NCBI GenBank assembly: GCA_963727505.1 | Contig: CAVSGP010000002.1 | Location: 160,001 to 224,000, forward strand | DNA length: 64,000 nucleotides | Origin: an uncultured Trueperaceae bacterium | GTDB lineage: Bacteria; Deinococcota; Deinococci; Deinococcales; Trueperaceae | Reading direction: 5' to 3' | Shown here: positions 1 through 64,000 of the stretch, one piece after another | How positions within the stretch are numbered: the stretch's first letter is position 1 | Layout: each line of letters starts with the position of its first letter | Made by a program: the position numbers and the translations under genes | Notes under the pieces: generated by a model | The model's input: the letters and a program-made list of their open reading frames with translations, nothing else | Told to the model about the DNA's origin: nothing | The model's database searches: none

Positions 1-1101
1 CTCATCCTCGCCGCCGGCGCGATCTACGACGACTTCGGCGTCCCCGGCGTGAAGCGCTACGGTTACATGATCAAGAGCGTCTCGGAGGCGAACACCCTGC
101 GCAGCCACATCCTGCGCCGCTTCGAGCGCGCCAGCGCCGACCCGTCGCAGATCGAGGAGGGTGCGTTGACCTTCGTTCTGGTCGGAGCGGGACCGACCGG
201 CGTGGAGATGGCGGGAGCCCTGGTGGAGCTCTTCGACCGGGTGGTGCCGCTCGACTTCCCGGAGCTCGACGCCTCCAAGGCGCGCGTCGTCATGCTCGAG
301 ATGACCGACAGGGTGCTCCCGCCCTTCGGCGCGCGCTCGCAGCGCTACGCCGAACGGGTGCTGCGGCGGCGCGGCGTGGACGTGCGCCTGGGCGCCAAGG
401 TCGCGGAGGTCCACGAGACCGAAGTGGTGCTCGACTCCGGCGAGACCATCCCGACCCACACGCTCATCTGGGTCGCCGGCGTGCGCGGCCACCCGCTGGT
501 CGAGGCGCTAGGGCTCGAGCTCGGCAAGGGTTATCGCGTCCCCACCCGGGACGACCTCAGCCTCCCCGACCACCCTGACGTGTTCGCCGTCGGTGACCTC
601 TCTGGCGCCGTCGACGAGCAGGGCGACCCCTACCCGCAAGTGGCGCAGGTGGCCATCCAGCAGGGGCGCCATGCGGCCCGCATGGTGCGGCGCTCGCTGG
701 ACGGCGAGCCGCGCCAGCGCTTCCACTACGCCGACCGCGGCATGATGGCCATCGTGGGGCGCAACGCCGGCATCGCCGAGCTCACGCGCCGCTTCGGCGG
801 GTTGAAGCTGCGCGGCTTCGTGGGATGGCTTGGGTGGCTGTTCCTCCACCTGCTCTACCTGCCAGGCTTCAAGAACCGCGTCAGCACCCTCGTGAACTGG
901 ATCTACAACTACCTGACCTACGAGCGCCACGCCCGCCTGATCCTGGAGTCGGCCCCGTCGCCGGCCGAGGTGGCCGACCGCGAGGGCACGCTCACCACGC
1001 AGGAGGAGGCTCTGGGCGCGCCGCCGGCAAACCGCAAGAGCGTTCCGGGTCGCCCGCAGGTCGCTCCGGAGCACGACGTCAGCGACGGCGAAGACGGCTA
1101 G
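1..1101 (+). CDS. ndh: Type II NADH:quinone oxidoreductase (NAD(P)/FAD-dependent), 5'-truncated by the window edge
   Basis: Frame is open from base 1; second Rossmann motif VLVGAGPTGVEMAG; VFAVGD; PQVAQVAIQQG; C-terminal GFVGWLGWLFLHLLYL typical of NDH-2. Confidence 0.85.
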   Translation, partial: LILAAGAIYDDFGVPGVKRYGYMIKSVSEANTLRSHILRRFERASADPSQIEEGALTFVLVGAGPTGVEMAGALVELFDRVVPLDFPELDASKARVVMLEMTDRVLPPFGARSQRYAERVLRRRGVDVRLGAKVAEVHETEVVLDSGETIPTHTLIWVAGVRGHPLVEALGLELGKGYRVPTRDDLSLPDHPDVFAVGDLSGAVDEQGDPYPQVAQVAIQQGRHAARMVRRSLDGEPRQRFHYADRGMMAIVGRNAGIAELTRRFGGLKLRGFVGWLGWLFLHLLYLPGFKNRVSTLVNWIYNYLTYERHARLILESAPSPAEVADREGTLTTQEEALGAPPANRKSVPGRPQVAPEHDVSDGEDG

Positions 1102-1178
1102 CGGAAACCCGCGAAGGCCTGAATCGCGACGGCGACAGGCAGTCCGGGAGCTGCTGGCGCCGCTGGTAGGATGACGCC

Positions 1179-1994
1179 ATGCTCAGCAGCGACCCTCGCA
1201 CCCCCTTCTTGCACGTGGCCATCCGCGCCGCCCGCGAAGCGGCCCGGATCCAGCTGGCCCACCTCGGCAGCGAGCTCGAGGTCGACACCAAGTCCAGCGA
1301 GGTCGACATCGTCACGCAGGTCGATCACCTGTGCGAGGCCCGCATCCGGGAGGTGCTGCTGGGGGACTACCCCGACCACACCGTGCTCGGCGAGGAGGAG
1401 GGCGAGGAGCGCGGTCGAGCCGACGGGGAGCGCTACCGCTGGATCGTCGACCCGCTCGACGGCACCGTGAACTACGCCCACGGCTTCCCCTTCTTCTGCG
1501 TCTCGATCGCGCTGGAGATCGACGGCCGCGTCGAGGTGGGCGTGGTGCTCGACGGCTGGGGCGACGAGCTCTTCACCGCCGTGGCCGGCCGGGGCGCCGC
1601 GCTCAACGGCCGGCCCTTGCGCGTGAGCCGCGAGACCGTTCCTAAGCGCGCGTTGCTCGGGACCGGCTTCGCCTACGTCGACGACACCATCCACCGCAAC
1701 CTCGAGGTGTTCGCCCGCATGATGCAGCAGGTGCAGTCGATCCGCCGGCCGGGCGCGGCTGCGCTCGACCTGTGCTCGGTGGCCGCCGGTCGCCTCGACG
1801 GCTTCTGGGAGCTCGGTCTGCGCCCGTGGGACGTCGCGGCCGGGAACCTGATCGTGCAAGAGGCGGGGGGCACGGTCACCGCCGCCGACGGCAGCCCCTA
1901 CCGGTTGGGCGGGCCTACCCTGGTCGCCAGCAACGGCCACCTGCACGGCAAGATGCTCTCCATGCTGGACCTCGGCTCCGCCGTGGCGGGGTGA
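1179..1994 (+). CDS. suhB: Inositol monophosphatase family protein
   Basis: Motifs GEE, WIVDPLDGTVNY, GAAALDLCSVAAGRLDGFWE and WDVAAG; TAGGAT lies 6 nt before the ATG. Confidence 0.88.
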   Translation: MLSSDPRTPFLHVAIRAAREAARIQLAHLGSELEVDTKSSEVDIVTQVDHLCEARIREVLLGDYPDHTVLGEEEGEERGRADGERYRWIVDPLDGTVNYAHGFPFFCVSIALEIDGRVEVGVVLDGWGDELFTAVAGRGAALNGRPLRVSRETVPKRALLGTGFAYVDDTIHRNLEVFARMMQQVQSIRRPGAAALDLCSVAAGRLDGFWELGLRPWDVAAGNLIVQEAGGTVTAADGSPYRLGGPTLVASNGHLHGKMLSMLDLGSAVAG

Positions 1995-2236
1995 GGACCG
2001 GCGACGGGGCGCCATCCGTGGACGAACGCGTGGCCCTGAGCGCGTTGCTTCGGCGCGCGGCCAGTCGGCGTGGACGCGTGCGACTCGTGTACGGAAGCGT
2101 GCCCTACCTGGTGGAGGTGCTCGCCTTCGACGGCAAGCTCGTCACCGGCGCGAGTGAAGAGCGCGGCGTGCTGCGTTTCCGGCTCGAGCTGGTGCGCGAG
2201 GCGACCGAACTGCCGTCGAGCGATCCGCTGTTCTAG
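1991..2236 (+). CDS. Small hypothetical protein (81 aa), possibly WYL-like
   Basis: GTG overlaps the suhB stop (GTGA); the pattern LLRRAA..RGRVRLVY...FRLELV resembles WYL domains. Confidence 0.5.
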   Translation: MRTGDGAPSVDERVALSALLRRAASRRGRVRLVYGSVPYLVEVLAFDGKLVTGASEERGVLRFRLELVREATELPSSDPLF

Positions 2237-2294
2237 CGCGGGCGCCGGCAGGCACGGCCCCGCGGGAGCCACGCGGCCCCGCCGTGCCCGCCGC

Positions 2295-3257
2295 TCAGGC
2301 CTCGGGCGGATCCTCGAAGAGCTCGGTGCTGATGTAGCGGGCGGCGGTGTCGGCAGCGAGTGTGAGCACCACCTTGCCCGGCCCCAGCTCGCGGGCGACC
2401 TGCAGCGCGGCCGTGACGGCGGCGCCCGAGGACATGCCCACGAAGACCCCCTCCTCACGCGCCAGACGACGTGCCAGCGGGAAGGCGTCCTCCTCGTAGA
2501 TCATCTTGCACTCGTCGAGCAGCGCCAGGTCCAGGTTCTTGGGCAGGAACCCCGGCCCCATCCCCTGGAACTTGTGCGGGCCGCGCTCGAAGCCGTTGAT
2601 GACTGCGCTCCGGGCCGGTTCGACCCCCACCAGCCGCAGGCTCGGCTTCTGCTCCTTGAAGTAGCGACCGATACCGGAGATCGAGCCGCCGGTGCCGCTG
2701 CCCCACACGAAGGCATCGACGCGCCCCTGCATCTGGCGCCACAGTTCCGGCCCCGTCACGCGGTGATGCACGCGCGGGTTGGCGGGGTTCTCGAACTGGT
2801 TGGGCATGTACGCACCCGTCTCCTCCACGATCGCCTGCGCGCGTGGGATGGCCCCCTGCATGCGCAGCTCGCCCGGCGTGAACTCGAGCTCGGCGCCGTA
2901 GGCGCGCAGCGTCTTGACCCGCTCCTGGCTCATGCTGTCGGGCAGCACGATGATGCACCGGTAGCCCCGCACCGCCGCCAGGAACGCCAGCCCGATGCCG
3001 GTATTGCCGCTGGTAGGCTCCACGATGCGCTGGCCGGAGCCCGGCGTCAGGATGCCCCGTTCCTCGGCGTCCTCGATCAGGCCCAGCGCGGTGCGGTCCT
3101 TGATGCTGCCGGCGGGATTCGCCCCCTCCAGCTTGACCCACACCTCGGCCATGTCCGGCTCGACCACGCTCTGTAACTTGATCACCGGTGTGTTGCCGAT
3201 GAGCGCGTCCATCCGTCGGGGTGCGGGCATGTCGGGATCCTGAGCGCGCCGGGCCAT
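2295..3257 (-). CDS. cysK: Cysteine synthase A (O-acetylserine sulfhydrylase)
   Basis: PLP lysine in KLEGANPAGSIKDR; EPTSGNTG; GSGTGG; PHKFQGMG; GMSSGA. Confidence 0.92.
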   Translation of the reverse strand: MARRAQDPDMPAPRRMDALIGNTPVIKLQSVVEPDMAEVWVKLEGANPAGSIKDRTALGLIEDAEERGILTPGSGQRIVEPTSGNTGIGLAFLAAVRGYRCIIVLPDSMSQERVKTLRAYGAELEFTPGELRMQGAIPRAQAIVEETGAYMPNQFENPANPRVHHRVTGPELWRQMQGRVDAFVWGSGTGGSISGIGRYFKEQKPSLRLVGVEPARSAVINGFERGPHKFQGMGPGFLPKNLDLALLDECKMIYEEDAFPLARRLAREEGVFVGMSSGAAVTAALQVARELGPGKVVLTLAADTAARYISTELFEDPPEA

Positions 3258-3316
3258 GCCCGAGTCTACGTGCGCCCGGGGCGGGACGATGTTGCGGCTT
3301 TTGCTATCGTGGAAGT

Positions 3317-3622
3317 GTGAGCGAAACCGCCCTGGTGAGCTTCTTTCGCGACCTCCGACGCGCGGTCGCGCGGGGCAACGAGGGCCTCGAGGCGCAACCC
3401 TACCGACACGGCACCTTCCTGGTCGACGCCTGCGCCGGCGACGTCGAGTTCACGGTCAGCGACGTGACCGAAGAGGACGCGGTGCTCATCGCTGCCGAGC
3501 TCGGCGAGCTCGGCGTACGCGCCGTCATCCGCGGCAGTCGCATCTGTCCGCACTGCGGTGCGCGCGTGCCCGACCAGGCCTCCTGCATCCGCTGCCGGCA
3601 GCCGCTGGACGCCGCCGCCTGA
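3317..3622 (+). CDS. Hypothetical protein with C-terminal zinc ribbon
   Basis: CPHCG...CIRC; GTG lies 6 nt after TATCGT; divergent from cysK. Confidence 0.65.
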   Translation: MSETALVSFFRDLRRAVARGNEGLEAQPYRHGTFLVDACAGDVEFTVSDVTEEDAVLIAAELGELGVRAVIRGSRICPHCGARVPDQASCIRCRQPLDAAA

Positions 3623-3668
3623 GCGAGCGGCCCGAACGAGCCCCGCGAACGAGTCCCGCACGGGCCGT

Positions 3669-4562
3669 TCAGGCCGCCTCCCGCACCGCCGCCAGCGGCC
3701 GACGCTCGGCGTCGGTCAAGCCCGTCAGTCTCTCGCTCAACGCCCAGAGCTGCTCCGTGGTCTCGGTGTCGCGCGCCGGCGCCTTGGGTCGGATCGGTCT
3801 GCGATCGGCGTAGTACGCGCCCGACACCTGCGCGACCTCCGGGGAGGTCGCCAGGAAGAGACCGGTCTCCGCTCCCTTCTCCGGGGTGCGCGCGAAGAGG
3901 CGTGCGGCCAGGCGCAACAGCTTGTTCATCAACCTGCCGCCGCTACCGAACCCGGTGTCGACGAAGCCAGGGTGGAAGGCGTTGGCGGTCACGGGGGTGG
4001 GTTCGAGCCGCCGGGCGAGCGCAGTCGTGAACGCCAGGTTGGCGAGCTTCGACTGGCCGTACGCTGCCCAGCCGCTGTAGCCGCGCTCCAACATGGGATC
4101 GTCCAGGCGCAGGCGGGCGGCCCGCGCCGCCTCCGAGGCGGTGGTCACGACCCGTGCCGCGTCGGAGCGCAGCAGCGCCTCCGCCAGCAGGTGGGTCAGC
4201 AGGAACGGCGCCAGGTGGTTGAGCGCGAAGGTCGCCTCGTAGCCGTCGACCGTGGTACGGCGGCGCGAGAAGTAGGCACCGGCGTTGTTGAGCAGCAGGT
4301 CGACGCGGTCGGTGCGTTCCCGCACCTGGGCGGCCGCGTCGCGCACATCGGCCAGCGAAGAGAGGTCGGCGGGGAGGAAGTGGACGGCGTCGTTGCCGGT
4401 CGCGGCACGCAGGTTCTCGACGACCTGGCTCCCGCTTCCGCCGGCCCGTGAGACCGCCAGTACGCTGGCGCCGCGGGCGGCCAACCCCCGCGCCATCTCG
4501 AACCCGATGCCGGAGCTGGCCCCCGTCACCACCGCCACCCGCCCTGCGAGATCCGTTTCCAT
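3669..4562 (-). CDS. SDR family oxidoreductase (retinol dehydrogenase/WWOX-like)
   Basis: TGASSGIG; NNAG; catalytic YGQSK; FHPGFVDT. Confidence 0.88.
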   Translation of the reverse strand: METDLAGRVAVVTGASSGIGFEMARGLAARGASVLAVSRAGGSGSQVVENLRAATGNDAVHFLPADLSSLADVRDAAAQVRERTDRVDLLLNNAGAYFSRRRTTVDGYEATFALNHLAPFLLTHLLAEALLRSDAARVVTTASEAARAARLRLDDPMLERGYSGWAAYGQSKLANLAFTTALARRLEPTPVTANAFHPGFVDTGFGSGGRLMNKLLRLAARLFARTPEKGAETGLFLATSPEVAQVSGAYYADRRPIRPKAPARDTETTEQLWALSERLTGLTDAERRPLAAVREAA

Positions 4563-4635
4563 GCCCCATGCTAGCGGCGGCGCCCCTTCCGTTCGGTAAG
4601 ATGCGCCCCCGACCCTCGCACGCGCCGGTGCGCGC

Positions 4636-5241
4636 TCACCCCAGCAGCCGGCCCAGACCCACCGCCACCTGGTAGACCGCGAAGCCTGCCAGCGCTACCA
4701 CCGACGCCCCCATCAGCACGCGTCGCAGCCCCTCGCCCATACGCGCAGCGGAGCCGAACACCACAATCAACGCCGCGGTCGCCGCCAGCATGACCCCGTA
4801 GAAGGCGATCATGAACGCCAGGGCGTGCGGAGGCGCCTCGTGCCATGCGGCGATCACGATGGGCGCGCCGACCAGCCCCCAGAACAACCACGGGTTGGGG
4901 TTGAGCAAGTTGGTGATCGCGCCCTTCACCACACCGCCGTAGGCCGCCCCATCGGCGAACGTCCCCGCGATCAGGGCGCGCAGGGCGCCGTATGCAAGGT
5001 AGGCGACGAACAGGCCGCCCGCCACCCGCATGCCCTCCACCAGCGCCGGCGGGAATCGACTCACCACCAGGAACACCAGCACCAGCACCGGACCGTCGGA
5101 GAGCAGCGGCGCCAGGGCCACCGGCAACGTCCGGCGCCACCCGCGCCGAACCGACTCCGACACCACGAAGGCCTGGAACGGTCCAGGAAGCATCGCCGCC
5201 GACAGACCCAGCACCGCCCCCTGGAGGAGCGACGTCGTCAA
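4636..5241 (-). CDS. LysE family translocator
   Basis: GLSAAMLPGP; NLLNPNPWLFW; several TM helices; start overlaps the upstream gene's stop. Confidence 0.8.
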   Translation of the reverse strand: MTTSLLQGAVLGLSAAMLPGPFQAFVVSESVRRGWRRTLPVALAPLLSDGPVLVLVFLVVSRFPPALVEGMRVAGGLFVAYLAYGALRALIAGTFADGAAYGGVVKGAITNLLNPNPWLFWGLVGAPIVIAAWHEAPPHALAFMIAFYGVMLAATAALIVVFGSAARMGEGLRRVLMGASVVALAGFAVYQVAVGLGRLLG

Positions 5242-6359
5242 ACCGCTTCGCCGGCCGGGCCGTGCTCCGCGCGGCGCACCGTCAACTGCTCGACCAGGTC
5301 GCGCTTGAGCGTCACGCCCAGGCCGGGGCCGGCCGGGATCGTCTGGACGCCCGCCTCTGCCTCCAGCAGCGGATCGACGATGTCTTCGTCCCAGTAGCGG
5401 CTTGCGCTCGAGGTGTCCCCGGGCAACGTGAAGGCCTCATGCGTCGTGAGGTGCAGGTTATGGGCACGACCGATGCCGAGCTCGAGCATGCCCCCGCACC
5501 AGACGGGGGCGCCGAACGCCAACGCCACGTCGCTGACGCGGCGCGCGCCGAGATGCCCACGCACGCGTCCGAGCTTCACGTTGATGACGCGGCCGGCGTC
5601 CGACTCCAGCGCTTTGCGGGCGTCCTGCGGCGAGTGCACCGACTCGTCCAGGCACAGGGGCGTCGCCAGCATGGCTTGCAACCTGGCGTGATCGGCGAGG
5701 TCGTCGTGCGCCAGCGGCTGCTCGATGTAATCGAGGCCGAGCTCGTCGAGCTGGTAGAACACGCGCGCGTCGGTCAGGCGGTAGGCGCTGTTGGCGTCGA
5801 CGCTCAGCGGCATGTCTGGAAGCGCCTCGCGCACCGCCCGCAGCGGCGCGACGTCCCAGCCCGGCTTGATCTTGAACTTCAACCGTTGGTAGCCCTGCGC
5901 GGCATGGCGCTCGGCCTGCTCGACGGTGGCAGCGACGCTGCCCTGGATGCCGATCGAGGCCCCCACGGCGATCTTCCGCGCGACGCCGCCCAGCAGCGCC
6001 CACAAGGGCATGCCGGCGGCCTTCGCCTGGAGATCCCAGAACGCCATCTCGAGGGCGGCCACCGCCATGTTGTGCCCGCGAATGCCGTCGAGCGCTGCCA
6101 GCAGCTCTGCCGGCGTCGCGAACGAGCGACCCACCACCCGGGGGAGGATGTAGTGCTCGAGCGCGATCCAGGCCGTATCCGCGGTCTCGTAGCTGTAGCC
6201 GGGAACGTTGCCGGCGGTGACCTCGCCGTAGCCCTCCAAGCCGTCGGCGTAAGCGGTGAGGATGATCTTGCGCAATTCCTGCTCGACACCGAAGCTCGTC
6301 TCGAACCGGAACTTCAGGCGCACGGACAGCTCGCGGAGCTCGACCCGCTCGATCTTCAT
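5238..6359 (-). CDS. menC: o-Succinylbenzoate synthase / N-succinylamino acid racemase (enolase superfamily, NSAR/OSBS)
   Basis: FETSFG; KFKIKP; DAN; EQP; CLDES; INVKLGRVRG; WCGGMLE; GDTSSA; GGAGG RBS before the ATG at 6359. Confidence 0.8.
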   Translation of the reverse strand: MKIERVELRELSVRLKFRFETSFGVEQELRKIILTAYADGLEGYGEVTAGNVPGYSYETADTAWIALEHYILPRVVGRSFATPAELLAALDGIRGHNMAVAALEMAFWDLQAKAAGMPLWALLGGVARKIAVGASIGIQGSVAATVEQAERHAAQGYQRLKFKIKPGWDVAPLRAVREALPDMPLSVDANSAYRLTDARVFYQLDELGLDYIEQPLAHDDLADHARLQAMLATPLCLDESVHSPQDARKALESDAGRVINVKLGRVRGHLGARRVSDVALAFGAPVWCGGMLELGIGRAHNLHLTTHEAFTLPGDTSSASRYWDEDIVDPLLEAEAGVQTIPAGPGLGVTLKRDLVEQLTVRRAEHGPAGEAV

Positions 6360-6442
6360 GCTGACCTCCAGGCTGCCCAATATACCGTTGACGTGGGGCG
6401 CGACGCCCAGGCGAACGCCGAGGGCGCCCTCACCGGACGGGC

Positions 6443-8122
6443 TCAGAACTCGTCGGGGAACTCCAAGCGTGGGCGCGCTTTCTCGTCCTCTTCGGCCGTC
6501 GACCCGGCGCCATCGGAGCGGTCGGAGCGTTCTGCGCCGCGACGCTGGCCGGCGGTCTCGTCGACCCGATCCTGGCGCGCTGGCTCCTTGCGCGCAGGCT
6601 CCTGGCGCGCAGGCGCGCCCTCGGACTGCGCCCCCTCGCCTCGCTCCCGGCGGGGGCGCTGCTCGCCCGTACGCTGCTCGCCCGTGCGCTGCTCGCCCGT
6701 GCGCTGCTCGGCCGTACGCTGCTCGCCCGTGCGCTCCACTGCGGCGCGCTGCTCGGCCACTCGCTGCTCGGCCGCCCGGGCCTTCGCCGCCCGAACCTCG
6801 GCCGCCCGAACCTCAGCCGCCCGAACCTCAGCCGCCCGAACCTCAGCCGCCCGCTGCACCTCACGGCGTTCCTGTTGCCGGCGCTCGGACTCCCGCCGCT
6901 CGGCTTCCCTACGCTCCGTCTCCGCACGCTCTGCGTCCCGACGCGCTTGCTCACGGAGCGCCTGCTCGCGACGTTCGCTCTCGCGACGCTCCTGTTCGCG
7001 CAGCTCGGCTTCGTGCTGGCGCGCATCGCGCTGCTGCGCTTCCCAGGGCTGCATCTCCCGACGTGTCCGGTCCACGGGAGCGGAGGAACGGCCCTCGCTG
7101 CGCGTCTCGGCTGGCCTTGCGTCAGGGGCCTCGTCAGGGGCCTCGGCAGGGGTCTCAGAAGGGGACGACACCGGCGTTCGCGGGCGCCGGGGCGGCCACG
7201 TCACAACGGTCTCCCCGGGCGTCCCGGGCGTCCCGGCCGAGCTACCGCCCGGTCCGGCGCGCGGCGTGCGGCGCGCCCCACGGCTTGTCTCACGTTCCGA
7301 AGCCGCGGCGCCGTAGGGCTCTTGCACGTCGGCTGCGCCAGGGCGAGACGAGCGCGGTCGGGCCGACTCGGGCCGTGGCTCGAAGCGCACGTCGCTCTCC
7401 AACTCCGCTTCCGGATACCGAGCCTCGAGGGCGCGCCGGGCGGCCGCGGGCCGCTGGCTCGAGCCGCGCACCCGGGGCCGCCTCGCGGCCTCCCGGCGGC
7501 GCAGGCCGCGCTCGGTCAGACCCCGCGAGGGCTCCACCTTCTGGTCCAGCGGGAGGACACGGAAGCGGGCGTTCCAGGGCTCCCAACGAAGCCTGGCGCG
7601 CACCCGGAACGTCTTGGGAGGCATGTCGGGCACGTAGACGAACAGCTCCAGCGTACCCTCGTCGCCGCCGGCCTCCCGCAGCTCGGCGCTCACCTCGACC
7701 GCACCGTGCGGGGGCAGCACCGCCGGCACCTCGGCCGTCGTCGGCGCGGGAGAGCCGTTGGTGCGCACTGCCAGCTCCAGGAGCTGCACCGGCACGGCAC
7801 TCAGGTTGCTCACGGTCATCGACAGCTCGAAGGCGCCTGCCTTGGGCGCGCGCAACGACGACGACACCTTGCCAGGTGCGTCGATGAAGCGCAGCTCACC
7901 GTGGGAGATCAGTAGCTCGGGGCGGCGCGCCGCGGCGGGGCGGCGCGGCCGGAGGATCAGGGTTAGCAGGATCAACATCACCAGCGCAGCCAGCACCCAC
8001 GTGAACGGGACCCACGTGGAAGGGTCCGGCGACAGCGTCGACCACCAGCGACGCAGCGACTCCGCCGTCGACTGGACCTGGCTCGCCATCATGGTGAACA
8101 AGCGTCTCATGCGACCGGCCAA
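6443..8122 (-). CDS. Membrane-anchored protein: N-terminal TM helix, beta-rich domain, long low-complexity/charged repeat tail (start uncertain)
   Basis: TM WVLAALVMLILLTLIL; beta-rich stretch FELSMTVSNLSAVPVQL; (AAEVR)n and (TGEQR)n repeats; ends LEFPDEF. Confidence 0.7.
   Translation of the reverse strand: MAGRMRRLFTMMASQVQSTAESLRRWWSTLSPDPSTWVPFTWVLAALVMLILLTLILRPRRPAAARRPELLISHGELRFIDAPGKVSSSLRAPKAGAFELSMTVSNLSAVPVQLLELAVRTNGSPAPTTAEVPAVLPPHGAVEVSAELREAGGDEGTLELFVYVPDMPPKTFRVRARLRWEPWNARFRVLPLDQKVEPSRGLTERGLRRREAARRPRVRGSSQRPAAARRALEARYPEAELESDVRFEPRPESARPRSSRPGAADVQEPYGAAASERETSRGARRTPRAGPGGSSAGTPGTPGETVVTWPPRRPRTPVSSPSETPAEAPDEAPDARPAETRSEGRSSAPVDRTRREMQPWEAQQRDARQHEAELREQERRESERREQALREQARRDAERAETERREAERRESERRQQERREVQRAAEVRAAEVRAAEVRAAEVRAAKARAAEQRVAEQRAAVERTGEQRTAEQRTGEQRTGEQRTGEQRPRRERGEGAQSEGAPARQEPARKEPARQDRVDETAGQRRGAERSDRSDGAGSTAEEDEKARPRLEFPDEF
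6657..6731. repeat. About five 15-bp tandem repeats (cgctgctcgcccgtr) encoding TGEQR
   Basis: Directly visible in the sequence. Confidence 0.85.
6786..6853. repeat. About 4.5 15-bp tandem repeats (gccgcccgaacctcr) encoding AAEVR
   Basis: Directly visible in the sequence. Confidence 0.85.
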
Positions 8123-8190
8123 TCCCGGCCCCCGTCGGGGACCGCCGCATCTAGCTTAGCGGTTCCCGAACCCCGACTCATGTGCCCTGC

Positions 8191-8859
8191 CTAGGGCTCG
8201 AACACCGACCAGCCCAGGTCCGACGCAGTGCGCCGCAGCACCCGGTCGGGGTAGACGGCCACCGGCCGGTCGCTGAGAAGCAGCATCGGCACGTCATCCC
8301 CTGAGTCGCCGTAGGCAGCATAGAGACGCTCGCTGCCTAGCGCCTCGTGCAGCCGGCGCGCCTTGGCATCGCCGACGTTGAGCGGACCGTCCAGACCACC
8401 GGCCAGGCGACCCTCGCGAACGGCGACGGGGCTGCCGATCGCCATGGGAGCGGGCGTCCCCACCTCCTGCGGCAGCCGCCGGGCGAACGCCTCCAGCACC
8501 GGCTGGAACGCTCCCGAGGCCAGCACCAGCCGCTCGCCGGCCGCCTGATGCACGCGCAACGCGGCCACCACCTCGGGCCTCCGCTGCGGCCAGAGCACGT
8601 TCTCCACCACCCACGACGACGCCTCCGCGAAGCTCTCGGCCGCGTCACCACGGAACAGGTTCAGAAGACCCACCATCCAGCGCTCACGCACCACCTCGAC
8701 GGGCAACATCCCGCTCCGCGCCATCAACGCCGAAGGCAGGTTCTGCGCGAACATCCGCCGGTAGGCGCCGCCGCGGCCGTGCGCCACCAGGTACGCACCC
8801 AACGCGCGCCACGTCTGTCCGGTGGTGAGGGTCCCCTCGAGATCGGTAGCAACGGCCAC
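8191..8859 (-). CDS. HAD-IB family hydrolase (phosphoserine phosphatase-like)
   Basis: Motif I variant DLEGTLT; LASGAF; K; YGDSGDDVPML; PVAVYPD. Confidence 0.8.
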   Translation of the reverse strand: MAVATDLEGTLTTGQTWRALGAYLVAHGRGGAYRRMFAQNLPSALMARSGMLPVEVVRERWMVGLLNLFRGDAAESFAEASSWVVENVLWPQRRPEVVAALRVHQAAGERLVLASGAFQPVLEAFARRLPQEVGTPAPMAIGSPVAVREGRLAGGLDGPLNVGDAKARRLHEALGSERLYAAYGDSGDDVPMLLLSDRPVAVYPDRVLRRTASDLGWSVFEP

Positions 8860-8921
8860 GAACCTCGTTATACCCCGTTCCCACCGCACCTCATCGGCCC
8901 GCCCGCGGCTACAGTGAGGGC

Positions 8922-9608
8922 GTGGACGTTCGCCTCACCAGGGACGGCAGCCGGACGCTGCTTTCGCCGCGCTACCGCGAGACTTACCACTCGCACCACG
9001 GCGCCGCCACCGAGGCCCGCCACGTCTTCCTGGAGGGAAGCGGCGTCGGCCGCAGGCTGGCCGAAGGAAGGCCCACCACCGTGCTCGAGGTCGGGTTCGG
9101 GGCCGGGCTCAACACCCTGCTCACGCTCGCCGAGGCCGATCACTGGGGGACGCCGCTGCGCATCGTCACGCTGGAGCGCGACCCGTTGCCCGTCGCCGTT
9201 CTGCGCGAGCTCGACTATCGTGCATTGCTGCGGCGTCCCGATCTGGCCGATGCGCTGTACGACTGGCTGGCGACGCGGCCGAGCGGCGTGCAGGCGCACG
9301 CGACCCAGATCGCCGCCTGTCGCATCGAGCTGCTCGTGGTCGAGGCGCGGCACGCGGCCCTTCCCGACGGGGTGCATGCCGTGTACCACGATGCGTTCAG
9401 CCCCGACGTCAACCCCGAGCTGTGGGAGCCCGCCTTCCTCGAGCGCCTGTACGGGGCGCTCGAGCCGGAGGGCATGCTGGTGAGCTACACCGTCAAGGGG
9501 ATCGTGCGCCGGCGCCTGGCGGCGCTGGGCTTCGAGGTCGCCAAGGCACCGGGGCCGCCCGGGGGCAAGCGCGAGATGCTCGTCGCCCGCAGGCCGGCAG
9601 CGCCGTGA
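8922..9608 (+). CDS. mnmD: tRNA mnm5s2U34 methyltransferase (MnmC N-terminal domain / MnmD)
   Basis: ETYHS..GA..EARHVF; LEVGFGAGLN; YHDAFSP..NPELW; GPPGGKREML. Confidence 0.88.
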   Translation: MDVRLTRDGSRTLLSPRYRETYHSHHGAATEARHVFLEGSGVGRRLAEGRPTTVLEVGFGAGLNTLLTLAEADHWGTPLRIVTLERDPLPVAVLRELDYRALLRRPDLADALYDWLATRPSGVQAHATQIAACRIELLVVEARHAALPDGVHAVYHDAFSPDVNPELWEPAFLERLYGALEPEGMLVSYTVKGIVRRRLAALGFEVAKAPGPPGGKREMLVARRPAAP

Positions 9609-10612
9609 ACGCACGGCCGGTGGCCGTGGTGGGCGCCGGGGTGGCGGGCCTGTCGCTGAGCTACGCTCTCGGCCGCCAGGGCGTGCCGGTGGTGCTCTTC
9701 GAGCGCGGCCGCATCGGTGCTCAGGGCGCCTCGTCGGGTCCCGCCGCGCTGCTCAACCCCTACCGCGGACGCAGCGCCCGCGCGCACGAGGACGACCTCG
9801 CCGGTCTGGCCGCGTTCTGGCGGCGGGACCGCGCGTTGCGCGAGCAGGGGTTGGATCCTGGAGCCGAGCGCACCGGGGTGCTGCGGATCGCACCCGACCC
9901 GCGCCGGGCGCGGGCCTGGCGGCAACGGGAGGGCGCGCGCTGGCTCGAGCCGCAGGACGTCCAGGCACCCTATCGTGCCCCGCACGGCGCACTGCTCGCC
10001 GAGGACGGGGGCTGGCTGCGCCCGCGAGCGCTGCTCGCCGCGCTTCACGAGGCGGCGACGGCGCGCGGCGCCGAGGTGCGCGAGGGAGTGCGGGTGCTAC
10101 GGCTCGAGCCGACGGCCGACGGCATCCGGCTGGTGACCAGCGCCGGCCCGAGCACGGCTGCGCTGGTGGTGCTGTGCGTCGGGGCCGACGCCTCGCCGGA
10201 ACTGCCGCTGCCACCACTGCGCCACGTCGCGGGGGAGGTGGTCGAGGTCGCGACCGACGGCCTGACACCACCGCCCCGACTGCCGCTGGGCGGATCGGTG
10301 TACGCCGCCTTCGAGGGGGGCCGCGGCTACGTCGGCGGCAGCCATCGCGACCCCGAGGTGCCCGACCCGCAGGCACCGCGACGGCTGCTGGAGCGGCTCG
10401 ACAGGACGCTGCCCGGTATCGGTGCCGGCCCCGGGCTGGCGCTCTGGAGCGGCGTCCGCGCCAGCGGCGACACCCCCAGGCCACTGCTGGTCGAGCGCGC
10501 GCCGCGCGTCACCTTCTTCGGCGCGCTGAGCGGGAGAGGGTTCCTGGTCTCGGCGTTCCTGGCCGAGAGGCTCGCACATGAGCTGGTCGCGCGGCTGGCG
10601 CGCGAGGGCTAG
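9605..10612 (+). CDS. FAD-dependent oxidoreductase (DAO family, MnmC C-terminal-like)
   Basis: VAVVGAGVAG; GASSGPAALL; ALSGRGF; GTG overlaps the mnmD stop. Confidence 0.75.
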   Translation: MNARPVAVVGAGVAGLSLSYALGRQGVPVVLFERGRIGAQGASSGPAALLNPYRGRSARAHEDDLAGLAAFWRRDRALREQGLDPGAERTGVLRIAPDPRRARAWRQREGARWLEPQDVQAPYRAPHGALLAEDGGWLRPRALLAALHEAATARGAEVREGVRVLRLEPTADGIRLVTSAGPSTAALVVLCVGADASPELPLPPLRHVAGEVVEVATDGLTPPPRLPLGGSVYAAFEGGRGYVGGSHRDPEVPDPQAPRRLLERLDRTLPGIGAGPGLALWSGVRASGDTPRPLLVERAPRVTFFGALSGRGFLVSAFLAERLAHELVARLAREG

Positions 10613-11007
10613 GCCGGCGCCTCGCTCGCCACGCCGTAGAGTTCGTCCGCGAGGCGGTAGAGCATCGCCTTGGTGAAGACGCGCTTCCCCTCTGCCAGGT
10701 TCTCGCCGTCCGGCGCCAGCGTCAGCTTGCGATAGGCGTGGGACTCGTAGGGGTGGAGCACGACTTCCTTGAACACGGCCTTGCGCGGGCTGGCGTTCAC
10801 CAGCACCACCGGCTTGCTCCCCTCGTCGGACAGGCTCGCCGACATCACCGTGGTCGGGAGGTCGTAGGGACGCTCCATACGGTAGATGTAGTCGGTGAAG
10901 TCGGCTTCCTTCTCGAAGCGAGCGCCGGGGCGCTCCGCGGCGTAGTCCCTCATCCACTGGAGCAGGCTCGCCCACGCCCGGTAGAATGCGCGGTCCTTCT
11001 CGTCCAT
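10609..11007 (-). CDS. nqo15: NADH-quinone oxidoreductase subunit 15 (frataxin-like fold)
   Basis: W..LL.WMR.YA and RFEKEADF.DYIYRMERPYDLPTT.M.ASLSD match Thermus Nqo15 as I recall it. Confidence 0.88.
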   Translation of the reverse strand: MDEKDRAFYRAWASLLQWMRDYAAERPGARFEKEADFTDYIYRMERPYDLPTTVMSASLSDEGSKPVVLVNASPRKAVFKEVVLHPYESHAYRKLTLAPDGENLAEGKRVFTKAMLYRLADELYGVASEAPA

Positions 11008-11074
11008 GGCTCCAGTCTACGGCAACCGGCCCCCGCGGATGCGGGGCGCCTGCGCACGCGGTCCCGCGCTCGCT

Positions 11075-11749
11075 CTAGAGCCCGAAGCGCTCCTCGAGCA
11101 GGGCGCCGAGCGCTTGCGGGTCGCCGGCGGCCGGAACGCCCAGCCGCACGCCCTCCTCGGCAGGGCCCATCAACACCGCCCGCATCCCGTAGGCGAGCGC
11201 CCCTTCCACGTCGGCGGAGGCCGAGTCGCCGATCATGACCGTCTCGCTCGGCAGCGCTTCGAGGCCGGTGCAGGCTAGGGAGAAGATGCGCGCGGCGGGC
11301 TTGCGCCTGCCGACGTCGGGATCGCCCGAGACCAGCACGCTGCGGAAGAAGCCTTCGAAGCCCAGGCCGGCGAGCGCCGCACGCTGCATGTCGACAGCAC
11401 CGTTGCTGACGAGCGCCATCGGCACGCCGCGGTGCCGCAGCCGCGCCAGCAGCGCAGCCGCTCCCGGCGTAGGGCGCACGTCCTCGGCGTAGGCGCGAAG
11501 GGCCGTGCGCGTCAACTCCTGCAGGTCGCCGGGCGCACGTTGCTCGAGCCGGACCAGCGCTCGCCGGAGGGCGCTCTCCAACGTGAGCGGACCGTCGCGC
11601 GAGAGCTCGTCGGTCACGACCTCCGCGAAGCGGTTCAGGTCGCAGCTGTGGAGCAGGAGCTCGTGGCGAAGGAGCGCCAGGAAGGAGCGGAAGTCCCCGG
11701 CGTAGGCCGCCAGGGTGCCGTCGAGGTCGAAGCAGAGCGCCCGGATCAC
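11075..11749 (-). CDS. HAD-IA family hydrolase
   Basis: FDLDGTL; LVSNG; RKP; MIGDSASADVEGA. Confidence 0.85.
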   Translation of the reverse strand: MIRALCFDLDGTLAAYAGDFRSFLALLRHELLLHSCDLNRFAEVVTDELSRDGPLTLESALRRALVRLEQRAPGDLQELTRTALRAYAEDVRPTPGAAALLARLRHRGVPMALVSNGAVDMQRAALAGLGFEGFFRSVLVSGDPDVGRRKPAARIFSLACTGLEALPSETVMIGDSASADVEGALAYGMRAVLMGPAEEGVRLGVPAAGDPQALGALLEERFGL

Positions 11750-11815
11750 GGCCTCAGCCTACCCATTCCGCCCCGCGGACGGTGCCCATCCGGGCGCACG
11801 GTAAGATGACCCGTT

Positions 11816-14068
11816 GTGCCGGAACACGAGTTGCTCGAACCCCTGAACGACGAACAACGTGCTGCCGTACGCCACTTCCAGGGACCCGCGCTGGTCCTGG
11901 CTGGGGCGGGGTCGGGCAAGACCCGCACGGTGGTGCACCGCATCGCCTACCTGATGGCCGAGCACGGGGTGTACCCCCAGCAGATCCTCGCTGTGACCTT
12001 CACCAACAAGGCGGCCGGGGAGCTGAAGGAACGGGTCGCGGCGCTCATCGGCGAGCCCGCGCGCGACCTGTGGGTCGCCACCTTCCACAGTGCCTGCCTG
12101 CGGGTGCTGCGCAGCTACGGCGAGCGCATCGGCCTGCAACCCGGCTTCGGGATCTACGACGACGCCGATCAGCTCGATCTCCTCAAAGAGCTCCTCCAGC
12201 AGGTGCAGGGCCTCAAGGACGCCAACCCGCGGTCGCTGCGCGGCGTGATCGATCGCGCCAAGTCGCACCTGTGGTCGCCGCAGCAGCTCGCTACCGAGGG
12301 CGAGCAGGCGTTCGGCCGCATCGTCGCGGGCGTGCCGCTGGAGCACGTAGTGGAGGTGTACGAGCGCTACCAGGCGCGCCTCGAGCGGGCCAACGCGGTC
12401 GACTTCAACGACATCCTGGGCCGCACCGTGGAGCTGTTCGAGGGCCACCCCGACGTGCTCGAGCGCGTTCAACAGCGGGCCGTGTTCATCCACGTCGACG
12501 AGTACCAGGACACCAACCAGGCGCAGTACCGCCTCACCCACCTGCTCGCCGACACCTACCGCAACCTGATGGTGGTGGGCGATCCCGACCAGAGCATCTA
12601 CGCCTTCCGGGGTGCCGACGTGCGCAACATCCTCGACTTCCAGCGCGACTACGAGGACGCCGCGGTATACCGGCTCGAGCTCAACTACCGCTCGGTGGGC
12701 AGCGTGCTCGAGGTCGCCAACGCCGTCATCCTGCACAACCAGGGGCGGCTGGAGAAGAACCTCCGGCCGATCAAGGGCGCGGGCGCCAAGGTACGCCTCT
12801 ACCGCGCCGCCGACCACCGCGCCGAGGCCGACTTCGTAGCCCGCACCGTGGAGCGGCTGGCCGCCGAGCGCGACCTTCGGCTGGACGACGTCGCGGTGCT
12901 CTACCGCACCAACGCCCAGTCGCGGGTACTGGAGGAGTCCCTGCGGCGCGCCGGGCTGAGCGCGCGGATCGTGGGCGGGGTGGGCTTCTACGAGCGTCGC
13001 GAGGTGAAGGACGTGCTGAGCTATGCGCGCGCCGCGCTCAATGCCTCCGACGACGTCTCCTGGCGCCGCATCCTCAACCGGCCCAAGCGCGGCATCGGCA
13101 AGACTTCGGAGGACAAGCTCGTGGCGTGGGCGGCCCGCAAGCGCGTGCCCTTCTCCGAAGCGCTCAAGCACGTGGATGACGCGCTCAACGGCACCCCTGC
13201 CGTCAAGCGCGTGCAGGACTTCCTGGAGCTGATGAACGATCTGACGCGCGAAGCCGAGGAGCTGCCGGCCGCGAATTTCCTCAAGGCGGTGATGGACCAG
13301 TCGGGGACCATGCGTGCGTTCAAGGAGGAGGGCAGCTACGAAGCCCAGGGGCGGCTCGAGAACCTCGAGGAGCTCCTGAACGCCGTAGCGGAGTGGCAGG
13401 AGGAGTCCGGCGGCTCCATCGCCGAGTTCCTGGACGAGGCGTCGCTCATGAGCAGCGTCGACGACCGAGCGGTCGAAGCGGTCAACGGCGAGGTCGAGGA
13501 CGATGCGGTCACCCTGATGACGCTCCACAACGCCAAGGGGCTCGAGTTCCCGGTGGTGTTCCTGGTCGGCATGGAGGAGAACCTCATCCCCCACCGCAGC
13601 TCGACGGGCAACCTCCAGGAGATCGAGGAGGAGCGGCGTCTGCTCTACGTCGGCATCACCCGGGCGCAAGAGGATCTCACCCTGGTCCACTGCGAGGCGC
13701 GCATGACCTTCGGTCGCACCGAGATCGCGCGCCCGAGCCGCTTCCTGGAGGACATCCCGAACGGGATGCTGCAGGAGGTCGACATCTTCGGCCAGGAGCT
13801 GGCGGACGCGCGCCACCTCGCCAAGAGCCTGCGGCAGCGCTGGAAGCCGCCCAGCGCCCCCGCTTCGGCCTCTGCCGCGGCAGCCGCCGGCGCGGCGACC
13901 GCGGGACTCAGCTACCGGGGCGGCGAGAAGGTACGCCATCCCAAGTTCGGGCTCGGCACCGTGGTCGGGGTGAGCGGCGAGGGCGCGCGCGCCGAGGTGA
14001 CGGTGGTCTTCGACAGCGCCGGGGCCAAGCGCCTCCTGGCGAAGTACGCCAACCTCAGCGCGGCCTGA
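11816..14068 (+). CDS. pcrA: ATP-dependent DNA helicase PcrA/UvrD
   Basis: AGAGSGKT; VDEYQD; VGDPDQSIY; NYRS; TLHNAKGLEF; EERRLLYVGITRA; C-terminal Tudor-like RHPKFG.G. Confidence 0.93.
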   Translation: MPEHELLEPLNDEQRAAVRHFQGPALVLAGAGSGKTRTVVHRIAYLMAEHGVYPQQILAVTFTNKAAGELKERVAALIGEPARDLWVATFHSACLRVLRSYGERIGLQPGFGIYDDADQLDLLKELLQQVQGLKDANPRSLRGVIDRAKSHLWSPQQLATEGEQAFGRIVAGVPLEHVVEVYERYQARLERANAVDFNDILGRTVELFEGHPDVLERVQQRAVFIHVDEYQDTNQAQYRLTHLLADTYRNLMVVGDPDQSIYAFRGADVRNILDFQRDYEDAAVYRLELNYRSVGSVLEVANAVILHNQGRLEKNLRPIKGAGAKVRLYRAADHRAEADFVARTVERLAAERDLRLDDVAVLYRTNAQSRVLEESLRRAGLSARIVGGVGFYERREVKDVLSYARAALNASDDVSWRRILNRPKRGIGKTSEDKLVAWAARKRVPFSEALKHVDDALNGTPAVKRVQDFLELMNDLTREAEELPAANFLKAVMDQSGTMRAFKEEGSYEAQGRLENLEELLNAVAEWQEESGGSIAEFLDEASLMSSVDDRAVEAVNGEVEDDAVTLMTLHNAKGLEFPVVFLVGMEENLIPHRSSTGNLQEIEEERRLLYVGITRAQEDLTLVHCEARMTFGRTEIARPSRFLEDIPNGMLQEVDIFGQELADARHLAKSLRQRWKPPSAPASASAAAAAGAATAGLSYRGGEKVRHPKFGLGTVVGVSGEGARAEVTVVFDSAGAKRLLAKYANLSAA

Positions 14069-14221
14069 ACACAGCCGCTTCTCGCCCTCCCCGAGGACGT
14101 TCCCGTGCTGGCTTCATCGCCGACCGGGAGCGCTCCCGGCGGTGGTATAGTTCCCCAAGTCCGCGGGAAGACGCGTCGTTTCGGTGCCCCGCCGGGCGCC
14201 GGCCGAGGAGGAGCAGCTACT

Positions 14222-15031
14222 GTGAACGCTAGAGCCATCGTCGTGACGTCCGGCAAGGGCGGCGTCGGCAAGACGACCACGACTGCCAACGTTGGCGCGG
14301 CGCTCGCCCGGCAGGGGGAGAAGGTCTGCGTCATCGACACCGATGTGGGCCTGCGCAACCTCGACGTGGTGATGGGGCTCGAAGGTCGCGTGGTGTTCGA
14401 TCTGATCGACGTGTTCGAGGGTCGTTGCCGGCTGCGCCAGGCCCTGGTCCGCGACAAGCGCGTCGACACCCTCCACCTTCTCCCTGCCTCGCAGACCAGC
14501 GACAAGAGCGCGCTCTCCGAATCACGCATGCACGAGACGGTCCGCCTCCTCACCGAGGAGGAAGGCTTCGACCGCGTCATCATCGACAGCCCGGCCGGCA
14601 TCGAGTCCGGCTTCCAGACCGCGGCCAGCGCCGCGGACGGCGCGTTGGTGGTCGTCAATCCCGAGGTGTCGAGCGTGCGCGACGCCGACCGCATCATCGG
14701 GCTTCTCGAGGCGCGCGACATCTCCGACATCCGGCTGGTGGTGAACCGGCTGCGGCCCGAGATGGTCAAGCGCGGCGACATGCTCGAGGTCGACGACGTC
14801 CTCGACATCCTCGGGGTCAAGCTGATCGGCATCGTTCCCGAGGACGAACGCATCCTGGTCTCCACCAACGTCGGCAGCCCGGCCGCCCTCGACGAGGCGA
14901 CCCGCAACGGTGCTGGCGGCGCCTTCCGCGACATCGCCAGCCGCATCCGGGGCGAGGACGTACCGTACGCCCAGCTTCAAGCCCAGGGGCGCTTCTTCAC
15001 GGGGCTCCGGCGGTTGTTTGGAGGCAACTGA
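14222..15031 (+). CDS. minD: Septum site-determining ATPase MinD
   Basis: SGKGGVGKTT; GLRNLDVVMGLE; DSPAGIE; C-terminal amphipathic FFTGLRRLFGG; GAGGAGG RBS. Confidence 0.95.
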   Translation: MNARAIVVTSGKGGVGKTTTTANVGAALARQGEKVCVIDTDVGLRNLDVVMGLEGRVVFDLIDVFEGRCRLRQALVRDKRVDTLHLLPASQTSDKSALSESRMHETVRLLTEEEGFDRVIIDSPAGIESGFQTAASAADGALVVVNPEVSSVRDADRIIGLLEARDISDIRLVVNRLRPEMVKRGDMLEVDDVLDILGVKLIGIVPEDERILVSTNVGSPAALDEATRNGAGGAFRDIASRIRGEDVPYAQLQAQGRFFTGLRRLFGGN

Positions 15032-15273
15032 TGTTCGGTCTCTTCGGGCGCAAGCGCAGCAAGGACCACGTCAAGGAACGCCTCAAGCTGGTGCTCTCGT
15101 ACGACCGGGCCAAGCTCTCGCCCGGCCGCATGGAGCAGCTCAAGCAGGAGCTGATGGGCGTCATCACCAAGTACTTCCCTGCCGCCGAGTCGGATTACGA
15201 CGTGAAGCTCGAGCAGCACGGCGACCGCATGGTGTTCGTCGCCAACCTCCCGCTCTCGCAGGCCGACGCCTAG
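15031..15273 (+). CDS. minE: Cell division topological specificity factor MinE
   Basis: SKDHVKERLKLVLSYDR; ANLP; TGATG overlap with minD. Confidence 0.92.
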   Translation: MFGLFGRKRSKDHVKERLKLVLSYDRAKLSPGRMEQLKQELMGVITKYFPAAESDYDVKLEQHGDRMVFVANLPLSQADA

Positions 15274-15286
15274 CACCCTGCGGCCT

Positions 15287-16045
15287 TCAGGTCGAGTGTC
15301 GCCCGCCCCGGCCCGATAGCGCGTACCGCACCCCGGTCGCCACCAGCAACACCGCGAACAACCACCGCAGGGTGTCGTTGGGAAGCGCCAGCGCCACACG
15401 GCCGCCCAGGTAGGCGCCCCCCGCCACGCCGAAGGCCAGGACCGGCGCCACACGCAGGTCCACGTGGCCGTGCCGCAGGTGCTGCAGGCTCCCGGCCAGC
15501 GCCGCCGGCACCATCACCGCCAGACTGGTTCCCTGCGCCGTGTGTTGCCCCACGCCGAACAGCAGCACCAGCAGCGGGACCATCACCGAGCCGCCGCCCA
15601 CCCCCAGCAGACCGGACACCGCACCCGCCAACAGGCCCGTGCCGAGACCGAGCGGCAGCGCCCAGGCCGCGGCGACCGCGTGGGCCGGCACCAGCGCGTC
15701 GAAGGGCAGGCTGGCGCCGGTGACGATGACGAGGACGCCGAAGACGCGCCGCAGCGCTCGCGCCGGCACGCGCGGGCTCAGACCCGCCGCCAGCGACGAG
15801 CCCACGATGGAGGCGCACGCCAGCGCCAGCGCCAGCCGCACCGCCACCGCGCCTCCGAGGGCGTAAGGGATCACGCCGACCAGCCCCGTGAGCACCACCG
15901 CCACCAGGCTGGTGCCGTGGGCACGGTGCTGCGACAGCCCCAACCAGGCGCCCAGTAGCGGCACCATCACCACGCCGCCCCCGAGACCCCCGATGCCACC
16001 GAAGATGCCGGCGGCGACGCCGATCAGCAGTCCCTGCCACGCCAT
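15287..16045 (-). CDS. Sulfite exporter TauE/SafE (TSUP) family protein
   Basis: Duplicated G.GGG.VMVP and AHGTSL/AQGTSL motifs; TACCAT lies 7 nt before the ATG. Confidence 0.85.
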   Translation of the reverse strand: MAWQGLLIGVAAGIFGGIGGLGGGVVMVPLLGAWLGLSQHRAHGTSLVAVVLTGLVGVIPYALGGAVAVRLALALACASIVGSSLAAGLSPRVPARALRRVFGVLVIVTGASLPFDALVPAHAVAAAWALPLGLGTGLLAGAVSGLLGVGGGSVMVPLLVLLFGVGQHTAQGTSLAVMVPAALAGSLQHLRHGHVDLRVAPVLAFGVAGGAYLGGRVALALPNDTLRWLFAVLLVATGVRYALSGRGGRHST

Positions 16046-16093
16046 GCGGGCCATGGTACAGCAGGAGCGCATGGTATCCTCGAAGGCGTAGCC

Positions 16094-16960
16094 ATGCCCT
16101 CCCGAACGATCCTCCTGGTGGATGCTGACCCTCTGCAGCGTCAGCTCGTCGACATGCTGCTGGCCGAGGACGCTCCTACGGTCGTGAACGCCGGCACGGG
16201 GCGTGAGGCGCTCGAGTTCCTCAAAGAGCACACGCCGCACCTGGTGCTCATGGCGATCGAGCTCCCCGACATCGGCGGCGACGCGGTGTGCAGCAAGCTC
16301 AAGAGCGTCAGTCGCCTCGCGCGCGTGCCGGTGATCCTCACCCTCGACCCGCCGGGGCGCGCCGGCATCCCGCAAGACGTCCGCGAACGGGTCCGCTTGG
16401 TGGGTGCCGACCTGCTGATCCAGAAGCCGCTGGGCGACAAAGGGCTGCGCGACCGCGTCCGCCAGCTGCTGGCCCGCTGGGACGCCCCCGCCGTGGCCAC
16501 CGGCCGTTCCACCAAGAACACCGGCGTCATCGAGGAGGCGCTCGACGCCCTGAGCGCAACGGGCAGCGACGACGCGCAGGCGACGCCGCCGCCCGATCCC
16601 ATCACCGACGCGCTCTACCGGGAGAACGAAGAGCTGCGGCAGGAGGTGGCCTCGCTCAAGCGCCGGCTGGCGCGGTTCGAGGCCGGTCTATCCGGGGTTG
16701 ACGACGCCACCGAGCCGGCACCGGACATCGTAGCGGGATCCGAGCCCGCGATGCCGGCGCAGCCCGCGGCGCCCGACGACCCCGAGGAGCCGCCTGCCGG
16801 GCGCCCCGGCGACGTGCCCGAGAGCACCGTCGAAACGCTGGAGCATCGCGTGCGGGAGCTCGAACGCCGCAACAAGGCCCTGCGGGCCGCGCTCGAGGAA
16901 GCGGAGGCTCACGGTGAGGAGAACCAGGGCCGCGGGCTCTTCAAGCGGCGCCGACCCTGA
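16094..16960 (+). CDS. Atypical response-regulator receiver domain fused to coiled-coil/acidic tail
   Basis: ILLVDADP; LVLMAIELP (Ala at the phospho-Asp position); PVILT; IQKP; two coiled coils. Confidence 0.78.
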   Translation: MPSRTILLVDADPLQRQLVDMLLAEDAPTVVNAGTGREALEFLKEHTPHLVLMAIELPDIGGDAVCSKLKSVSRLARVPVILTLDPPGRAGIPQDVRERVRLVGADLLIQKPLGDKGLRDRVRQLLARWDAPAVATGRSTKNTGVIEEALDALSATGSDDAQATPPPDPITDALYRENEELRQEVASLKRRLARFEAGLSGVDDATEPAPDIVAGSEPAMPAQPAAPDDPEEPPAGRPGDVPESTVETLEHRVRELERRNKALRAALEEAEAHGEENQGRGLFKRRRP

Positions 16961-17022
16961 GGCGCGGATGGCGACGTGCGGATGCTGAAATGCGGAGCGC
17001 CCGGCGCGAACGCCGCGCGCGG

Positions 17023-17385
17023 CTAGGTTGCGGCGGGCTCGCTCACTTCGTCGACTTCGGGCAGGTGCGTCAGCGCCCAGCCGCGGATCGACTCGATGAC
17101 GTTCTCGAGCGCCAGGCCGGCCTCCGTGAGATCGTAACTGCAACGCGGCGGCGTCACGGAGTGCACGGTCTTGTAGACCAGCCCCCGCGACTCCAGCCGG
17201 CACAGGCGCTGCGTCAGGGTGGTCGGGTTGCAGCCCCCCACCTCGCGACCCAGCTCGTTGAAGCCCTTCGGGCCTCCGAGCAGGGAATGCACGATATGGA
17301 GCACCCACTTCTCTTGCAGGATCTCGATCGCTGCGCCTGCAGGGCAGCTTCGCACATCGTGTGGGTCGTGGCAGCGCTCGTTCAT
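17023..17385 (-). CDS. HxlR family winged-helix transcriptional regulator
   Basis: CP....EILQEKW; GPKGFNEL; TLTQRL..LE..GLV; PPRCSYDLT..G. Confidence 0.9.
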   Translation of the reverse strand: MNERCHDPHDVRSCPAGAAIEILQEKWVLHIVHSLLGGPKGFNELGREVGGCNPTTLTQRLCRLESRGLVYKTVHSVTPPRCSYDLTEAGLALENVIESIRGWALTHLPEVDEVSEPAAT

Positions 17386-17569
17386 GACTATGTTTTGAAT
17401 CTAGCACGTACTCCCGGGCGCCCGACCCCGCCAGCCAACATGCGTCGGACACGGCACGAACGCCGTCCAACGAAGGGACGTACCTCCCTCTCGATCGCCT
17501 CGGGCCGGTGCTACACTACGCTCACCAGGCGACCTCGCGACCTCTGGCGAAGGGCCCGAAGGGAGCACC

Positions 17570-18112
17570 ATGAACATCTACAAACTCATCGGTCGCAATA
17601 TCGACATCACCGACTCCATGCGCCAGTACGCCGAGGACAAGTTGCAGAAGCTCGACCGCTTCTCCGACCAGATCGTGGACGCCCGTGTGGTGATGTCCTA
17701 CGACGGCAAGGCCACGGGCGCCAGCGGCGCGAACCCGGCGAAGGTCGAGGTGCAGGTCAACCTCGCCAACGGCATCGTGCGTGCCGAGGAGCGAGGCCAG
17801 GACACCTACGCCGCCATCGATCTGGTCGTCGACAAGCTCGAGCGGCAGCTCAAGAAGTTCAAGGGCCGCTTCATCGCCAAGCGCACCGAGGAGAAGCCGC
17901 AGCCCGAGCCCCCGGAGCCGGCCGAGACGGAGCCCGCGATCGTGCGCGTCAAGCGCCACGTGCTACGGCCGATGGCCCCGGAGGACGCCGCCATCCAGAT
18001 GGAGGCGCTCGGCCACACCTTCTTCATGTTCCACAACGCCGACACCGACGAGATCAGCGTCATCTACTTGCGAAGCGACGGCGACTACGGGCTGATCGAA
18101 CCCGCCAACTAG
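17570..18112 (+). CDS. hpf: Ribosome hibernation promoting factor (long HPF/RaiA)
   Basis: GRNIDIT; DTYAAIDLVVDKLERQLKKFK; C-terminal EDAAIQMEALGHTFFMF and YLRSDGDYGLIE. Confidence 0.92.
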   Translation: MNIYKLIGRNIDITDSMRQYAEDKLQKLDRFSDQIVDARVVMSYDGKATGASGANPAKVEVQVNLANGIVRAEERGQDTYAAIDLVVDKLERQLKKFKGRFIAKRTEEKPQPEPPEPAETEPAIVRVKRHVLRPMAPEDAAIQMEALGHTFFMFHNADTDEISVIYLRSDGDYGLIEPAN

Positions 18113-18145
18113 AGCGCTCCGGCGCCGCTCGTTCGCGAACCGCGC

Positions 18146-18745
18146 TCAGCGGTTGAGCACGGTTCCGCTGGGGACTGCGTATAGCGCGCGCAGCGTGGCG
18201 ACGTCTCGTTGGGAGATGCGGCCGGAGGGTGACGCCGACAGGGCGTCGCCGCTATAGGGGCTCCGGCCGATCATGCCCACCGCTTGGCCGAACGCCAGCA
18301 GCGCGTAGCGGTAGACCTGGTCCGGCTGGAAACGCGGGTCCAGGATGACCTCGGTGGCGTGGAACCGGTACTGGTTCTGCGCGTTGATGGTGAAGCCGTA
18401 GCGGTAACTGGCGACCTTGTCGGTGAGTTGCTGCCAGGTGACCGTGATGGCGTCGGGCGTGTCCTGCCCCACCACCACGAAGTTCAGGATATCGGGGGCA
18501 GCCTGCTGCCAGGCCTTGATGGCGCGGAGGACGGCGTCGCGCATGGCCTGGCCGTTGGCTTCGGGCGCCGGCGTCACGTACACCGCGATGGGCATGTCCT
18601 GCGAAAGGTAGTGCAACAACCGCGCCTGACCTCCCGTGCTCGAGGGGTCCGAGGCGATGTCGGAGAGATAGGTCGGGGGGCTCTGCTGGGCCGAAGCCAC
18701 GGCCAGCGCTACGAACGTGAACAGCAGGGCGAGAACTCGCCGCAT
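18146..18745 (-). CDS. Secreted matrixin-like protein lacking the zinc-binding motif (putative pseudoprotease)
   Basis: Signal peptide MRRVLALLFTFVALAVASA; AVLRAIKAWQ; ALLAFGQAVGMIGRSP aligns to HEFGHALGLxGHS; ISQRDVATLRALY; GGAGGTG RBS. Confidence 0.72.
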   Translation of the reverse strand: MRRVLALLFTFVALAVASAQQSPPTYLSDIASDPSSTGGQARLLHYLSQDMPIAVYVTPAPEANGQAMRDAVLRAIKAWQQAAPDILNFVVVGQDTPDAITVTWQQLTDKVASYRYGFTINAQNQYRFHATEVILDPRFQPDQVYRYALLAFGQAVGMIGRSPYSGDALSASPSGRISQRDVATLRALYAVPSGTVLNR

Positions 18746-18759
18746 CGCTACACCTCCAC

Positions 18760-18995
18760 TGCGGCGCCTTGCTGCGCCGCAGGAACGCACCCACCGCAGC
18801 CCCCGCGAAGGCGAACCCTCCGACATGCGCCCACCACGCAACGGCGTAGGCGCCGGGCTGCACGAGCGCGACGTGGGTCGTGGCCCCGACCGACTGGACC
18901 AAACACCAGTAGCCGATGAGCAGCCACGCCGGACACCACAATAGGAAAAAGCGCGGCACCCGGGCGAACAGCGGCAACACGAGCCCGGGCAGCGC
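18760..18995 (-). pseudogene. C-terminal fragment of a rhomboid family intramembrane protease
   Basis: PAWLLIGYWCLVQ...VAWWAHVGGF; no N-terminal half, no GxSG, no nearby stop codon. Confidence 0.6.
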
Positions 18996-19070
18996 GCGGC
19001 GCAGATGGGCGCGGCGCAGATGGGCACGGCGCACTGGCAGCGTGGATCCGCGAGGCCCGCGGCGCGTGCG

Positions 19071-19745
19071 TCAGCCGCCGCGAGGGGTTGCCTCGACGTC
19101 CTCCAGTACCTGCCGCAGCTTGACCAGGCGGTGCGCCCCCACGACGCCGCGCACCATCGCGCCGTTGTAGATGATCGTGCCCTTCCCAACGATGGTGCCA
19201 GGCGCGAGTACGGCGTTGCAGCCGATCGACACGCCGTCGCCGAGTGCGGCGCCGAACTTCCGGACGCCGATGCCGCGACCATCGACCTTGACCTCCTCGC
19301 CGGTGGTCTTGAAGTTCGCGAGCTTCACGCCGGCGCCCAGGTTCACATCAGACCCGATGACGCTGTCGCCCACGTAGTTGAAGTGCGGAGCGCGAGCGCC
19401 ACCCAGGAGCACCGAGCGCTTCACCTCCGAGGCGTGCATCACCCTGGCGTCCGGCCCGAGCACGACGGGGCCCCGCAGGTACGCGGCATGCCCGACCTGT
19501 GCACCCGGCGCCATGTAGACCGGACCCTGGAGGTATGCGTAGGGCCCGATGCTGGCGCCCTCAGCCAGGTACAGCGGACCTTCGATGATCGCGGTCGGAT
19601 GCACGCTTCCCAAGCGCGCGGGGGACAGTTGCGACGCGAAGGCATCGAGCCGGTCGAGCACCTGCCAGGGCGACGCCACGTCGAGCAGCGCGCGCAGCGG
19701 CTCGGGAACCCGTGCGAGATCGAACAGCTCCGCTGTCGTCGGCAT
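19071..19745 (-). CDS. Stand-alone left-handed beta-helix acetyltransferase (GlmU C-terminal-like)
   Basis: Hexapeptide repeats; PWQVL; HFNYVGDSVIG..VNLGAG...AN; RKFGAALGD; TACACT lies 5 nt before the ATG. Confidence 0.8.
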   Translation of the reverse strand: MPTTAELFDLARVPEPLRALLDVASPWQVLDRLDAFASQLSPARLGSVHPTAIIEGPLYLAEGASIGPYAYLQGPVYMAPGAQVGHAAYLRGPVVLGPDARVMHASEVKRSVLLGGARAPHFNYVGDSVIGSDVNLGAGVKLANFKTTGEEVKVDGRGIGVRKFGAALGDGVSIGCNAVLAPGTIVGKGTIIYNGAMVRGVVGAHRLVKLRQVLEDVEATPRGG

Positions 19746-19871
19746 GCCCCAGTGTAGCCTCCGGCCACCCTCGGGCCGCGAGCGCCGGCCGTGCCCGCCG
19801 GCCCTGCCCGCCGGCCGTGAGAGCCCGGCGTTTCCGCCCGCCGGCCCCGACGGGATAGAATCGGCGCGGCC

Positions 19872-20741
19872 GTGCTCCATCTGATCTATAACCCCGTCGC
19901 CGGGCGAGGCCGGGCGAACGCCGCGCTGGTGCAGACGCGGGCGTTCCTGGACGCCCGCTCGGTGCCGTACCGGGTCCTGTCGACGGAGGCGCCGCGGCAC
20001 GCCACACAGCTCGCCCTGGACACGCCTCCGGACGCGACGGTGGTGGCCGTCGGCGGCGACGGCACGGCCCACGAGGTGGCCCGCGCCTGCGTCGGCACGG
20101 AGCGCACGCTGGGCGTGCTCCCGGTCGGTTCCGGCGACGACTTCGCCTTCGCGCTGGGCATGCACCGGAACGATCTGGCGGGCGCGTTGGAGCGACTGAT
20201 CGCCGGCGAGGTCCGCCTCGTCGACACCGGCCGCGTGAACGGCGAGCCCTTCGTGAACGCGGCCGGCGTGGGATTCGACGCCGACGTCGCCACTCGGGTC
20301 GCGGGCGCGCCGCGCCGGCTCCGCGGGCTGGCGGCCTACCTCTGGGCCGTCATGACCGCCCTCGGCGCGCTGGACGCTGCACCGGTCGAGGTCTGGGTCG
20401 ACGGCGAGCGGGTCTACGCAGGCCGCTCGCTGCTCGTGTCCACCCATCTCGGCCCACGCACCGGCGGGAGCTTCCTGTTCGCCCCCGACGCGTCGCTCAC
20501 CGATGGCTTGTTCGAGGTGCTGGTGGCCGGCGGCCTGGGCCGCCTGGGCACGCTGGCGCTGCTGCCGCGCGTCATGCGGGGCGCCCACCTGGACCACCCG
20601 GCGGTCCATCTGTTCCGCGGACGTCACGTAGAGCTTCGCTGGGAACGCGACCAACCCGGCCATGCGGAAGGCGAGCCGCTCGCGGCCGCGCGCACGTTCC
20701 GCCTCGACCTGGCGCCGGCGTCGCTGCGCGTCCTGACTTGA
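19872..20741 (+). CDS. Diacylglycerol/lipid kinase family protein (YegS/BmrU-like)
   Basis: YNPVAG; GGDGT; PVGSGDDFA; GVGFDA. Confidence 0.88.
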   Translation: MLHLIYNPVAGRGRANAALVQTRAFLDARSVPYRVLSTEAPRHATQLALDTPPDATVVAVGGDGTAHEVARACVGTERTLGVLPVGSGDDFAFALGMHRNDLAGALERLIAGEVRLVDTGRVNGEPFVNAAGVGFDADVATRVAGAPRRLRGLAAYLWAVMTALGALDAAPVEVWVDGERVYAGRSLLVSTHLGPRTGGSFLFAPDASLTDGLFEVLVAGGLGRLGTLALLPRVMRGAHLDHPAVHLFRGRHVELRWERDQPGHAEGEPLAAARTFRLDLAPASLRVLT

Positions 20742-20815
20742 GGCCTCGGCCCGGCACGACCGCGCCGGGCGGACGTGCGCTCCGCGCCCACCGTGCCTAC
20801 CACCGCGCCAACACG

Positions 20816-20845
20816 AACGGGGCCCCGCTTTCGCGGGGCCCCGTT
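20816..20845 (-). terminator. Intrinsic terminator hairpin downstream of slpA (possibly bidirectional)
   Basis: Perfect 13-bp stem aacggggccccgc/gcggggccccgtt with a GAAA loop on the minus strand, between convergent genes. Confidence 0.8.
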
Positions 20846-20880
20846 GTTGGCGTGTCTACGCCGAGTGTCCTACGCCGTGA

Positions 20881-23820
20881 TCAGAAGTTGACGGTGTAGG
20901 TGATCTGGAACGCCTGGGCCGACGAATCGGTCGGCGTCGTGGCCGTGTTGTGGTTCTGGTACACGCCGTACGAGAACTCGAGGTCGTAGTAGTTCCAGAT
21001 GACCTCGTAGCCGCTCGTGTTCTGCTGCGTGTCAGTACCGGTGAACACATCGCCGTTGGAGATGTCAGAGGCGTTGTCGCCCGAGGAACCCGTGAAGGTG
21101 TTGGGGTTCGTCTCGATGTTCTGACCGCTCCAGGAACCGTACTTGGCCGTCAGCGCGCTGTGGTCGAAGAGGAACTGGTTCAGGACCAGTCCGACGCTCC
21201 ACTGCAGCTCATTGGCCGTGTAGGTCTGGGCGTTCGTGTGGCTGCTGGTGCGGTAGTTGACCGCGCCCATCAGACTCGGCTTCAGCGGGACGTTGAGGGG
21301 CGTCGTGCTGAGGCCGGTACCCACCTGGATCGTGGACGTGTCATCCGCGACGTACGTGTGGGTGATCGTCTCGTACTCGGCGTACGGAGTCAGCGTGACG
21401 ATGGAGACGTTGAGCGTGTAGTCGCCCTTGGCGTCGATCGTCGTGGTGTTGTAGCTCGCACCGGTCTGCTTGTAGGTGGCCTCGAGGTTGAGGCCCTTGA
21501 TCAGTGCGTTGTCCGCCGAGCCGTCGTGCTTCAGCGTGACGCCGAAGCCGGTGTCGTAGTTGTTGTCCAGCGAGACGTCGCCCATGGCCGGCAGGAGCGC
21601 AACGCCGTTGGCCTGGAGGTTGCTCTCCAGGTCCCCGACCTGCGTGCCGTCGATGGTGACGTTGTGGAAGAAGCCGCTCAGGCTGAAGCCGGCGAACAGC
21701 TGGGCCGTCGCGTCGGCGCCGTAGGCCTGGACGCTATGGGTCGGGGTAGCCGTGACGTTGAAGTCGTAGCTGTCGTAGTAACCCGACACGTCGAGGATGA
21801 ACAGCCCGAGCGACGCGTTGACGCCGTAGCCGGTCTGGCCAACGGGGTTGCCTTCGCCGTCGGTCAGCGCGAACGGGTAGTTGCCGTCGTTGTTGTTGTT
21901 CGGCGCCATGTTGAACCCGTTGACTTCCCAGTTCTGCGGGATGTCGCGGTAGTTCACATCGAGGCTGTTGAGAATCGGGATGTTCTTGCCGTCGATGTTG
22001 AGCTTGGCGTAGAGCAGCGTGTTGCTGACGTCGTTAGCCGGCGTCACCTGGTCGGTCTTGCTGCCCTGGGCCCACTCGAAGCCGAGGTTGAACATGCTGA
22101 CGCTGGCGTTGGCGTCGACACCGTAGACCGTGTCCGTGATGTTGTTGTTGTCGACGTTGTCCTTGACGCCCGCGTTGGCCGCGGTCTGGGCGAAGCTGCC
22201 GCCGATCGTGATGCCCGTGAAGGGGTTCACGGTCAGATGAGCACCGCGCATGTAGGTGTTGCCGCCCGTGGTCGCGCCGGTGACGCTGTCGGCCATCGGA
22301 GCGGTGTAAGCCACCGTCAGGCTCGGGTTGATGAACTTCAGGAAGCCGGGCGAGGTGAGTGTCGCCACGAAGCCGGGTTCGTCCGTCGACACGATGTAGT
22401 CCGTGAACGTGGTGTCCACATTGGTGCCGAAGGAGAACGTCAGCGGGGCCGCGCCGATGCCATTGAACGTGGTCGTGAAGCCGTCGACGTGGAACACGTA
22501 GCCGGCGGTGGCGCTGCCGTCACCCGAGTACGGGTCGCCGTTGGCGTCGACCAGGGTGAGGCCCGTCGCCTTGACCATGCTCAGCGTAAGGACCGCGTCG
22601 AAGCTGTTGAGGGCGTTCGGGCTGCCAGTGCCGTTGAGCGAGGTGCCGAGGCTGATGTTCAGGTTGAGCGTCGCGGCGACGTCGCCAGACGTCTGGGTGA
22701 TGTCCTGGCGGTCCTGCGCGAGCTCGCCCGTGTCGGTCTGGTAGCCGCTGTCGCCTTCTTCGTCGGAGCCGAGTTCCTTGGCGCCGGAGCTGAAGATCGA
22801 ATCACCCATGCTGCGCGTCTGACCGACGCCGTAGGCGCGGTCCACGTCGAACGGGTGGCCCAGCGTGCGGCCGACGAAGTAGCTGAGCTCGATCGAGCCG
22901 CTGATGCCGAGCGGGTTGTTTTCGAGGGCAGTGACGCGATTCTGCAGGCCGGCGATGTCCTTGGTCTGCTGCTGGTCACTGGTCTCGAGGGCCGACACGC
23001 GATCGCGGAGAGCGACCTGGTCCCGGCGCAGCAGGATGACGAACTCGCGGATGTTCGCGATATCGCTCGAGTTGCGCTGGATGTCGCCCTGGACGCCGGA
23101 GAGGTCCACCGAGCCGCCGGCCGAGGTGGCCGGTTGCGAAGGCATGTTGTTCACCTTGTCGCTCAGCATCTGGATGACCTTGTTGGCGGCCGCGATGTCG
23201 GACGCGTTCTGCTGTGCCTGCGACATGGCCTGGCTGGCCAGGTCGTGGGCGTCGTTGGCGCGCTTGGCCGCGGCGTCAGCCTGGGCCTGCGCGGTGTCGA
23301 TGGCAACGCGCTGCGAAGCGATCTGGTTCTGCAGGTCGCGAAGGACCGCGGAATCCGTGCCGCTGGGCAGGTTGTTGAGCTTCTGCTCGACCTGGTCGAG
23401 GCGAGAGGAGTTGGAGGCGATCGACGACTTGTTCGCCGTCACATCGTCGGAGAGGCTAGCGATGGCGCTCTCCGCCGAGGATAGACGCACCCCTTGCGAG
23501 GCCACATCCGAGGCGAGACCCTGCACGGCGTTACGCAGCGATTCGATATCGGACTTCGTCATGGCCAGCGAGCTGTTGACGTTCTGGTTGACAACGTCGA
23601 GCAGCCGGCTGATCACGAGCGCAGCCTGGTAACGCGTGAAGGCTTCGTTGCCGCGGAAGGTACCGTCGGGGAAGCCGATGACGATGCCCAGGTTGGCGAT
23701 GCGGGAGACGGCGTCGGCAGCCCAGTGGTTCGCCGGAATGTCCGGGAACGACGTGCTGTTCTGCGCGAGAGCGCCACTCACCAGCGTCGCCGCCAGGAGC
23801 GTGAGTACGAGTTTTTTCAT
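20881..23820 (-). CDS. slpA: S-layer/outer-membrane protein SlpA (SLH domain, coiled coil, beta-barrel)
   Basis: Signal peptide; SLH motif FPDIPANHWA..GFPDGTFRG...TRYQAA; long coiled coil; beta-strand-rich C-terminus ending in F. Confidence 0.88.
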   Translation of the reverse strand: MKKLVLTLLAATLVSGALAQNSTSFPDIPANHWAADAVSRIANLGIVIGFPDGTFRGNEAFTRYQAALVISRLLDVVNQNVNSSLAMTKSDIESLRNAVQGLASDVASQGVRLSSAESAIASLSDDVTANKSSIASNSSRLDQVEQKLNNLPSGTDSAVLRDLQNQIASQRVAIDTAQAQADAAAKRANDAHDLASQAMSQAQQNASDIAAANKVIQMLSDKVNNMPSQPATSAGGSVDLSGVQGDIQRNSSDIANIREFVILLRRDQVALRDRVSALETSDQQQTKDIAGLQNRVTALENNPLGISGSIELSYFVGRTLGHPFDVDRAYGVGQTRSMGDSIFSSGAKELGSDEEGDSGYQTDTGELAQDRQDITQTSGDVAATLNLNISLGTSLNGTGSPNALNSFDAVLTLSMVKATGLTLVDANGDPYSGDGSATAGYVFHVDGFTTTFNGIGAAPLTFSFGTNVDTTFTDYIVSTDEPGFVATLTSPGFLKFINPSLTVAYTAPMADSVTGATTGGNTYMRGAHLTVNPFTGITIGGSFAQTAANAGVKDNVDNNNITDTVYGVDANASVSMFNLGFEWAQGSKTDQVTPANDVSNTLLYAKLNIDGKNIPILNSLDVNYRDIPQNWEVNGFNMAPNNNNDGNYPFALTDGEGNPVGQTGYGVNASLGLFILDVSGYYDSYDFNVTATPTHSVQAYGADATAQLFAGFSLSGFFHNVTIDGTQVGDLESNLQANGVALLPAMGDVSLDNNYDTGFGVTLKHDGSADNALIKGLNLEATYKQTGASYNTTTIDAKGDYTLNVSIVTLTPYAEYETITHTYVADDTSTIQVGTGLSTTPLNVPLKPSLMGAVNYRTSSHTNAQTYTANELQWSVGLVLNQFLFDHSALTAKYGSWSGQNIETNPNTFTGSSGDNASDISNGDVFTGTDTQQNTSGYEVIWNYYDLEFSYGVYQNHNTATTPTDSSAQAFQITYTVNF

Positions 23821-24034
23821 GCTTGGGTACCCCTTGAACTCTGAGAGTCGAATTCGTTTCGCGACGGTGTCACAAGACCTTAGTGATGCAGGGTTGCGGG
23901 AGTGTCCTTGTTTCCTCGCCGCTTCTGCACATGCGGTGCCTGGGATTCCGTCGAGACTCGCCTGACGCAGGGACCGGTTCAAGGTAGTGCACCTCCTTCC
24001 GGGTGCGGCCCCAGGCCACGGACAAATCCGGCCT

Positions 24035-24063
24035 AGTATCCCACAACGATGAGGGGGTGTCAA
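24035..24063 (-). promoter_or_regulatory. Sigma-A promoter of slpA
   Basis: TTGACA-17 bp-GATACT with an extended TG on the minus strand; implies a 5' leader of about 205 nt. Confidence 0.65.
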
Positions 24064-24221
24064 GCTGGATGAATCAATTATGAGAGGGAGAATCCACGCT
24101 CGGTATCGCAGAAATCGACTTTGTGAAGTCGCGCACTCATGTTCTACTCATGAGAGCGAAAGCGCCCCGTCCCGGACGGCGCCCGTGAAGATGAGGAACG
24201 CGAGAAGGTAGGATGCCCGGC

Positions 24222-25175
24222 ATGGCGCGCATCACCGTCCCCGAAGCCGAGGCCCTGCTGGACAAGGCGTTCCCCGTCCTCGACCACGGCTTCGTGCGGC
24301 TGGTCGACTACCTCGGAGGCGACACCCGCATCGTGCAGGCCGCCCGCGTGTCCTACGGCGAGGGCACCAAGACGGTGCGCGAGGACCGCGCCCTGATCGA
24401 CTACCTGCTGCGCAACCGTCACACCAGTCCCTTCGAGCAGGTGATCCTGACCTTCCACGTCAAGATGCCGATCTTCGTGGCGCGCCAGTGGATCCGGCAC
24501 CGAACCGCCCGTCTCAACGAGATCAGCGGTCGCTACTCCGTGATGCGCGACGAGTTCTACGTCCCGCGACCGTTCGAGGTCCGCTTCCAGAGCCAGCGCA
24601 ACCGCCAGGGGGGCAGCCAGGACGAGGTTCCCGACGAGCTGCGCGAGCGCGTGATCGAAGCGCTCCGTCACGACCAGGCGACGACCTACGGTCGGTACGA
24701 GGACCTCCTGGAAGACGGCATCGCACGCGAGCTGGCACGCATCAACCTGCCGCTGAGCCTCTACACCGAGATGTACTGGCAGATCGATCTCAACAACCTC
24801 TTCCACTTCCTGCGTCTGCGCATGGACTGGCACGCCCAGTACGAGATCCGCGCCTACGGCGACGTCATGTCGACCATGGTGCGCGCCGTTTGCCCGCTAG
24901 CCTTCGAAGCCTTCGAGGAGCATGCGCTGGGGGCCCGGACCTTCTCGGCCAGCGAGCTGCAGGTGCTGCGCCAGGCGATCGACGAGGCCGCGCTGGCCGA
25001 GGCGCTCGAGGCCAGCACGCTGCGCAAGACGCGACGGCGCGAGTTCCTCGACAAGCTGGCCGCGCCAACCGCTGCGCCCACCGCGCCCCCCGATGCGGCG
25101 GGCGCCGACGCCGCCGACGCCGGAGCAGCGTCGGTGTCGGAACCCGGCGCAACGGACGATCCCAGCGACGGCTGA
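24222..25175 (+). CDS. thyX: FAD-dependent thymidylate synthase
   Basis: HTSPFE; PIFVARQWIRHR; NEISGRY; RELAR..LP; HAQYEIR; TAGGAT lies 7 nt before the ATG at 24222. Confidence 0.95.
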   Translation: MARITVPEAEALLDKAFPVLDHGFVRLVDYLGGDTRIVQAARVSYGEGTKTVREDRALIDYLLRNRHTSPFEQVILTFHVKMPIFVARQWIRHRTARLNEISGRYSVMRDEFYVPRPFEVRFQSQRNRQGGSQDEVPDELRERVIEALRHDQATTYGRYEDLLEDGIARELARINLPLSLYTEMYWQIDLNNLFHFLRLRMDWHAQYEIRAYGDVMSTMVRAVCPLAFEAFEEHALGARTFSASELQVLRQAIDEAALAEALEASTLRKTRRREFLDKLAAPTAAPTAPPDAAGADAADAGAASVSEPGATDDPSDG

Positions 25176-25187
25176 GAGCGTCGCGTC

Positions 25188-25646
25188 GTGCGTTTCCGCC
25201 TGATCGCCGTCGGCCGCCTCAAGCGGGACTTCTTCCGTGCCGGCTGCCAGCACTACGTCGAGCGGCTGCAGCCGCTCTCCCGGCTCGAGGTGGTCGAGCT
25301 CAAGGAGGGCCGCTCGGGGGACGCCGCCGCCGTCCGTGAGGCCGAGAGCACCGCTCTGCTCGCAGCCTCCCAGGGACGTACCGTCGCCCTCGACGAACGC
25401 GGGAGGGCCTTCGACACCCGCACGCTGGCCGCCCACCTCGACGCTCTGGAGGTGCGCGGCATCAGCCAGATCAGCTTGCTGGTGGGCGGCGCCGAGGGAC
25501 ACGCACCTTGGCTCCGCGAACGTACCGAGGAGGCGTGGAGCCTCTCCCCGCTCACGCTCCCGCACGACCTCGCGCGTCTGGTCCTGTTGGAGCAGCTCTA
25601 CCGCGTCGAGACGCTGCGTGCCGGGCACCCCTACCACCGGGGCTGA
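25188..25646 (+). CDS. rlmH: 23S rRNA pseudouridine-1915 N3-methyltransferase
   Basis: IAVGRLK; LDERG; VGGAEG; SLSPLTLPH; EQLYR; HPYHR. Confidence 0.93.
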   Translation: MRFRLIAVGRLKRDFFRAGCQHYVERLQPLSRLEVVELKEGRSGDAAAVREAESTALLAASQGRTVALDERGRAFDTRTLAAHLDALEVRGISQISLLVGGAEGHAPWLRERTEEAWSLSPLTLPHDLARLVLLEQLYRVETLRAGHPYHRG

Positions 25647-25727
25647 TCACACCCGTGCTTGATTACACCCGTGGCTGACAACACCCGGGCTGAGGACGGA
25701 CCCGGTCTCAGCCCCGTTTCCCGTGGC

Positions 25728-26411
25728 TCAGTCCCCGGCTCGGTCCGAGCCCCCGTTCGGCGTGCCCGCGCCACCGCCGGCGGTCCCCTCCACCATCGCG
25801 AAGAGAGTGAACAGGTCGGTGGCCAGCGCCTCGAGCGCCTCGAAGGGAGCCGCCTCGGAGCCCTCGCACAAGACCAGCATGTGCCGGCTCCCCACCACCA
25901 GCATGGGGCTCACGCCCCGCCCCACGAGCATGCGCTGCATCACGCGCTGGACCGGCCGCGTGAGCCAGGCGCGTGCGGCATCCTCGTCGCGCGCGAAGAC
26001 GCTCACCTCGGCGTCGAAGTCGGACAGCTCGGACAGGGTCAGTCGACGACTCCCGGTCCGACCGGCCTCGATCGATTCGAGCACGGGGTTGCGCCTCGTC
26101 TGCGCCCGCAGGGGCGCGGCCGCGAGCGGCGCGGGCGCGCGCAGCAGCACGCCCGTGGCGAGCGTTCTCACGCTGCCGGTCGGGCCCGAGCGGGCGCGTT
26201 CCTGGTCGAAGAGGAAGAGGGTGGGCTGTCCGGAACGACGCAACCCGTAGAGGGGCTCCAACGCGCGCTCCCCCAGGTCGAGCCACTCCCGCAAGCGGGT
26301 CTCCTGTTGCTGCGCGTCCGCCAGCTCGAGCCGCCGCGCGAAATCGCGCCACTGCTCGCGCCGCGAAGGGTTCCTCTGGCGGCCGCGGAAGAGCATGGCG
26401 TATTCAACCAC
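25728..26411 (-). CDS. Hypothetical protein (start may be 26396)
   Basis: Uninterrupted ORF with protein-like composition, co-oriented downstream of the DUF59 gene. Confidence 0.65.
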   Translation of the reverse strand: MVEYAMLFRGRQRNPSRREQWRDFARRLELADAQQQETRLREWLDLGERALEPLYGLRRSGQPTLFLFDQERARSGPTGSVRTLATGVLLRAPAPLAAAPLRAQTRRNPVLESIEAGRTGSRRLTLSELSDFDAEVSVFARDEDAARAWLTRPVQRVMQRMLVGRGVSPMLVVGSRHMLVLCEGSEAAPFEALEALATDLFTLFAMVEGTAGGGAGTPNGGSDRAGD

Positions 26412-26445
26412 AGGCCCGCACGAAGGCGCCCCGCGGGGACGGAAG

Positions 26446-26778
26446 TCAGATGTTGAATCCGAACATGCGCATCTGCTTCTTGCCGTCGTCGGTCATCTTC
26501 TGCGGCGTCCAGGGCGGTGACCACACGAAATCGACCGACACCCGGCTGACGCCGTCGACCTTCATGACGGCGAGCTCGGCATCGGATTGGATGAGGTCCT
26601 GCACGGGGCATCCCATGCTGGTCAGGGTCATGTCGATGTTCACGTGGCCCTCGTCGTCCACATCCAGCTTGTAGACCAGACCCAGATCCACCACGTTCAC
26701 GGGGATCTCCGGGTCGCGCACCACCTTCAGCGCTTCGAGGATCTCCCCCTTCAACTGCTCCTTATCGAGGCCACTCAT
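26446..26778 (-). CDS. Metal-sulfur cluster assembly factor (DUF59/SufT/PaaD-like)
   Basis: DPEIPVNVVDLGLVY; MTLTSMGCP; WSPPWTP. Confidence 0.9.
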   Translation of the reverse strand: MSGLDKEQLKGEILEALKVVRDPEIPVNVVDLGLVYKLDVDDEGHVNIDMTLTSMGCPVQDLIQSDAELAVMKVDGVSRVSVDFVWSPPWTPQKMTDDGKKQMRMFGFNI

Positions 26779-26820
26779 GATTCACAAGCTAACAGACGCC
26801 GCCGACAGGGCGCGTAGCGC

Positions 26821-27423
26821 TCACGCCCCCTCGTCCTCCGAGCCCGCGGGCCGCACCATCCGGGTAAGCGCGTCCTCGGTCTGGGCCACATCGGCCGCCA
26901 GCTCGTCGCGCACCCGCACCACCCGCTCGTGGAGCGCGTCGATCCGCTCCTTATCGCGCGTCTCCATGGCCGCCAGGGCGTCCTGAAGGGTGCCTTCCAG
27001 GACCTGGAGACGCTCGGCGACATGGCCCTCCAGCGTCTCCGAGGCCGTGCCGATTCGTGAATCCAGGCTCTCCTTCGCCGCGCCCACCTGCGTCTTGAGC
27101 TCGGTGATCGCCGCCTCCAGCCGCCCCTCCAGCCGGTCGGCGGCCTCGCGCTCGCGCGACGCCAGCTTCGAGCGCGCGTCGGTGAGCTGGCGATCGAGCT
27201 GAGTCACCTGCCGCAACTGCGAGGCACGGTCGAGGAGGGCCGCCAGGAAGAACAGGACGGCCAGCGCCACCAGGGTCAGCAGGAGCACCAACCCGAGCGG
27301 CCCCTGCACCGTCACCACCAACAGCCGGATGGGTACGGGCTGCGTCAGCGCGTCGAAGTTGAACGCCGCCAGCAACGCCGCCAGCAGCACGACGACGGTC
27401 AGGAGGATGCCGCGGAATCGCAT
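26821..27423 (-). CDS. LapA-like membrane protein with C-terminal coiled coil
   Basis: TM-N-...-PLG-TM architecture followed by a long coiled coil. Confidence 0.7.
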   Translation of the reverse strand: MRFRGILLTVVVLLAALLAAFNFDALTQPVPIRLLVVTVQGPLGLVLLLTLVALAVLFFLAALLDRASQLRQVTQLDRQLTDARSKLASREREAADRLEGRLEAAITELKTQVGAAKESLDSRIGTASETLEGHVAERLQVLEGTLQDALAAMETRDKERIDALHERVVRVRDELAADVAQTEDALTRMVRPAGSEDEGA

Positions 27424-27516
27424 CGTGCTTCGACTCTACCAGGCGCGGCGCGACCCGCCACGCTCGGCTGGCACCGCGCGCGCGCCGCCTTCGGGCGGCG
27501 GCGGCCGGCCGCGCCC

Positions 27517-28578
27517 TCACCACTCCGCGAAACGATCGCGGTGGACGACCAGCGCCAGGCCCAGGGCCATCAGGGTCGAGATCAGGCTGGTGCCGCCGTA
27601 CGACACCAGGGGCAGGGTGATGCCCGTGACCGGCGCCAGGCCCAGCGTGACGCCGATGTTGACCAGCACCTGAAAGCTGATGAGCACCATCACCCCCATG
27701 ATCACCAGCTTGTCCCGGTCCTTGGGACAGTCGTTGGCCATGGCGACCAGCCGCCAGAAGAGCACCCCGTACAGAAGCAACAGGGTCACCGACGCCACGA
27801 AGCCGCCCTCTTCGGCGAGCACCGGGAAGATGAAGTCGGTCTGGCGGAAGGGGATGAAGCCGAGCTGCGACTGGGTGCCCTTCTTGTAGCCCTTCCCGAA
27901 CAGCCCGCCCGAGCCCACCGCGATGGTGGACTGGATGACCTGGTAGCCGCTCCCCTGCGGGTCGGCCGAGGGGTTCACGAACGAGACCAGCCGCGCACGC
28001 TGGTACGCGCCGAGATGGGGCAGAACCACGGTGGGGACCGCCACCCCGAGGAGCACCACGGCGACCGCCAGGTGCCGCCAGGGGATGCCGCGCACCAGCA
28101 TCATGCCGGCCCCGATGGCGGCGATGACCAGGGCGGTTCCGAGGTCGGGCTCGAGCACCACCAGCGCCAGCGGCGGCAACAGCAGCAGGATGGGGCGGGC
28201 GTAGTTGAGCGGGCCCCGCAACGGCCGCTCGTGCATCGCCGACGCCATCACCAGGATCAGCGTGAGCTTGGCGAACTCCGAAGGCTGGAAGCCCGGAAGC
28301 GGACCGAGGTAGAGCCACGACTTCGCACCGTTGACGGTGGTCCCGATGGCGGACACCGCGAGCAGCAGCACCAGGCTGAGGACGTACAGGTAGGGGACCA
28401 GCCCGGTGATCCGGCGCCAGCCCAACCACAACAGCCCCCCCGCCATGGCCAGGCCTGCCACCAGGAAGACGCCCTGGCGGAGCAACTCGTGCGGCGGCGC
28501 GGCGCTGCTCAAGGTGGCCAGACCGGCCGCCAGGAGCAGGATCACCACCGCGGGCAGACTGAGGTCGACGCGTGCCAA
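27517..28578 (-). CDS. rodA: Rod shape-determining SEDS protein RodA
   Basis: GAKSWL; FQPSEFAK; EPDLGT; YQ..QS.IAVGSGG; TDFIF; TGITLPLVSYGGTS; TTG start after a purine-rich RBS (alternative start 28626). Confidence 0.9.
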   Translation of the reverse strand: MARVDLSLPAVVILLLAAGLATLSSAAPPHELLRQGVFLVAGLAMAGGLLWLGWRRITGLVPYLYVLSLVLLLAVSAIGTTVNGAKSWLYLGPLPGFQPSEFAKLTLILVMASAMHERPLRGPLNYARPILLLLPPLALVVLEPDLGTALVIAAIGAGMMLVRGIPWRHLAVAVVLLGVAVPTVVLPHLGAYQRARLVSFVNPSADPQGSGYQVIQSTIAVGSGGLFGKGYKKGTQSQLGFIPFRQTDFIFPVLAEEGGFVASVTLLLLYGVLFWRLVAMANDCPKDRDKLVIMGVMVLISFQVLVNIGVTLGLAPVTGITLPLVSYGGTSLISTLMALGLALVVHRDRFAEW

Positions 28579-28808
28579 CGCCTTCCCTCCCCTTCCTCGG
28601 CGAGAGCTGTCTCGCTCGCGCTCCACAGCCTACCAACCCGGCCTCCGTGAGCGCCGGGTGGCGGCGTCACGGTCGCCCCGCAGCGGGCGTCCTCGAGGAC
28701 ATGGTTCGCGCCTTCCCGCCCCCCAACGAGGCGCGGGGAGGGACCGCGCGGCGCGGGCGTCAGGTGCGCGACCTCCCGGCCCCGCCGGCGACCGCATCCT
28801 ACGGCTGG

Positions 28809-29555
28809 ATGAGGTGGCGATCCCCCGATGCCCTGTTCGCGCGTCGACGCCCCAAAGCGAGGGCGGCGCGGCGCGGGCTCGAGCGCACGTTGCGTCCTGC
28901 GCGAGGGCGTGCACTGGGGCGTGCACTGGGGCGTGCGCTGCTGGCCGTCGCCCTGACGGCCGGCACCGCACTCGCGGCCCCCTCGGACGCCGCGGGGCAG
29001 CGCTCGAAGCTACCGCCCGCCCCCGCTCGATCCGGCCCGCCCCCGGCCCGGCTCCTCGACACCACCGTCATCGCCTTCGAAGCGAGCGATCCGCTCGGCG
29101 GCTTCACCGGCCACGCTCCCGTGGCCGCTGCGACGCTTCAGGTCGATCCGGCGCGCCCCTCGACGGCGCGCGGGTCGCTCACCGTCCGGGCCGGCAGCAT
29201 CACCACCGGCAACGCCATCCGGGACCGCAACGCCGAGCGTGGCGTCTTCGAGGCCGACCGCTACCCGGTCCTTCGCTACGCCATCGCCGACGTGCAGGCC
29301 AACCCGACCGACCTACCCGACGGCGGGACCGGTCGTGTGGTCGTGACCGGGAAACTCACGATGCACGGGATCACCCGCGAGGTCGTCGCGACGGGAACGG
29401 TGGAACGCAGTGGAGACCGGCTCGAGGCTCACCTCCATCTCGACGTCCGGCTGACCGACTTCGGCATGGACCGGCCCCGCTTCCTCTTCATCCAGGTCGA
29501 CGACCTGGTGAAGGTCACCGTCGACCTGGCGTTGCGCTCGGCCCTGACGCCCTAA
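28809..29555 (+). CDS. YceI family lipid/polyisoprenoid-binding protein (start uncertain)
   Basis: Signal peptide LLAVALTAGTALA; SITTGNAIRD; GKLTMHGITREV; LTDFGM. Confidence 0.8.
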   Translation: MRWRSPDALFARRRPKARAARRGLERTLRPARGRALGRALGRALLAVALTAGTALAAPSDAAGQRSKLPPAPARSGPPPARLLDTTVIAFEASDPLGGFTGHAPVAAATLQVDPARPSTARGSLTVRAGSITTGNAIRDRNAERGVFEADRYPVLRYAIADVQANPTDLPDGGTGRVVVTGKLTMHGITREVVATGTVERSGDRLEAHLHLDVRLTDFGMDRPRFLFIQVDDLVKVTVDLALRSALTP

Positions 29556-29609
29556 CGCCCCGCCGCCCTGACGCCCCGCCGCCCTGACGCTCTCACGCCC
29601 AGCTCGGGT

Positions 29610-31343
29610 TCAGCGTCCGCGGTCGAAAGCACGCCGCAGGAATCCGGGGATCCCGGGCCGACGGAAGGCGGACCGTCCGCTCCACAGCAGCCATTCCACA
29701 ACCAATGCCAGCAGCGCCAGCGTCAGCAGGATCCAGGCCAGCGAGCTGGCGGGCGCTTCGCCCAGCAGCGGACGCGCCTCCCCACGGGCGGCCCGGGGCG
29801 TCCCCTTGCCGTCGCTGACGGGCGGCGCCGGGAGACGGGACTCGGCGTCGCTGTCGAGGCTGGCCACCACCACGCCGCCGCCCGGCTCGCGGTAGATGCC
29901 GGGCCGCACTGCATACGAGACGACCTCGCCGCCCAGGGTGGTGCCCGGCTGCAGCGCCGCGCCCAGCGCCACGCTGGCGTCGCCGCGCACCTGACGCAGG
30001 TAGTTGGCCACCAGCGCGGGGAACGCCGCGCGCAGCACCAGGTCCGTCTGGGTGGGGTTGAACGCGGCCTGCAGCACCCGCACGCCGCCGCTGTCGCGGT
30101 AGCGCAACACCGGCTCGAGCTCGGCCGTGCTCGCCAGCGTCTGCCAGCCGCCGGACACGGTCCAGGGCGTGCGCGCGGGGTCGAGCCCCACCACCACGTC
30201 CTGCAGGTCCACGAAGCGCATCAGCGGCGACCCGCGGTCGAACTCTCGCACCACGCGGTACTCCGGTTTGGATGCGGCCGGCGCGAAGAGCAGGTAGCTT
30301 CCCGGCGGCAGCCCCTGCGGGTCCGAGCGGGTCAGCACGCGCAGGTCGGCAGGGATCTGCGCGGCGCTGGCGTTCACCCGCACCGTCACGCCGGGTACTG
30401 CCGCCAGCGCCTTGATGACCGCCTGGTCGCCTTGCTGCACGACCGCCGTCACCTGCCGGGCGCCCGCGTAAGCCTCGTCGTCGAGGGCGAGGGCGTCGCC
30501 CGCCGGGGACCCGGCCTCCACCCCCGCCGGCGGTGTGATGGCGGCGCGGTAGAGGCCCCGGACGTCGGCGAGCGGGAAGGTGATGCTGCCGGTGCCCCCT
30601 GCCGGCACCAGCACCGAGCCGCTCGCCACGGCGGCGCCGTCGCGGGTGAGCGCTACCTGTACCTGGACCGGACGACGGCTGTTCGACACCACTCCCACAT
30701 AGGCCTGCTGGAGGCCCAGGTCGAAGGCGCTGATCCCCACGTTGATCCCGTCCCCGGCCACGTTGTGGTAACGCACCGAGACCCCGCCCACCGCCGCCTG
30801 GTCGGTGATCAGCTCCAACTGAGCCCCGGGCTCGACCGCCTGCCCGATCGCCACTGCGCGCTCCAGGTCGGCGCTGCGGTCGCCCACCGTGAGCTGCTGA
30901 AGGCTGCGCCGCACGGCGCCCCGATCGCCGGTCAACGGCACCAGCACGCGGGCGTCCAGGCCGGCACGGATGACCGCTACCCGGCCCGCGCCGGCGAGGA
31001 GGCGCTCCGCCACCGCTCTGGCCTTGTCGATGCGCACACCGTCGGTGTCGCGCGCCGCCATGCTGGCCGAGGCGTCGAGGATGAGGATGCGGTCGGGGGC
31101 CACGCCGCCCCGGATCTCGGGCCGCGCCAGCGCGAAGGCGGCGAGCGCCACGAAGAGCAACTGGGCCAGCAGCAGCCACGTCGGCGAGACGCGCTTCCGA
31201 CGTTCGGCCGCCTGACGCGCCCGCTGCCACAGGAACAGCGCCGAGACCTGGTGGCGGCGCCGGCGGGCCCGCACGAAGTGCAGCAGGACCACCAGCGGCA
31301 GCGCCAGCAGACCCCACAGGAACTGGGGCGCAGCGAAGCTCAC
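29610..31343 (-). CDS. BatA/VWA domain membrane protein
   Basis: N-terminal BatA-type F..P.FLWGL...LH and SALFLW; MIDAS motif DASASM; C-terminal TM ending LVVEWLL. Confidence 0.82.
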   Translation of the reverse strand: MSFAAPQFLWGLLALPLVVLLHFVRARRRRHQVSALFLWQRARQAAERRKRVSPTWLLLAQLLFVALAAFALARPEIRGGVAPDRILILDASASMAARDTDGVRIDKARAVAERLLAGAGRVAVIRAGLDARVLVPLTGDRGAVRRSLQQLTVGDRSADLERAVAIGQAVEPGAQLELITDQAAVGGVSVRYHNVAGDGINVGISAFDLGLQQAYVGVVSNSRRPVQVQVALTRDGAAVASGSVLVPAGGTGSITFPLADVRGLYRAAITPPAGVEAGSPAGDALALDDEAYAGARQVTAVVQQGDQAVIKALAAVPGVTVRVNASAAQIPADLRVLTRSDPQGLPPGSYLLFAPAASKPEYRVVREFDRGSPLMRFVDLQDVVVGLDPARTPWTVSGGWQTLASTAELEPVLRYRDSGGVRVLQAAFNPTQTDLVLRAAFPALVANYLRQVRGDASVALGAALQPGTTLGGEVVSYAVRPGIYREPGGGVVVASLDSDAESRLPAPPVSDGKGTPRAARGEARPLLGEAPASSLAWILLTLALLALVVEWLLWSGRSAFRRPGIPGFLRRAFDRGR

Positions 31344-31519
31344 CGTCCCCGACCCCGCCCGGGGCTCCCCATCATCCCCTGTGCAGCAACGACGCCGTCC
31401 ATGCCCGCCCAGTGTAGCGCCCACCTGAAACGCGCACGACACCGGCGGCCGGCCTGCACGGGTATAGCTGGTGCATCGACGGTACAGGGAAGAAGACGTC
31501 CTACCCCTGGAGGTGATCC

Positions 31520-32083
31520 ATGAAGACGCAGCCCGACCCCCTCCCCATCGGCGCCGACGCTCCGCCCTTCGATCTGCCCGCCGCCGACGGGCGCCGCCAC
31601 CGTCTTCAGGACTTCGGCGCTGAGCTGTTCGTCTATGTACAGGCGTGCAACCACTGCCCCTACGTGGTGGCCAACGTCGAACGGCTGACCCGCCTCGCCC
31701 GTGACTATCGGGGGAGCGTCGATGTCGTGTTCGTCAACTCCAACGATGCCGAGACGCACCCCACCGACGACGTCGAAGCGATGCGCGCCTTCGCGCGGGA
31801 CCACGACCTACCCTTCCCCTACCTCCGCGACTCCGACCAGAGCGTGGCGCAGGCGTACCGTACGCAGCGCACGCCGGAGGTCCTGGTGTTCGATCGGGAG
31901 CGGCGACTGCGCTACCACGGCCGCATCGACGACAGCCCCAAGGACCCCGACGCAGTCACCCAGAACACCCTGCGCAACGCATTGGACGCAATCCTGGCAG
32001 GACGTTCCGTCGTCGAGGCCGAGACCTTCGCGATGGGGTGCACCGTCAAGTGGAAGCCGGGCAACTTTCCCGAGGTGGCCTGA
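31520..32083 (+). CDS. Thioredoxin family protein (AhpC/TSA-like)
   Basis: CNHCPYV; NSND; TPE; YHGRIDD; GCTVKW; GGAGGTG RBS. Confidence 0.9.
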   Translation: MKTQPDPLPIGADAPPFDLPAADGRRHRLQDFGAELFVYVQACNHCPYVVANVERLTRLARDYRGSVDVVFVNSNDAETHPTDDVEAMRAFARDHDLPFPYLRDSDQSVAQAYRTQRTPEVLVFDRERRLRYHGRIDDSPKDPDAVTQNTLRNALDAILAGRSVVEAETFAMGCTVKWKPGNFPEVA

Positions 32084-32168
32084 GGATCGGCGGTCATGCC
32101 GGAATCGACCGGGACCGCCAACGCGCCCACGAGCGCGTAGCGAACGGAGCGTCATGGGAGACACGATC

Positions 32169-32648
32169 ATGCGAGACAACGTCATCCGCCAGCAACTCGA
32201 GGGGCTGGTGCGCGGGGAGGGCGCGCACGTGAGCGTCGACGGGTCGCTCGAGGGGCTCCCCGAGGCGCTCCGCGGGCGCGTGCCCGACGGCCTGGCCCAC
32301 AGCGCCTGGCAACTGCTCGAGCACATGCGCATCGCCCAGGAGGACCTGCTCCAGTACGCGCTCGATCCCGATTGGACGTCGCCGTCTTGGCCCGACGGCT
32401 ACTGGCCGGCCGACCCGCGGCCGGCCTCGGACGCCGCCTGGCAGGACAGCGTGCGCGCCTTCGAGCGTGGACGCGAACTGGCGCTCTCGCTGGTGCGCGA
32501 CGCCGAGCGGGACCTCACCGCGCCCCTGGCGCACACGCCCGGGCACACGCTGCTGCGCCAGCTCCTGCTGCTCGCCGACCACAACGCCTACCATGGCGCC
32601 CAGCTCGTCGACGTCCGGCGCGCGCTGGGGGCGTGGCCGCCCGCCTGA
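32169..32648 (+). CDS. DinB family protein
   Basis: GEGAH; HSAWQLLEHMRIAQ; WPDGYWP; ADHNAYH.AQ. Confidence 0.85.
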   Translation: MRDNVIRQQLEGLVRGEGAHVSVDGSLEGLPEALRGRVPDGLAHSAWQLLEHMRIAQEDLLQYALDPDWTSPSWPDGYWPADPRPASDAAWQDSVRAFERGRELALSLVRDAERDLTAPLAHTPGHTLLRQLLLLADHNAYHGAQLVDVRRALGAWPPA

Positions 32649-32705
32649 TCGAACGCGCCGGATCACACCCTACGGATCACACCTGCCGCATCAAGACCTG
32701 CCGCA

Positions 32706-34394
32706 TCAGACCTGGAAGACCCCTACGCGGAACGGCGGCGGCTCGCTGTCCAGAGCGCATGCCTCCAGCGCCCGGATGAGGCGGTGCCGCAGTTCGAGCG
32801 GCATCACAACGGCGTCGACCCACAGCCGAGCCGCACCGTAGCGGATATCGAGGGCATGCTCGTAGCCGGCGCGGATGCGCTCGAAGAGCTCAGCCAGGGT
32901 GTCCTCGTCGGGCTCGGTGCCGGCGCGAGCGAGCTGTGCCGCCTGGATGTCGAGGATGGTCTTGGCCGCCTGCTGACCGCCCATCACGGCGTAGCGCGCA
33001 CTCGGCAGCGCGAACAGGAAGCGTGGCGCGTAGGCCTTGCCGCTCATGGCGTAGTGCCCGGCGCCGTAGGAACCTCCGAGGATGACGCTGAGGCGAGGCA
33101 CGACGCTGTTGCTGACCGCGTTGACCAGCTTGGCGCCGCGCCGGATGATGCCGTCCTGCTCGCTGTCGACCCCCACCATGAAACCGTTGACGTCGTGCAG
33201 GAACACGATGGGGATGCCCATCTGGTTGCAGTTGAGCACGAAGCGCGCTGCCTTGTCGGCCGCCTCGGCGTAGATGACACCGCCGACCTCGAGCCGGCCG
33301 CGGTTCTTCACCACCCGCTTCTGGTTCGCCACGATCCCCACCGGGAAACCACCCAGACGGGCGGTGCCGCACACCAGGGTGCGGCCGTAGCGTGCCTTGT
33401 ACTCGTCGAACTCCGCTCCGTCGACGAGGCGGGCGATGATCTCGCGGGTCTCGTAGGGCTGGCTCCCGCCGTCGACCGGCAGCAGGCCCTCGAGGTCCTC
33501 GGCCTTCTCGGCCGGCTCCACGCTCTCGCGCCGGTCGCGCGCCCAGGCGGCCAGGGGACGTGGTGCGTAGCTCGCGGCGAGCCGGCGCAGGCGCAGCAGG
33601 GCATGGGCGTCGTCGGGTTCGAGGAAGTCGACCGTGCCCGACACCTCGGCGTGCATCACGGCACCGCCCAGATCCTCGCTCGACACCGTCTGGCCGATCG
33701 CCGCCTTCACCAACGCCGGCCCGGCCAGGTAGAGGCCGGAGCCTTCGGTCATGACCAGGGTGTCGCACATGACCGGCAGGTAGGCCCCGCCGGCCACGCA
33801 GTTTCCCATGATGGCCGCCATCTGCGGGATGCCTAGCGCGCTCATGCGCGCGTTGAGGTAGAACACACGACCGAAGTCGTCCTGGTCAGGGAAGATCTCG
33901 TCCTGCATGGGAAGGTAGACCCCGGCGGAGTCCACCAGATAGACCGTCGGAAGGCGGTTCTCGAGCGCGATCGTCTGGGCCCGGATCACCTTCTTGGCGG
34001 TGATCGGGAAGAACGCGCCGGCCTTGACGGTGGCGTCGTTGGCGACCACCATCCAGGGGCGGCCGTCGATGCTTCCGATCCCCGTCACCACGCCCCCGCC
34101 GGGCGCGCCGCCCTCGGCCTGGTACATCTCCCAGCCGGCGAAGGTCATCAGCTCGTCGAAGGGAGCGCCGTCGTCGAGCAGCTTCGCCACACGCTCGCGC
34201 GCCGTCCACCGGCCCTTGTCGTGCTGGCGCTTGCGCGCCTTGAGCCCGCCACCTTCCGCGACCGCCGCACGCTGCTCGAGGAGCGTCGCGCCCGCCTCCT
34301 TCCAGTCCTTGCGGTTGGGGCGGTAGGGGGAGCGACGGCGGTCCTCCAGCGTGATCTCCGTAGCGATGCGATAGGACGCGCGTTTGCCGCGCAC
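32706..34394 (-). CDS. Acyl-CoA carboxylase carboxyltransferase (beta) subunit, methylcrotonyl-CoA carboxylase-like
   Basis: ANDATVKAG; VDSAG..LP.QDEIFPD; GNCVAGGAY; GFMVG; GGSYGAGHYAM; ARLWVD. Confidence 0.9.
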   Translation of the reverse strand: MRGKRASYRIATEITLEDRRRSPYRPNRKDWKEAGATLLEQRAAVAEGGGLKARKRQHDKGRWTARERVAKLLDDGAPFDELMTFAGWEMYQAEGGAPGGGVVTGIGSIDGRPWMVVANDATVKAGAFFPITAKKVIRAQTIALENRLPTVYLVDSAGVYLPMQDEIFPDQDDFGRVFYLNARMSALGIPQMAAIMGNCVAGGAYLPVMCDTLVMTEGSGLYLAGPALVKAAIGQTVSSEDLGGAVMHAEVSGTVDFLEPDDAHALLRLRRLAASYAPRPLAAWARDRRESVEPAEKAEDLEGLLPVDGGSQPYETREIIARLVDGAEFDEYKARYGRTLVCGTARLGGFPVGIVANQKRVVKNRGRLEVGGVIYAEAADKAARFVLNCNQMGIPIVFLHDVNGFMVGVDSEQDGIIRRGAKLVNAVSNSVVPRLSVILGGSYGAGHYAMSGKAYAPRFLFALPSARYAVMGGQQAAKTILDIQAAQLARAGTEPDEDTLAELFERIRAGYEHALDIRYGAARLWVDAVVMPLELRHRLIRALEACALDSEPPPFRVGVFQV

Positions 34395-34395
34395 G

Positions 34396-34704
34396 TTAAC
34401 GGACGTGGGTTGCCAGGACCACCAACAGGCCGCCGCCCGCGTTCTCCAGATGGTGGCGCGTACCGGCCGGCACGCTGACGAGTTTGCCGGTGCCCACGCG
34501 GTCGCTGCCGGCGTCGTGACGGAGCAGCACCTCGCCCTCGAGCACCTGGTACAGGCAGCTCGCGTCGTACGTGTGGTCCTCGTCGCGTTGCCCCGCCTCG
34601 AAGCAGTGCAGCGTCACGCTCAGGTCCCCTTCCGTCACCAACTCGCGGTTCTGGACGGTGTCGAGCGAGAAACGGCGAGCGTCGGCGATGGTCACGATGT
34701 TCAC
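34396..34704 (-). CDS. Cupin domain protein
   Basis: FEAGQ...HT; VLEGE; VPAGTRHHLEN; GGAGG RBS; adjacent to the carboxyltransferase gene. Confidence 0.8.
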   Translation of the reverse strand: MNIVTIADARRFSLDTVQNRELVTEGDLSVTLHCFEAGQRDEDHTYDASCLYQVLEGEVLLRHDAGSDRVGTGKLVSVPAGTRHHLENAGGGLLVVLATHVR

Positions 34705-34781
34705 GGTGCTAGACCTCCCTCAGGTCCCTGCGTCCGGCCCACGTCCCCCGTGGTGCCGGAATTGCGCCCTGGTCGACGACC

Positions 34782-34998
34782 ATTGTGCGCTGTGTGGATA
34801 ACCAATGCAATCTGTGGATAACTCGGGTCCCTTGACAAGACCCCGGAAGGTCTGGTAAATGCTCCGCGCATTCCGCCGGACGGAGAAAGAACGTTCTGGA
34901 CGCCCTTTCTGACACCTCGCCCGCCAGCATCGGGCTCTCCGACGCGCACGCGGCACTTCTCCACATGCTTGTGGAGAACTCCGCTCGCCTGTGGAAAA
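34782..34998. promoter_or_regulatory. DnaA-box cluster overlapping the promoter of the cupin-carboxyltransferase operon
   Basis: TGTGGATAA at 34793 and 34813; TTCTCCACA at 34957; TGTGGAGAA at 34970; TGTGGAAAA at 34990; minus-strand TTGCAT-17 bp-CACAAT. Confidence 0.7.
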
Positions 34999-35006
34999 GG
35001 TTGCCT

Positions 35007-35621
35007 TCACGCCTCACGCACGGCCTGGACGAAGGCCCGGACACGCTCGGCGTCCTTGATGCCTGGCTCCGACTCCACCCCGGAGGCGACGTCGACGGCG
35101 TACGGGCGCAGCGCCCGCACCCCCTCCCCCACCGTTCCCGGGTCGAGGCCGCCGGCCAGCACCAGCCGCGGGTGCCCTCGCCAGGACCCGGCGTCCGCCC
35201 AGCGGAAGGGCCGCCCCGATCCCGGCGTGGGAGCGTCGAGCAGGAACGCATCGGCCGGGTAGTCCTCCAGCGATGCGGGGGTGAGGTTCGGCTCGAACGC
35301 CATCGCCCGGACCACCATCACGTCGCCCCGCAGCGCCGCAGCGTAGCTGGCGGGCTCGTCGCCGTGGAGTTGCACGGCCCCCAGCTTGAGGCGGTGCACG
35401 GCGGCGCGCACGGTGTCGAGCGGCGCGTCCACGAACACCCCGACGCGCGTGATGAAGGGGCCGAGGCCCGACACGATGCCGGCAGCGGCCGCCAGGCTGA
35501 CCCTGCGCTTGGAGCGCTCGGCGAAGATCAGGCCGACCGCGTCGGCTCCCGCTCGTTCGGCTGCACGCGCGTCCTCGGCCCGCGTGATGCCGCAGATCTT
35601 GATCCGTACACGCCCGTCCAT
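35007..35621 (-). CDS. trpF: Phosphoribosylanthranilate isomerase
   Basis: KICGIT; VGVFVD; VQLHGDE; LLDA; LAGGL; VDVASGVE. Confidence 0.94.
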   Translation of the reverse strand: MDGRVRIKICGITRAEDARAAERAGADAVGLIFAERSKRRVSLAAAAGIVSGLGPFITRVGVFVDAPLDTVRAAVHRLKLGAVQLHGDEPASYAAALRGDVMVVRAMAFEPNLTPASLEDYPADAFLLDAPTPGSGRPFRWADAGSWRGHPRLVLAGGLDPGTVGEGVRALRPYAVDVASGVESEPGIKDAERVRAFVQAVREA

Positions 35622-35647
35622 GGCTCCATTATGGTCCCGCCCCGCCA

Positions 35648-37162
35648 TCATGCCCGTCCGTAGCCCGCGACCACCTCGACGCTCACGCCGAGCGACGCAG
35701 CCATGAGGTCGGAGCGGGCGGCGGCCTCCCGGATCTCGATCTCGGCGTCGCCGTCGGCGAGCGCCTCCACCTGTAGGTAGCCAGCGCCCAGGTGGCAGCG
35801 CACGGCGCGCACGCGCTGCGCTTTGCTGCGCTCCAGGTACTCCGCCAGTCGCAGCATTCCGGCCAGGCGCGCGAGCCGGTCCAGGTCGCCCTCCTCGAGG
35901 ACGACACCGTAGCCCTGGTCGCCAGGGGAGCCACGACGGTGATAACGCACCAGCAGGGCGACGAGCACCTGCTCGCGGTGACTGAACCCGGGCATGGCAC
36001 GCCCCATCACCAGATACATGCCGTGCTTGTGGTGAGCGTAGTAGTCCACCGCCATGCCGATGTCGTGCACCAGCGCGGCGGCCGCCAGCAACGCGCGCTC
36101 CCACGCGCCCATGCCGTGAAGGCTCGCGAGCTGGTCGAAGAGCTGCAGCGCAAGGTGACGCACGTGCAGGTTGTGCGGTGCGTTGTCGTAGTACTCCCGC
36201 ATCAGGTTGAGGGCGCTGAACTCTCGCACGTCGGGAGCGAGATGGTCTCCCTTCGGGAACAGGAAGGGGTAGAACAGCCCCTCGCGCAGGCCCTGCCCGC
36301 TGATGCTCACCTCGTCGACCTTCAGCGCGGCCAACGCCTCGGCGATCACGACGCCGCCGGCCACGATGATGTCCGCCCGGTCGCGGTTGAGGCCCTTGAC
36401 GTCGCGGCGCCGCTGCAACGGCCGGCGCGCCAGGTCCGCCACCAGCTCCTCCAACACCTCGCGCTGCAGGCGGTAACCGTGCAGCAGGTCGGGCCGATAG
36501 TCGGTGCGCGACTGCACGATGTTGGCGAGGTTGCGCACGGTCCCACCCATACCCACCACCGGCAGGCCCGCCGGCAACTCGGCGAGCCGAGGCGCCAGCT
36601 GCTCGCGGACGTGCTGCCGCAACGCCTTGAGCTCGCGGCTCCTGGGCGGGTCGCTGGTGAGGAAGGCCTCGGTGGTGCGCACCGCGCCCAGCGGCAGGGC
36701 GCCGCCCTGCTCGAAGCGGCGCTCGCGCAGCCGGCTGAGCTGCATGCTGCCGCCCCCGAGATCGAAGACGACGGCGTCCTGAACGTCGAAACTGTTGGCG
36801 ACCGCGAGCGCCCCGTACTCCGCTTCCTGATGGCCGGTGAGGACCTCGAGCTCGACCCCGGCTCGCTGTCGCGCCGCTTCGACGAACGCCTCGCCGTTGA
36901 CGGCGGCGCGCACTGCACTGGTAGCAGTGGCGCGCAGATCGTCGATGCCGACGGCGTCGCAGTAGCCTCGGAACGTGCGGAGCGCCTCCAGGCCGCGCTC
37001 GAACGGCTCGGCGCGGAGGATGCGCGAAGGCCCCATCCCCTCGGACAACCGCACCACCTCCCGCAGCTCGTCGAGCAGCTGGAAACGGTAGTCGGCGCGA
37101 TAGAGCAGCACCACCAGGCGGGCGGTATTGCTGCCGAGATCGATGATGCCGACGCTGCGCAC
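35648..37162 (-). CDS. ppx: Ppx/GppA exopolyphosphatase with C-terminal HD domain
   Basis: IDLGSNT; ATSAVR.A.N; DLGGGS; GGTVRNL; RADII; GLREG; HDIG. Confidence 0.9.
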   Translation of the reverse strand: MRSVGIIDLGSNTARLVVLLYRADYRFQLLDELREVVRLSEGMGPSRILRAEPFERGLEALRTFRGYCDAVGIDDLRATATSAVRAAVNGEAFVEAARQRAGVELEVLTGHQEAEYGALAVANSFDVQDAVVFDLGGGSMQLSRLRERRFEQGGALPLGAVRTTEAFLTSDPPRSRELKALRQHVREQLAPRLAELPAGLPVVGMGGTVRNLANIVQSRTDYRPDLLHGYRLQREVLEELVADLARRPLQRRRDVKGLNRDRADIIVAGGVVIAEALAALKVDEVSISGQGLREGLFYPFLFPKGDHLAPDVREFSALNLMREYYDNAPHNLHVRHLALQLFDQLASLHGMGAWERALLAAAALVHDIGMAVDYYAHHKHGMYLVMGRAMPGFSHREQVLVALLVRYHRRGSPGDQGYGVVLEEGDLDRLARLAGMLRLAEYLERSKAQRVRAVRCHLGAGYLQVEALADGDAEIEIREAAARSDLMAASLGVSVEVVAGYGRA

Positions 37163-37224
37163 GAAGGCAGTATGGCACGCGTCGCGAACCCGGCCGGCCC
37201 CGCCGGGGCGGGCCGAGCGCGATG

Positions 37225-37584
37225 TCAGAGGACGTCGCGCAGGTGCTCGAGGCGGGCCGCGCCTTCTTCTCCGAGCACCACGATGGCGTCGAAGCGCGTG
37301 CGCACGTCGGGATCGCCGAGGCGCCTCGCCAGGTAGTGGCGCGCCGTTCGCCGCAAGCGCTCGAGCTTGCGGCGATCGAGGGTCTCGGCTGGATGCCCGT
37401 AGCGTTCGCTGCGACGCTGGCGCACTTCGACGAAAACGACCGTGGCGCCGTCGCGGACGATGAGATCGATCTCGCCGGCACGCACGGCGTAGTTGGTCTC
37501 CAGCACCACCCAGCCCAGGCCTTCCAGGTGGCGCCGAGCGAGTGCCTCGGCCCAGTGCCGCAGCGGTGCCTCCCCGGGCGCCAA
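37225..37584 (-). CDS. yraN: YraN family (UPF0102) endonuclease-like protein
   Basis: AE..A..HL; N....GEIDLI; VFVEVR.R; RFDAI. Confidence 0.85.
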   Translation of the reverse strand: MAPGEAPLRHWAEALARRHLEGLGWVVLETNYAVRAGEIDLIVRDGATVVFVEVRQRRSERYGHPAETLDRRKLERLRRTARHYLARRLGDPDVRTRFDAIVVLGEEGAARLEHLRDVL

Positions 37585-37592
37585 GATCCGCC

Positions 37593-37979
37593 TCAGGCGG
37601 GCGTGACCTGCACCCGACGCGCGTCGGCCCAGAGTCCCTCGATGTCGTAGAAGGAGCGGGCCTCGGGGCTCATGATGTGAGCGACGATGCCACCGAAGTC
37701 GATGAGGACCCAGCGGTCGCTGGGGCCCTCCACGCCGCGCGGGGGGAAGCCGTGCTGCTTGAGGCGCTCCCGCACGGCGTCCTCCAGCGCGCGAAGCTGG
37801 AGGTGCGACTCCCCGGTGGCGACGATGAAGTAATCGAGCGTGGCCGAGACCTCGGTGAGGTCCAGCACGACGATGTCCTTGGCGCGGCGGTCGTCGAGCG
37901 CATCGACGATGAGCTGCACCTCCTGCGGTACGGCGGTACTCTTCTGCAACGTCCCTCCCTCGCTGGCGGGCCCGGTCAT
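37593..37979 (-). CDS. rsfS: Ribosome silencing factor
   Basis: DIVVLDL; DYFIVATG; WVLIDFG..VAHIM..EAR.FYDIE.LW. Confidence 0.93.
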   Translation of the reverse strand: MTGPASEGGTLQKSTAVPQEVQLIVDALDDRRAKDIVVLDLTEVSATLDYFIVATGESHLQLRALEDAVRERLKQHGFPPRGVEGPSDRWVLIDFGGIVAHIMSPEARSFYDIEGLWADARRVQVTPA

Positions 37980-39289
37980 CGGGCGCTCGCCGCCTGTGCC
38001 ACGTCCACCCCGGTGGGGACCATGGTCGTGGCGTCCGTGCCGAGCACGAGCTCCAGGTCCACGGAGCGCCCCCGATAGGCGTCGAGATGGTCCACCTGTT
38101 GCTTGCTGGCGTGGAGCAGCGAGGCGTAGTACTCGGCATCTCGCCAGCCGGGCAGCGTCGCCAGCAGCCGGCTGGGCGTCGGGTCGACCGTGCCCTCTTC
38201 GCGGACCAGGATATCCTTCGCGGGCACCCCCATCGCCTCCAAACGCTTCTGGAACCACGCGCCGAGTTGCGGCGTGCCGCTCCGGTTGGTGATCAGAAGC
38301 GTCGCCGTCGGCGCCTGGCTGAAGGTGCGCGGCGTGCCACCGAAGGTGTCGGCAAGGAAGTGGTTGACCTGTTGCGGATCGACCTTCAGCACCGTGCCGA
38401 CGTCCGGGATCTCGACCTCCTCGGTGGGCAGGGTGGCGGTCTCCTTGAGCTGCAAGCTGCCTACGCGCGACGCGAGTTGGCGCGCCAGCGCGGGGCTGGC
38501 GTTGGTCTGTACATCCTGGAAGAAGGTGTCGACCAGACCCGGGACCTTGGTGACCGCCCGCACGTTCAGCTCCTTCACCTTCGCCATCAGGGCGTAGGCG
38601 AGGCGTTTGACGTTGTCGAGGCGATCGATGTCGCCGCGCAAGGTGTGGCGGTAACGCACGAAGTCGGCCGCCTGCTGCCCGTCGATATGCTGTGGGCCGG
38701 CGGAGAAGTGGATGTGCAGGTTGCCCGCGTTGTCGTCGTAGTTCATGGCGTACGGCACGTTGACGTTCACGCCTCCCAGGGCGTCGACCAGGTGCTTGAA
38801 GATATCGAGCTTGATGATGGCGTAGTAGTCGACCGGTACTCCCAGGATCGCCGACACCCTGCGCCGCAGCGCGTCGGGCCCCCCGCGCGCGAACACGCCG
38901 TTGATGCGGTAGCCGGCGTCGGACAGCCAGATGTCGCGCGGAAGCGCGATCATGGTGATGGCGTCGCCGGTGATGTCGACGTAGAGGATGGTGTCGGTAT
39001 TGATGCCGGCGGTGCTGCGCGTGCCCTTGTAGTTCCAACCGACGATCGTCCCGCCCTTGCCGTAGATCGGATCGGCCTCGGCCTTGGAGTAGAAGATGTC
39101 GCGGCCGGCGACCACGAAGCTGACGTGGAAGGCGTTGCCCTTGATTCCCAGGAGTTGGCGCTGCTCGCGGCTGAGCGGCGAGCGGTGCACGTCGCGGGTC
39201 AACCAGTAACCCGCCAGACCGGCCAGGGCGAGGAGCACACCGGCCAGCATGAGGATACGCGCGTTACGAACGGTCAACAATCTGCTCAT
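37976..39289 (-). CDS. LCP (LytR-CpsA-Psr) family protein with LytR C-terminal domain
   Basis: N-terminal TM; TDTI; ALPRD; VDALGGV; VRYR; GDIDR; C-terminal ITNRSG...LVLGTD. Confidence 0.88.
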   Translation of the reverse strand: MSRLLTVRNARILMLAGVLLALAGLAGYWLTRDVHRSPLSREQRQLLGIKGNAFHVSFVVAGRDIFYSKAEADPIYGKGGTIVGWNYKGTRSTAGINTDTILYVDITGDAITMIALPRDIWLSDAGYRINGVFARGGPDALRRRVSAILGVPVDYYAIIKLDIFKHLVDALGGVNVNVPYAMNYDDNAGNLHIHFSAGPQHIDGQQAADFVRYRHTLRGDIDRLDNVKRLAYALMAKVKELNVRAVTKVPGLVDTFFQDVQTNASPALARQLASRVGSLQLKETATLPTEEVEIPDVGTVLKVDPQQVNHFLADTFGGTPRTFSQAPTATLLITNRSGTPQLGAWFQKRLEAMGVPAKDILVREEGTVDPTPSRLLATLPGWRDAEYYASLLHASKQQVDHLDAYRGRSVDLELVLGTDATTMVPTGVDVAQAASAR

Positions 39290-39860
39290 ACACCCTCAGG
39301 GTGGCGGGGTGGACGGCCTTCCCCTTGGAACGGAGATAGCGCACCTTCGAATCCACGGAGCGCGCATAGGCGGCGTCGAGATCCCTCAGGGCCAGGGCCC
39401 GGATGTCGTCGTTGACGCCCCGGCCCGGCTCGCACACGTCGGCGATATAGACGGCGACGCCGACGCGGTTGCCCGGAGCGACCCCGAAGACGTGGCCCTC
39501 GACCGCTTCCAGCACGTCCGCCTCGTGCACGCCCCAGCGCTCGGCGATGACGCGCGCGGCGCGTCCGTGCACCGACAGCGGATGCCCTTCCTCCGTGGCG
39601 TTCTCGGGCGGGGCCAGCTCGAACAGCTCCTCGGATGACAGGTCCCGCGCGGCGTCGTGCAGCACCGCGGCAAGACATACGGCTTCGATCTCGGGCGGGG
39701 TGAAGTGGTTGGCGCTGGCGATCGACTCGGCCAGCCTCGCCACGCGCAACACGTGCTGGAAGCGCTCCAAAGAGACCATCGCCCGCACCCGCACGCAGTA
39801 CGCGCTGAGCTCGGGGCGGCTGCAGAGGTCCGTTTCGGGCAGCGGGTTGGGTTCGGCCAT
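39264..39860 (-). CDS. yqeK: HD-domain Ap4A hydrolase YqeK
   Basis: RFQHVLRV; AVLHDAAR; HG; H; YIADVCEPGR; typical gene context. Confidence 0.82.
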   Translation of the reverse strand: MAEPNPLPETDLCSRPELSAYCVRVRAMVSLERFQHVLRVARLAESIASANHFTPPEIEAVCLAAVLHDAARDLSSEELFELAPPENATEEGHPLSVHGRAARVIAERWGVHEADVLEAVEGHVFGVAPGNRVGVAVYIADVCEPGRGVNDDIRALALRDLDAAYARSVDSKVRYLRSKGKAVHPATLRVYEQIVDRS

Positions 39861-40027
39861 CGTTCCTCGGTTCGTCGCAGGGACGGTCGCGAGCGCCTCC
39901 GAGCGCGCCCGGTCACCCCCGACCGCCGGCTGGCGGCACCGACCATTCAACCACATGAAGGTGAGAGCCTGCGGTCTGTCGGCCGACGGCGAGGGTGGGC
40001 TCGCGGCACGCCTCTGTCGAGAACCCG

Positions 40028-41314
40028 TCACCCTTCCGCGTCGGGCGTGCCTTCCCCGTGGTCTTCGGAGAAGTACTCGAACACGGCGTCGCCGATGCGC
40101 ACGTCGTCGCCGTCCCGGGCGCCCGAGCGCTTCAGCAGACGATCGATGCCGTAGGTCTTGAAGTAGCGCTGCAGATAGTTCACGGCCTCGGCGTTGGATG
40201 CATCGAAGCGGTCGACGAGCGCCTCGATCTCGCTGCCGCGGACCACCCAGCCCTCGCCGCTGGCGTCGCGGCCGACTTCCAGCGCACGGACCTCCACGCG
40301 CCGTTCCGGCGCCTCCCGGCCCACCGCTTCGGGCCGCGCGGGCAGCACCGCGAAGAGCGCCGAGACGAGGTCGCCCAGCCCCGCGCCCTCCAGCGCGGAC
40401 ACGCTCACCACCGGCAACCCGGCCGCGCTCAAGGCGCGCTCGGCTTCGGCCACCTCCGCGGGTGCCGCCAGGTCGGTCTTGTTCAGCGCCAGCAGCGCCG
40501 GCCGCTCCAGCAGCCCCGGGTCGAAGCTCACCAGCTCGCGCCGCAACGCCTCCAGCGTGGCCATGGGATCGGACGCGATATCCAGCACGAAGACGAGCAG
40601 GCGGGTCCGCGAGATATGTCGCAGGAAGTCGAGTCCCAGCCCCTTCCCGAGATGCGCGTCCTCGATGATGCCGGGGATGTCGGCGATCGTGAAGCGCTCC
40701 ATGTCCCGCTCCACCACCCCGAGGTTGGGGCTCAGCGTGGTGAACGGGTACTCCGCGATGACCGGCCGGGCGTTGGAGAGCGCGGCCAGCAGGCTCGACT
40801 TGCCGGCGTTGGGGTAGCCCACCAGCCCGACGTCCGCGATGGTCATGAGCTCGAGCCGCAACCGCCGGCGCTCCCCCGCAGTGCCGTACTCGGCGAAGCG
40901 CGGGGCCTGACGCTGGGCGCCAGCGAACGAGGCGTTGCCGCGCCCTCCTTCACCCCCTTGCGCCACCTGCACCGTCTGCCCGACCGTGATCAGGTCGGCC
41001 ACCAGCTCGCCACTGTCGAGATCGACCGCGGTGGTGCCGACGGGGACCTCGAGCACCATGTCCTCTCCGCCCTGCCCGGAGCGGTTGCGCCCCTCTCCCT
41101 GCTGACCGGTGTCCGCCTTGTAGCGACGGCGCGGCACCAACCGGTCGAGCGAGGAGACGTCGTCGATCGCCCGCAAGTAGACGCTCCCGCCGGCACCGCC
41201 GTGGCCGCCGTCGGGGCCTCCCTTGGGTATGTACTTGAGGCGCAGGAAGGACAGGGCACCGTCGCCGCCCTTGCCCCCCTCCACCGTGATGTCGAGCACG
41301 TCTCGAAAGGGCAT
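40028..41314 (-). CDS. obgE: GTPase ObgE/CgtA
   Basis: [37 protein letters not shown]. Confidence 0.95.
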
Positions 41315-41338
41315 CGTTCACTCCCGTAGGCCCCAGCA

Positions 41339-41371
41339 GCGTGGGCGCGGCCATGTTGGCCGCGCCCACGC
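41339..41371. terminator. Strong hairpin between rpmA and obgE (terminator or RNA-processing/stability element)
   Basis: 15-bp perfect stem gcgtgggcgcggcca/tggccgcgcccacgc; no clear U-tract. Confidence 0.55.
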
Positions 41372-41410
41372 ACCATTTCGTCGCTCGTACCGCCGTACCG
41401 ATGGGGTCGG

Positions 41411-41710
41411 TCAGTCCGCCGGGATCGCCTCGTCCGCGCCCGACACGGCTGCCGCCTGCTCCGCCTCGATGCGGATGAAGCGGCCCTTGCGACCCTTGTC
41501 GGCGAAGCGCACCACGCCGTCTCTCAGCGCGAAGAGGGTCCAGTCGCTGCCGACGCCGACGTTCAACCCGGGCTTGAACTTGCTGCCCCGCTGCCGCACC
41601 AGGATATTGCCGGCGCTGACCACCTGTCCGTCGAAACGCTTGACGCCCAGTCGCTTCGACTGGCTGTCGCGACCGTTCTTGGAGCTGCCTACGCCTTTCT
41701 TGTGAGCCAT
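41411..41710 (-). CDS. rpmA: 50S ribosomal protein L27
   Basis: [22 protein letters not shown]. Confidence 0.97.
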
Positions 41711-41733
41711 CTCGCTCTACTCCTTCGGTGTGC

Positions 41734-42039
41734 TCAGCCCTGGATCTTGGTGACCCGGACGTCGGTGTACGGCTGGCGGTGGCCGCGGTGGCGGCGGTAG
41801 TTGTTCTTCGCCTTGAACTTGTAGATATCGATCTTGGGCCCGCGGCCATGGCCGACGACCTCGGCCTTGACCGTGGCGCCGTCGACGTGGGGCGTTCCGA
41901 CCTTGACCTCGTCGCCGCCGAGCAGGAGCACCGGGAGCTCCACCGTCTCGCCCGCCTCGACGGCGAGCTTCTCGACGCGCACGACGTCACCTTCCGCGAC
42001 GCGGTACTGCTTGCCGCCCGTTCTCACGATTGCGAACAT
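41734..42039 (-). CDS. rplU: 50S ribosomal protein L21
   Basis: [29 protein letters not shown]. Confidence 0.97.
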
Positions 42040-42211
42040 CGTCAACCTCCCGCGGCCCGCACCCTCAGTGGGTCGGCCGCCTCACCTGCACCTGCATCGG
42101 GTGCGCCTTCCACCAGCACGCGCCGGAGCCGCCCCTTGCAGGACCGCCCGGCGCCGATCAGCGCTCGATTCAGCGGAGGCGGCCCCTCGGGCGCCATCCA
42201 CCAGAACCGTC

Positions 42212-42240
42212 ATTATAGGCGAGGCTTCCCGCACACGCAA
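42212..42240 (-). promoter_or_regulatory. Sigma-A promoter of rplU-rpmA
   Basis: TTGCGT-17 bp-TATAAT on the minus strand. Confidence 0.75.
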
Positions 42241-42273
42241 GCGGCGGCGCGCCAACGCTACAATCGCCCTGCC

Positions 42274-42795
42274 ATGCCCGAGCCCCACCACCCCGGGAAC
42301 CTCCGCGCCCGCGCTTCGGCCGGCGAGGTCGAGCGCTACCTGGCCGAGCACATCCCGCTGGCGCGGGCGCTCGGCGCCCGGGTGGAACGCTACGACGCTC
42401 GCGAGCTACGGATCTCCGCGCCGCTGACGCCCAACCTCAACCACCGGGACACCGCCTTCGGCGGCAGCCTCTCGGCCCTGGCCATTCTCGCCGGCTGGGC
42501 CAGGGTGGCCTTCGACTTGCGCGCGCGGGGCGTAAGCGCGCACGTGGTCGTCCAACGCAGCACCGTCGACTTCGATGCGCCGGTGGAGAGCGCGTTCGAG
42601 GTCCGCATCGCGGCCTTCGACGAGGCCGTCTGGGCCACATTCCAACGCACGCTGGCGAGGCGCCGCAAGGCGCGCATCGTTGTCCAGGGCACGCTGCTGG
42701 CCAACGGGGAGCCGGTAGCCCGCTTCGACGCGCGCTACGTGGCGCTCTCCGGCGACGCCGGCACGGCCTCCTCCCGACCGCGCTCGAAGAGGTAG
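42274..42795 (+). CDS. YiiD C-terminal-like hotdog-fold thioesterase
   Basis: IPLA..LG; APL.PN.NH..TAFGGSL..LA.LAGW; 3' end overlaps the RND gene's 3' end by 61 bp. Confidence 0.82.
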
Positions 42796-45700
42796 AACGC
42801 CGCTGGGACCACGAAGAACGTGAGCAGCGCCGAGACCAGGATGCCACCGAGCATCACCAGGGCGATGCCGTGGTTGAACTCCGATCCCGCGCCGCGTCCC
42901 AACAACAGCGGGAAACTGATGACCAGCACCGTCAGCGTCGTCATGACGATGGGGCGGAAGCGAAGCCGCGCCGACTCGACCATCGCCTGCTTGAACGGCA
43001 TCTTGCCGATACGCTCGACCACGAACTCCAGGTAGAGGATGGCGTTCTTCGCCGACAGGCCGATCAGCAGCAACATCCCCATGAGGCTGAAGATGTCGAG
43101 CGACTGGCCCTGCACCACCAGGAACCACACCGCCCCGGCCACCGCCAGCGGCACCGGCAACAGCAGATAGATGGGGTAGCGGAAGGAGTTGAACTGCGCT
43201 CCCATCACCAGGTAGGCGAGCAGCAGTGCCAGTGCGAACACCCGCGGCCCCAGGGTACCGAGCTGCCGGGACAGCCCGGCGCGACCGAAGCTGTCCCCGG
43301 CGCCCAGCGTGACGTGGCTGTCCAGCACTCCGGCCTGGGTGAGCTGCTCGGTGATCTGGCGCTGGAACTCGATCGGGCTCGGCGCATCGGCGCTGGGCGT
43401 GATGGAGAAGCGCGCGCTGTACAGGCGGTTGCTGCGGCTGATGCTGATCGGCGCCTGCCTCTCGACGATGGCGCCGAGCTGACTGATCTGGAGGTTGGTG
43501 TGCAACGACGGCGCGTAGATGGGCAACGACAGCAGCGACTGCGCGTCGTGGAGATAGGTGGGATCGAGCTGGACGACGATGCTGTCGCTCTCGCCACCGG
43601 TCTGCACGGCACCGGCGGTGCTGCCGCCGGTGAAGGCGCGCAACGTCTGCGCGACGCTGTTGGCGGAGATGCCGGTGCCGGAGAGCAAGTCGGGATTGGG
43701 CACGAACACGGACTCCGGCGAGGACTGCTGGTTGCCGGCGTCGACGCTCAGCACGTCCGGGTCCCCCGACAGCACCGCCGACACCCGTTGCAGTCGCTGG
43801 TTGAGCAGGGCGTAGTCGGTCGACAGCAGGTCGAACGACACGGCCGAGCCCTGGCCGCGGAAGCCGCCGCCCGTGCGCACGAACACCCGGGCCCCGGGGA
43901 TGGCGCTCGCCGCGCTCTGCAGCGCACCCTGGTACTCGGCGCCGAGCGCGTAGATGCTGGGCCGCTGGGTGACGGGCGCGAGCTGTGCTTGCACGCTGAC
44001 GTCGTTGCTGCTCACACTCGTCTGAACGGTGCGCACCGCCTTCTGCGCCAGCAGGTAGCGCTCCACATTGCCGGCCACCTGGTTGGCGGCGGCCAGGGTG
44101 GTACCGGAGGGCAACCGGGCGCCGATCTGCATCAGGCCGGAGTCGGTCTGCGGCACGAAGTTGAGCGACACCCTGGGGCCCACCACGAACAGCGTGAGCG
44201 CCAGGAAGGCGCCCGCACCCAGAAGGACCAAGGCGCTGAACGGGAGCATCCGTTCGAGCAACGCGGCATAACCATCGCGCGTCCGGCGCAGCCCCGCCTC
44301 GGTCCAACCGTGCAGGGTGGTCGTGAGCGCCTCCAGCGTCGTGAAGACCGCCCTCACCAGATAGGCAAGGACCATCAGCGCCGGCGGGAAGAGCACCAGC
44401 GCGAGCAGGGACAGCGGGGACGCGAAGCGCCACAGAGCATAGGCGCCGGCCGCCACCGCGAGCAACCCGAGCGGCCGACGCCAGGCACGCCAACCCCAGC
44501 GCACGGCGTCGCCGAAGGCGACCAGGCTGCGGCCGGCGTCGCGCCAGCCACGGGGCGGCGCGTCGCCGATGTAGGCCATGCGGACCGTCAGGAACAGGAG
44601 CGCCTCGAGCCAGGAGAGGAACACCGCGGCCGCCAGTCCCAGCCCGAACTGGCGCAGGTAGGCTCCGGCGAAGCCGCCCATGAAGCTCACCGGGATGAGC
44701 ACCGCCAGGATCGACAGCGACGCCGCCGTGACAGCGCCGAACACCTCGCTGGCGCCGCGTAGCACGGCGGTGCGGCGGTCCAGGCCCATCGCGCGGTAGC
44801 GCTCCACGTTCTCGGCAACCACGATGGAGTCGTCGACCACGATGCCGATCGCCACGATGAGCGCCAGCAGCGACACCTCGTTGAAGGTGAAGCCCATCAA
44901 GCCGTAGAGCACGGGCGCGGCGGAGAGCGCGATGGGGATGGCCAGGATCACCGTGAAGGCGGTGTTGAGCCGCCCCAGGAAGAGCAGCACGATGATCGCC
45001 ACCACGATGGCGGTGATCCACAGCTCGTGGAAGGTGGACTGCACCGAAGCCACGATGGGGCCGGTGGTGTCGTTGCTGACCGTGACGCTGTAGCCCGTGG
45101 GCAGCACGGTGCGCTGGAGGTAGGCACGCACGCCGTTCGCCACGGCCACGGCGTTGCTGCCCGACGCCTGCTGGACCGACAGCAGCACTGCCGGCTTACC
45201 GTTGACACGGGTATAGGAGTTGGCGATGGAAGCCTGCTGCACCCGGCCGAGATCCTGCACGCGGACGTTGCGGCTGTTGTCGACCACCATGGTGGCGATG
45301 TCCTGCACGCCGGTGGGCTGGGTGCGGGTGGAGAAGGTGAGGACGTCGTTCTGGCGCGTGATCGAACCGATCGGCTGGTTGACGATGGATGCCCCGATGG
45401 CCTGGCTGACCTGCTGGGGCGCAAGGTTGTAGTAGCTCAACTTGGCGGGGTCGAGCAGCACCTGGTAGCGGCGGCTCGAGCCGCCCGAGACGTTGACGTT
45501 GGCCACGCCGGGCACGAGTTGCAGGGCGGGAACCAGGATGTTGTTGGCGTAGGCGTAGACGTCGTCCATGTTGGCGCCGTTGCCCTGCAGGCCCAGCTCC
45601 AGGATGGGTTGCGCGTTCGGATCGAAGGTCCGCACGATCGGTGAGTTGGCGTCGCTGGGGAGGCCGCGCAGGGCGGCGACCTGTGCCGCCACGGCGTTGG

Positions 45701-46094
45701 CGATGGCGGCCTGGTTGGTATCGGTGCCGAATTGCAGGATCACGCGGCTCGAGCCGGTGCCGCTGTTCGAGCTGATGCTGGTGATGCCGCCCACGGTCGA
45801 AACCGCGGACTCCACCACCTGCGTGACCTGCTGGTCCACCACCGCCGGCGACGCGCCGGGGTAGCTGGTGCTCACCATCACCACCGGGATGTTGGTGGTG
45901 GGCAGCAGATCCACGCCCAGGCGGCTGGCCTCGATCAATCCGAAGACGACCACGCCCACGAAGATGCCAATGGACAGCACGTAGCGAGCCACCGACAACC
46001 CCACCAGCGGGTTGACGCGCGTGGCGACCACCGCGCTGGCTTCCTCGCCCGCACCCCGCGAGGCGGCGGGTTCCCGATCGTCCTCGCCCATCAC
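42735..46094 (-). CDS. RND efflux permease (AcrB/AcrD/AcrF family), copy 1
   Basis: [27 protein letters not shown]; two large periplasmic loops. Confidence 0.92.
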
Positions 46095-47745
46095 TGGCCT
46101 CCGCCGGCCGGCGGAGGCCCGCTGCCGCCGGTGGGGCCGCCCGCAGGCAAGCTACGACGGCCCGAAGGGGCCGTTCCGCCGGGCGCCGTACCACTCGGTG
46201 CAGGACTGCCGGGCGCAGGACTGCCGGGCGCAGCCGCGCCGGCGGCCGCGCCACCGTTCCCGTTCGGGACGCCCGCTCCCCGTGCGCTCCGTGCCGAGGG
46301 TGCGCTGCGGTCGCTCGGAGCGCCACCGGCCGACCCGCTGCGGGCCGCCGTGCTGACCTCGGAGCCGTCGAGCAGCCCGGGTGGGGGCTGATCGATGACC
46401 GTCGCCCCCGACGGGACTCCGCTGACGGCTGCGTCGCTGCCGGCCTGCGCCAGGATGGTCAGATCGGTCTGCACCGCCTTGCCGCCCTCGATCAGGAACA
46501 CGAAGGTATTGGTGCCGTCGTTCTGGATGGCGCTGATCGGCACGAGCGTGGCCGTGGCCAGGGTGACCCGGTAGGGCACGGTGCCCACGACGCCGATGGC
46601 GAGCGAGCCGGCCGGCGCCCCCCGCCGCGCCGCCCGTCGGCGCGTCCTGTGCAGTGGAGTGCTGTGCAGCGGAGTCCTGTGCAGTGGCGTCGAAACGGGC
46701 GGTCACTGCGACTCCCTGGTTGACAGGGACACCGGGCCGCTGGGTGACGGTGATCGGGTACTGCGCCACGCCGGTATCGAACGACAGGCGCGTGCCTGCG
46801 GTGAACGCGGCCGCGTCGGAGGGCGGCACCGACATCTGCACCTGCCGCTGCCCGCTGACGAGCATCGCCACCGCCGTGGACGGCCCCACGTACTCGCCGG
46901 GGGCCACGTTGAAGGCAGCGACTTGTCCTGCGAAGGGAGCTCGGATGGTGGCGTTCGCGAGGTTCATCTCCGCCTGCTTGACGCCGTTCTGGGACTGCGA
47001 CACCGCCAGCCGCAACTGCTGCAGGCTTCCGGTCTGGGCGCGCTGGTTCTGCGACGCGTTGTTCTCCGCCGAGGCGACGTTCGCCCGGGCCTGGTCGAGC
47101 TGACTCCTGGCGCTGTCCACGCTGGACTTGGAAGTGCCGCCCAGCGCGTAGACCTTCTGCGCCGAGGCGTAATTCGCCTCCGCCGCCGACAGCGCAGACT
47201 TGGCTGCCTCCAGCTGGTGGTCGAGCTGCGCGACCGCCTGCTCGGTGTTCGTCTGCTGTGTGCTCAGATTGATCTCCGCATTGCTGAGCGACGTCTTGGC
47301 GTTGGCGAGCGCCAGCTCCAGGTTATCGGTGGCAAGCTGCATGATCGGCTGCTGGGCGTGGACCTCGTCCCCCGCAGCCACCAACAGCGTCTTCACGGTG
47401 CCGCTGGCCTGCGCCGCGACGTTGCTCTGCATCACCGCGGCCACCGTCCCCGTCGCGGTGCGGTCGGCCACCAGCGGACCGCTCTTCACCGTGACCGCCT
47501 GTACCTCGACGGTAGCGCCGGTGCCGCCGCCCCCTGCGAACCCGCCACCCGGGGAGCCTCCCGCTCCGCCGCGCGAGAACCCGCCGGCGCCGCCGCGTCC
47601 GCCGCCGGGAAACGCGCCGCCGGGTGCAGCACTGCCGGCGCCGCCGGCGGCGCACCGGAGTGCCCGTGCTACCCCGGAGTGCGTAGCCACCGAAGCCCGC
47701 AGCGACCACCAGGATGATCAGGAGCGCCCAGCCGCGGGCTCTCAC
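46091..47745 (-). pseudogene. RND periplasmic adaptor (MFP), copy 1, interrupted by two apparent +1 frameshifts
   Basis: N-terminal TM frame from GTG 47745, core MFP frame (IRAPFAG) and C-terminal frame (46091-46617) differ; removing 2 nt gives a 550-aa ORF. Confidence 0.75.
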
Positions 47746-48845
47746 GGAGCGCCTCCCGACCCCGGCGTCGCCGGCCCCACCAGGCCTGTGAGGTCCTGCC
47801 CGGCCGAGACGGAGAGCGTCACGAGCGCGTTGCGGTAGCCGTCGACGGCCTGCAGCAGGCTGTAGGTCGAAGAGGCGACCGCGACCCCATCGGACTGGAC
47901 CTGGAGGGCGGAAACCGTGCCCGCCTCGAGGGCCGCCCGGTCCTGCTGCAAGACCTGACGGACGTTGTCGAGGTTCTGCTGCGCGATGGCGATGCGGGCA
48001 TCGGCGTCGTGCGCCGCCTGGTAGGCGTTCGCCAGGCTGGTGGCGGCGTTCTGCCGGGCGGTGTCCAGACTTCTCTGGGCATTGTCCAGCGACGTCTTGG
48101 CCGTCTGGTAGGTCATGCGGGGGGTGTAGTCGTTGTCGTAGAGCTTGACCTGGAGCGTGTAGAGCTCGACCGACTGCCGCGCCTGGACCACCGATGGCAA
48201 GCGCTGCAGCAGTCCCTTCTCGAGGTCGGCAAGCTTCGCGGTCACTTGCGGCAGGTCGGGCGGAGCGGAGACCGTCACCGATCCCAGGTCGGTCACGCCG
48301 AGCAGCGTAGCGAGCTGCGCGCCGGCCGCGGGCACCTTGGCCTGGGCGTTGGCAAGGGTCTGTTGGGCGCTCTGCAGCGCGGTCCTGGCCTTGGAGACAT
48401 CGAGTGAGGTGGCATTCCCGTCGCCGAACTTCGCCTGCGCCACCTGCAGATCGCGATCCGCCAGGTCGCGCTGGGCCTGCGCCACCGTTACGTTCTGCTG
48501 TGCCTCGTACAGCGACAGGTAGGCGTTGACGACGCTCTGGAGCACCTGGAGCCGGGTTGCTTCCAGCCCGACCCGGCTCTGCGCGGCCGCCTGCTGCGCC
48601 TGCGTCTTCTGCAGTACCAGCGCCGACGGATCGGCCTGCACCGCCTTGAGCTGGAGCCCCGCGTTGGCCAGGTTGGTCTGGGCGCTGGCCAGCGCGGCGC
48701 CCTGCCCGTAGGCGCGTGCCAGCGCCTGGGGAAGATCGAGGGTGGCGGCCTTCGCCGTCGACGAGGGCTGAGGCGGAACGACGCTCTGCTGCGCCGACGC
48801 CGTCGCGACGAGCAGAGCGACGAGGAGGAACGTGCGGATTCTCAT
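47742..48845 (-). CDS. TolC-like outer membrane factor lacking beta-barrel strands (OMF-B, copy 1)
   Basis: Signal peptide; two OEP helical repeats (VVNAYL, G..T.LDV); strand positions replaced by the short turns ADPSAL and DNDYTP. Confidence 0.8.
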   Translation of the reverse strand: MRIRTFLLVALLVATASAQQSVVPPQPSSTAKAATLDLPQALARAYGQGAALASAQTNLANAGLQLKAVQADPSALVLQKTQAQQAAAQSRVGLEATRLQVLQSVVNAYLSLYEAQQNVTVAQAQRDLADRDLQVAQAKFGDGNATSLDVSKARTALQSAQQTLANAQAKVPAAGAQLATLLGVTDLGSVTVSAPPDLPQVTAKLADLEKGLLQRLPSVVQARQSVELYTLQVKLYDNDYTPRMTYQTAKTSLDNAQRSLDTARQNAATSLANAYQAAHDADARIAIAQQNLDNVRQVLQQDRAALEAGTVSALQVQSDGVAVASSTYSLLQAVDGYRNALVTLSVSAGQDLTGLVGPATPGSGGAP

Positions 48846-50338
48846 GGGAGCCCTCCGGGGGTTGCAGTGAGCTCCCCCAGCGCGTTGCGCAGTTGGAGCA
48901 AAGCCAGGTAGTACGCGTTCTGATCCGACTCCACGGAACGTTGCGCCTGGTCGTAAGCGACGCGAGCGTCGCCGACATCCAGTGCGGTGGCGAGGCCCGC
49001 GGCGAGGCGCGCCTGCGCCGTAGCGAGCGCCTGCTGTGAAGCGGCCAGCGACGCCCGGTCGGCGGCCAGCGACCCCTCGATCGCCTGCCACGTCGCGTAG
49101 CGCTGACGGATGTCGAGCGCAGCGGAGCGCCGGGTGGCCGCCAGCGCCGCCTCGGCGCTGGCCAGCGCGGTGCGGGCAGAGCCCACGGCCGCGTCCGACG
49201 AAGGCGCGTCCAACGGGATGCTCACCGAGGCACCGATGCTGAGCTGGGTGGTGACCGCCCCCGACGCTCCCGGAGCGATGGGATAGGAGACGCTGCCGCT
49301 AGCGACGCCCTTCTGGAAGTCGAGCCCGGCGTTCACGCCGAGGCCTACCTGCGTGCCGCTGGCATCGTGGCTCGTCACCCCGAGGGCGAGGCTGGCGCTC
49401 GGGATCCAGCGCTGCGCGGCACTCACAGACAGTGAGCCCTGGGCCTGCCGGACCCGGATCTGCGCCACCTGCACGTCGTCGCGTCGGGGCACGCCCGCCT
49501 GCACGAGATCGGCGAGCGATCCGGCTGGAGCCGTGGGCTGCGGCGCCACCGTGGTCAAGGGAGCATCGGTCAGGGGCATGCCGAGGGTGTCGAAGAGCGT
49601 GCGGCGAGCGAGGTCGAGCGTGCCGGCCGCCTGGGCCAGGGCGGCCTGGGCTCCCGCCAGCGCCGCCTGCGCCTGGGCCAGCCCCTGATCGCTGAGCTGT
49701 CCCTGGGCGTGTTGCGCCTGGGCCGCGCTCAGCTTCGCCTGCGCCTGCCGGGCCGCGGCCTGGGCCGCGTCGTTGGCGGTGGCCGCCAGACGGGCCGCGA
49801 AGTACTGCTGCTCGACGGTGAGGCGCAGTCCCGCCCGGGCGCTGTCGCGGTTGAGGGCGGCCACGGCGAGCCCGGCCTCGGAATTGGCGATCGAGGCGTC
49901 GACCGGCGCCCACGGCAAGACCGTGGCGGAGGCCGAAACGGAGACCTTGGCGGTCGCTCCGGTGCGGCCGCCCGTGCCCGCCAGGGTGTCGGTGCGGTCG
50001 TAACTGCCGCCGGCCGCCACCTGCAATCCGGCGTTGGCCCGGGCGGCGGCCAGCGCGTCCGCCGCGCTCCGGTAGTCGAGGTCGGCCTTCTGCCAGCCGG
50101 GCGCCTGGGGAAGCGCAGCGAGTGCGTCCGCGAGGGTGAATCCGGGCGCCTCCGCAGGGGCTTGGGCGGGTGGCTGGGCTGGCGTTTCGGCCGGCGTCTC
50201 GGCCGGCGTCTGGGCCGGCGTCTCGGCCGGCGTCTGGGTGGACGCCTGTGCGCGCGCCGGCGGGCCGAGCAGGAACGGGACCAGTACGAGCGCCAGGACG
50301 AGGACCGCCCCCGACGCCCGCATGCGGTTGGGGCTCAT
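48842..50338 (-). CDS. TolC-like outer membrane factor with 2+4 predicted beta-strands (OMF-A, copy 1)
   Basis: Signal peptide; TPAE repeats; OEP repeats; GLATALDV; four alternating-pattern strands in repeat 2. Confidence 0.82.
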   Translation of the reverse strand: MSPNRMRASGAVLVLALVLVPFLLGPPARAQASTQTPAETPAQTPAETPAETPAQPPAQAPAEAPGFTLADALAALPQAPGWQKADLDYRSAADALAAARANAGLQVAAGGSYDRTDTLAGTGGRTGATAKVSVSASATVLPWAPVDASIANSEAGLAVAALNRDSARAGLRLTVEQQYFAARLAATANDAAQAAARQAQAKLSAAQAQHAQGQLSDQGLAQAQAALAGAQAALAQAAGTLDLARRTLFDTLGMPLTDAPLTTVAPQPTAPAGSLADLVQAGVPRRDDVQVAQIRVRQAQGSLSVSAAQRWIPSASLALGVTSHDASGTQVGLGVNAGLDFQKGVASGSVSYPIAPGASGAVTTQLSIGASVSIPLDAPSSDAAVGSARTALASAEAALAATRRSAALDIRQRYATWQAIEGSLAADRASLAASQQALATAQARLAAGLATALDVGDARVAYDQAQRSVESDQNAYYLALLQLRNALGELTATPGGLP

Positions 50339-50583
50339 GTCGCCAAGCGTTCGCCAGGGGCGTGCAGGACTGGCGCGGATCATGTGCAGCTCATGTGCAG
50401 ATGTGCCGATGGCCCGCCGGCGCGGCCGAGACTGGGGGCGGGGCCACAACGCGGCGCGGGACCTGGCTGCTACAATCGATAGTTGGCTATGATGAACTTT
50501 TCGGAAACGCCAATTGTTCTCGCGAGTCGCTCGCCACGAGCGCCGTCGAGCGGGCCCGTGTTCCGTCCCGACCGAAAGCGGTC

Positions 50584-51021
50584 ATGAAGGACGCCCGCTC
50601 GGACACGCGCGCCGGTCTGCTATCCGAGCTTCACGAGACCACCTTCCGCATGATGCGGGTGCAGCGCCAGGTCGCCGACCGGGCCTTCTCGCCCCTCGGC
50701 CTGCGGCCGGTGCAGGCCTTCGCGCTCGCGCTGCTCGGGCATGAGGCCAGCTACCCGAAGGAGCTCGCGCACCTGCTCGACGCTCCGCCCTCGGTGGTCT
50801 CGGTCCTGCTGTCCGACCTCGAGGGGCGAGGGCTGGTGAGCCGAACGGTGGACCCGGCCGACCGGCGCCGGGTACGGCTCGAGCTCACCGCCGAAGGGCG
50901 CCGCACGCTCGATGCCGTCCAACACGCCTGGCTCGACGCCAACGCCCCCCGCCTCGCCCGACTCGGCACGGCAGACCTAGAAGCCCTGGTGCGCATCCAG
51001 AAGGCCCTGCTAGAGGAGTGA
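50584..51021 (+). CDS. MarR family transcriptional regulator
   Basis: LE.RGLV.R..DPADRR...L.LT.EG. Confidence 0.9.
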   Translation: MKDARSDTRAGLLSELHETTFRMMRVQRQVADRAFSPLGLRPVQAFALALLGHEASYPKELAHLLDAPPSVVSVLLSDLEGRGLVSRTVDPADRRRVRLELTAEGRRTLDAVQHAWLDANAPRLARLGTADLEALVRIQKALLEE

Positions 51022-51025
51022 CGCC

Positions 51026-52357
51026 ATGAAACGAACGCTCTTGCTCGCCTTCCTCCTCCTCTTGCCGACGGTCACCGCCCAGTCGGGGCAGGACACACCC
51101 ACGCTGAGCACCTTCCTCGCCCCCCTCGCCGACCAGCCGTCGCTACGGGCGGTGGGCGAGCAGGTGGCCTCGGCCGAGGCCCAGCTGCGGGCGGCCTACG
51201 ACCCGGTCTCGCTGCAGGCGTCGGGGGGGTACACCGCCTTCGACACCACCTCGGTCGATATCAACCCCGCCCAGTCCGGCGTGCAGAACCTGCCGGCCAG
51301 TGGCGGACAGATCTCGGCCGCCGTGACCGTACGCCCCTGGCTTTTCGGCGACACCGCCGACCAGGCCGACAAGAGCCGCCTCCAGCTCGACCAGACCCGG
51401 CTCGACTACCGCGACGCCCTGACCGGCCTCCAGATCCAGGCGGTGCAAGCCGCCTACGGCGTGCAACTCGCCCGCGAGTCGCTGGCCTCGGCCCAGGAGG
51501 GCGAGAAGGTCGCCCAGGCTGCGCTCGACGCCACCCGCTTGCGGAACGACAAGGGAGCGGCCAGCGACCGCGACCTTCGCAGCGCCCAGACCGGGCTCGA
51601 GCAGGCCCGCCAGTACGTGGCCAACGCCAAGGGGGGGCTGGCGCTCGCGCAGACCACGCTCGAGAGCCTGGTCGGCCCCACCGCCGCGCCCGACGTGGCG
51701 GCGTTGACGCTCGAGGTCCCCGACGGCACCGCTCTTTCGGTCCAGAAGGCGCGCCTGAGCGCGAGCCTGGCCGGTGTCTCGGTGCGCAACGCCACCCGCT
51801 CGGTCTACCCCGTCGTGCAGGCCGGTTACACCTGGAACGTCGACAGCAAGGACAGCGTCGGCGTGTCGATCGAGTCGCGCACGCTCCAACCCAAGGTCAG
51901 CTACGGCTTCCAGAGTCCGGGGAGCTCCTTCCCCCAGGACCAGATCAACGGCAGCTTCCAGATCGGCGTGTCGATGACCATCTCCCCCGGTGTCATCGAC
52001 GGCCTGCGGGCCACCCATGCACAGCTCCGCGCCGCCCAGGACGGCGTCGATGCTGCGGTGCGCAGCGCCGCGGTACAGAAGGCGTCGCTCGACAACGATC
52101 TCGCTCAGGCCAAGCGCGCGTTGAGCCTTGCGCAGCGCCAACTCGACGATGCGCACGCCACCCTCCAGGAGGACCAGACCCGCGAGAGGCTCGGCCTGGG
52201 AACCCCCCTGACCACGCAACAGGCGGCGCTGGACCTCACCCAGCGCCAACTCGACCTACAGCAGGCCCGCCAGGACACCCTCGCCAAGACCCTGGCGTAC
52301 TACCGCTTCTACGCCCACCCCCTGGTGAGCCAGACCCCGTCGGAGGTCCAGCCGTGA
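51026..52357 (+). CDS. TolC-like outer membrane factor with 2+4 predicted beta-strands (OMF-A, copy 2)
   Basis: Signal peptide; OEP helical repeats; strands VSLQASGGY and QISAAVTV in repeat 1; VVQAGYTW, SVGVSIES, PKVSYGF and FQIGVSMTI in repeat 2. Confidence 0.82.
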   Translation: MKRTLLLAFLLLLPTVTAQSGQDTPTLSTFLAPLADQPSLRAVGEQVASAEAQLRAAYDPVSLQASGGYTAFDTTSVDINPAQSGVQNLPASGGQISAAVTVRPWLFGDTADQADKSRLQLDQTRLDYRDALTGLQIQAVQAAYGVQLARESLASAQEGEKVAQAALDATRLRNDKGAASDRDLRSAQTGLEQARQYVANAKGGLALAQTTLESLVGPTAAPDVAALTLEVPDGTALSVQKARLSASLAGVSVRNATRSVYPVVQAGYTWNVDSKDSVGVSIESRTLQPKVSYGFQSPGSSFPQDQINGSFQIGVSMTISPGVIDGLRATHAQLRAAQDGVDAAVRSAAVQKASLDNDLAQAKRALSLAQRQLDDAHATLQEDQTRERLGLGTPLTTQQAALDLTQRQLDLQQARQDTLAKTLAYYRFYAHPLVSQTPSEVQP

Positions 52358-53469
52358 AACGCCTCATCTTCGCTCTCGTCGGCGTGTTGCCGCTGCTCCT
52401 GCCCGCCGCGCACGCATTCGGATTCCAGGACGCCCTGCAGGCCGCGCAGACGCGGCCCGACGCCGTGACCAAGCGGCTCGAGCTCCTCAACGACAGCAAC
52501 GAGCTGGTGCGTGTGCAGGGCGATCCCCTCGCCCTCAAGATGGACCTCGTCAAGGCTCAGCAGGCGGTCGCGCTCGATCGCGCCGAACTCGAGAAGGCCT
52601 ACGACGACGCCCTCGTGACCATCGCCCAGGCCTACACGGGCGTCCTCGAGGCGCGCGAGCAGGCGGCACTTGCGGACAAGGGCGTCGAGGTGAGCAAGGC
52701 GTCGCTCGACATCGCCAAGATCCGCCGCACCAACGGCAGCGGCACCGACCTCGACGTGCAGGACGCCCAGGTGTCGCTCGACAACGCCACCAAGAACACG
52801 CAGACCGCCCACAAGAGCCTGGCGATCGCCGAAGCCAATCTGGAGGGCCTGGTCGGGCAGACCCTCGACCCAGGCGCGCTCGAGCCGATCCCCGATGTCT
52901 TCCTGGTGGACGTGCCGTCGACCGACACCGCCACCCAGGCGCTGCCCCACACGCCGCAGCTGCTGCAGTCCCAGCAGGGCCTGGTGCTGGCCCGGCTCGG
53001 GGTCCAGATGCTCGACCCGAGCTACGCATCGGCGTCGCAGATCGAGTCCGCCAAGACGCAGTTACAGACCACCGAGAAGCTCGTCGCCGAAGCGCAGCGC
53101 GGCCTCCAGATCCAGGCCAGGAACCTGGTGGTGCAGGCCCAGAGCGCAGCCGAGTCCTTCCGCATCGAGCAGGACAACCTGGCCAACGCCAACCAGCGGC
53201 TCGGGTTCGCCTCGGACCGGCTGAACGCCGGCCTGATCCCCAAGATCCAGTTCCAGAAGGCGGAGCTCGACCAGCTCCAGGCCAAGCTCTCTGCGTTGCA
53301 GGCGCGCGACGGCTACGTGGTGGCGCTGCTCCAGCTCCAGGCCGGCACCCAGCTCCAGCTGCAGGGCCCGAGCGTCTACGATTTCGCGGCCACCGTGGGA
53401 CCTCTACCCGGCGATGCCGGCGTTGCACCCAGCGGAGGCGCAGGGAACGGTTCCAGCAATGGGCAGTAG
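52354..53469 (+). CDS. TolC-like outer membrane factor lacking beta-barrel strands (OMF-B, copy 2)
   Basis: Signal peptide; OEP helices (IAQAY, GSGTDLDV, GLIPK); turns GDPLAL and DPSYAS at the strand positions. Confidence 0.8.
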   Translation: MKRLIFALVGVLPLLLPAAHAFGFQDALQAAQTRPDAVTKRLELLNDSNELVRVQGDPLALKMDLVKAQQAVALDRAELEKAYDDALVTIAQAYTGVLEAREQAALADKGVEVSKASLDIAKIRRTNGSGTDLDVQDAQVSLDNATKNTQTAHKSLAIAEANLEGLVGQTLDPGALEPIPDVFLVDVPSTDTATQALPHTPQLLQSQQGLVLARLGVQMLDPSYASASQIESAKTQLQTTEKLVAEAQRGLQIQARNLVVQAQSAAESFRIEQDNLANANQRLGFASDRLNAGLIPKIQFQKAELDQLQAKLSALQARDGYVVALLQLQAGTQLQLQGPSVYDFAATVGPLPGDAGVAPSGGAGNGSSNGQ

Positions 53470-54754
53470 GCCGGCCCGTCACGCGCTCACGGCCCTGCTG
53501 CTGACGCTGGTGCTGGTCCCGCTGACGGCGTGCGGTGGCCGCAAGGCGAGCGACCAGAGCGGGACCCAGCCGGCCGCCGGAACGACCGCCACGCAGACGG
53601 CGGCCGGATCGGCGGGGGCCGCCAGCGACGTGCGCAAGGTACGCGTCGTCCAGCCCCGTCAGGGTCAGCTCACAGCGCAGCGCAGCGCCTCGGTGACCAT
53701 CGACCCGGCCCGCTCGTCGATGGTCGCGGCCGGCACCTCCGGACAAGTGGCGAGCGTGCTCCACCGTGAAGGCGCCACCGTGAAGGCGGGCGAGACGGTC
53801 GTGCAGCTCGACACCACCTCGCTGCAGCTCCAGGTCCAGAACGCCCAGACGGCCCTGGAGAGCGCGAAGGTCAACCTCTCCAAGGCCCAGCAGTCGGCCA
53901 GAGACGGCCTGGCGCAGACCCAGGCCGCGCTCGACGCCGCCCAGCAGAACCTGTCGCTGGCCCAGAGGCAGGTCGACAACGGCAAGAACCTCTACGCCGC
54001 CGGCGGCATCTCCGCCACCGACCTGCAGAGCCTGCAGGCGCAGCTCGCCCAGGCCCAGTCGAGCTACCAGCAGGCCAGGGACGCGGTCGACCAGGCGCAG
54101 CGCGCCGAGACCGAGGACCTCCAGCTCCAGCGGTTGCAGGTGCAGCAGGCCCAGACCCAGCTCGACCAGGCGCGGCACACCCTGGCCGAGGCCACCATCA
54201 CCGCGCCGTTCGACGGCCAGATCGCCGACATGCGGGTCTCCGAAGGCGAGTTCGTGGCGACCGGTAGCCCCGTGTTCCGGCTCGTCTCCGTACGGACCCA
54301 GCTCGCCAAGTTCGATGTACCCCCACAGGACGCGCAGCAGCTCTCCGACAAGGGCGTGGTGTACGTGAGCTACGGTGGCCTCGACTACGCCGCCAAGATC
54401 GTGCGCAGCACCACCGTAACGGGATCGTCGCGGCAAGTGGAGCTTACCGCCAGCGTGTACGCCTCCAAGCACCCCATGCCGATCGGTGCGACCGGCCAGG
54501 TCAACTACCAGGTGACGCTGGCGACCGGTCTGTTGCTCCCGTCCGACGCGCTCAAGACCGACAGCGGCGAGAGCACGGTGCTGGTGGTCAAGGATGGCGT
54601 CGCGACACAGACGAAGGTACAGCTCCAGGCCGAGGTCGGGGGTACCGCCGCGATCCAGGGCCTGCCGGCCGGCAGTCAGGTCGTCTACCCCGTCCCCGGT
54701 GACCTCCTGGCAGGCTCCAAGGTCCAGGTCGTGGGGGGCGCCACGTCGCCATGA
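53459..54754 (+). CDS. RND periplasmic adaptor (MFP), copy 2, lipoprotein
   Basis: Lipobox LTAC; G.V..V...G..VKAG; long alpha-hairpin; ITAPFDG. Confidence 0.9.
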   Translation: MGSRPARHALTALLLTLVLVPLTACGGRKASDQSGTQPAAGTTATQTAAGSAGAASDVRKVRVVQPRQGQLTAQRSASVTIDPARSSMVAAGTSGQVASVLHREGATVKAGETVVQLDTTSLQLQVQNAQTALESAKVNLSKAQQSARDGLAQTQAALDAAQQNLSLAQRQVDNGKNLYAAGGISATDLQSLQAQLAQAQSSYQQARDAVDQAQRAETEDLQLQRLQVQQAQTQLDQARHTLAEATITAPFDGQIADMRVSEGEFVATGSPVFRLVSVRTQLAKFDVPPQDAQQLSDKGVVYVSYGGLDYAAKIVRSTTVTGSSRQVELTASVYASKHPMPIGATGQVNYQVTLATGLLLPSDALKTDSGESTVLVVKDGVATQTKVQLQAEVGGTAAIQGLPAGSQVVYPVPGDLLAGSKVQVVGGATSP

Positions 54755-57700
54755 GACGCCTGGTCCAGTTCTTCGTCAACAACTACGTCCTGACCATCAG
54801 CGTCTTCGGGGCACTGGTGCTGTTCGGCGCCGTGAGCACCCTGAGCCGCGGCATCGAGCTGTTCCCGCCCATCACCGTGCCGGTCATCGCCGTCACCACC
54901 AGCTACAGCGGGGCGGGACCGGAGGAGGTGTCGCGTCAGGTGGCGCAGGCCGAGGAGGGCGCCCTCACCACGCTCCCCGGCATCAGCTCCGTCAGCTCGG
55001 TCAGCTACGAGGGCTACGCCATCGTCATCGCCCAGTTCAACGCCAACGCCGACATCAATCAGGCCGCCATCGACGTGAGCCAGCGTATCTCCCAGATCGG
55101 CAACCAGCTCCCCGACGGCGCCGGCAACCCGACGGTCCAGAAGTTCAACCCCAACGACCAGCCGATCCTCAGCGTGGCGGTCTCAGCGCCCGGTCAGGAC
55201 CTGATGGCCGTACAGAACTACGCCGAGAACACGCTGCAACCCGCCATCGAGAGGGTCAACGGGGTGGCAGACGTGACCGTGGTGGGGCCGGCCAAGGAGC
55301 AGGTGCAGGTCCTGCTCGATCCCAACGCGCTTGCCAACTTCGGCCTGACCCCCCAGCAAGTGTCGAACGCCATCCAGGCGTCGGCGCTCGACGTGCCGGC
55401 CGGCAGCCTGGATTTCGCCAACAGCCGCGTTCTGCTCACGGCGCGCGCCACCCCGACCGATGTCGCGCAGGTGGCGTCGATCCCGGTCGATCCCTCACGC
55501 GGTCTCAGCGTTTCCGATGTCGCCACGGTGCGCGACACCACCGCCAAGCCCACCTCCTACGCGCGCCTCGACGGCGAGCCGGTGGTGCTGCTGCAGGTGC
55601 GCAAGCTGTCGGACAGCAACGCCGTGGCGACCGCCAACGACCTGCGTGCCGCGCTGAAGAAGCTCGACCTGCCGGCCGGCTACAGCACGCAGATCGTGGG
55701 CGATACCACCACCTACGTGGCGTCCAGCGTCTACGACACCCTCCAGGAGATGCTGATCGCAGCGCTCGCCGTCTCCCTGGTCGTGCTGATGTTCGTCGGC
55801 CGGCTCGGCTCGGTGTTCGCCGTGGTACTCGCGATCCCGGTGGCGCTGTCGGGCGCACTGGTGATGTTCTGGCTGTTCAACTACAGCTTCAACATCATCA
55901 CGCTCCTCGCCCTCACCGTCGCCATCGGCCTGGTGGTCGACGACGCCATCGTGGTGGCCGAGAACATCGACCGCTACCGGGAGATGGGGTACGCGCGCCA
56001 CGAGGCGGTGCTCAAGGGCGCCAGCGAAGTCTCAACGGCGGTCCTGGCGGCGACCATGTCGCTGCTGGCGGTGTTCCTGCCGATCTCGTTCCTGCCCGGC
56101 ATCATCGGCCAGTTCTTCGCCCAGTTCGGCATCACCCTGGCGGCCACCGTGGCCTTCAGCTACTTGGAGGCGATGTTCTTCCTGACGGTCCGCCTGGCGC
56201 TGTCGCCAGATCCTTTCCCGCCGTCGTGGCGCGACCTCCCGGCTGCGCTGCGAGCGACGCGCAACGATCTCCGGTGGGGCCTGCACTTCTACCGCAGCGT
56301 CTGGTTCTGGCTCATCGCCCTGGCCGCGGGTGCCGGCCTCGTGCGGGGCCTTGGCGTGCGCTACCTAGCGCTACTGGTGCTTCTGCCGCTGCTGCTGGTG
56401 CTGCTCCGCATGCTCCTGCGCGTTGTGCTCGCGGTGCTCGGGGCGCTCTCGCTCAATCTCTTCCAGGTGGGCGACTTCCTGATCACGCGCACCCGCGACG
56501 CCTACGTGGCGGCGCTGTCGCGCCTGCTCCCGCGATCCTGGATCGTCCTCGTCACGGCCGCGCTGCTGTTCGCCAGCCTGTTCTGGGTGTTCCCGCGCAT
56601 CGGCTTCAACTTCCAGCCGCCGTCGGACACGGGCCAGCTCGTCGTCGACGCCCGTCTACCGGTGGGGACCAGCCTGGCGCGCACCAACCAGGTGGCCACA
56701 CAGATCGAGGCCAACCTGTTGGCCGACCCCATGGTGACGACCGTGCAGACGACGGTCGGCTCCGGCACCCAGGTCGGCGGCGCACTGCCCGAGGACGCCA
56801 GCCTGACCCTGCAGCTCGTCGACAAGAGCCAGCGCAACCGCACCACCAGCGAGCTGGCGGTGGCCGTCCAGGACCGCTTGCGCACGATGTTCGCCAGCCA
56901 CCCGGAGATCCGCATCAGCGTCGGCAGCTCCGACCCCAGCAACGCCCCCACCAACGCCGGCTACGACCTGACGCTGGCGTCGACCAACCTGGACGCGCTG
57001 CGTCAGCACTCCGACCAGGCGGTGGTCGTGCTGCAGAGCGACCCGCAGCTCCGCAACGTCCGCTCCGACGTGTCCTCCAGCTCAACCGAGCGCGTCTTCG
57101 TGGCGGACGCCGCGCAACTGGCGGGCACCGGCCTGACCCGCGCACAGATCTTCCAGGCACTGCGCACCTACAACGTCGGCACCCATGCCGCAACCATGCG
57201 CAAGTCGGGCGTGGAGATCCCCATCCAGGTGATGGCCGATCCCCGCAATCTCGTGAACGAGCAGACCATCCTCAGCCTGCCGCTGTACGCGCCCGGCCTG
57301 CAGACCACCGTCACGCTGGGCGACCTCGGTCACTTCGAGACCCGCCTCGCCCCCGCTGTGATCCGCCGCACCAACCAGTCCTACAGCTCCGACGTGACCG
57401 CTGACCTGGCGCCGGGCGTGACCCAGTCCGAGGCGAAGCAGCAGGCGCACCAGCTGTTGGTGGCTGCCGGGGTGCTCGACGCGCAAGTGGTGCAGACCAC
57501 CAGCGGGAACCTCGACCTGCTGGGCGACCTGCTCAAGTACGGTCCGATCGCGTTCGCACTGGCGCTGCTGCTGAACTACCTGGCCATCGGTAGCCAGTTC
57601 AACTCCTTCAAGTATCCGCTCTACCTGTTGCTGACGGTCCCGCTGGCGCTGGTCGGAGCGATCTGGCTGTTCTACTTCACCGGCAACTCGCTCGACGTGA

Positions 57701-58269
57701 TCAGCATCCTGGGGGTGGTGATGCTGGTGGGTCTGGTCACCAAGAACGCCATCCTGCTCCTGGACGTGACCATGCGGCGGGCCTCCGAAGGGGACGACCT
57801 CTACGCCGCTCTGGTGGAGGCCGGGCGTGTGCGCTTCCGGCCCATCGTGATGACCACCCTCACCGTCGTGGTCATCAGCATCCCGTTGATGGTCGGCGCC
57901 TCGCAGGGAGCGGAGTTCCGCTTCCCGCTGGGTCTGGTCATCGTGGGGGGCGTGCTCAGCTCGGCGCTGCTGACCTTCTTCGTCGTGCCTGCCGCCTTCT
58001 ACCAGTTCGAGCGCAAGCGCTACGAGCGACTGGGGGCGGCGGCCGTCCCGCGTGGCGGCGCGGCCCCGGACGCCTCACCCAGCGGCGGCGGCGCGGGTGG
58101 CCCGGTAGAGCGCGGGCAAGACCGCTCCCCCCGGAGCGGTGGACCCGGCCCCTCGCAGCGACGTCCGAGCAGCGCGAGCCCGCACACCGGTAGCCCGAAC
58201 ACCGCCACCGAACGCAGTCGCGCACGCACCGAGCCCGGAAACCCCGACGAGGCGACCGGGGGCCGCTAG
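54751..58269 (+). CDS. RND efflux permease (AcrB/AcrD/AcrF family), copy 2
   Basis: [28 protein letters not shown]. Confidence 0.93.
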   Translation: MRRLVQFFVNNYVLTISVFGALVLFGAVSTLSRGIELFPPITVPVIAVTTSYSGAGPEEVSRQVAQAEEGALTTLPGISSVSSVSYEGYAIVIAQFNANADINQAAIDVSQRISQIGNQLPDGAGNPTVQKFNPNDQPILSVAVSAPGQDLMAVQNYAENTLQPAIERVNGVADVTVVGPAKEQVQVLLDPNALANFGLTPQQVSNAIQASALDVPAGSLDFANSRVLLTARATPTDVAQVASIPVDPSRGLSVSDVATVRDTTAKPTSYARLDGEPVVLLQVRKLSDSNAVATANDLRAALKKLDLPAGYSTQIVGDTTTYVASSVYDTLQEMLIAALAVSLVVLMFVGRLGSVFAVVLAIPVALSGALVMFWLFNYSFNIITLLALTVAIGLVVDDAIVVAENIDRYREMGYARHEAVLKGASEVSTAVLAATMSLLAVFLPISFLPGIIGQFFAQFGITLAATVAFSYLEAMFFLTVRLALSPDPFPPSWRDLPAALRATRNDLRWGLHFYRSVWFWLIALAAGAGLVRGLGVRYLALLVLLPLLLVLLRMLLRVVLAVLGALSLNLFQVGDFLITRTRDAYVAALSRLLPRSWIVLVTAALLFASLFWVFPRIGFNFQPPSDTGQLVVDARLPVGTSLARTNQVATQIEANLLADPMVTTVQTTVGSGTQVGGALPEDASLTLQLVDKSQRNRTTSELAVAVQDRLRTMFASHPEIRISVGSSDPSNAPTNAGYDLTLASTNLDALRQHSDQAVVVLQSDPQLRNVRSDVSSSSTERVFVADAAQLAGTGLTRAQIFQALRTYNVGTHAATMRKSGVEIPIQVMADPRNLVNEQTILSLPLYAPGLQTTVTLGDLGHFETRLAPAVIRRTNQSYSSDVTADLAPGVTQSEAKQQAHQLLVAAGVLDAQVVQTTSGNLDLLGDLLKYGPIAFALALLLNYLAIGSQFNSFKYPLYLLLTVPLALVGAIWLFYFTGNSLDVISILGVVMLVGLVTKNAILLLDVTMRRASEGDDLYAALVEAGRVRFRPIVMTTLTVVVISIPLMVGASQGAEFRFPLGLVIVGGVLSSALLTFFVVPAAFYQFERKRYERLGAAAVPRGGAAPDASPSGGGAGGPVERGQDRSPRSGGPGPSQRRPSSASPHTGSPNTATERSRARTEPGNPDEATGGR

Positions 58270-58295
58270 ATGCCAGAGCGTAGGATGGGACCACC

Positions 58296-59117
58296 ATGAC
58301 CGCCAGCACGCCGAACGCGACCATCGCCCTGCTCACGGACTTCGGGCTGCGCGATACCTACGTGGCCATGCTGAAGGCCGTGATCCAGGGCATCGCCCCC
58401 AACGCGGCCGTCATCGACCTCACCCACCAGGTGGCGGCGCACGACGTGCGCGAAGGCGCGTTCGACCTGTTCGTCTCGCACGCCTTCTTCCCGGCCGGTA
58501 CGGTGTTCTGCTGCGTGGTCGACCCTGGCGTCGGCTCGAGCCGGCGCGCGGTGGCGCTGCGCCTGCGACGCGGCAACGGCCACCCCTACCGGTTCGTCGG
58601 GCCCGACAACGGCCTGTTCACGTCCGTCCTCGATGGCGCCACGGTGGAAGCGGCCGCCAGCCTCGACGACCCCGCCTACCAACTCTCATTCGTGAGCAGC
58701 ACCTTCCATGGCCGCGACGTCTTCGCCCCCGCCGCCGCCCACCTGGCGCGCGGCGTGGGCATCGAGGCGCTCGGGGCGGCGGTCGACCCGGACTCCCTGG
58801 TCCGGCTGCCGTGGGACCAACCCAGGCGTTCAGGCGACGGCTGGGAGGCCGACCTCATCCACCGTGACCCCTTCGGCAACCTGATCAGCAACCTGCCGAG
58901 CCAGGCGTTGCAACCCGACCTCTCGCGCTGGCGCGTGTTCCTGGACCGCTTCGAGATCGGTCCCATCCGGCACGCCTTCTCCGACGTGCCGGTGGGCCGC
59001 CCGCTCGCCTTCGTCGGCAGCAGCGGCCTGCTCGAGATCGCGGTGCGCGACGGCCGGGCCGCAGACGTGCTCAGTGTGAGCAAGAGCAGCGTGGTGCGGG
59101 TGCGACCCGCCACCTGA
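58296..59117 (+). CDS. SAM hydroxide adenosyltransferase (DUF62; fluorinase/chlorinase superfamily)
   Basis: LLTDFG; VVDPGVG..RR; GPDNG; STFHGRDVFAP (His of the hydrolase type); DPFGN. Confidence 0.88.
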   Translation: MTASTPNATIALLTDFGLRDTYVAMLKAVIQGIAPNAAVIDLTHQVAAHDVREGAFDLFVSHAFFPAGTVFCCVVDPGVGSSRRAVALRLRRGNGHPYRFVGPDNGLFTSVLDGATVEAAASLDDPAYQLSFVSSTFHGRDVFAPAAAHLARGVGIEALGAAVDPDSLVRLPWDQPRRSGDGWEADLIHRDPFGNLISNLPSQALQPDLSRWRVFLDRFEIGPIRHAFSDVPVGRPLAFVGSSGLLEIAVRDGRAADVLSVSKSSVVRVRPAT

Positions 59118-59136
59118 ACACCGCCCGGCACACACC

Positions 59137-60189
59137 TCAGGCCACCGTCACCTCGTCGGACAGGTAGACGTCCTGGATGAGGTGGAGCAGCTCCACGCCC
59201 TCCTCGAAGGGGCGCTGGAAGGCCTTGCGCCCGCTGATCAGGCCGCTGCCACCACCGCGCTTGTTCACGACCGCGGTGGTGACGGCCTCGGCGAAATCGT
59301 TCGCGCCCGAGGCGCCTCCGGAGTTGATGAGCCCCACGCGGCCCATGTAGCCGTTCGCGACCTGCCAGCGGACCCATTCGATGGGGTGATCGGGCACCAG
59401 CTCGCCGTACATGCGCGGGTCGCTTCGGCCGAACCCGATGGCCGTGAAGCCTCCGTTGACCGTCGGGAGCTTCTGCTTGACGATGTCGGCCTGGATGGTC
59501 ACGCCGAGGTGGTTGGCCTGGGCGGTGAGGTCGGCGGCGGTGTGGTAGTCGGTGCCGTCCTTCTTGAAGCCCTCGTTGCGCGTGTAGCACCACAGGATGG
59601 TGGCCATGCCGAGCTCGTGCGCGTGCGCGAAGGCCTCGGCGATCTCGATGAGCTGCCGGTCGGACTCGTCGCTGCCGAAGTAGATGGTGGCGCCGACCGC
59701 CACGGCCCCCATGTTCCAGGCCTCCTCGACGGTCCCGAAGAGGATCTGGTCGTAGGTCTGTGGGTAGGTCATGAGCTCGTTGTGGTTGAGCTTCACGATG
59801 AAGGGGATGCGGTGCGCGTAGCGCCGAGCCACCGCACCCAGCACGCCGAAGGTCGAAGCCACGGCGTTGCAGCCACCTTGGATCGCCAGCTCCACGATCA
59901 TGCGGGGGTCGAAGTAGTCGGGGTTGGGCGCGAAGGAGGCGCCCGCGGTGTGCTCGATGCCTTGATCCACCGGCAGGATCGAGAGGTACCCGGTCCCCCC
60001 CAGGCGGCCGTGGCCGTAGAGCTGCTGCAGGCTGCGCAGCGTCTGCGGGTTGCGATCGGTGTCGAGGAAGGCGCGCTCGATGAAGTCCGGTCCCGGCAAC
60101 GTGAGCCGCTCCTTGGCGATCCCCGTTGCGCGGTAGTTGAGCAGCGCTTCGGCCTGGTCACCGAGGTGTTCTAGGTAGGTCTGGGCCAT
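59137..60189 (-). CDS. fbaB: Class I fructose-bisphosphate aldolase (DhnA/FbaB type)
   Basis: [42 protein letters not shown]. Confidence 0.93.
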
Positions 60190-60627
60190 GCTCGGCTCCT
60201 TTCACAACGGCGGCGCGGCGCGCCGCCGGAGCTCGCGTTCCTCGGGTCGCGCCCGCCTCGCTCCTCGTGCGATCCGGGCCCGAGCGCCGGTCGTGCCTCC
60301 AGGGTACGTGACGAGCGCGCCTGCCGCCGTTCGCACGCCTCCCGGCGGACCGGCGCACGCGGAAGGGCGTACCCCTTCACACAAATCACCCGGCGGTCGC
60401 AAGAAACCTCATCGACCGCCGGGACTCGTAAGAGGGTTCGTAGGTGCCATCTCAGGCATGCATCTACGATCTCTCCTATGGGAAGCCCATCATAGGCATC
60501 GGCGCCGCACTTGGGAAGGGACAGATGTCCCGTCAGGGAGAGGGATCCTTGGCTCGCGAGGCCGTCCGCCTCCGGCCCGCGACGTACGCCGAACGGCCCG
60601 GCCGCGAGCGCCCGGCCAGAATGGGGC

Positions 60628-60879
60628 ATGTCAGCTCCTACCGCCACCCTCCTCCCCCTGTACGGCCTCACCACCCGCATCGCGCTCGCCGTCGGAGTGC
60701 TCGCCCTCTTCGTGGTCGTCAACCTGATCCTGCAGGCGGTGCTGGCCCGGGCCCTGCGCAATCGATCGGTCCATCCAGGCCTGGTGGTGCTGGTCCCCAA
60801 CCAGACCATCTTCACCAGCGCGGTCGTGGTGACCCCGCCGGCGCCCCCCACGGCGGCCAGGGACGCCGCTCCGACCTGA
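60628..60879 (+). pseudogene. Short TM ORF resembling an internally deleted MscS channel gene
   Basis: One TM helix and RALRNRSVHPGL, joined directly to VLVPNQTIFTSAV (similar to the MscS beta-domain motif). Confidence 0.45.
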
Positions 60880-61002
60880 GGGCGCGTGCGTTCGGCGCCC
60901 GGCGGCGCGCCCTGCCAGCGCCGTGCGCTAGCATGACCGCACCCAGCAGGAGATCGGGGAACAGCGGCCGGCTCGCCTGCCGGTCGTGGGAGGGGGAGCA
61001 CG

Positions 61003-61398
61003 GTGGAGACGACCTGGGGAACCTTTCTGTGGGCCGCCGGCGGTGGGCTGGCGGCGGAGGCACTGCGCTGGTGGCGCCTGATCCGCGCCCAGCAGCAGGG
61101 AACGACCCTCAACCTGCCGGTCTACGCCCGCAGCCCGCTCTACTGGGGGCTCACGGTGGTCATCGTGCTGGCGGGCGGCATGCTGGCGGTGGCATACGTG
61201 GCCTCGGGCCAACGGCTGGGGCCCATCCTGGCGATCAACGTCGGTGCCAGCGCGCCGCTCATCATCCAGGGGTTGGCGGCCAGCGCGCCGGATGGCCTTC
61301 GGCCCGCCCCTGCGCCGGCCGGTACACGGCAACACGCGAGCGACGGCACGCCTCCCGTGGGCGCGCCGTCGCTCGTGAACTTCCTGCGGGGGCGGTGA
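61003..61398 (+). CDS. Small hypothetical membrane protein (about 3 TM helices)
   Basis: GGAG RBS; hydrophobic segments; AINVGASAPLII. Confidence 0.65.
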   Translation: METTWGTFLWAAGGGLAAEALRWWRLIRAQQQGTTLNLPVYARSPLYWGLTVVIVLAGGMLAVAYVASGQRLGPILAINVGASAPLIIQGLAASAPDGLRPAPAPAGTRQHASDGTPPVGAPSLVNFLRGR

Positions 61399-61437
61399 GC
61401 CAGCGGACCGCGCCGCCTCACCGCCCCCTGCGTTCGC

Positions 61438-63174
61438 TCAGGTGTCGGCGTCCGCTGGCGTGAACCGGGCAGGATTCGGCGCGACGCCGCCTCGCGGGGT
61501 CCCGTTCGCGGCTTCGGGCGCCGGAGCCGGCGCGTTCCCGCCGCGATCCAGCGGAGCGTCGTCGCCCTCGAAGAACTCGTCGTGCTTCAGGCCGATCTCG
61601 GGCAGCAGGAAGGTGGTCAGGAAGGCCAGGATCGCGACCACCAGGCCCACCGTGAAGATCTCGCCCATGCCGTGGCTGAGGCCGACGCGCACGGCGTGCA
61701 CGAACTGGTCGTAGAACGTCTGGCCCTGTGCGCCGAAGCGGGCGAAGCTGGACCGGATGGCGTCCTGCGCCTGCGCCGTGATCAATCCCTGCGGGTTGTC
61801 CAGCGCGGCCTGCTGCTGCGGCGGCAGCGCGGCCAGCATCGCCCGGAGCGGGCCGGGCAGCGCCTGGTGGAAATGGCTGGAGAAACTGCGGGCCAGCACG
61901 GTGCCGAGGATCGGCGCGATGATGACGCCACCGAGCGAGCGCACGAACTGCTGGGTGGCGTTCACCACGCCCATGATCTTGTAGGGAAAGGCGTTCTGTA
62001 CCGCCACGTTGAGTAGAGGCAGCAGCGTGCCGATGCCGATCCCCATGACGATCATGTTGCGCACGACGGTGGGCCAGGTCGTGGACACGCCCATGAAGTT
62101 GAACAGCGCCATGCCGCCCACCATGAACGCCGCCCCGATGATGGCCAGCACCTTGTAGCGGCCGGTGCGCGTCATGAGCCAGCCGGAACCGACGCTCCCG
62201 ACGATGAAGCTCAGCATCATGGGCGTGAGTACCTCGCCGGAGCTCTGGGCCGACAGGCCCACGACCCCCTGCACGTAGAGCGGCAGGAACATGAGCGTTC
62301 CGAACATGCCCATCGTCGCGAAGAGCGCGATGACGACCGTGGTCGTGAAGATGGGCTTGGCGAAGAGCTGCGGGTCGAGGATCGGCTCCGCCGCGCGGCG
62401 CTCGTTCCACACGAACAGGCCGAGGAAGATGACCGCCGCAGCGAACATGCCGAGGATGAGCGGACTGCCCCAGGCGTACTGGCCGCCGGCCCAGGTGAGG
62501 GCCAGCAGGAGCGGTACCAGACCCAGGGCCATCAGCACGCTGCCCTGCCAGTCCAGCTTCACGCGGTGATCGACGCGCACCCGGGGCAGGGTGACCAGCA
62601 CGGCGACCAGCGCCACCACCGCCACCGGCAGGTTGACGTAGAAGACCCAGCGCCAACCCATATGGTCCGTGATCCAGCCGCCGACGGTGGGGCCGATGAT
62701 GCTGGAGATGCCAAAGGTCGCAGCGATCACGCCCATCCAGCGGCCGCGCTCGCGTGGGTTGAAGATGTCGCCGATGGTGGCGCGCGGCATGCTCATCAAG
62801 GCGCCGGCGCCGATGCCCTGAACGCCCCGTGCCAGGATCAGCTCGAGCATGGTGTGCGCCTGTCCGCTCACCGCCGAGCCCAGCATGAACACCACCAGGC
62901 CGAAGATGTAGAAGGGCTTGCGCCCGTAGATGTCGGAGAGCTTCCCGTAGATCGGCACCGTGATGGCCGACGCCATCATGTAGGCGGTGAACACCCAGGC
63001 GTAGATGGAGAGCCCCTTGAGGTCGCCGACGATGACCGGCAGCGCCGTCGACACCACGGTCTGGTCGAGCGACGCGAAGAACATCGACAGAAGCACCGCG
63101 CCGAGCGCCCACCAGCGGGCGTTCCCGGTGATGCGATTGGTGTTCTGCTGCGCGCGTGCTCCGGAGCGTCTCAT
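61438..63174 (-). CDS. DHA2 (EmrB/QacA-type) MFS drug efflux transporter
   Basis: LDQTVVSTALP; GKLSDIYGRK; RGVQGIGAG; WRWVFYVNLP; ERRAAEPI. Confidence 0.92.
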   Translation of the reverse strand: MRRSGARAQQNTNRITGNARWWALGAVLLSMFFASLDQTVVSTALPVIVGDLKGLSIYAWVFTAYMMASAITVPIYGKLSDIYGRKPFYIFGLVVFMLGSAVSGQAHTMLELILARGVQGIGAGALMSMPRATIGDIFNPRERGRWMGVIAATFGISSIIGPTVGGWITDHMGWRWVFYVNLPVAVVALVAVLVTLPRVRVDHRVKLDWQGSVLMALGLVPLLLALTWAGGQYAWGSPLILGMFAAAVIFLGLFVWNERRAAEPILDPQLFAKPIFTTTVVIALFATMGMFGTLMFLPLYVQGVVGLSAQSSGEVLTPMMLSFIVGSVGSGWLMTRTGRYKVLAIIGAAFMVGGMALFNFMGVSTTWPTVVRNMIVMGIGIGTLLPLLNVAVQNAFPYKIMGVVNATQQFVRSLGGVIIAPILGTVLARSFSSHFHQALPGPLRAMLAALPPQQQAALDNPQGLITAQAQDAIRSSFARFGAQGQTFYDQFVHAVRVGLSHGMGEIFTVGLVVAILAFLTTFLLPEIGLKHDEFFEGDDAPLDRGGNAPAPAPEAANGTPRGGVAPNPARFTPADADT

Positions 63175-63644
63175 GCCGCGCCCCCGGCCGGCTGGGCAGC
63201 CTCGCTCGTCTCCATGACCTCGGCGAGAGCCTCCATGTCCTGGGCGATGCGGGCGAACGCTCCCTGCGGCACGTCGCGTAACGCGCGGTCGAGCACCTCC
63301 CCCAGCGCCGCCCAGCCGGCGGCACCGGCCTCGGCGCCCGCTTCGGTCACCACCACCACGATGCGCCGCCGGTCGACGGTGTCGGGCCGGCGTTCGACGT
63401 AACCAAGCTCGCTCAGGCGGTCGAGCGCACGTGTGATCAACGGGGCCGCGATCCCGGTGCGGTCCTTGAGCTCGTGAGGATGGGCCGAGCCCCCTTCGAA
63501 CGCGCGCAGCATCACCAGCTCCTTGGGCGAGAGGCCGCAGGCCTGCTCCACGGGTTCGGCGGCGACCGCGTGCAGGGCGCGCGCCATCCGCCGTGCCGCG
63601 CGGGTCGCCCGGAACAGATCGTCCATGATGACAGTCGTTTTCAC
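63171..63644 (-). CDS. MarR family transcriptional regulator
   Basis: LDRL..LGYVER..D..DRR...V..T.AG; GTG lies 7 nt after the -10 box. Confidence 0.88.
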   Translation of the reverse strand: MKTTVIMDDLFRATRAARRMARALHAVAAEPVEQACGLSPKELVMLRAFEGGSAHPHELKDRTGIAAPLITRALDRLSELGYVERRPDTVDRRRIVVVVTEAGAEAGAAGWAALGEVLDRALRDVPQGAFARIAQDMEALAEVMETSEAAQPAGGAA

Positions 63645-63651
63645 GTGGAAC

Positions 63652-63680
63652 AATATAATCGAGAATAGTTACCTTGTCAA
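63652..63680 (-). promoter_or_regulatory. Sigma-A promoter of the marR-MFS operon
   Basis: TTGACA-17 bp-TATATT on the minus strand. Confidence 0.8.
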
Positions 63681-63726
63681 TTGTTCACACGACCTCGATG
63701 TCCGGCAAACACGCAGCCGAGCGACG

Positions 63727-64000
63727 ATGGCCGCGAGGACCCGCAGCACCGCTCCTCGCGGACGTTGGGCGCCGGCCCGGCCGGTCGAGAGCGTGCGCGT
63801 GCCGAGCGCGCGCACGGCATCCCCCGCCTCAGCGCTGCGCTGGCGTTCTACACGGTGCTCTCGCTGGCCCCCCTGGTGGTGGTGGCGGTAGGGGTGGCGA
63901 GCCTGGTGTTCGCGCGACAACAGATCCAGAGCGAGATCGTTGCGCAGCTCCAGACGCTCGTCGGCCCGTCCGGGGGCCAGGTCGCCCGAACCCTGTTCGA
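63727..64000 (+). CDS. YihY/BrkB family membrane protein, 3'-truncated by the window edge; start unclear
   Basis: HGIPRLSAALAFYTVLSLAPLVVV from about 63810; the nearest ATG (63727) is in another frame. Confidence 0.7.

Follow-up and report, generated by a model that had tools for sequence, protein, structure and literature searches.

Two divergent operons in the analyzed window, a stretch of 64,000 nucleotides from an uncultured Trueperaceae bacterium (GenBank assembly GCA_963727505.1, contig CAVSGP010000002.1, positions 160,001 to 224,000), each encode a pair of TolC-like proteins with markedly unequal strand content. One of them, OMF-A, is predicted to have six beta strands per chain and the other, OMF-B, none. 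Judged by gene content, this A-B pair is the standard outer-membrane factor (OMF) of Deinococcota, the phylum to which the model organisms Deinococcus and Thermus belong. The findings suggest a two-part duct of a kind not previously described that may help the pumps of the phylum to cross an unusually wide envelope.

Paired OMF genes in two divergent operons

The operons lie on either side of a gene for a MarR-family regulator and share the gene order OMF-A, OMF-B, adaptor, RND pump. Operon 1 on the minus strand comprises OMF-A1 (48842..50338; 498 aa; OEP match 3.3e-36), OMF-B1 (47742..48845; 367 aa; OEP 1.8e-17), the periplasmic adaptor MFP1 (46091..47690; HlyD_3, HlyD_D23 and Biotin_lipoyl matches) and the inner-membrane RND transporter RND1 (42735..46094; Pfam ACR_tran 4.8e-183). 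Operon 2 on the plus strand comprises OMF-A2 (51026..52357; 443 aa; OEP 1e-28), OMF-B2 (52354..53469; 371 aa; OEP 4.5e-23), the adaptor MFP2 (53414..54754; HlyD_D23 1e-13, HlyD_3 1.9e-12) and the inner-membrane transporter RND2 (54751..58269; Pfam ACR_tran 3.1e-200). The MarR gene (50585..51021, plus strand, with an inferred start; MarR_2 3.1e-08 and HTH_27 in the ORF 50170-51021) is located immediately 5' of A2. Stop and start codons of each OMF pair overlap by 4 nt (ATGA in A1/B1, GTGA in A2/B2), which indicates translational coupling. All four OMF proteins (A1, A2, B1 and B2) carry signal-like N-terminal hydrophobic segments with AxA-type ends, as read by eye. The constituents of a tripartite RND pump, i.e. 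RND transporter, hairpin adaptor and outer-membrane channel, are all present, but here as four components instead of three. The genes and coordinates of both OMF pairs and their translational coupling had been proposed in an earlier note made from the DNA sequence alone, and the ORF list and a reading of the sequences bear them out.

The N- and C-terminal parts of MFP1 are found in different frames, with the break near a 15-bp tandem repeat at 46644-46691; in the counterparts from same-genus genomes both parts share a single frame (2/2). Because its adaptor gene is frameshifted in the assembly, the minus-strand operon may not be fully intact there. MFP2 is likely a lipoprotein (LTAC motif) with its true start near 53459. 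Its helical hairpin is estimated from sequence and domain boundaries at about 125 residues, with two helices of about 60 each. This hairpin region itself matches the OEP profile (8.6e-06, residues 137-229).

Predicted strand content of OMF-A and OMF-B

Solved OMFs are described as homotrimers in which each protomer contributes four strands to a 12-stranded barrel (PMC8407342). Neither member of the pair has four: the models contain six strands in A2, split 2+4, and none in B2. In A1 and A2 the matches to Pfam PF02321 (OEP) comprise two stretches each and span profile positions 1-187. The AlphaFold2 model of A2, based on a 33-row family alignment (pLDDT 87.3), has strands at residues 61-71, 92-102, 263-271, 276-283, 290-297 and 309-316, helices of 67-68, 36 and 21-22 residues, and strand-helix linkers of 2, 6, 4 and 4 residues. 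A1 aligns to this pattern at the sequence level, with a repeat-2 region of 72 aa that holds four alternating segments; the count of six strands is thus taken from one monomer model (A2), and the A1 type is known by alignment. The repeat-2 strand region measures 60-92 aa in 69/69 partners of B, a length that by itself is no proof of four strands, as a long loop is also present in the repeat-2 hairpin of E. coli TolC. The periplasmic turn between strands 4 and 5 of A2 is conserved in the family alignment, and a basic residue is retained in this turn of the extra hairpin in both types (ESRTLQP in the A2 type; LKSG or QKG in the A1 type).

In B1 and B2 the OEP matches also comprise two stretches each, both of which cover only profile positions ~81-187, the helical part of the profile. 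The AlphaFold2 model of B2 (33 rows; pLDDT 93.2, pTM 0.86) is free of strands and consists of helices at residues 35-56, 62-126 and 132-167 and again at 201-219, 227-291 and 297-332, corresponding to lengths of 65, 36 and 19-22 residues. Where hairpins would be expected, the model has turns of 5-7 residues with the sequences GDPLAL and LDPSYAS. The corresponding turns of B1, QADPSAL and YDNDYTP, align with those of B2 without gaps, B1 being known from its sequence and not from a fold. Both turn windows are gap-free in 72/72 aligned rows (70 loci and the two references from the window). At the top turns Asp-Pro is invariant (around D57/P58 and D221/P222 in B2), which may be a helix-capping motif only and not a docking surface; on reading the B alignment and the local adaptor sequence, no docking motif resembling adaptor or OMF tips was found there. 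The top turns of B differ from the tips of OMFs and of the local adaptor, which are rich in glycine. At the lower helix-turn-helix tips the ordinary OEP pattern is kept (IRRTNGSGTDLDV and DRLNAGLIPKIQ). With these tips and the 65-residue helices, B therefore retains what OMFs use to meet adaptor hairpins.

Both folds belong to the TolC type. In Foldseek searches with the A2 and B2 models, TolC, OprM, CusC, VceC, MtrE and CmeC made up the set matched with a probability of 1.00, at TM 0.55-0.69. A2 matched TolC, OprM, CusC and others at TM about 0.6-0.66, and B2 matched TolC and OprM at about 0.55-0.69. All matches of B2 in this search of the PDB were ordinary OMFs; no solved barrel-less TolC-like protein was among them. 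Single-sequence searches of the PDB gave no match for A2 and one weak match for B2, an OprJ-like protein (E 0.0076). The A profile matched TolC, CmeC and OprM in the PDB, yet both TolC repeats align onto repeat 1 of A. As modeled, both proteins are shown to have the TolC fold, A with six strands in each chain and B, predicted to be secreted, with a helical tunnel of full length and without a membrane part.

This agrees with the earlier note, which had described two plus four strand-like segments in OMF-A and a hairpin-less OMF-B with a signal peptide, and had suggested strand counts on predicted monomers as a check. The counts were six and zero, so that B showed no normal hairpins and A not just four strands; for A1 and B1 the agreement is that of the aligned repeat-2 region and the ungapped turns. 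A and B resemble TolC, OprM and CusC in their two OEP repeats, the TolC protomer fold, signal peptides, helices of 65-68 residues and canonical lower tips, and also share an operon with adaptor and RND transporter. They differ in that known OMFs have four strands per protomer, whereas here the two genes, which invariably occur as a pair, provide six strands in one case and none in the other.

Co-occurrence of A and B in Deinococcota

The B profile matches 255 of 301 Deinococcota genomes; searches for the B family yielded 58 relatives and 136 clusters at E <= 1e-30. Among 67 distinct foreign loci, an A-type gene is found directly upstream of B in 66. In the sole exception (L027) A is broken, while the reading frame of B is still open. 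Five complete genomes contain A-B pairs only, eight in all, and no lone OMF, and five genomes that lack B show no OEP match at all; A without B was not found in any of these ten genomes. The genome from which the window derives has no further OMF. Its MacAB-type pump is without an OMF of its own.

Two ancient subtypes of B exist, each retained with its own A. The subtypes of A and B are concordant in 65/66 distinct loci, or in 68/69 pairs if duplicates are included. Between orthologues (L032, L043 and L051) identity amounts to 54-56% for B vs. 37-39% for A. On this sequence evidence, A and B are shown to have been duplicated as a unit and to be present or absent together. The predicted pattern of 2+4 and zero strands is far beyond chance, because the turns of B are gap-free in every aligned row and the long repeat-2 region occurs in every partner A. 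Since the 6+0 asymmetry appears conserved, is inherited as a unit and involves joint presence or absence, it argues strongly for a joint function and against decay. Thus the suggestion of the earlier note that the asymmetry does not reflect decay is upheld, as is the strict adjacency for which it had proposed a survey of the phylum. Its further interpretation held only in part: the conserved asymmetry stands, but the A2B heterotrimer that it derived from the strand numbers is disfavored by the A2 model, as set out below.

Possible assemblies of the pair

A and B might be two specialized TolC-family paralogues that jointly make up the outer exit duct used by the tripartite pumps of the phylum. 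The arrangement that is tentatively preferred would place a barrel-less B3 tube under an 18-stranded A3 channel and so add about 10 nm. Three A chains would assemble into a channel whose tunnel of 12 helices carries an 18-stranded barrel. Three B chains would build a tube of 12 helices with two open ends, lying on the same axis and linking the periplasmic tip of A3 to the adaptor hexamer at its hairpin tips. From the outer to the inner membrane, the components would then follow one another in the order of their genes, A-B-MFP-RND. With helices of 65 residues the stack would lengthen the duct by the stated distance across an unusually wide periplasm. The short linkers of A2 (2-6 residues) fit such a three-fold arrangement, in which each chain would cover 120 degrees of both barrels, and the long hairpin of the adaptor also counts in favor of the stack. 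A barrel-less B3 tube, which the earlier note had listed as an alternative next to an 18-stranded A3B3 assembly, agrees with the anatomy and with published dimensions of the envelope no less well than A2B does. We infer both the formation of B3 and its end-to-end contact with A3.

Several points argue against stacking. A would have gained two strands and B lost four in unrelated events, yet 6+6+0 equals the canonical 12, a coincidence that a mixed heterotrimer would account for, and an extra 10 nm falls far short of a periplasm of 70-121 nm. To our knowledge there is no OMF with an 18-stranded barrel, and a literature search did not find one. With somewhat greater reserve than for the stack as such, it can be proposed that the two stacked trimers, an unprecedented 18-stranded A3 and a free barrel-less B3, dock tip to tip and that B3 units might also be stacked onto one another, so that a modular duct of variable length could span the 70-121 nm of the periplasm. 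Such self-stacking is conceivable because A and B have similar lower tips.

An alternative is a mixed heterotrimer in which two A and one B form a single TolC-like channel of 12 strands and 12 helices, with the extra hairpins of A filling the vacant barrel positions of B. Its strand arithmetic is exact, as 6+6+0 yields the canonical number reported for solved OMFs (PMC8407342). The two odd features always occur together and were duplicated together, which is what compensation predicts, and the helices of A and B have the equal lengths needed for a shared tunnel. Furthermore, the conserved basic residue in the extra-hairpin turn of A and the invariant Asp in the top turns of B could be in contact. 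However, judged from the A2 model, each A sheet would have to cover 180 degrees of the barrel above helices that cover 120 degrees, and strand-helix junctions would be shifted by an estimated 9-17 Å or so, to be bridged by linkers of a few residues. Two identical A chains would need different conformations, and one additional hairpin in each A cannot be placed symmetrically above the two hairpins that B is missing. The 4-nt stop/start overlaps weakly suggest near-equimolar synthesis, 1:1 rather than 2:1, which would be a better match to A3 plus B3 than to A2B. A2B is thus disfavored on the predicted geometry and appears unlikely. A complex prediction for A2 (27-434) and B2 (22-342) with family alignments and without controls scored 0.00 against a mark of 0.32, a result that speaks neither for nor against binding.

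It is equally improbable that A3 alone constitutes the complete duct and B is an accessory periplasmic factor outside the conduit, which might sheathe or brace the channel from the side, close idle channels as a cap or plug, serve as a spacer through the peptidoglycan or assist the assembly of A as a chaperone. A has all canonical OMF features plus two strands, and a continuous A-B lumen is a postulate of the stacked arrangement. The conservation of B, at least that of A between orthologues, points to strong constraints but does not indicate their kind. On the other hand, B keeps tunnel-length helices and canonical lower tips, which would be odd for a role outside the conduit, and strict adjacency, coupling and co-loss indicate an obligate subunit. 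A without B is absent from the genomes examined, and L027 with its broken A still has an open B. A lateral A3B3 ring was rejected on geometry, as by estimate its 24 helices cannot match 18 strands. A degenerating membrane protein might lose both of its hairpins, but the idea that B, as a paralogue of A without a barrel, is decaying or non-functional is extremely improbable and was rejected on conservation, as B is intact and hairpin-free in all 72 rows, occurs in the large majority of genomes (255/301), is modeled with a pLDDT of 93 and has been kept as two ancient subtypes, each with its own A.

Current pump models are built on a homotrimeric 12-strand OMF, whereas the only OMFs of this phylum appear to be obligate pairs of a 6-strand and a 0-strand protein. 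Either assembly, the asymmetric A2B or the 18-strand channel with a detachable helical tube, would be architecturally new for a machine that has been studied in great detail. The periplasm is three to four times as wide as AcrAB-TolC is long, and the pair makes it testable how efflux and type 1 secretion cross this distance. The A and B proteins are small and in Thermus thermostable, and Thermus is genetically tractable, so that cryo-EM and knockouts are within reach. In the main texts of openly accessible papers, no description was found of OMFs that lack a barrel or have six strands, of heteromeric OMFs, or of OMF genes that occur in pairs in Deinococcus-Thermus.

The preferred stack of A3 and B3 can be compared with known ways of bridging wide envelopes. 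According to PMC9388160, the periplasm of D. radiodurans measures 121 +/- 4 nm and peptidoglycan begins 30 nm from the outer membrane, and PMC4463427 describes that of T. thermophilus, at about 70 nm, as 'extraordinarily wide'. The secretin of D. radiodurans is reported to be 350 Å high compared with about 220 Å elsewhere, which its authors credit to the thicker envelope (PMC10828601). Likewise, T. thermophilus PilQ, the D. radiodurans type II secretin and the SlpA coiled-coil connector illustrate that outer-membrane complexes gain periplasmic length in such envelopes (PMC4463427, PMC10828601, PMC9388160). These lengthen by extra domains or by subunits of other folds, whereas in the stack the added length would come from the channel protein itself, in a second copy that lacks the barrel. 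A precedent for adjacent paralogous subunits that replace a homotrimer in a tripartite pump is the heterotrimeric RND transporter MdtBC (PMC8277102). Unlike A and B, it is an inner-membrane transporter and both of its subunits retain the full fold; a heteromeric OMF was found neither in the matching passages of that review nor in the literature search. Duct lengthening has also been described for Aquifex EmrA with its coiled coil of 127 Å (PMC4158417), where the added length is within the adaptor, whereas the proposed A-B duct would use a separate TolC-like protein. The local adaptors are likewise long-hairpinned, with hairpins of about 125 residues in the HlyD-family adaptors of the window.

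Two efflux operons and the structure of their outer-membrane factors

Two divergent four-gene operons flank a MarR-family gene (about 50585-51021, plus strand) between 42.7 and 58.3 kb of the window, which has a G+C content of 68-73%. Operon 1 on the minus strand encodes the TolC-like proteins OMF-A1 (48842-50338) and OMF-B1 (47742-48845), an adaptor (46091-47690) and an RND transporter (42735-46094). Operon 2 on the plus strand comprises OMF-A2 (51026-52357), OMF-B2 (52354-53469), the adaptor MFP2 (53414-54754) and an RND transporter (54751-58269); MFP2 is probably a lipoprotein whose start lies near 53459. The A and B genes overlap by four nucleotides in each operon (ATGA in one, GTGA in the other). 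All four TolC-like proteins score above the Pfam OEP (PF02321) cut-off and carry signal-like hydrophobic N-terminal segments, as read from the sequence. After the signal peptide, A1 has a Pro/Thr/Ala/Glu-rich repeat of about 40 residues with TPAETPAQ-like units (about 50134-50248, minus), which is absent from A2; similar low-complexity N-terminal linkers occur in several relatives.

Family alignments were derived from database relatives (58 matches for B2, 42 for A2). The alignments used for folding contained 31 relatives each plus the two window paralogues, and the first sequence of each was modelled. The B2 model is all-helical (pLDDT 93.2, pTM 0.86; helices 35-56, 62-126, 132-167, 201-219, 227-291 and 297-332) and has no strands, with turns of 5-7 residues in place of both hairpins of a TolC protomer. 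In the A2 model (pLDDT 87.3), repeat 1 contributes two strands (61-71, 92-102) and repeat 2 contributes four (263-271, 276-283, 290-297, 309-316). This agrees with the Pfam matches, in which both OEP stretches of the B proteins cover only profile positions of about 81-187, whereas A proteins cover 1-187. A1 and B1 appear to follow the same pattern by alignment. The asymmetry of six strands against none described in the earlier note is upheld. Canonical outer-membrane factors are described as trimers with 12 strands in all, four from each protomer (PMC8407342). Their fold, Pfam family and operon context place both A and B in the TolC/OprM superfamily, but neither is a canonical member by the defining barrel feature, the strand counts being six and none instead of four. 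Foldseek matched both models to every solved outer-membrane factor with a probability of 1.00 and found no barrel-less relative among the solved structures.

Pairing of A and B across Deinococcota

At E <= 1e-10 the B-family profile has a match in 255 of 301 Deinococcota genomes, including that of the window; at E <= 1e-30 it finds 136 clusters among 1.84 billion representative proteins. Named relatives are 'Deinococcales bacterium', Deinococcus, Meiothermus and Calidithermus. Most of the 150 clusters listed for this profile have 320-400 residues and match over their full length; about thirty deviate, being shorter fragments, longer proteins or matches over only part of the length. Co-occurrence and adjacency, noted earlier for the window's two operons, were surveyed at 70 B-gene loci. 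Once the window's own locus and two duplicates (L049 = L028, L050 = L020) are set aside, 67 different foreign loci remain, drawn from five families of the phylum. Profiles of both families place a same-strand A-type gene directly upstream of B in 69 of the 70 loci and in 66 of the 67 distinct foreign ones. The sole B gene without an intact A (L027, 2600-4038) is preceded by a stop-interrupted remnant of the C-terminal ~120 residues of A. Upstream of this remnant the sequence reads as unrelated and looks A+T-rich to the eye.

The repeat-2 strand region measures 60-92 residues in all 69 A partners, and 51 of them contain an SRTLQP-like turn. Both B turn windows are ungapped in 72 of 72 aligned rows, all of which have D-P at the first turn. 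Counting duplicates and the window's own locus, 50 pairs are A2-like/B2-like, 18 are A1-like/B1-like and one is divergent and mixed, besides the locus without A. The concordance of subtypes shows that the A-B pair was duplicated as a unit long ago, each A keeping its own B. The mixed locus (L070, 1658-3984) holds a third, very divergent pair type, whose scores with the window's proteins are only 48-74 bits; the repeat-2 region of this A still has 60 residues, and the turns of this B are still ungapped (D-P / D-N-E-F).

Five genomes from four families, complete or nearly so, have PF02321 matches only in eight A-B pairs and three adaptor hairpins, with no lone outer-membrane factor. Five B-less genomes (G141, G184, G125, G162 and G201; 94-98% complete) have no PF02321 match, A being absent too, and apparently lack any TolC-like duct; they represent lineages of the window's own family. 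Common occurrence of A without B was not seen in any genome or locus examined. The observation of the earlier note is confirmed and much extended: A and B are a phylum-wide, obligately paired and structurally complementary outer-membrane factor variant, the rule in the phylum and no local oddity. The nearest Atlas neighbours of B2 include short OEP clusters (322 and 332 aa) that carry the labels Spirochaetota and Pseudomonadota; hairpin-free TolC-like relatives may exist outside Deinococcota.

Possible assemblies

A and B clearly act together. We tentatively favour a coaxial stack of A3, B3, adaptor hexamer and RND transporter, which is also the gene order. Three-fold A3 would require only small strand-helix offsets. 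By the standard relation of barrel geometry, an 18-stranded barrel with ordinary strand tilt has a radius of about 16-17 A, which would be near that of a 12-helix tunnel. B would form a 12-helix tube of its own, which with helices of 65 residues would measure about 10 nm; its lower end would carry canonical outer-membrane factor tips and its upper end six short D-P turns. This model is motivated by published envelope dimensions: the periplasm of D. radiodurans is reported to measure 121 +/- 4 nm, its peptidoglycan beginning 30 nm from the outer membrane (PMC9388160), and that of T. thermophilus about 70 nm (PMC4463427), and the Deinococcus secretin is given a height of 350 A against 220 A elsewhere (PMC10828601). 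However, no docking motif can be recognised at the top of B, stacking leaves the 12-strand coincidence (6+6+0) unexplained, and ten extra nm are too short for a periplasm of 70-121 nm unless B3 units, speculatively, also stack on each other.

That coincidence is accounted for by the heterotrimer preferred in the earlier note, in which two A and one B form a 12-strand barrel. It also explains the strict coupling of the two anomalies and is consistent with helices of equal length in A and B and with a possible salt bridge from the conserved basic periplasmic turn of A to the invariant Asp of B. However, two identical A chains would be forced to differ, and each A sheet would span 180 degrees over helices spanning 120 degrees. 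The junctions would consequently be displaced by roughly 9-17 A, for which the strand-helix linkers of the A2 model (2, 6, 4 and 4 residues) seem short. Of the two main models, we rate this stoichiometry lower, and as improbable overall. An accessory, non-conduit role of B is just as improbable, and the remaining probability lies with other arrangements.

Heteromeric subunits are known among RND transporters (MdtBC, PMC8277102), whereas here the outer-membrane factor is concerned, for which none is known in the searched literature. The full-text literature searched describes no outer-membrane factor of Deinococcota that lacks a barrel, has six strands, is heteromeric or is paired; because subscription journals, supplements and structure-database annotations were outside this scope, the architecture is provisionally regarded as undescribed. 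Stacked or heterotrimeric, it would, if true, be a new architecture for tripartite pumps.

Adaptors and a further pump

The adaptor gene of operon 1 is read in two frames, with a break downstream of a tandem repeat (46644-46691; 15-bp unit, 3.2 copies). Both parts lie in a single frame in the two same-genus genomes checked (L072, L073), and the split is either a genuine frameshift or an assembly error in this genome. The adaptor hairpin is long, about 125 residues. Adaptor alpha-hairpins pass the OEP cut-off at profile positions of about 87-179 (53822-54100 and 47043-47318 in the window; loci of G014 and G046), and the MFP2 hairpin tip LYAAGGISATDL resembles an outer-membrane factor tip, which hints at a relationship between adaptor hairpin and outer-membrane factor coiled coil. 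Besides A1, B1, A2, B2 and two adaptors, PF02321 gave one weak match in the window's genome, the adaptor of a MacAB-type ABC pump on another contig. Its operon (L071, 2455-5866) encodes adaptor, ATPase and MacB/FtsX permease and contains no outer-membrane factor gene; this pump presumably relies on the window's A/B ducts.
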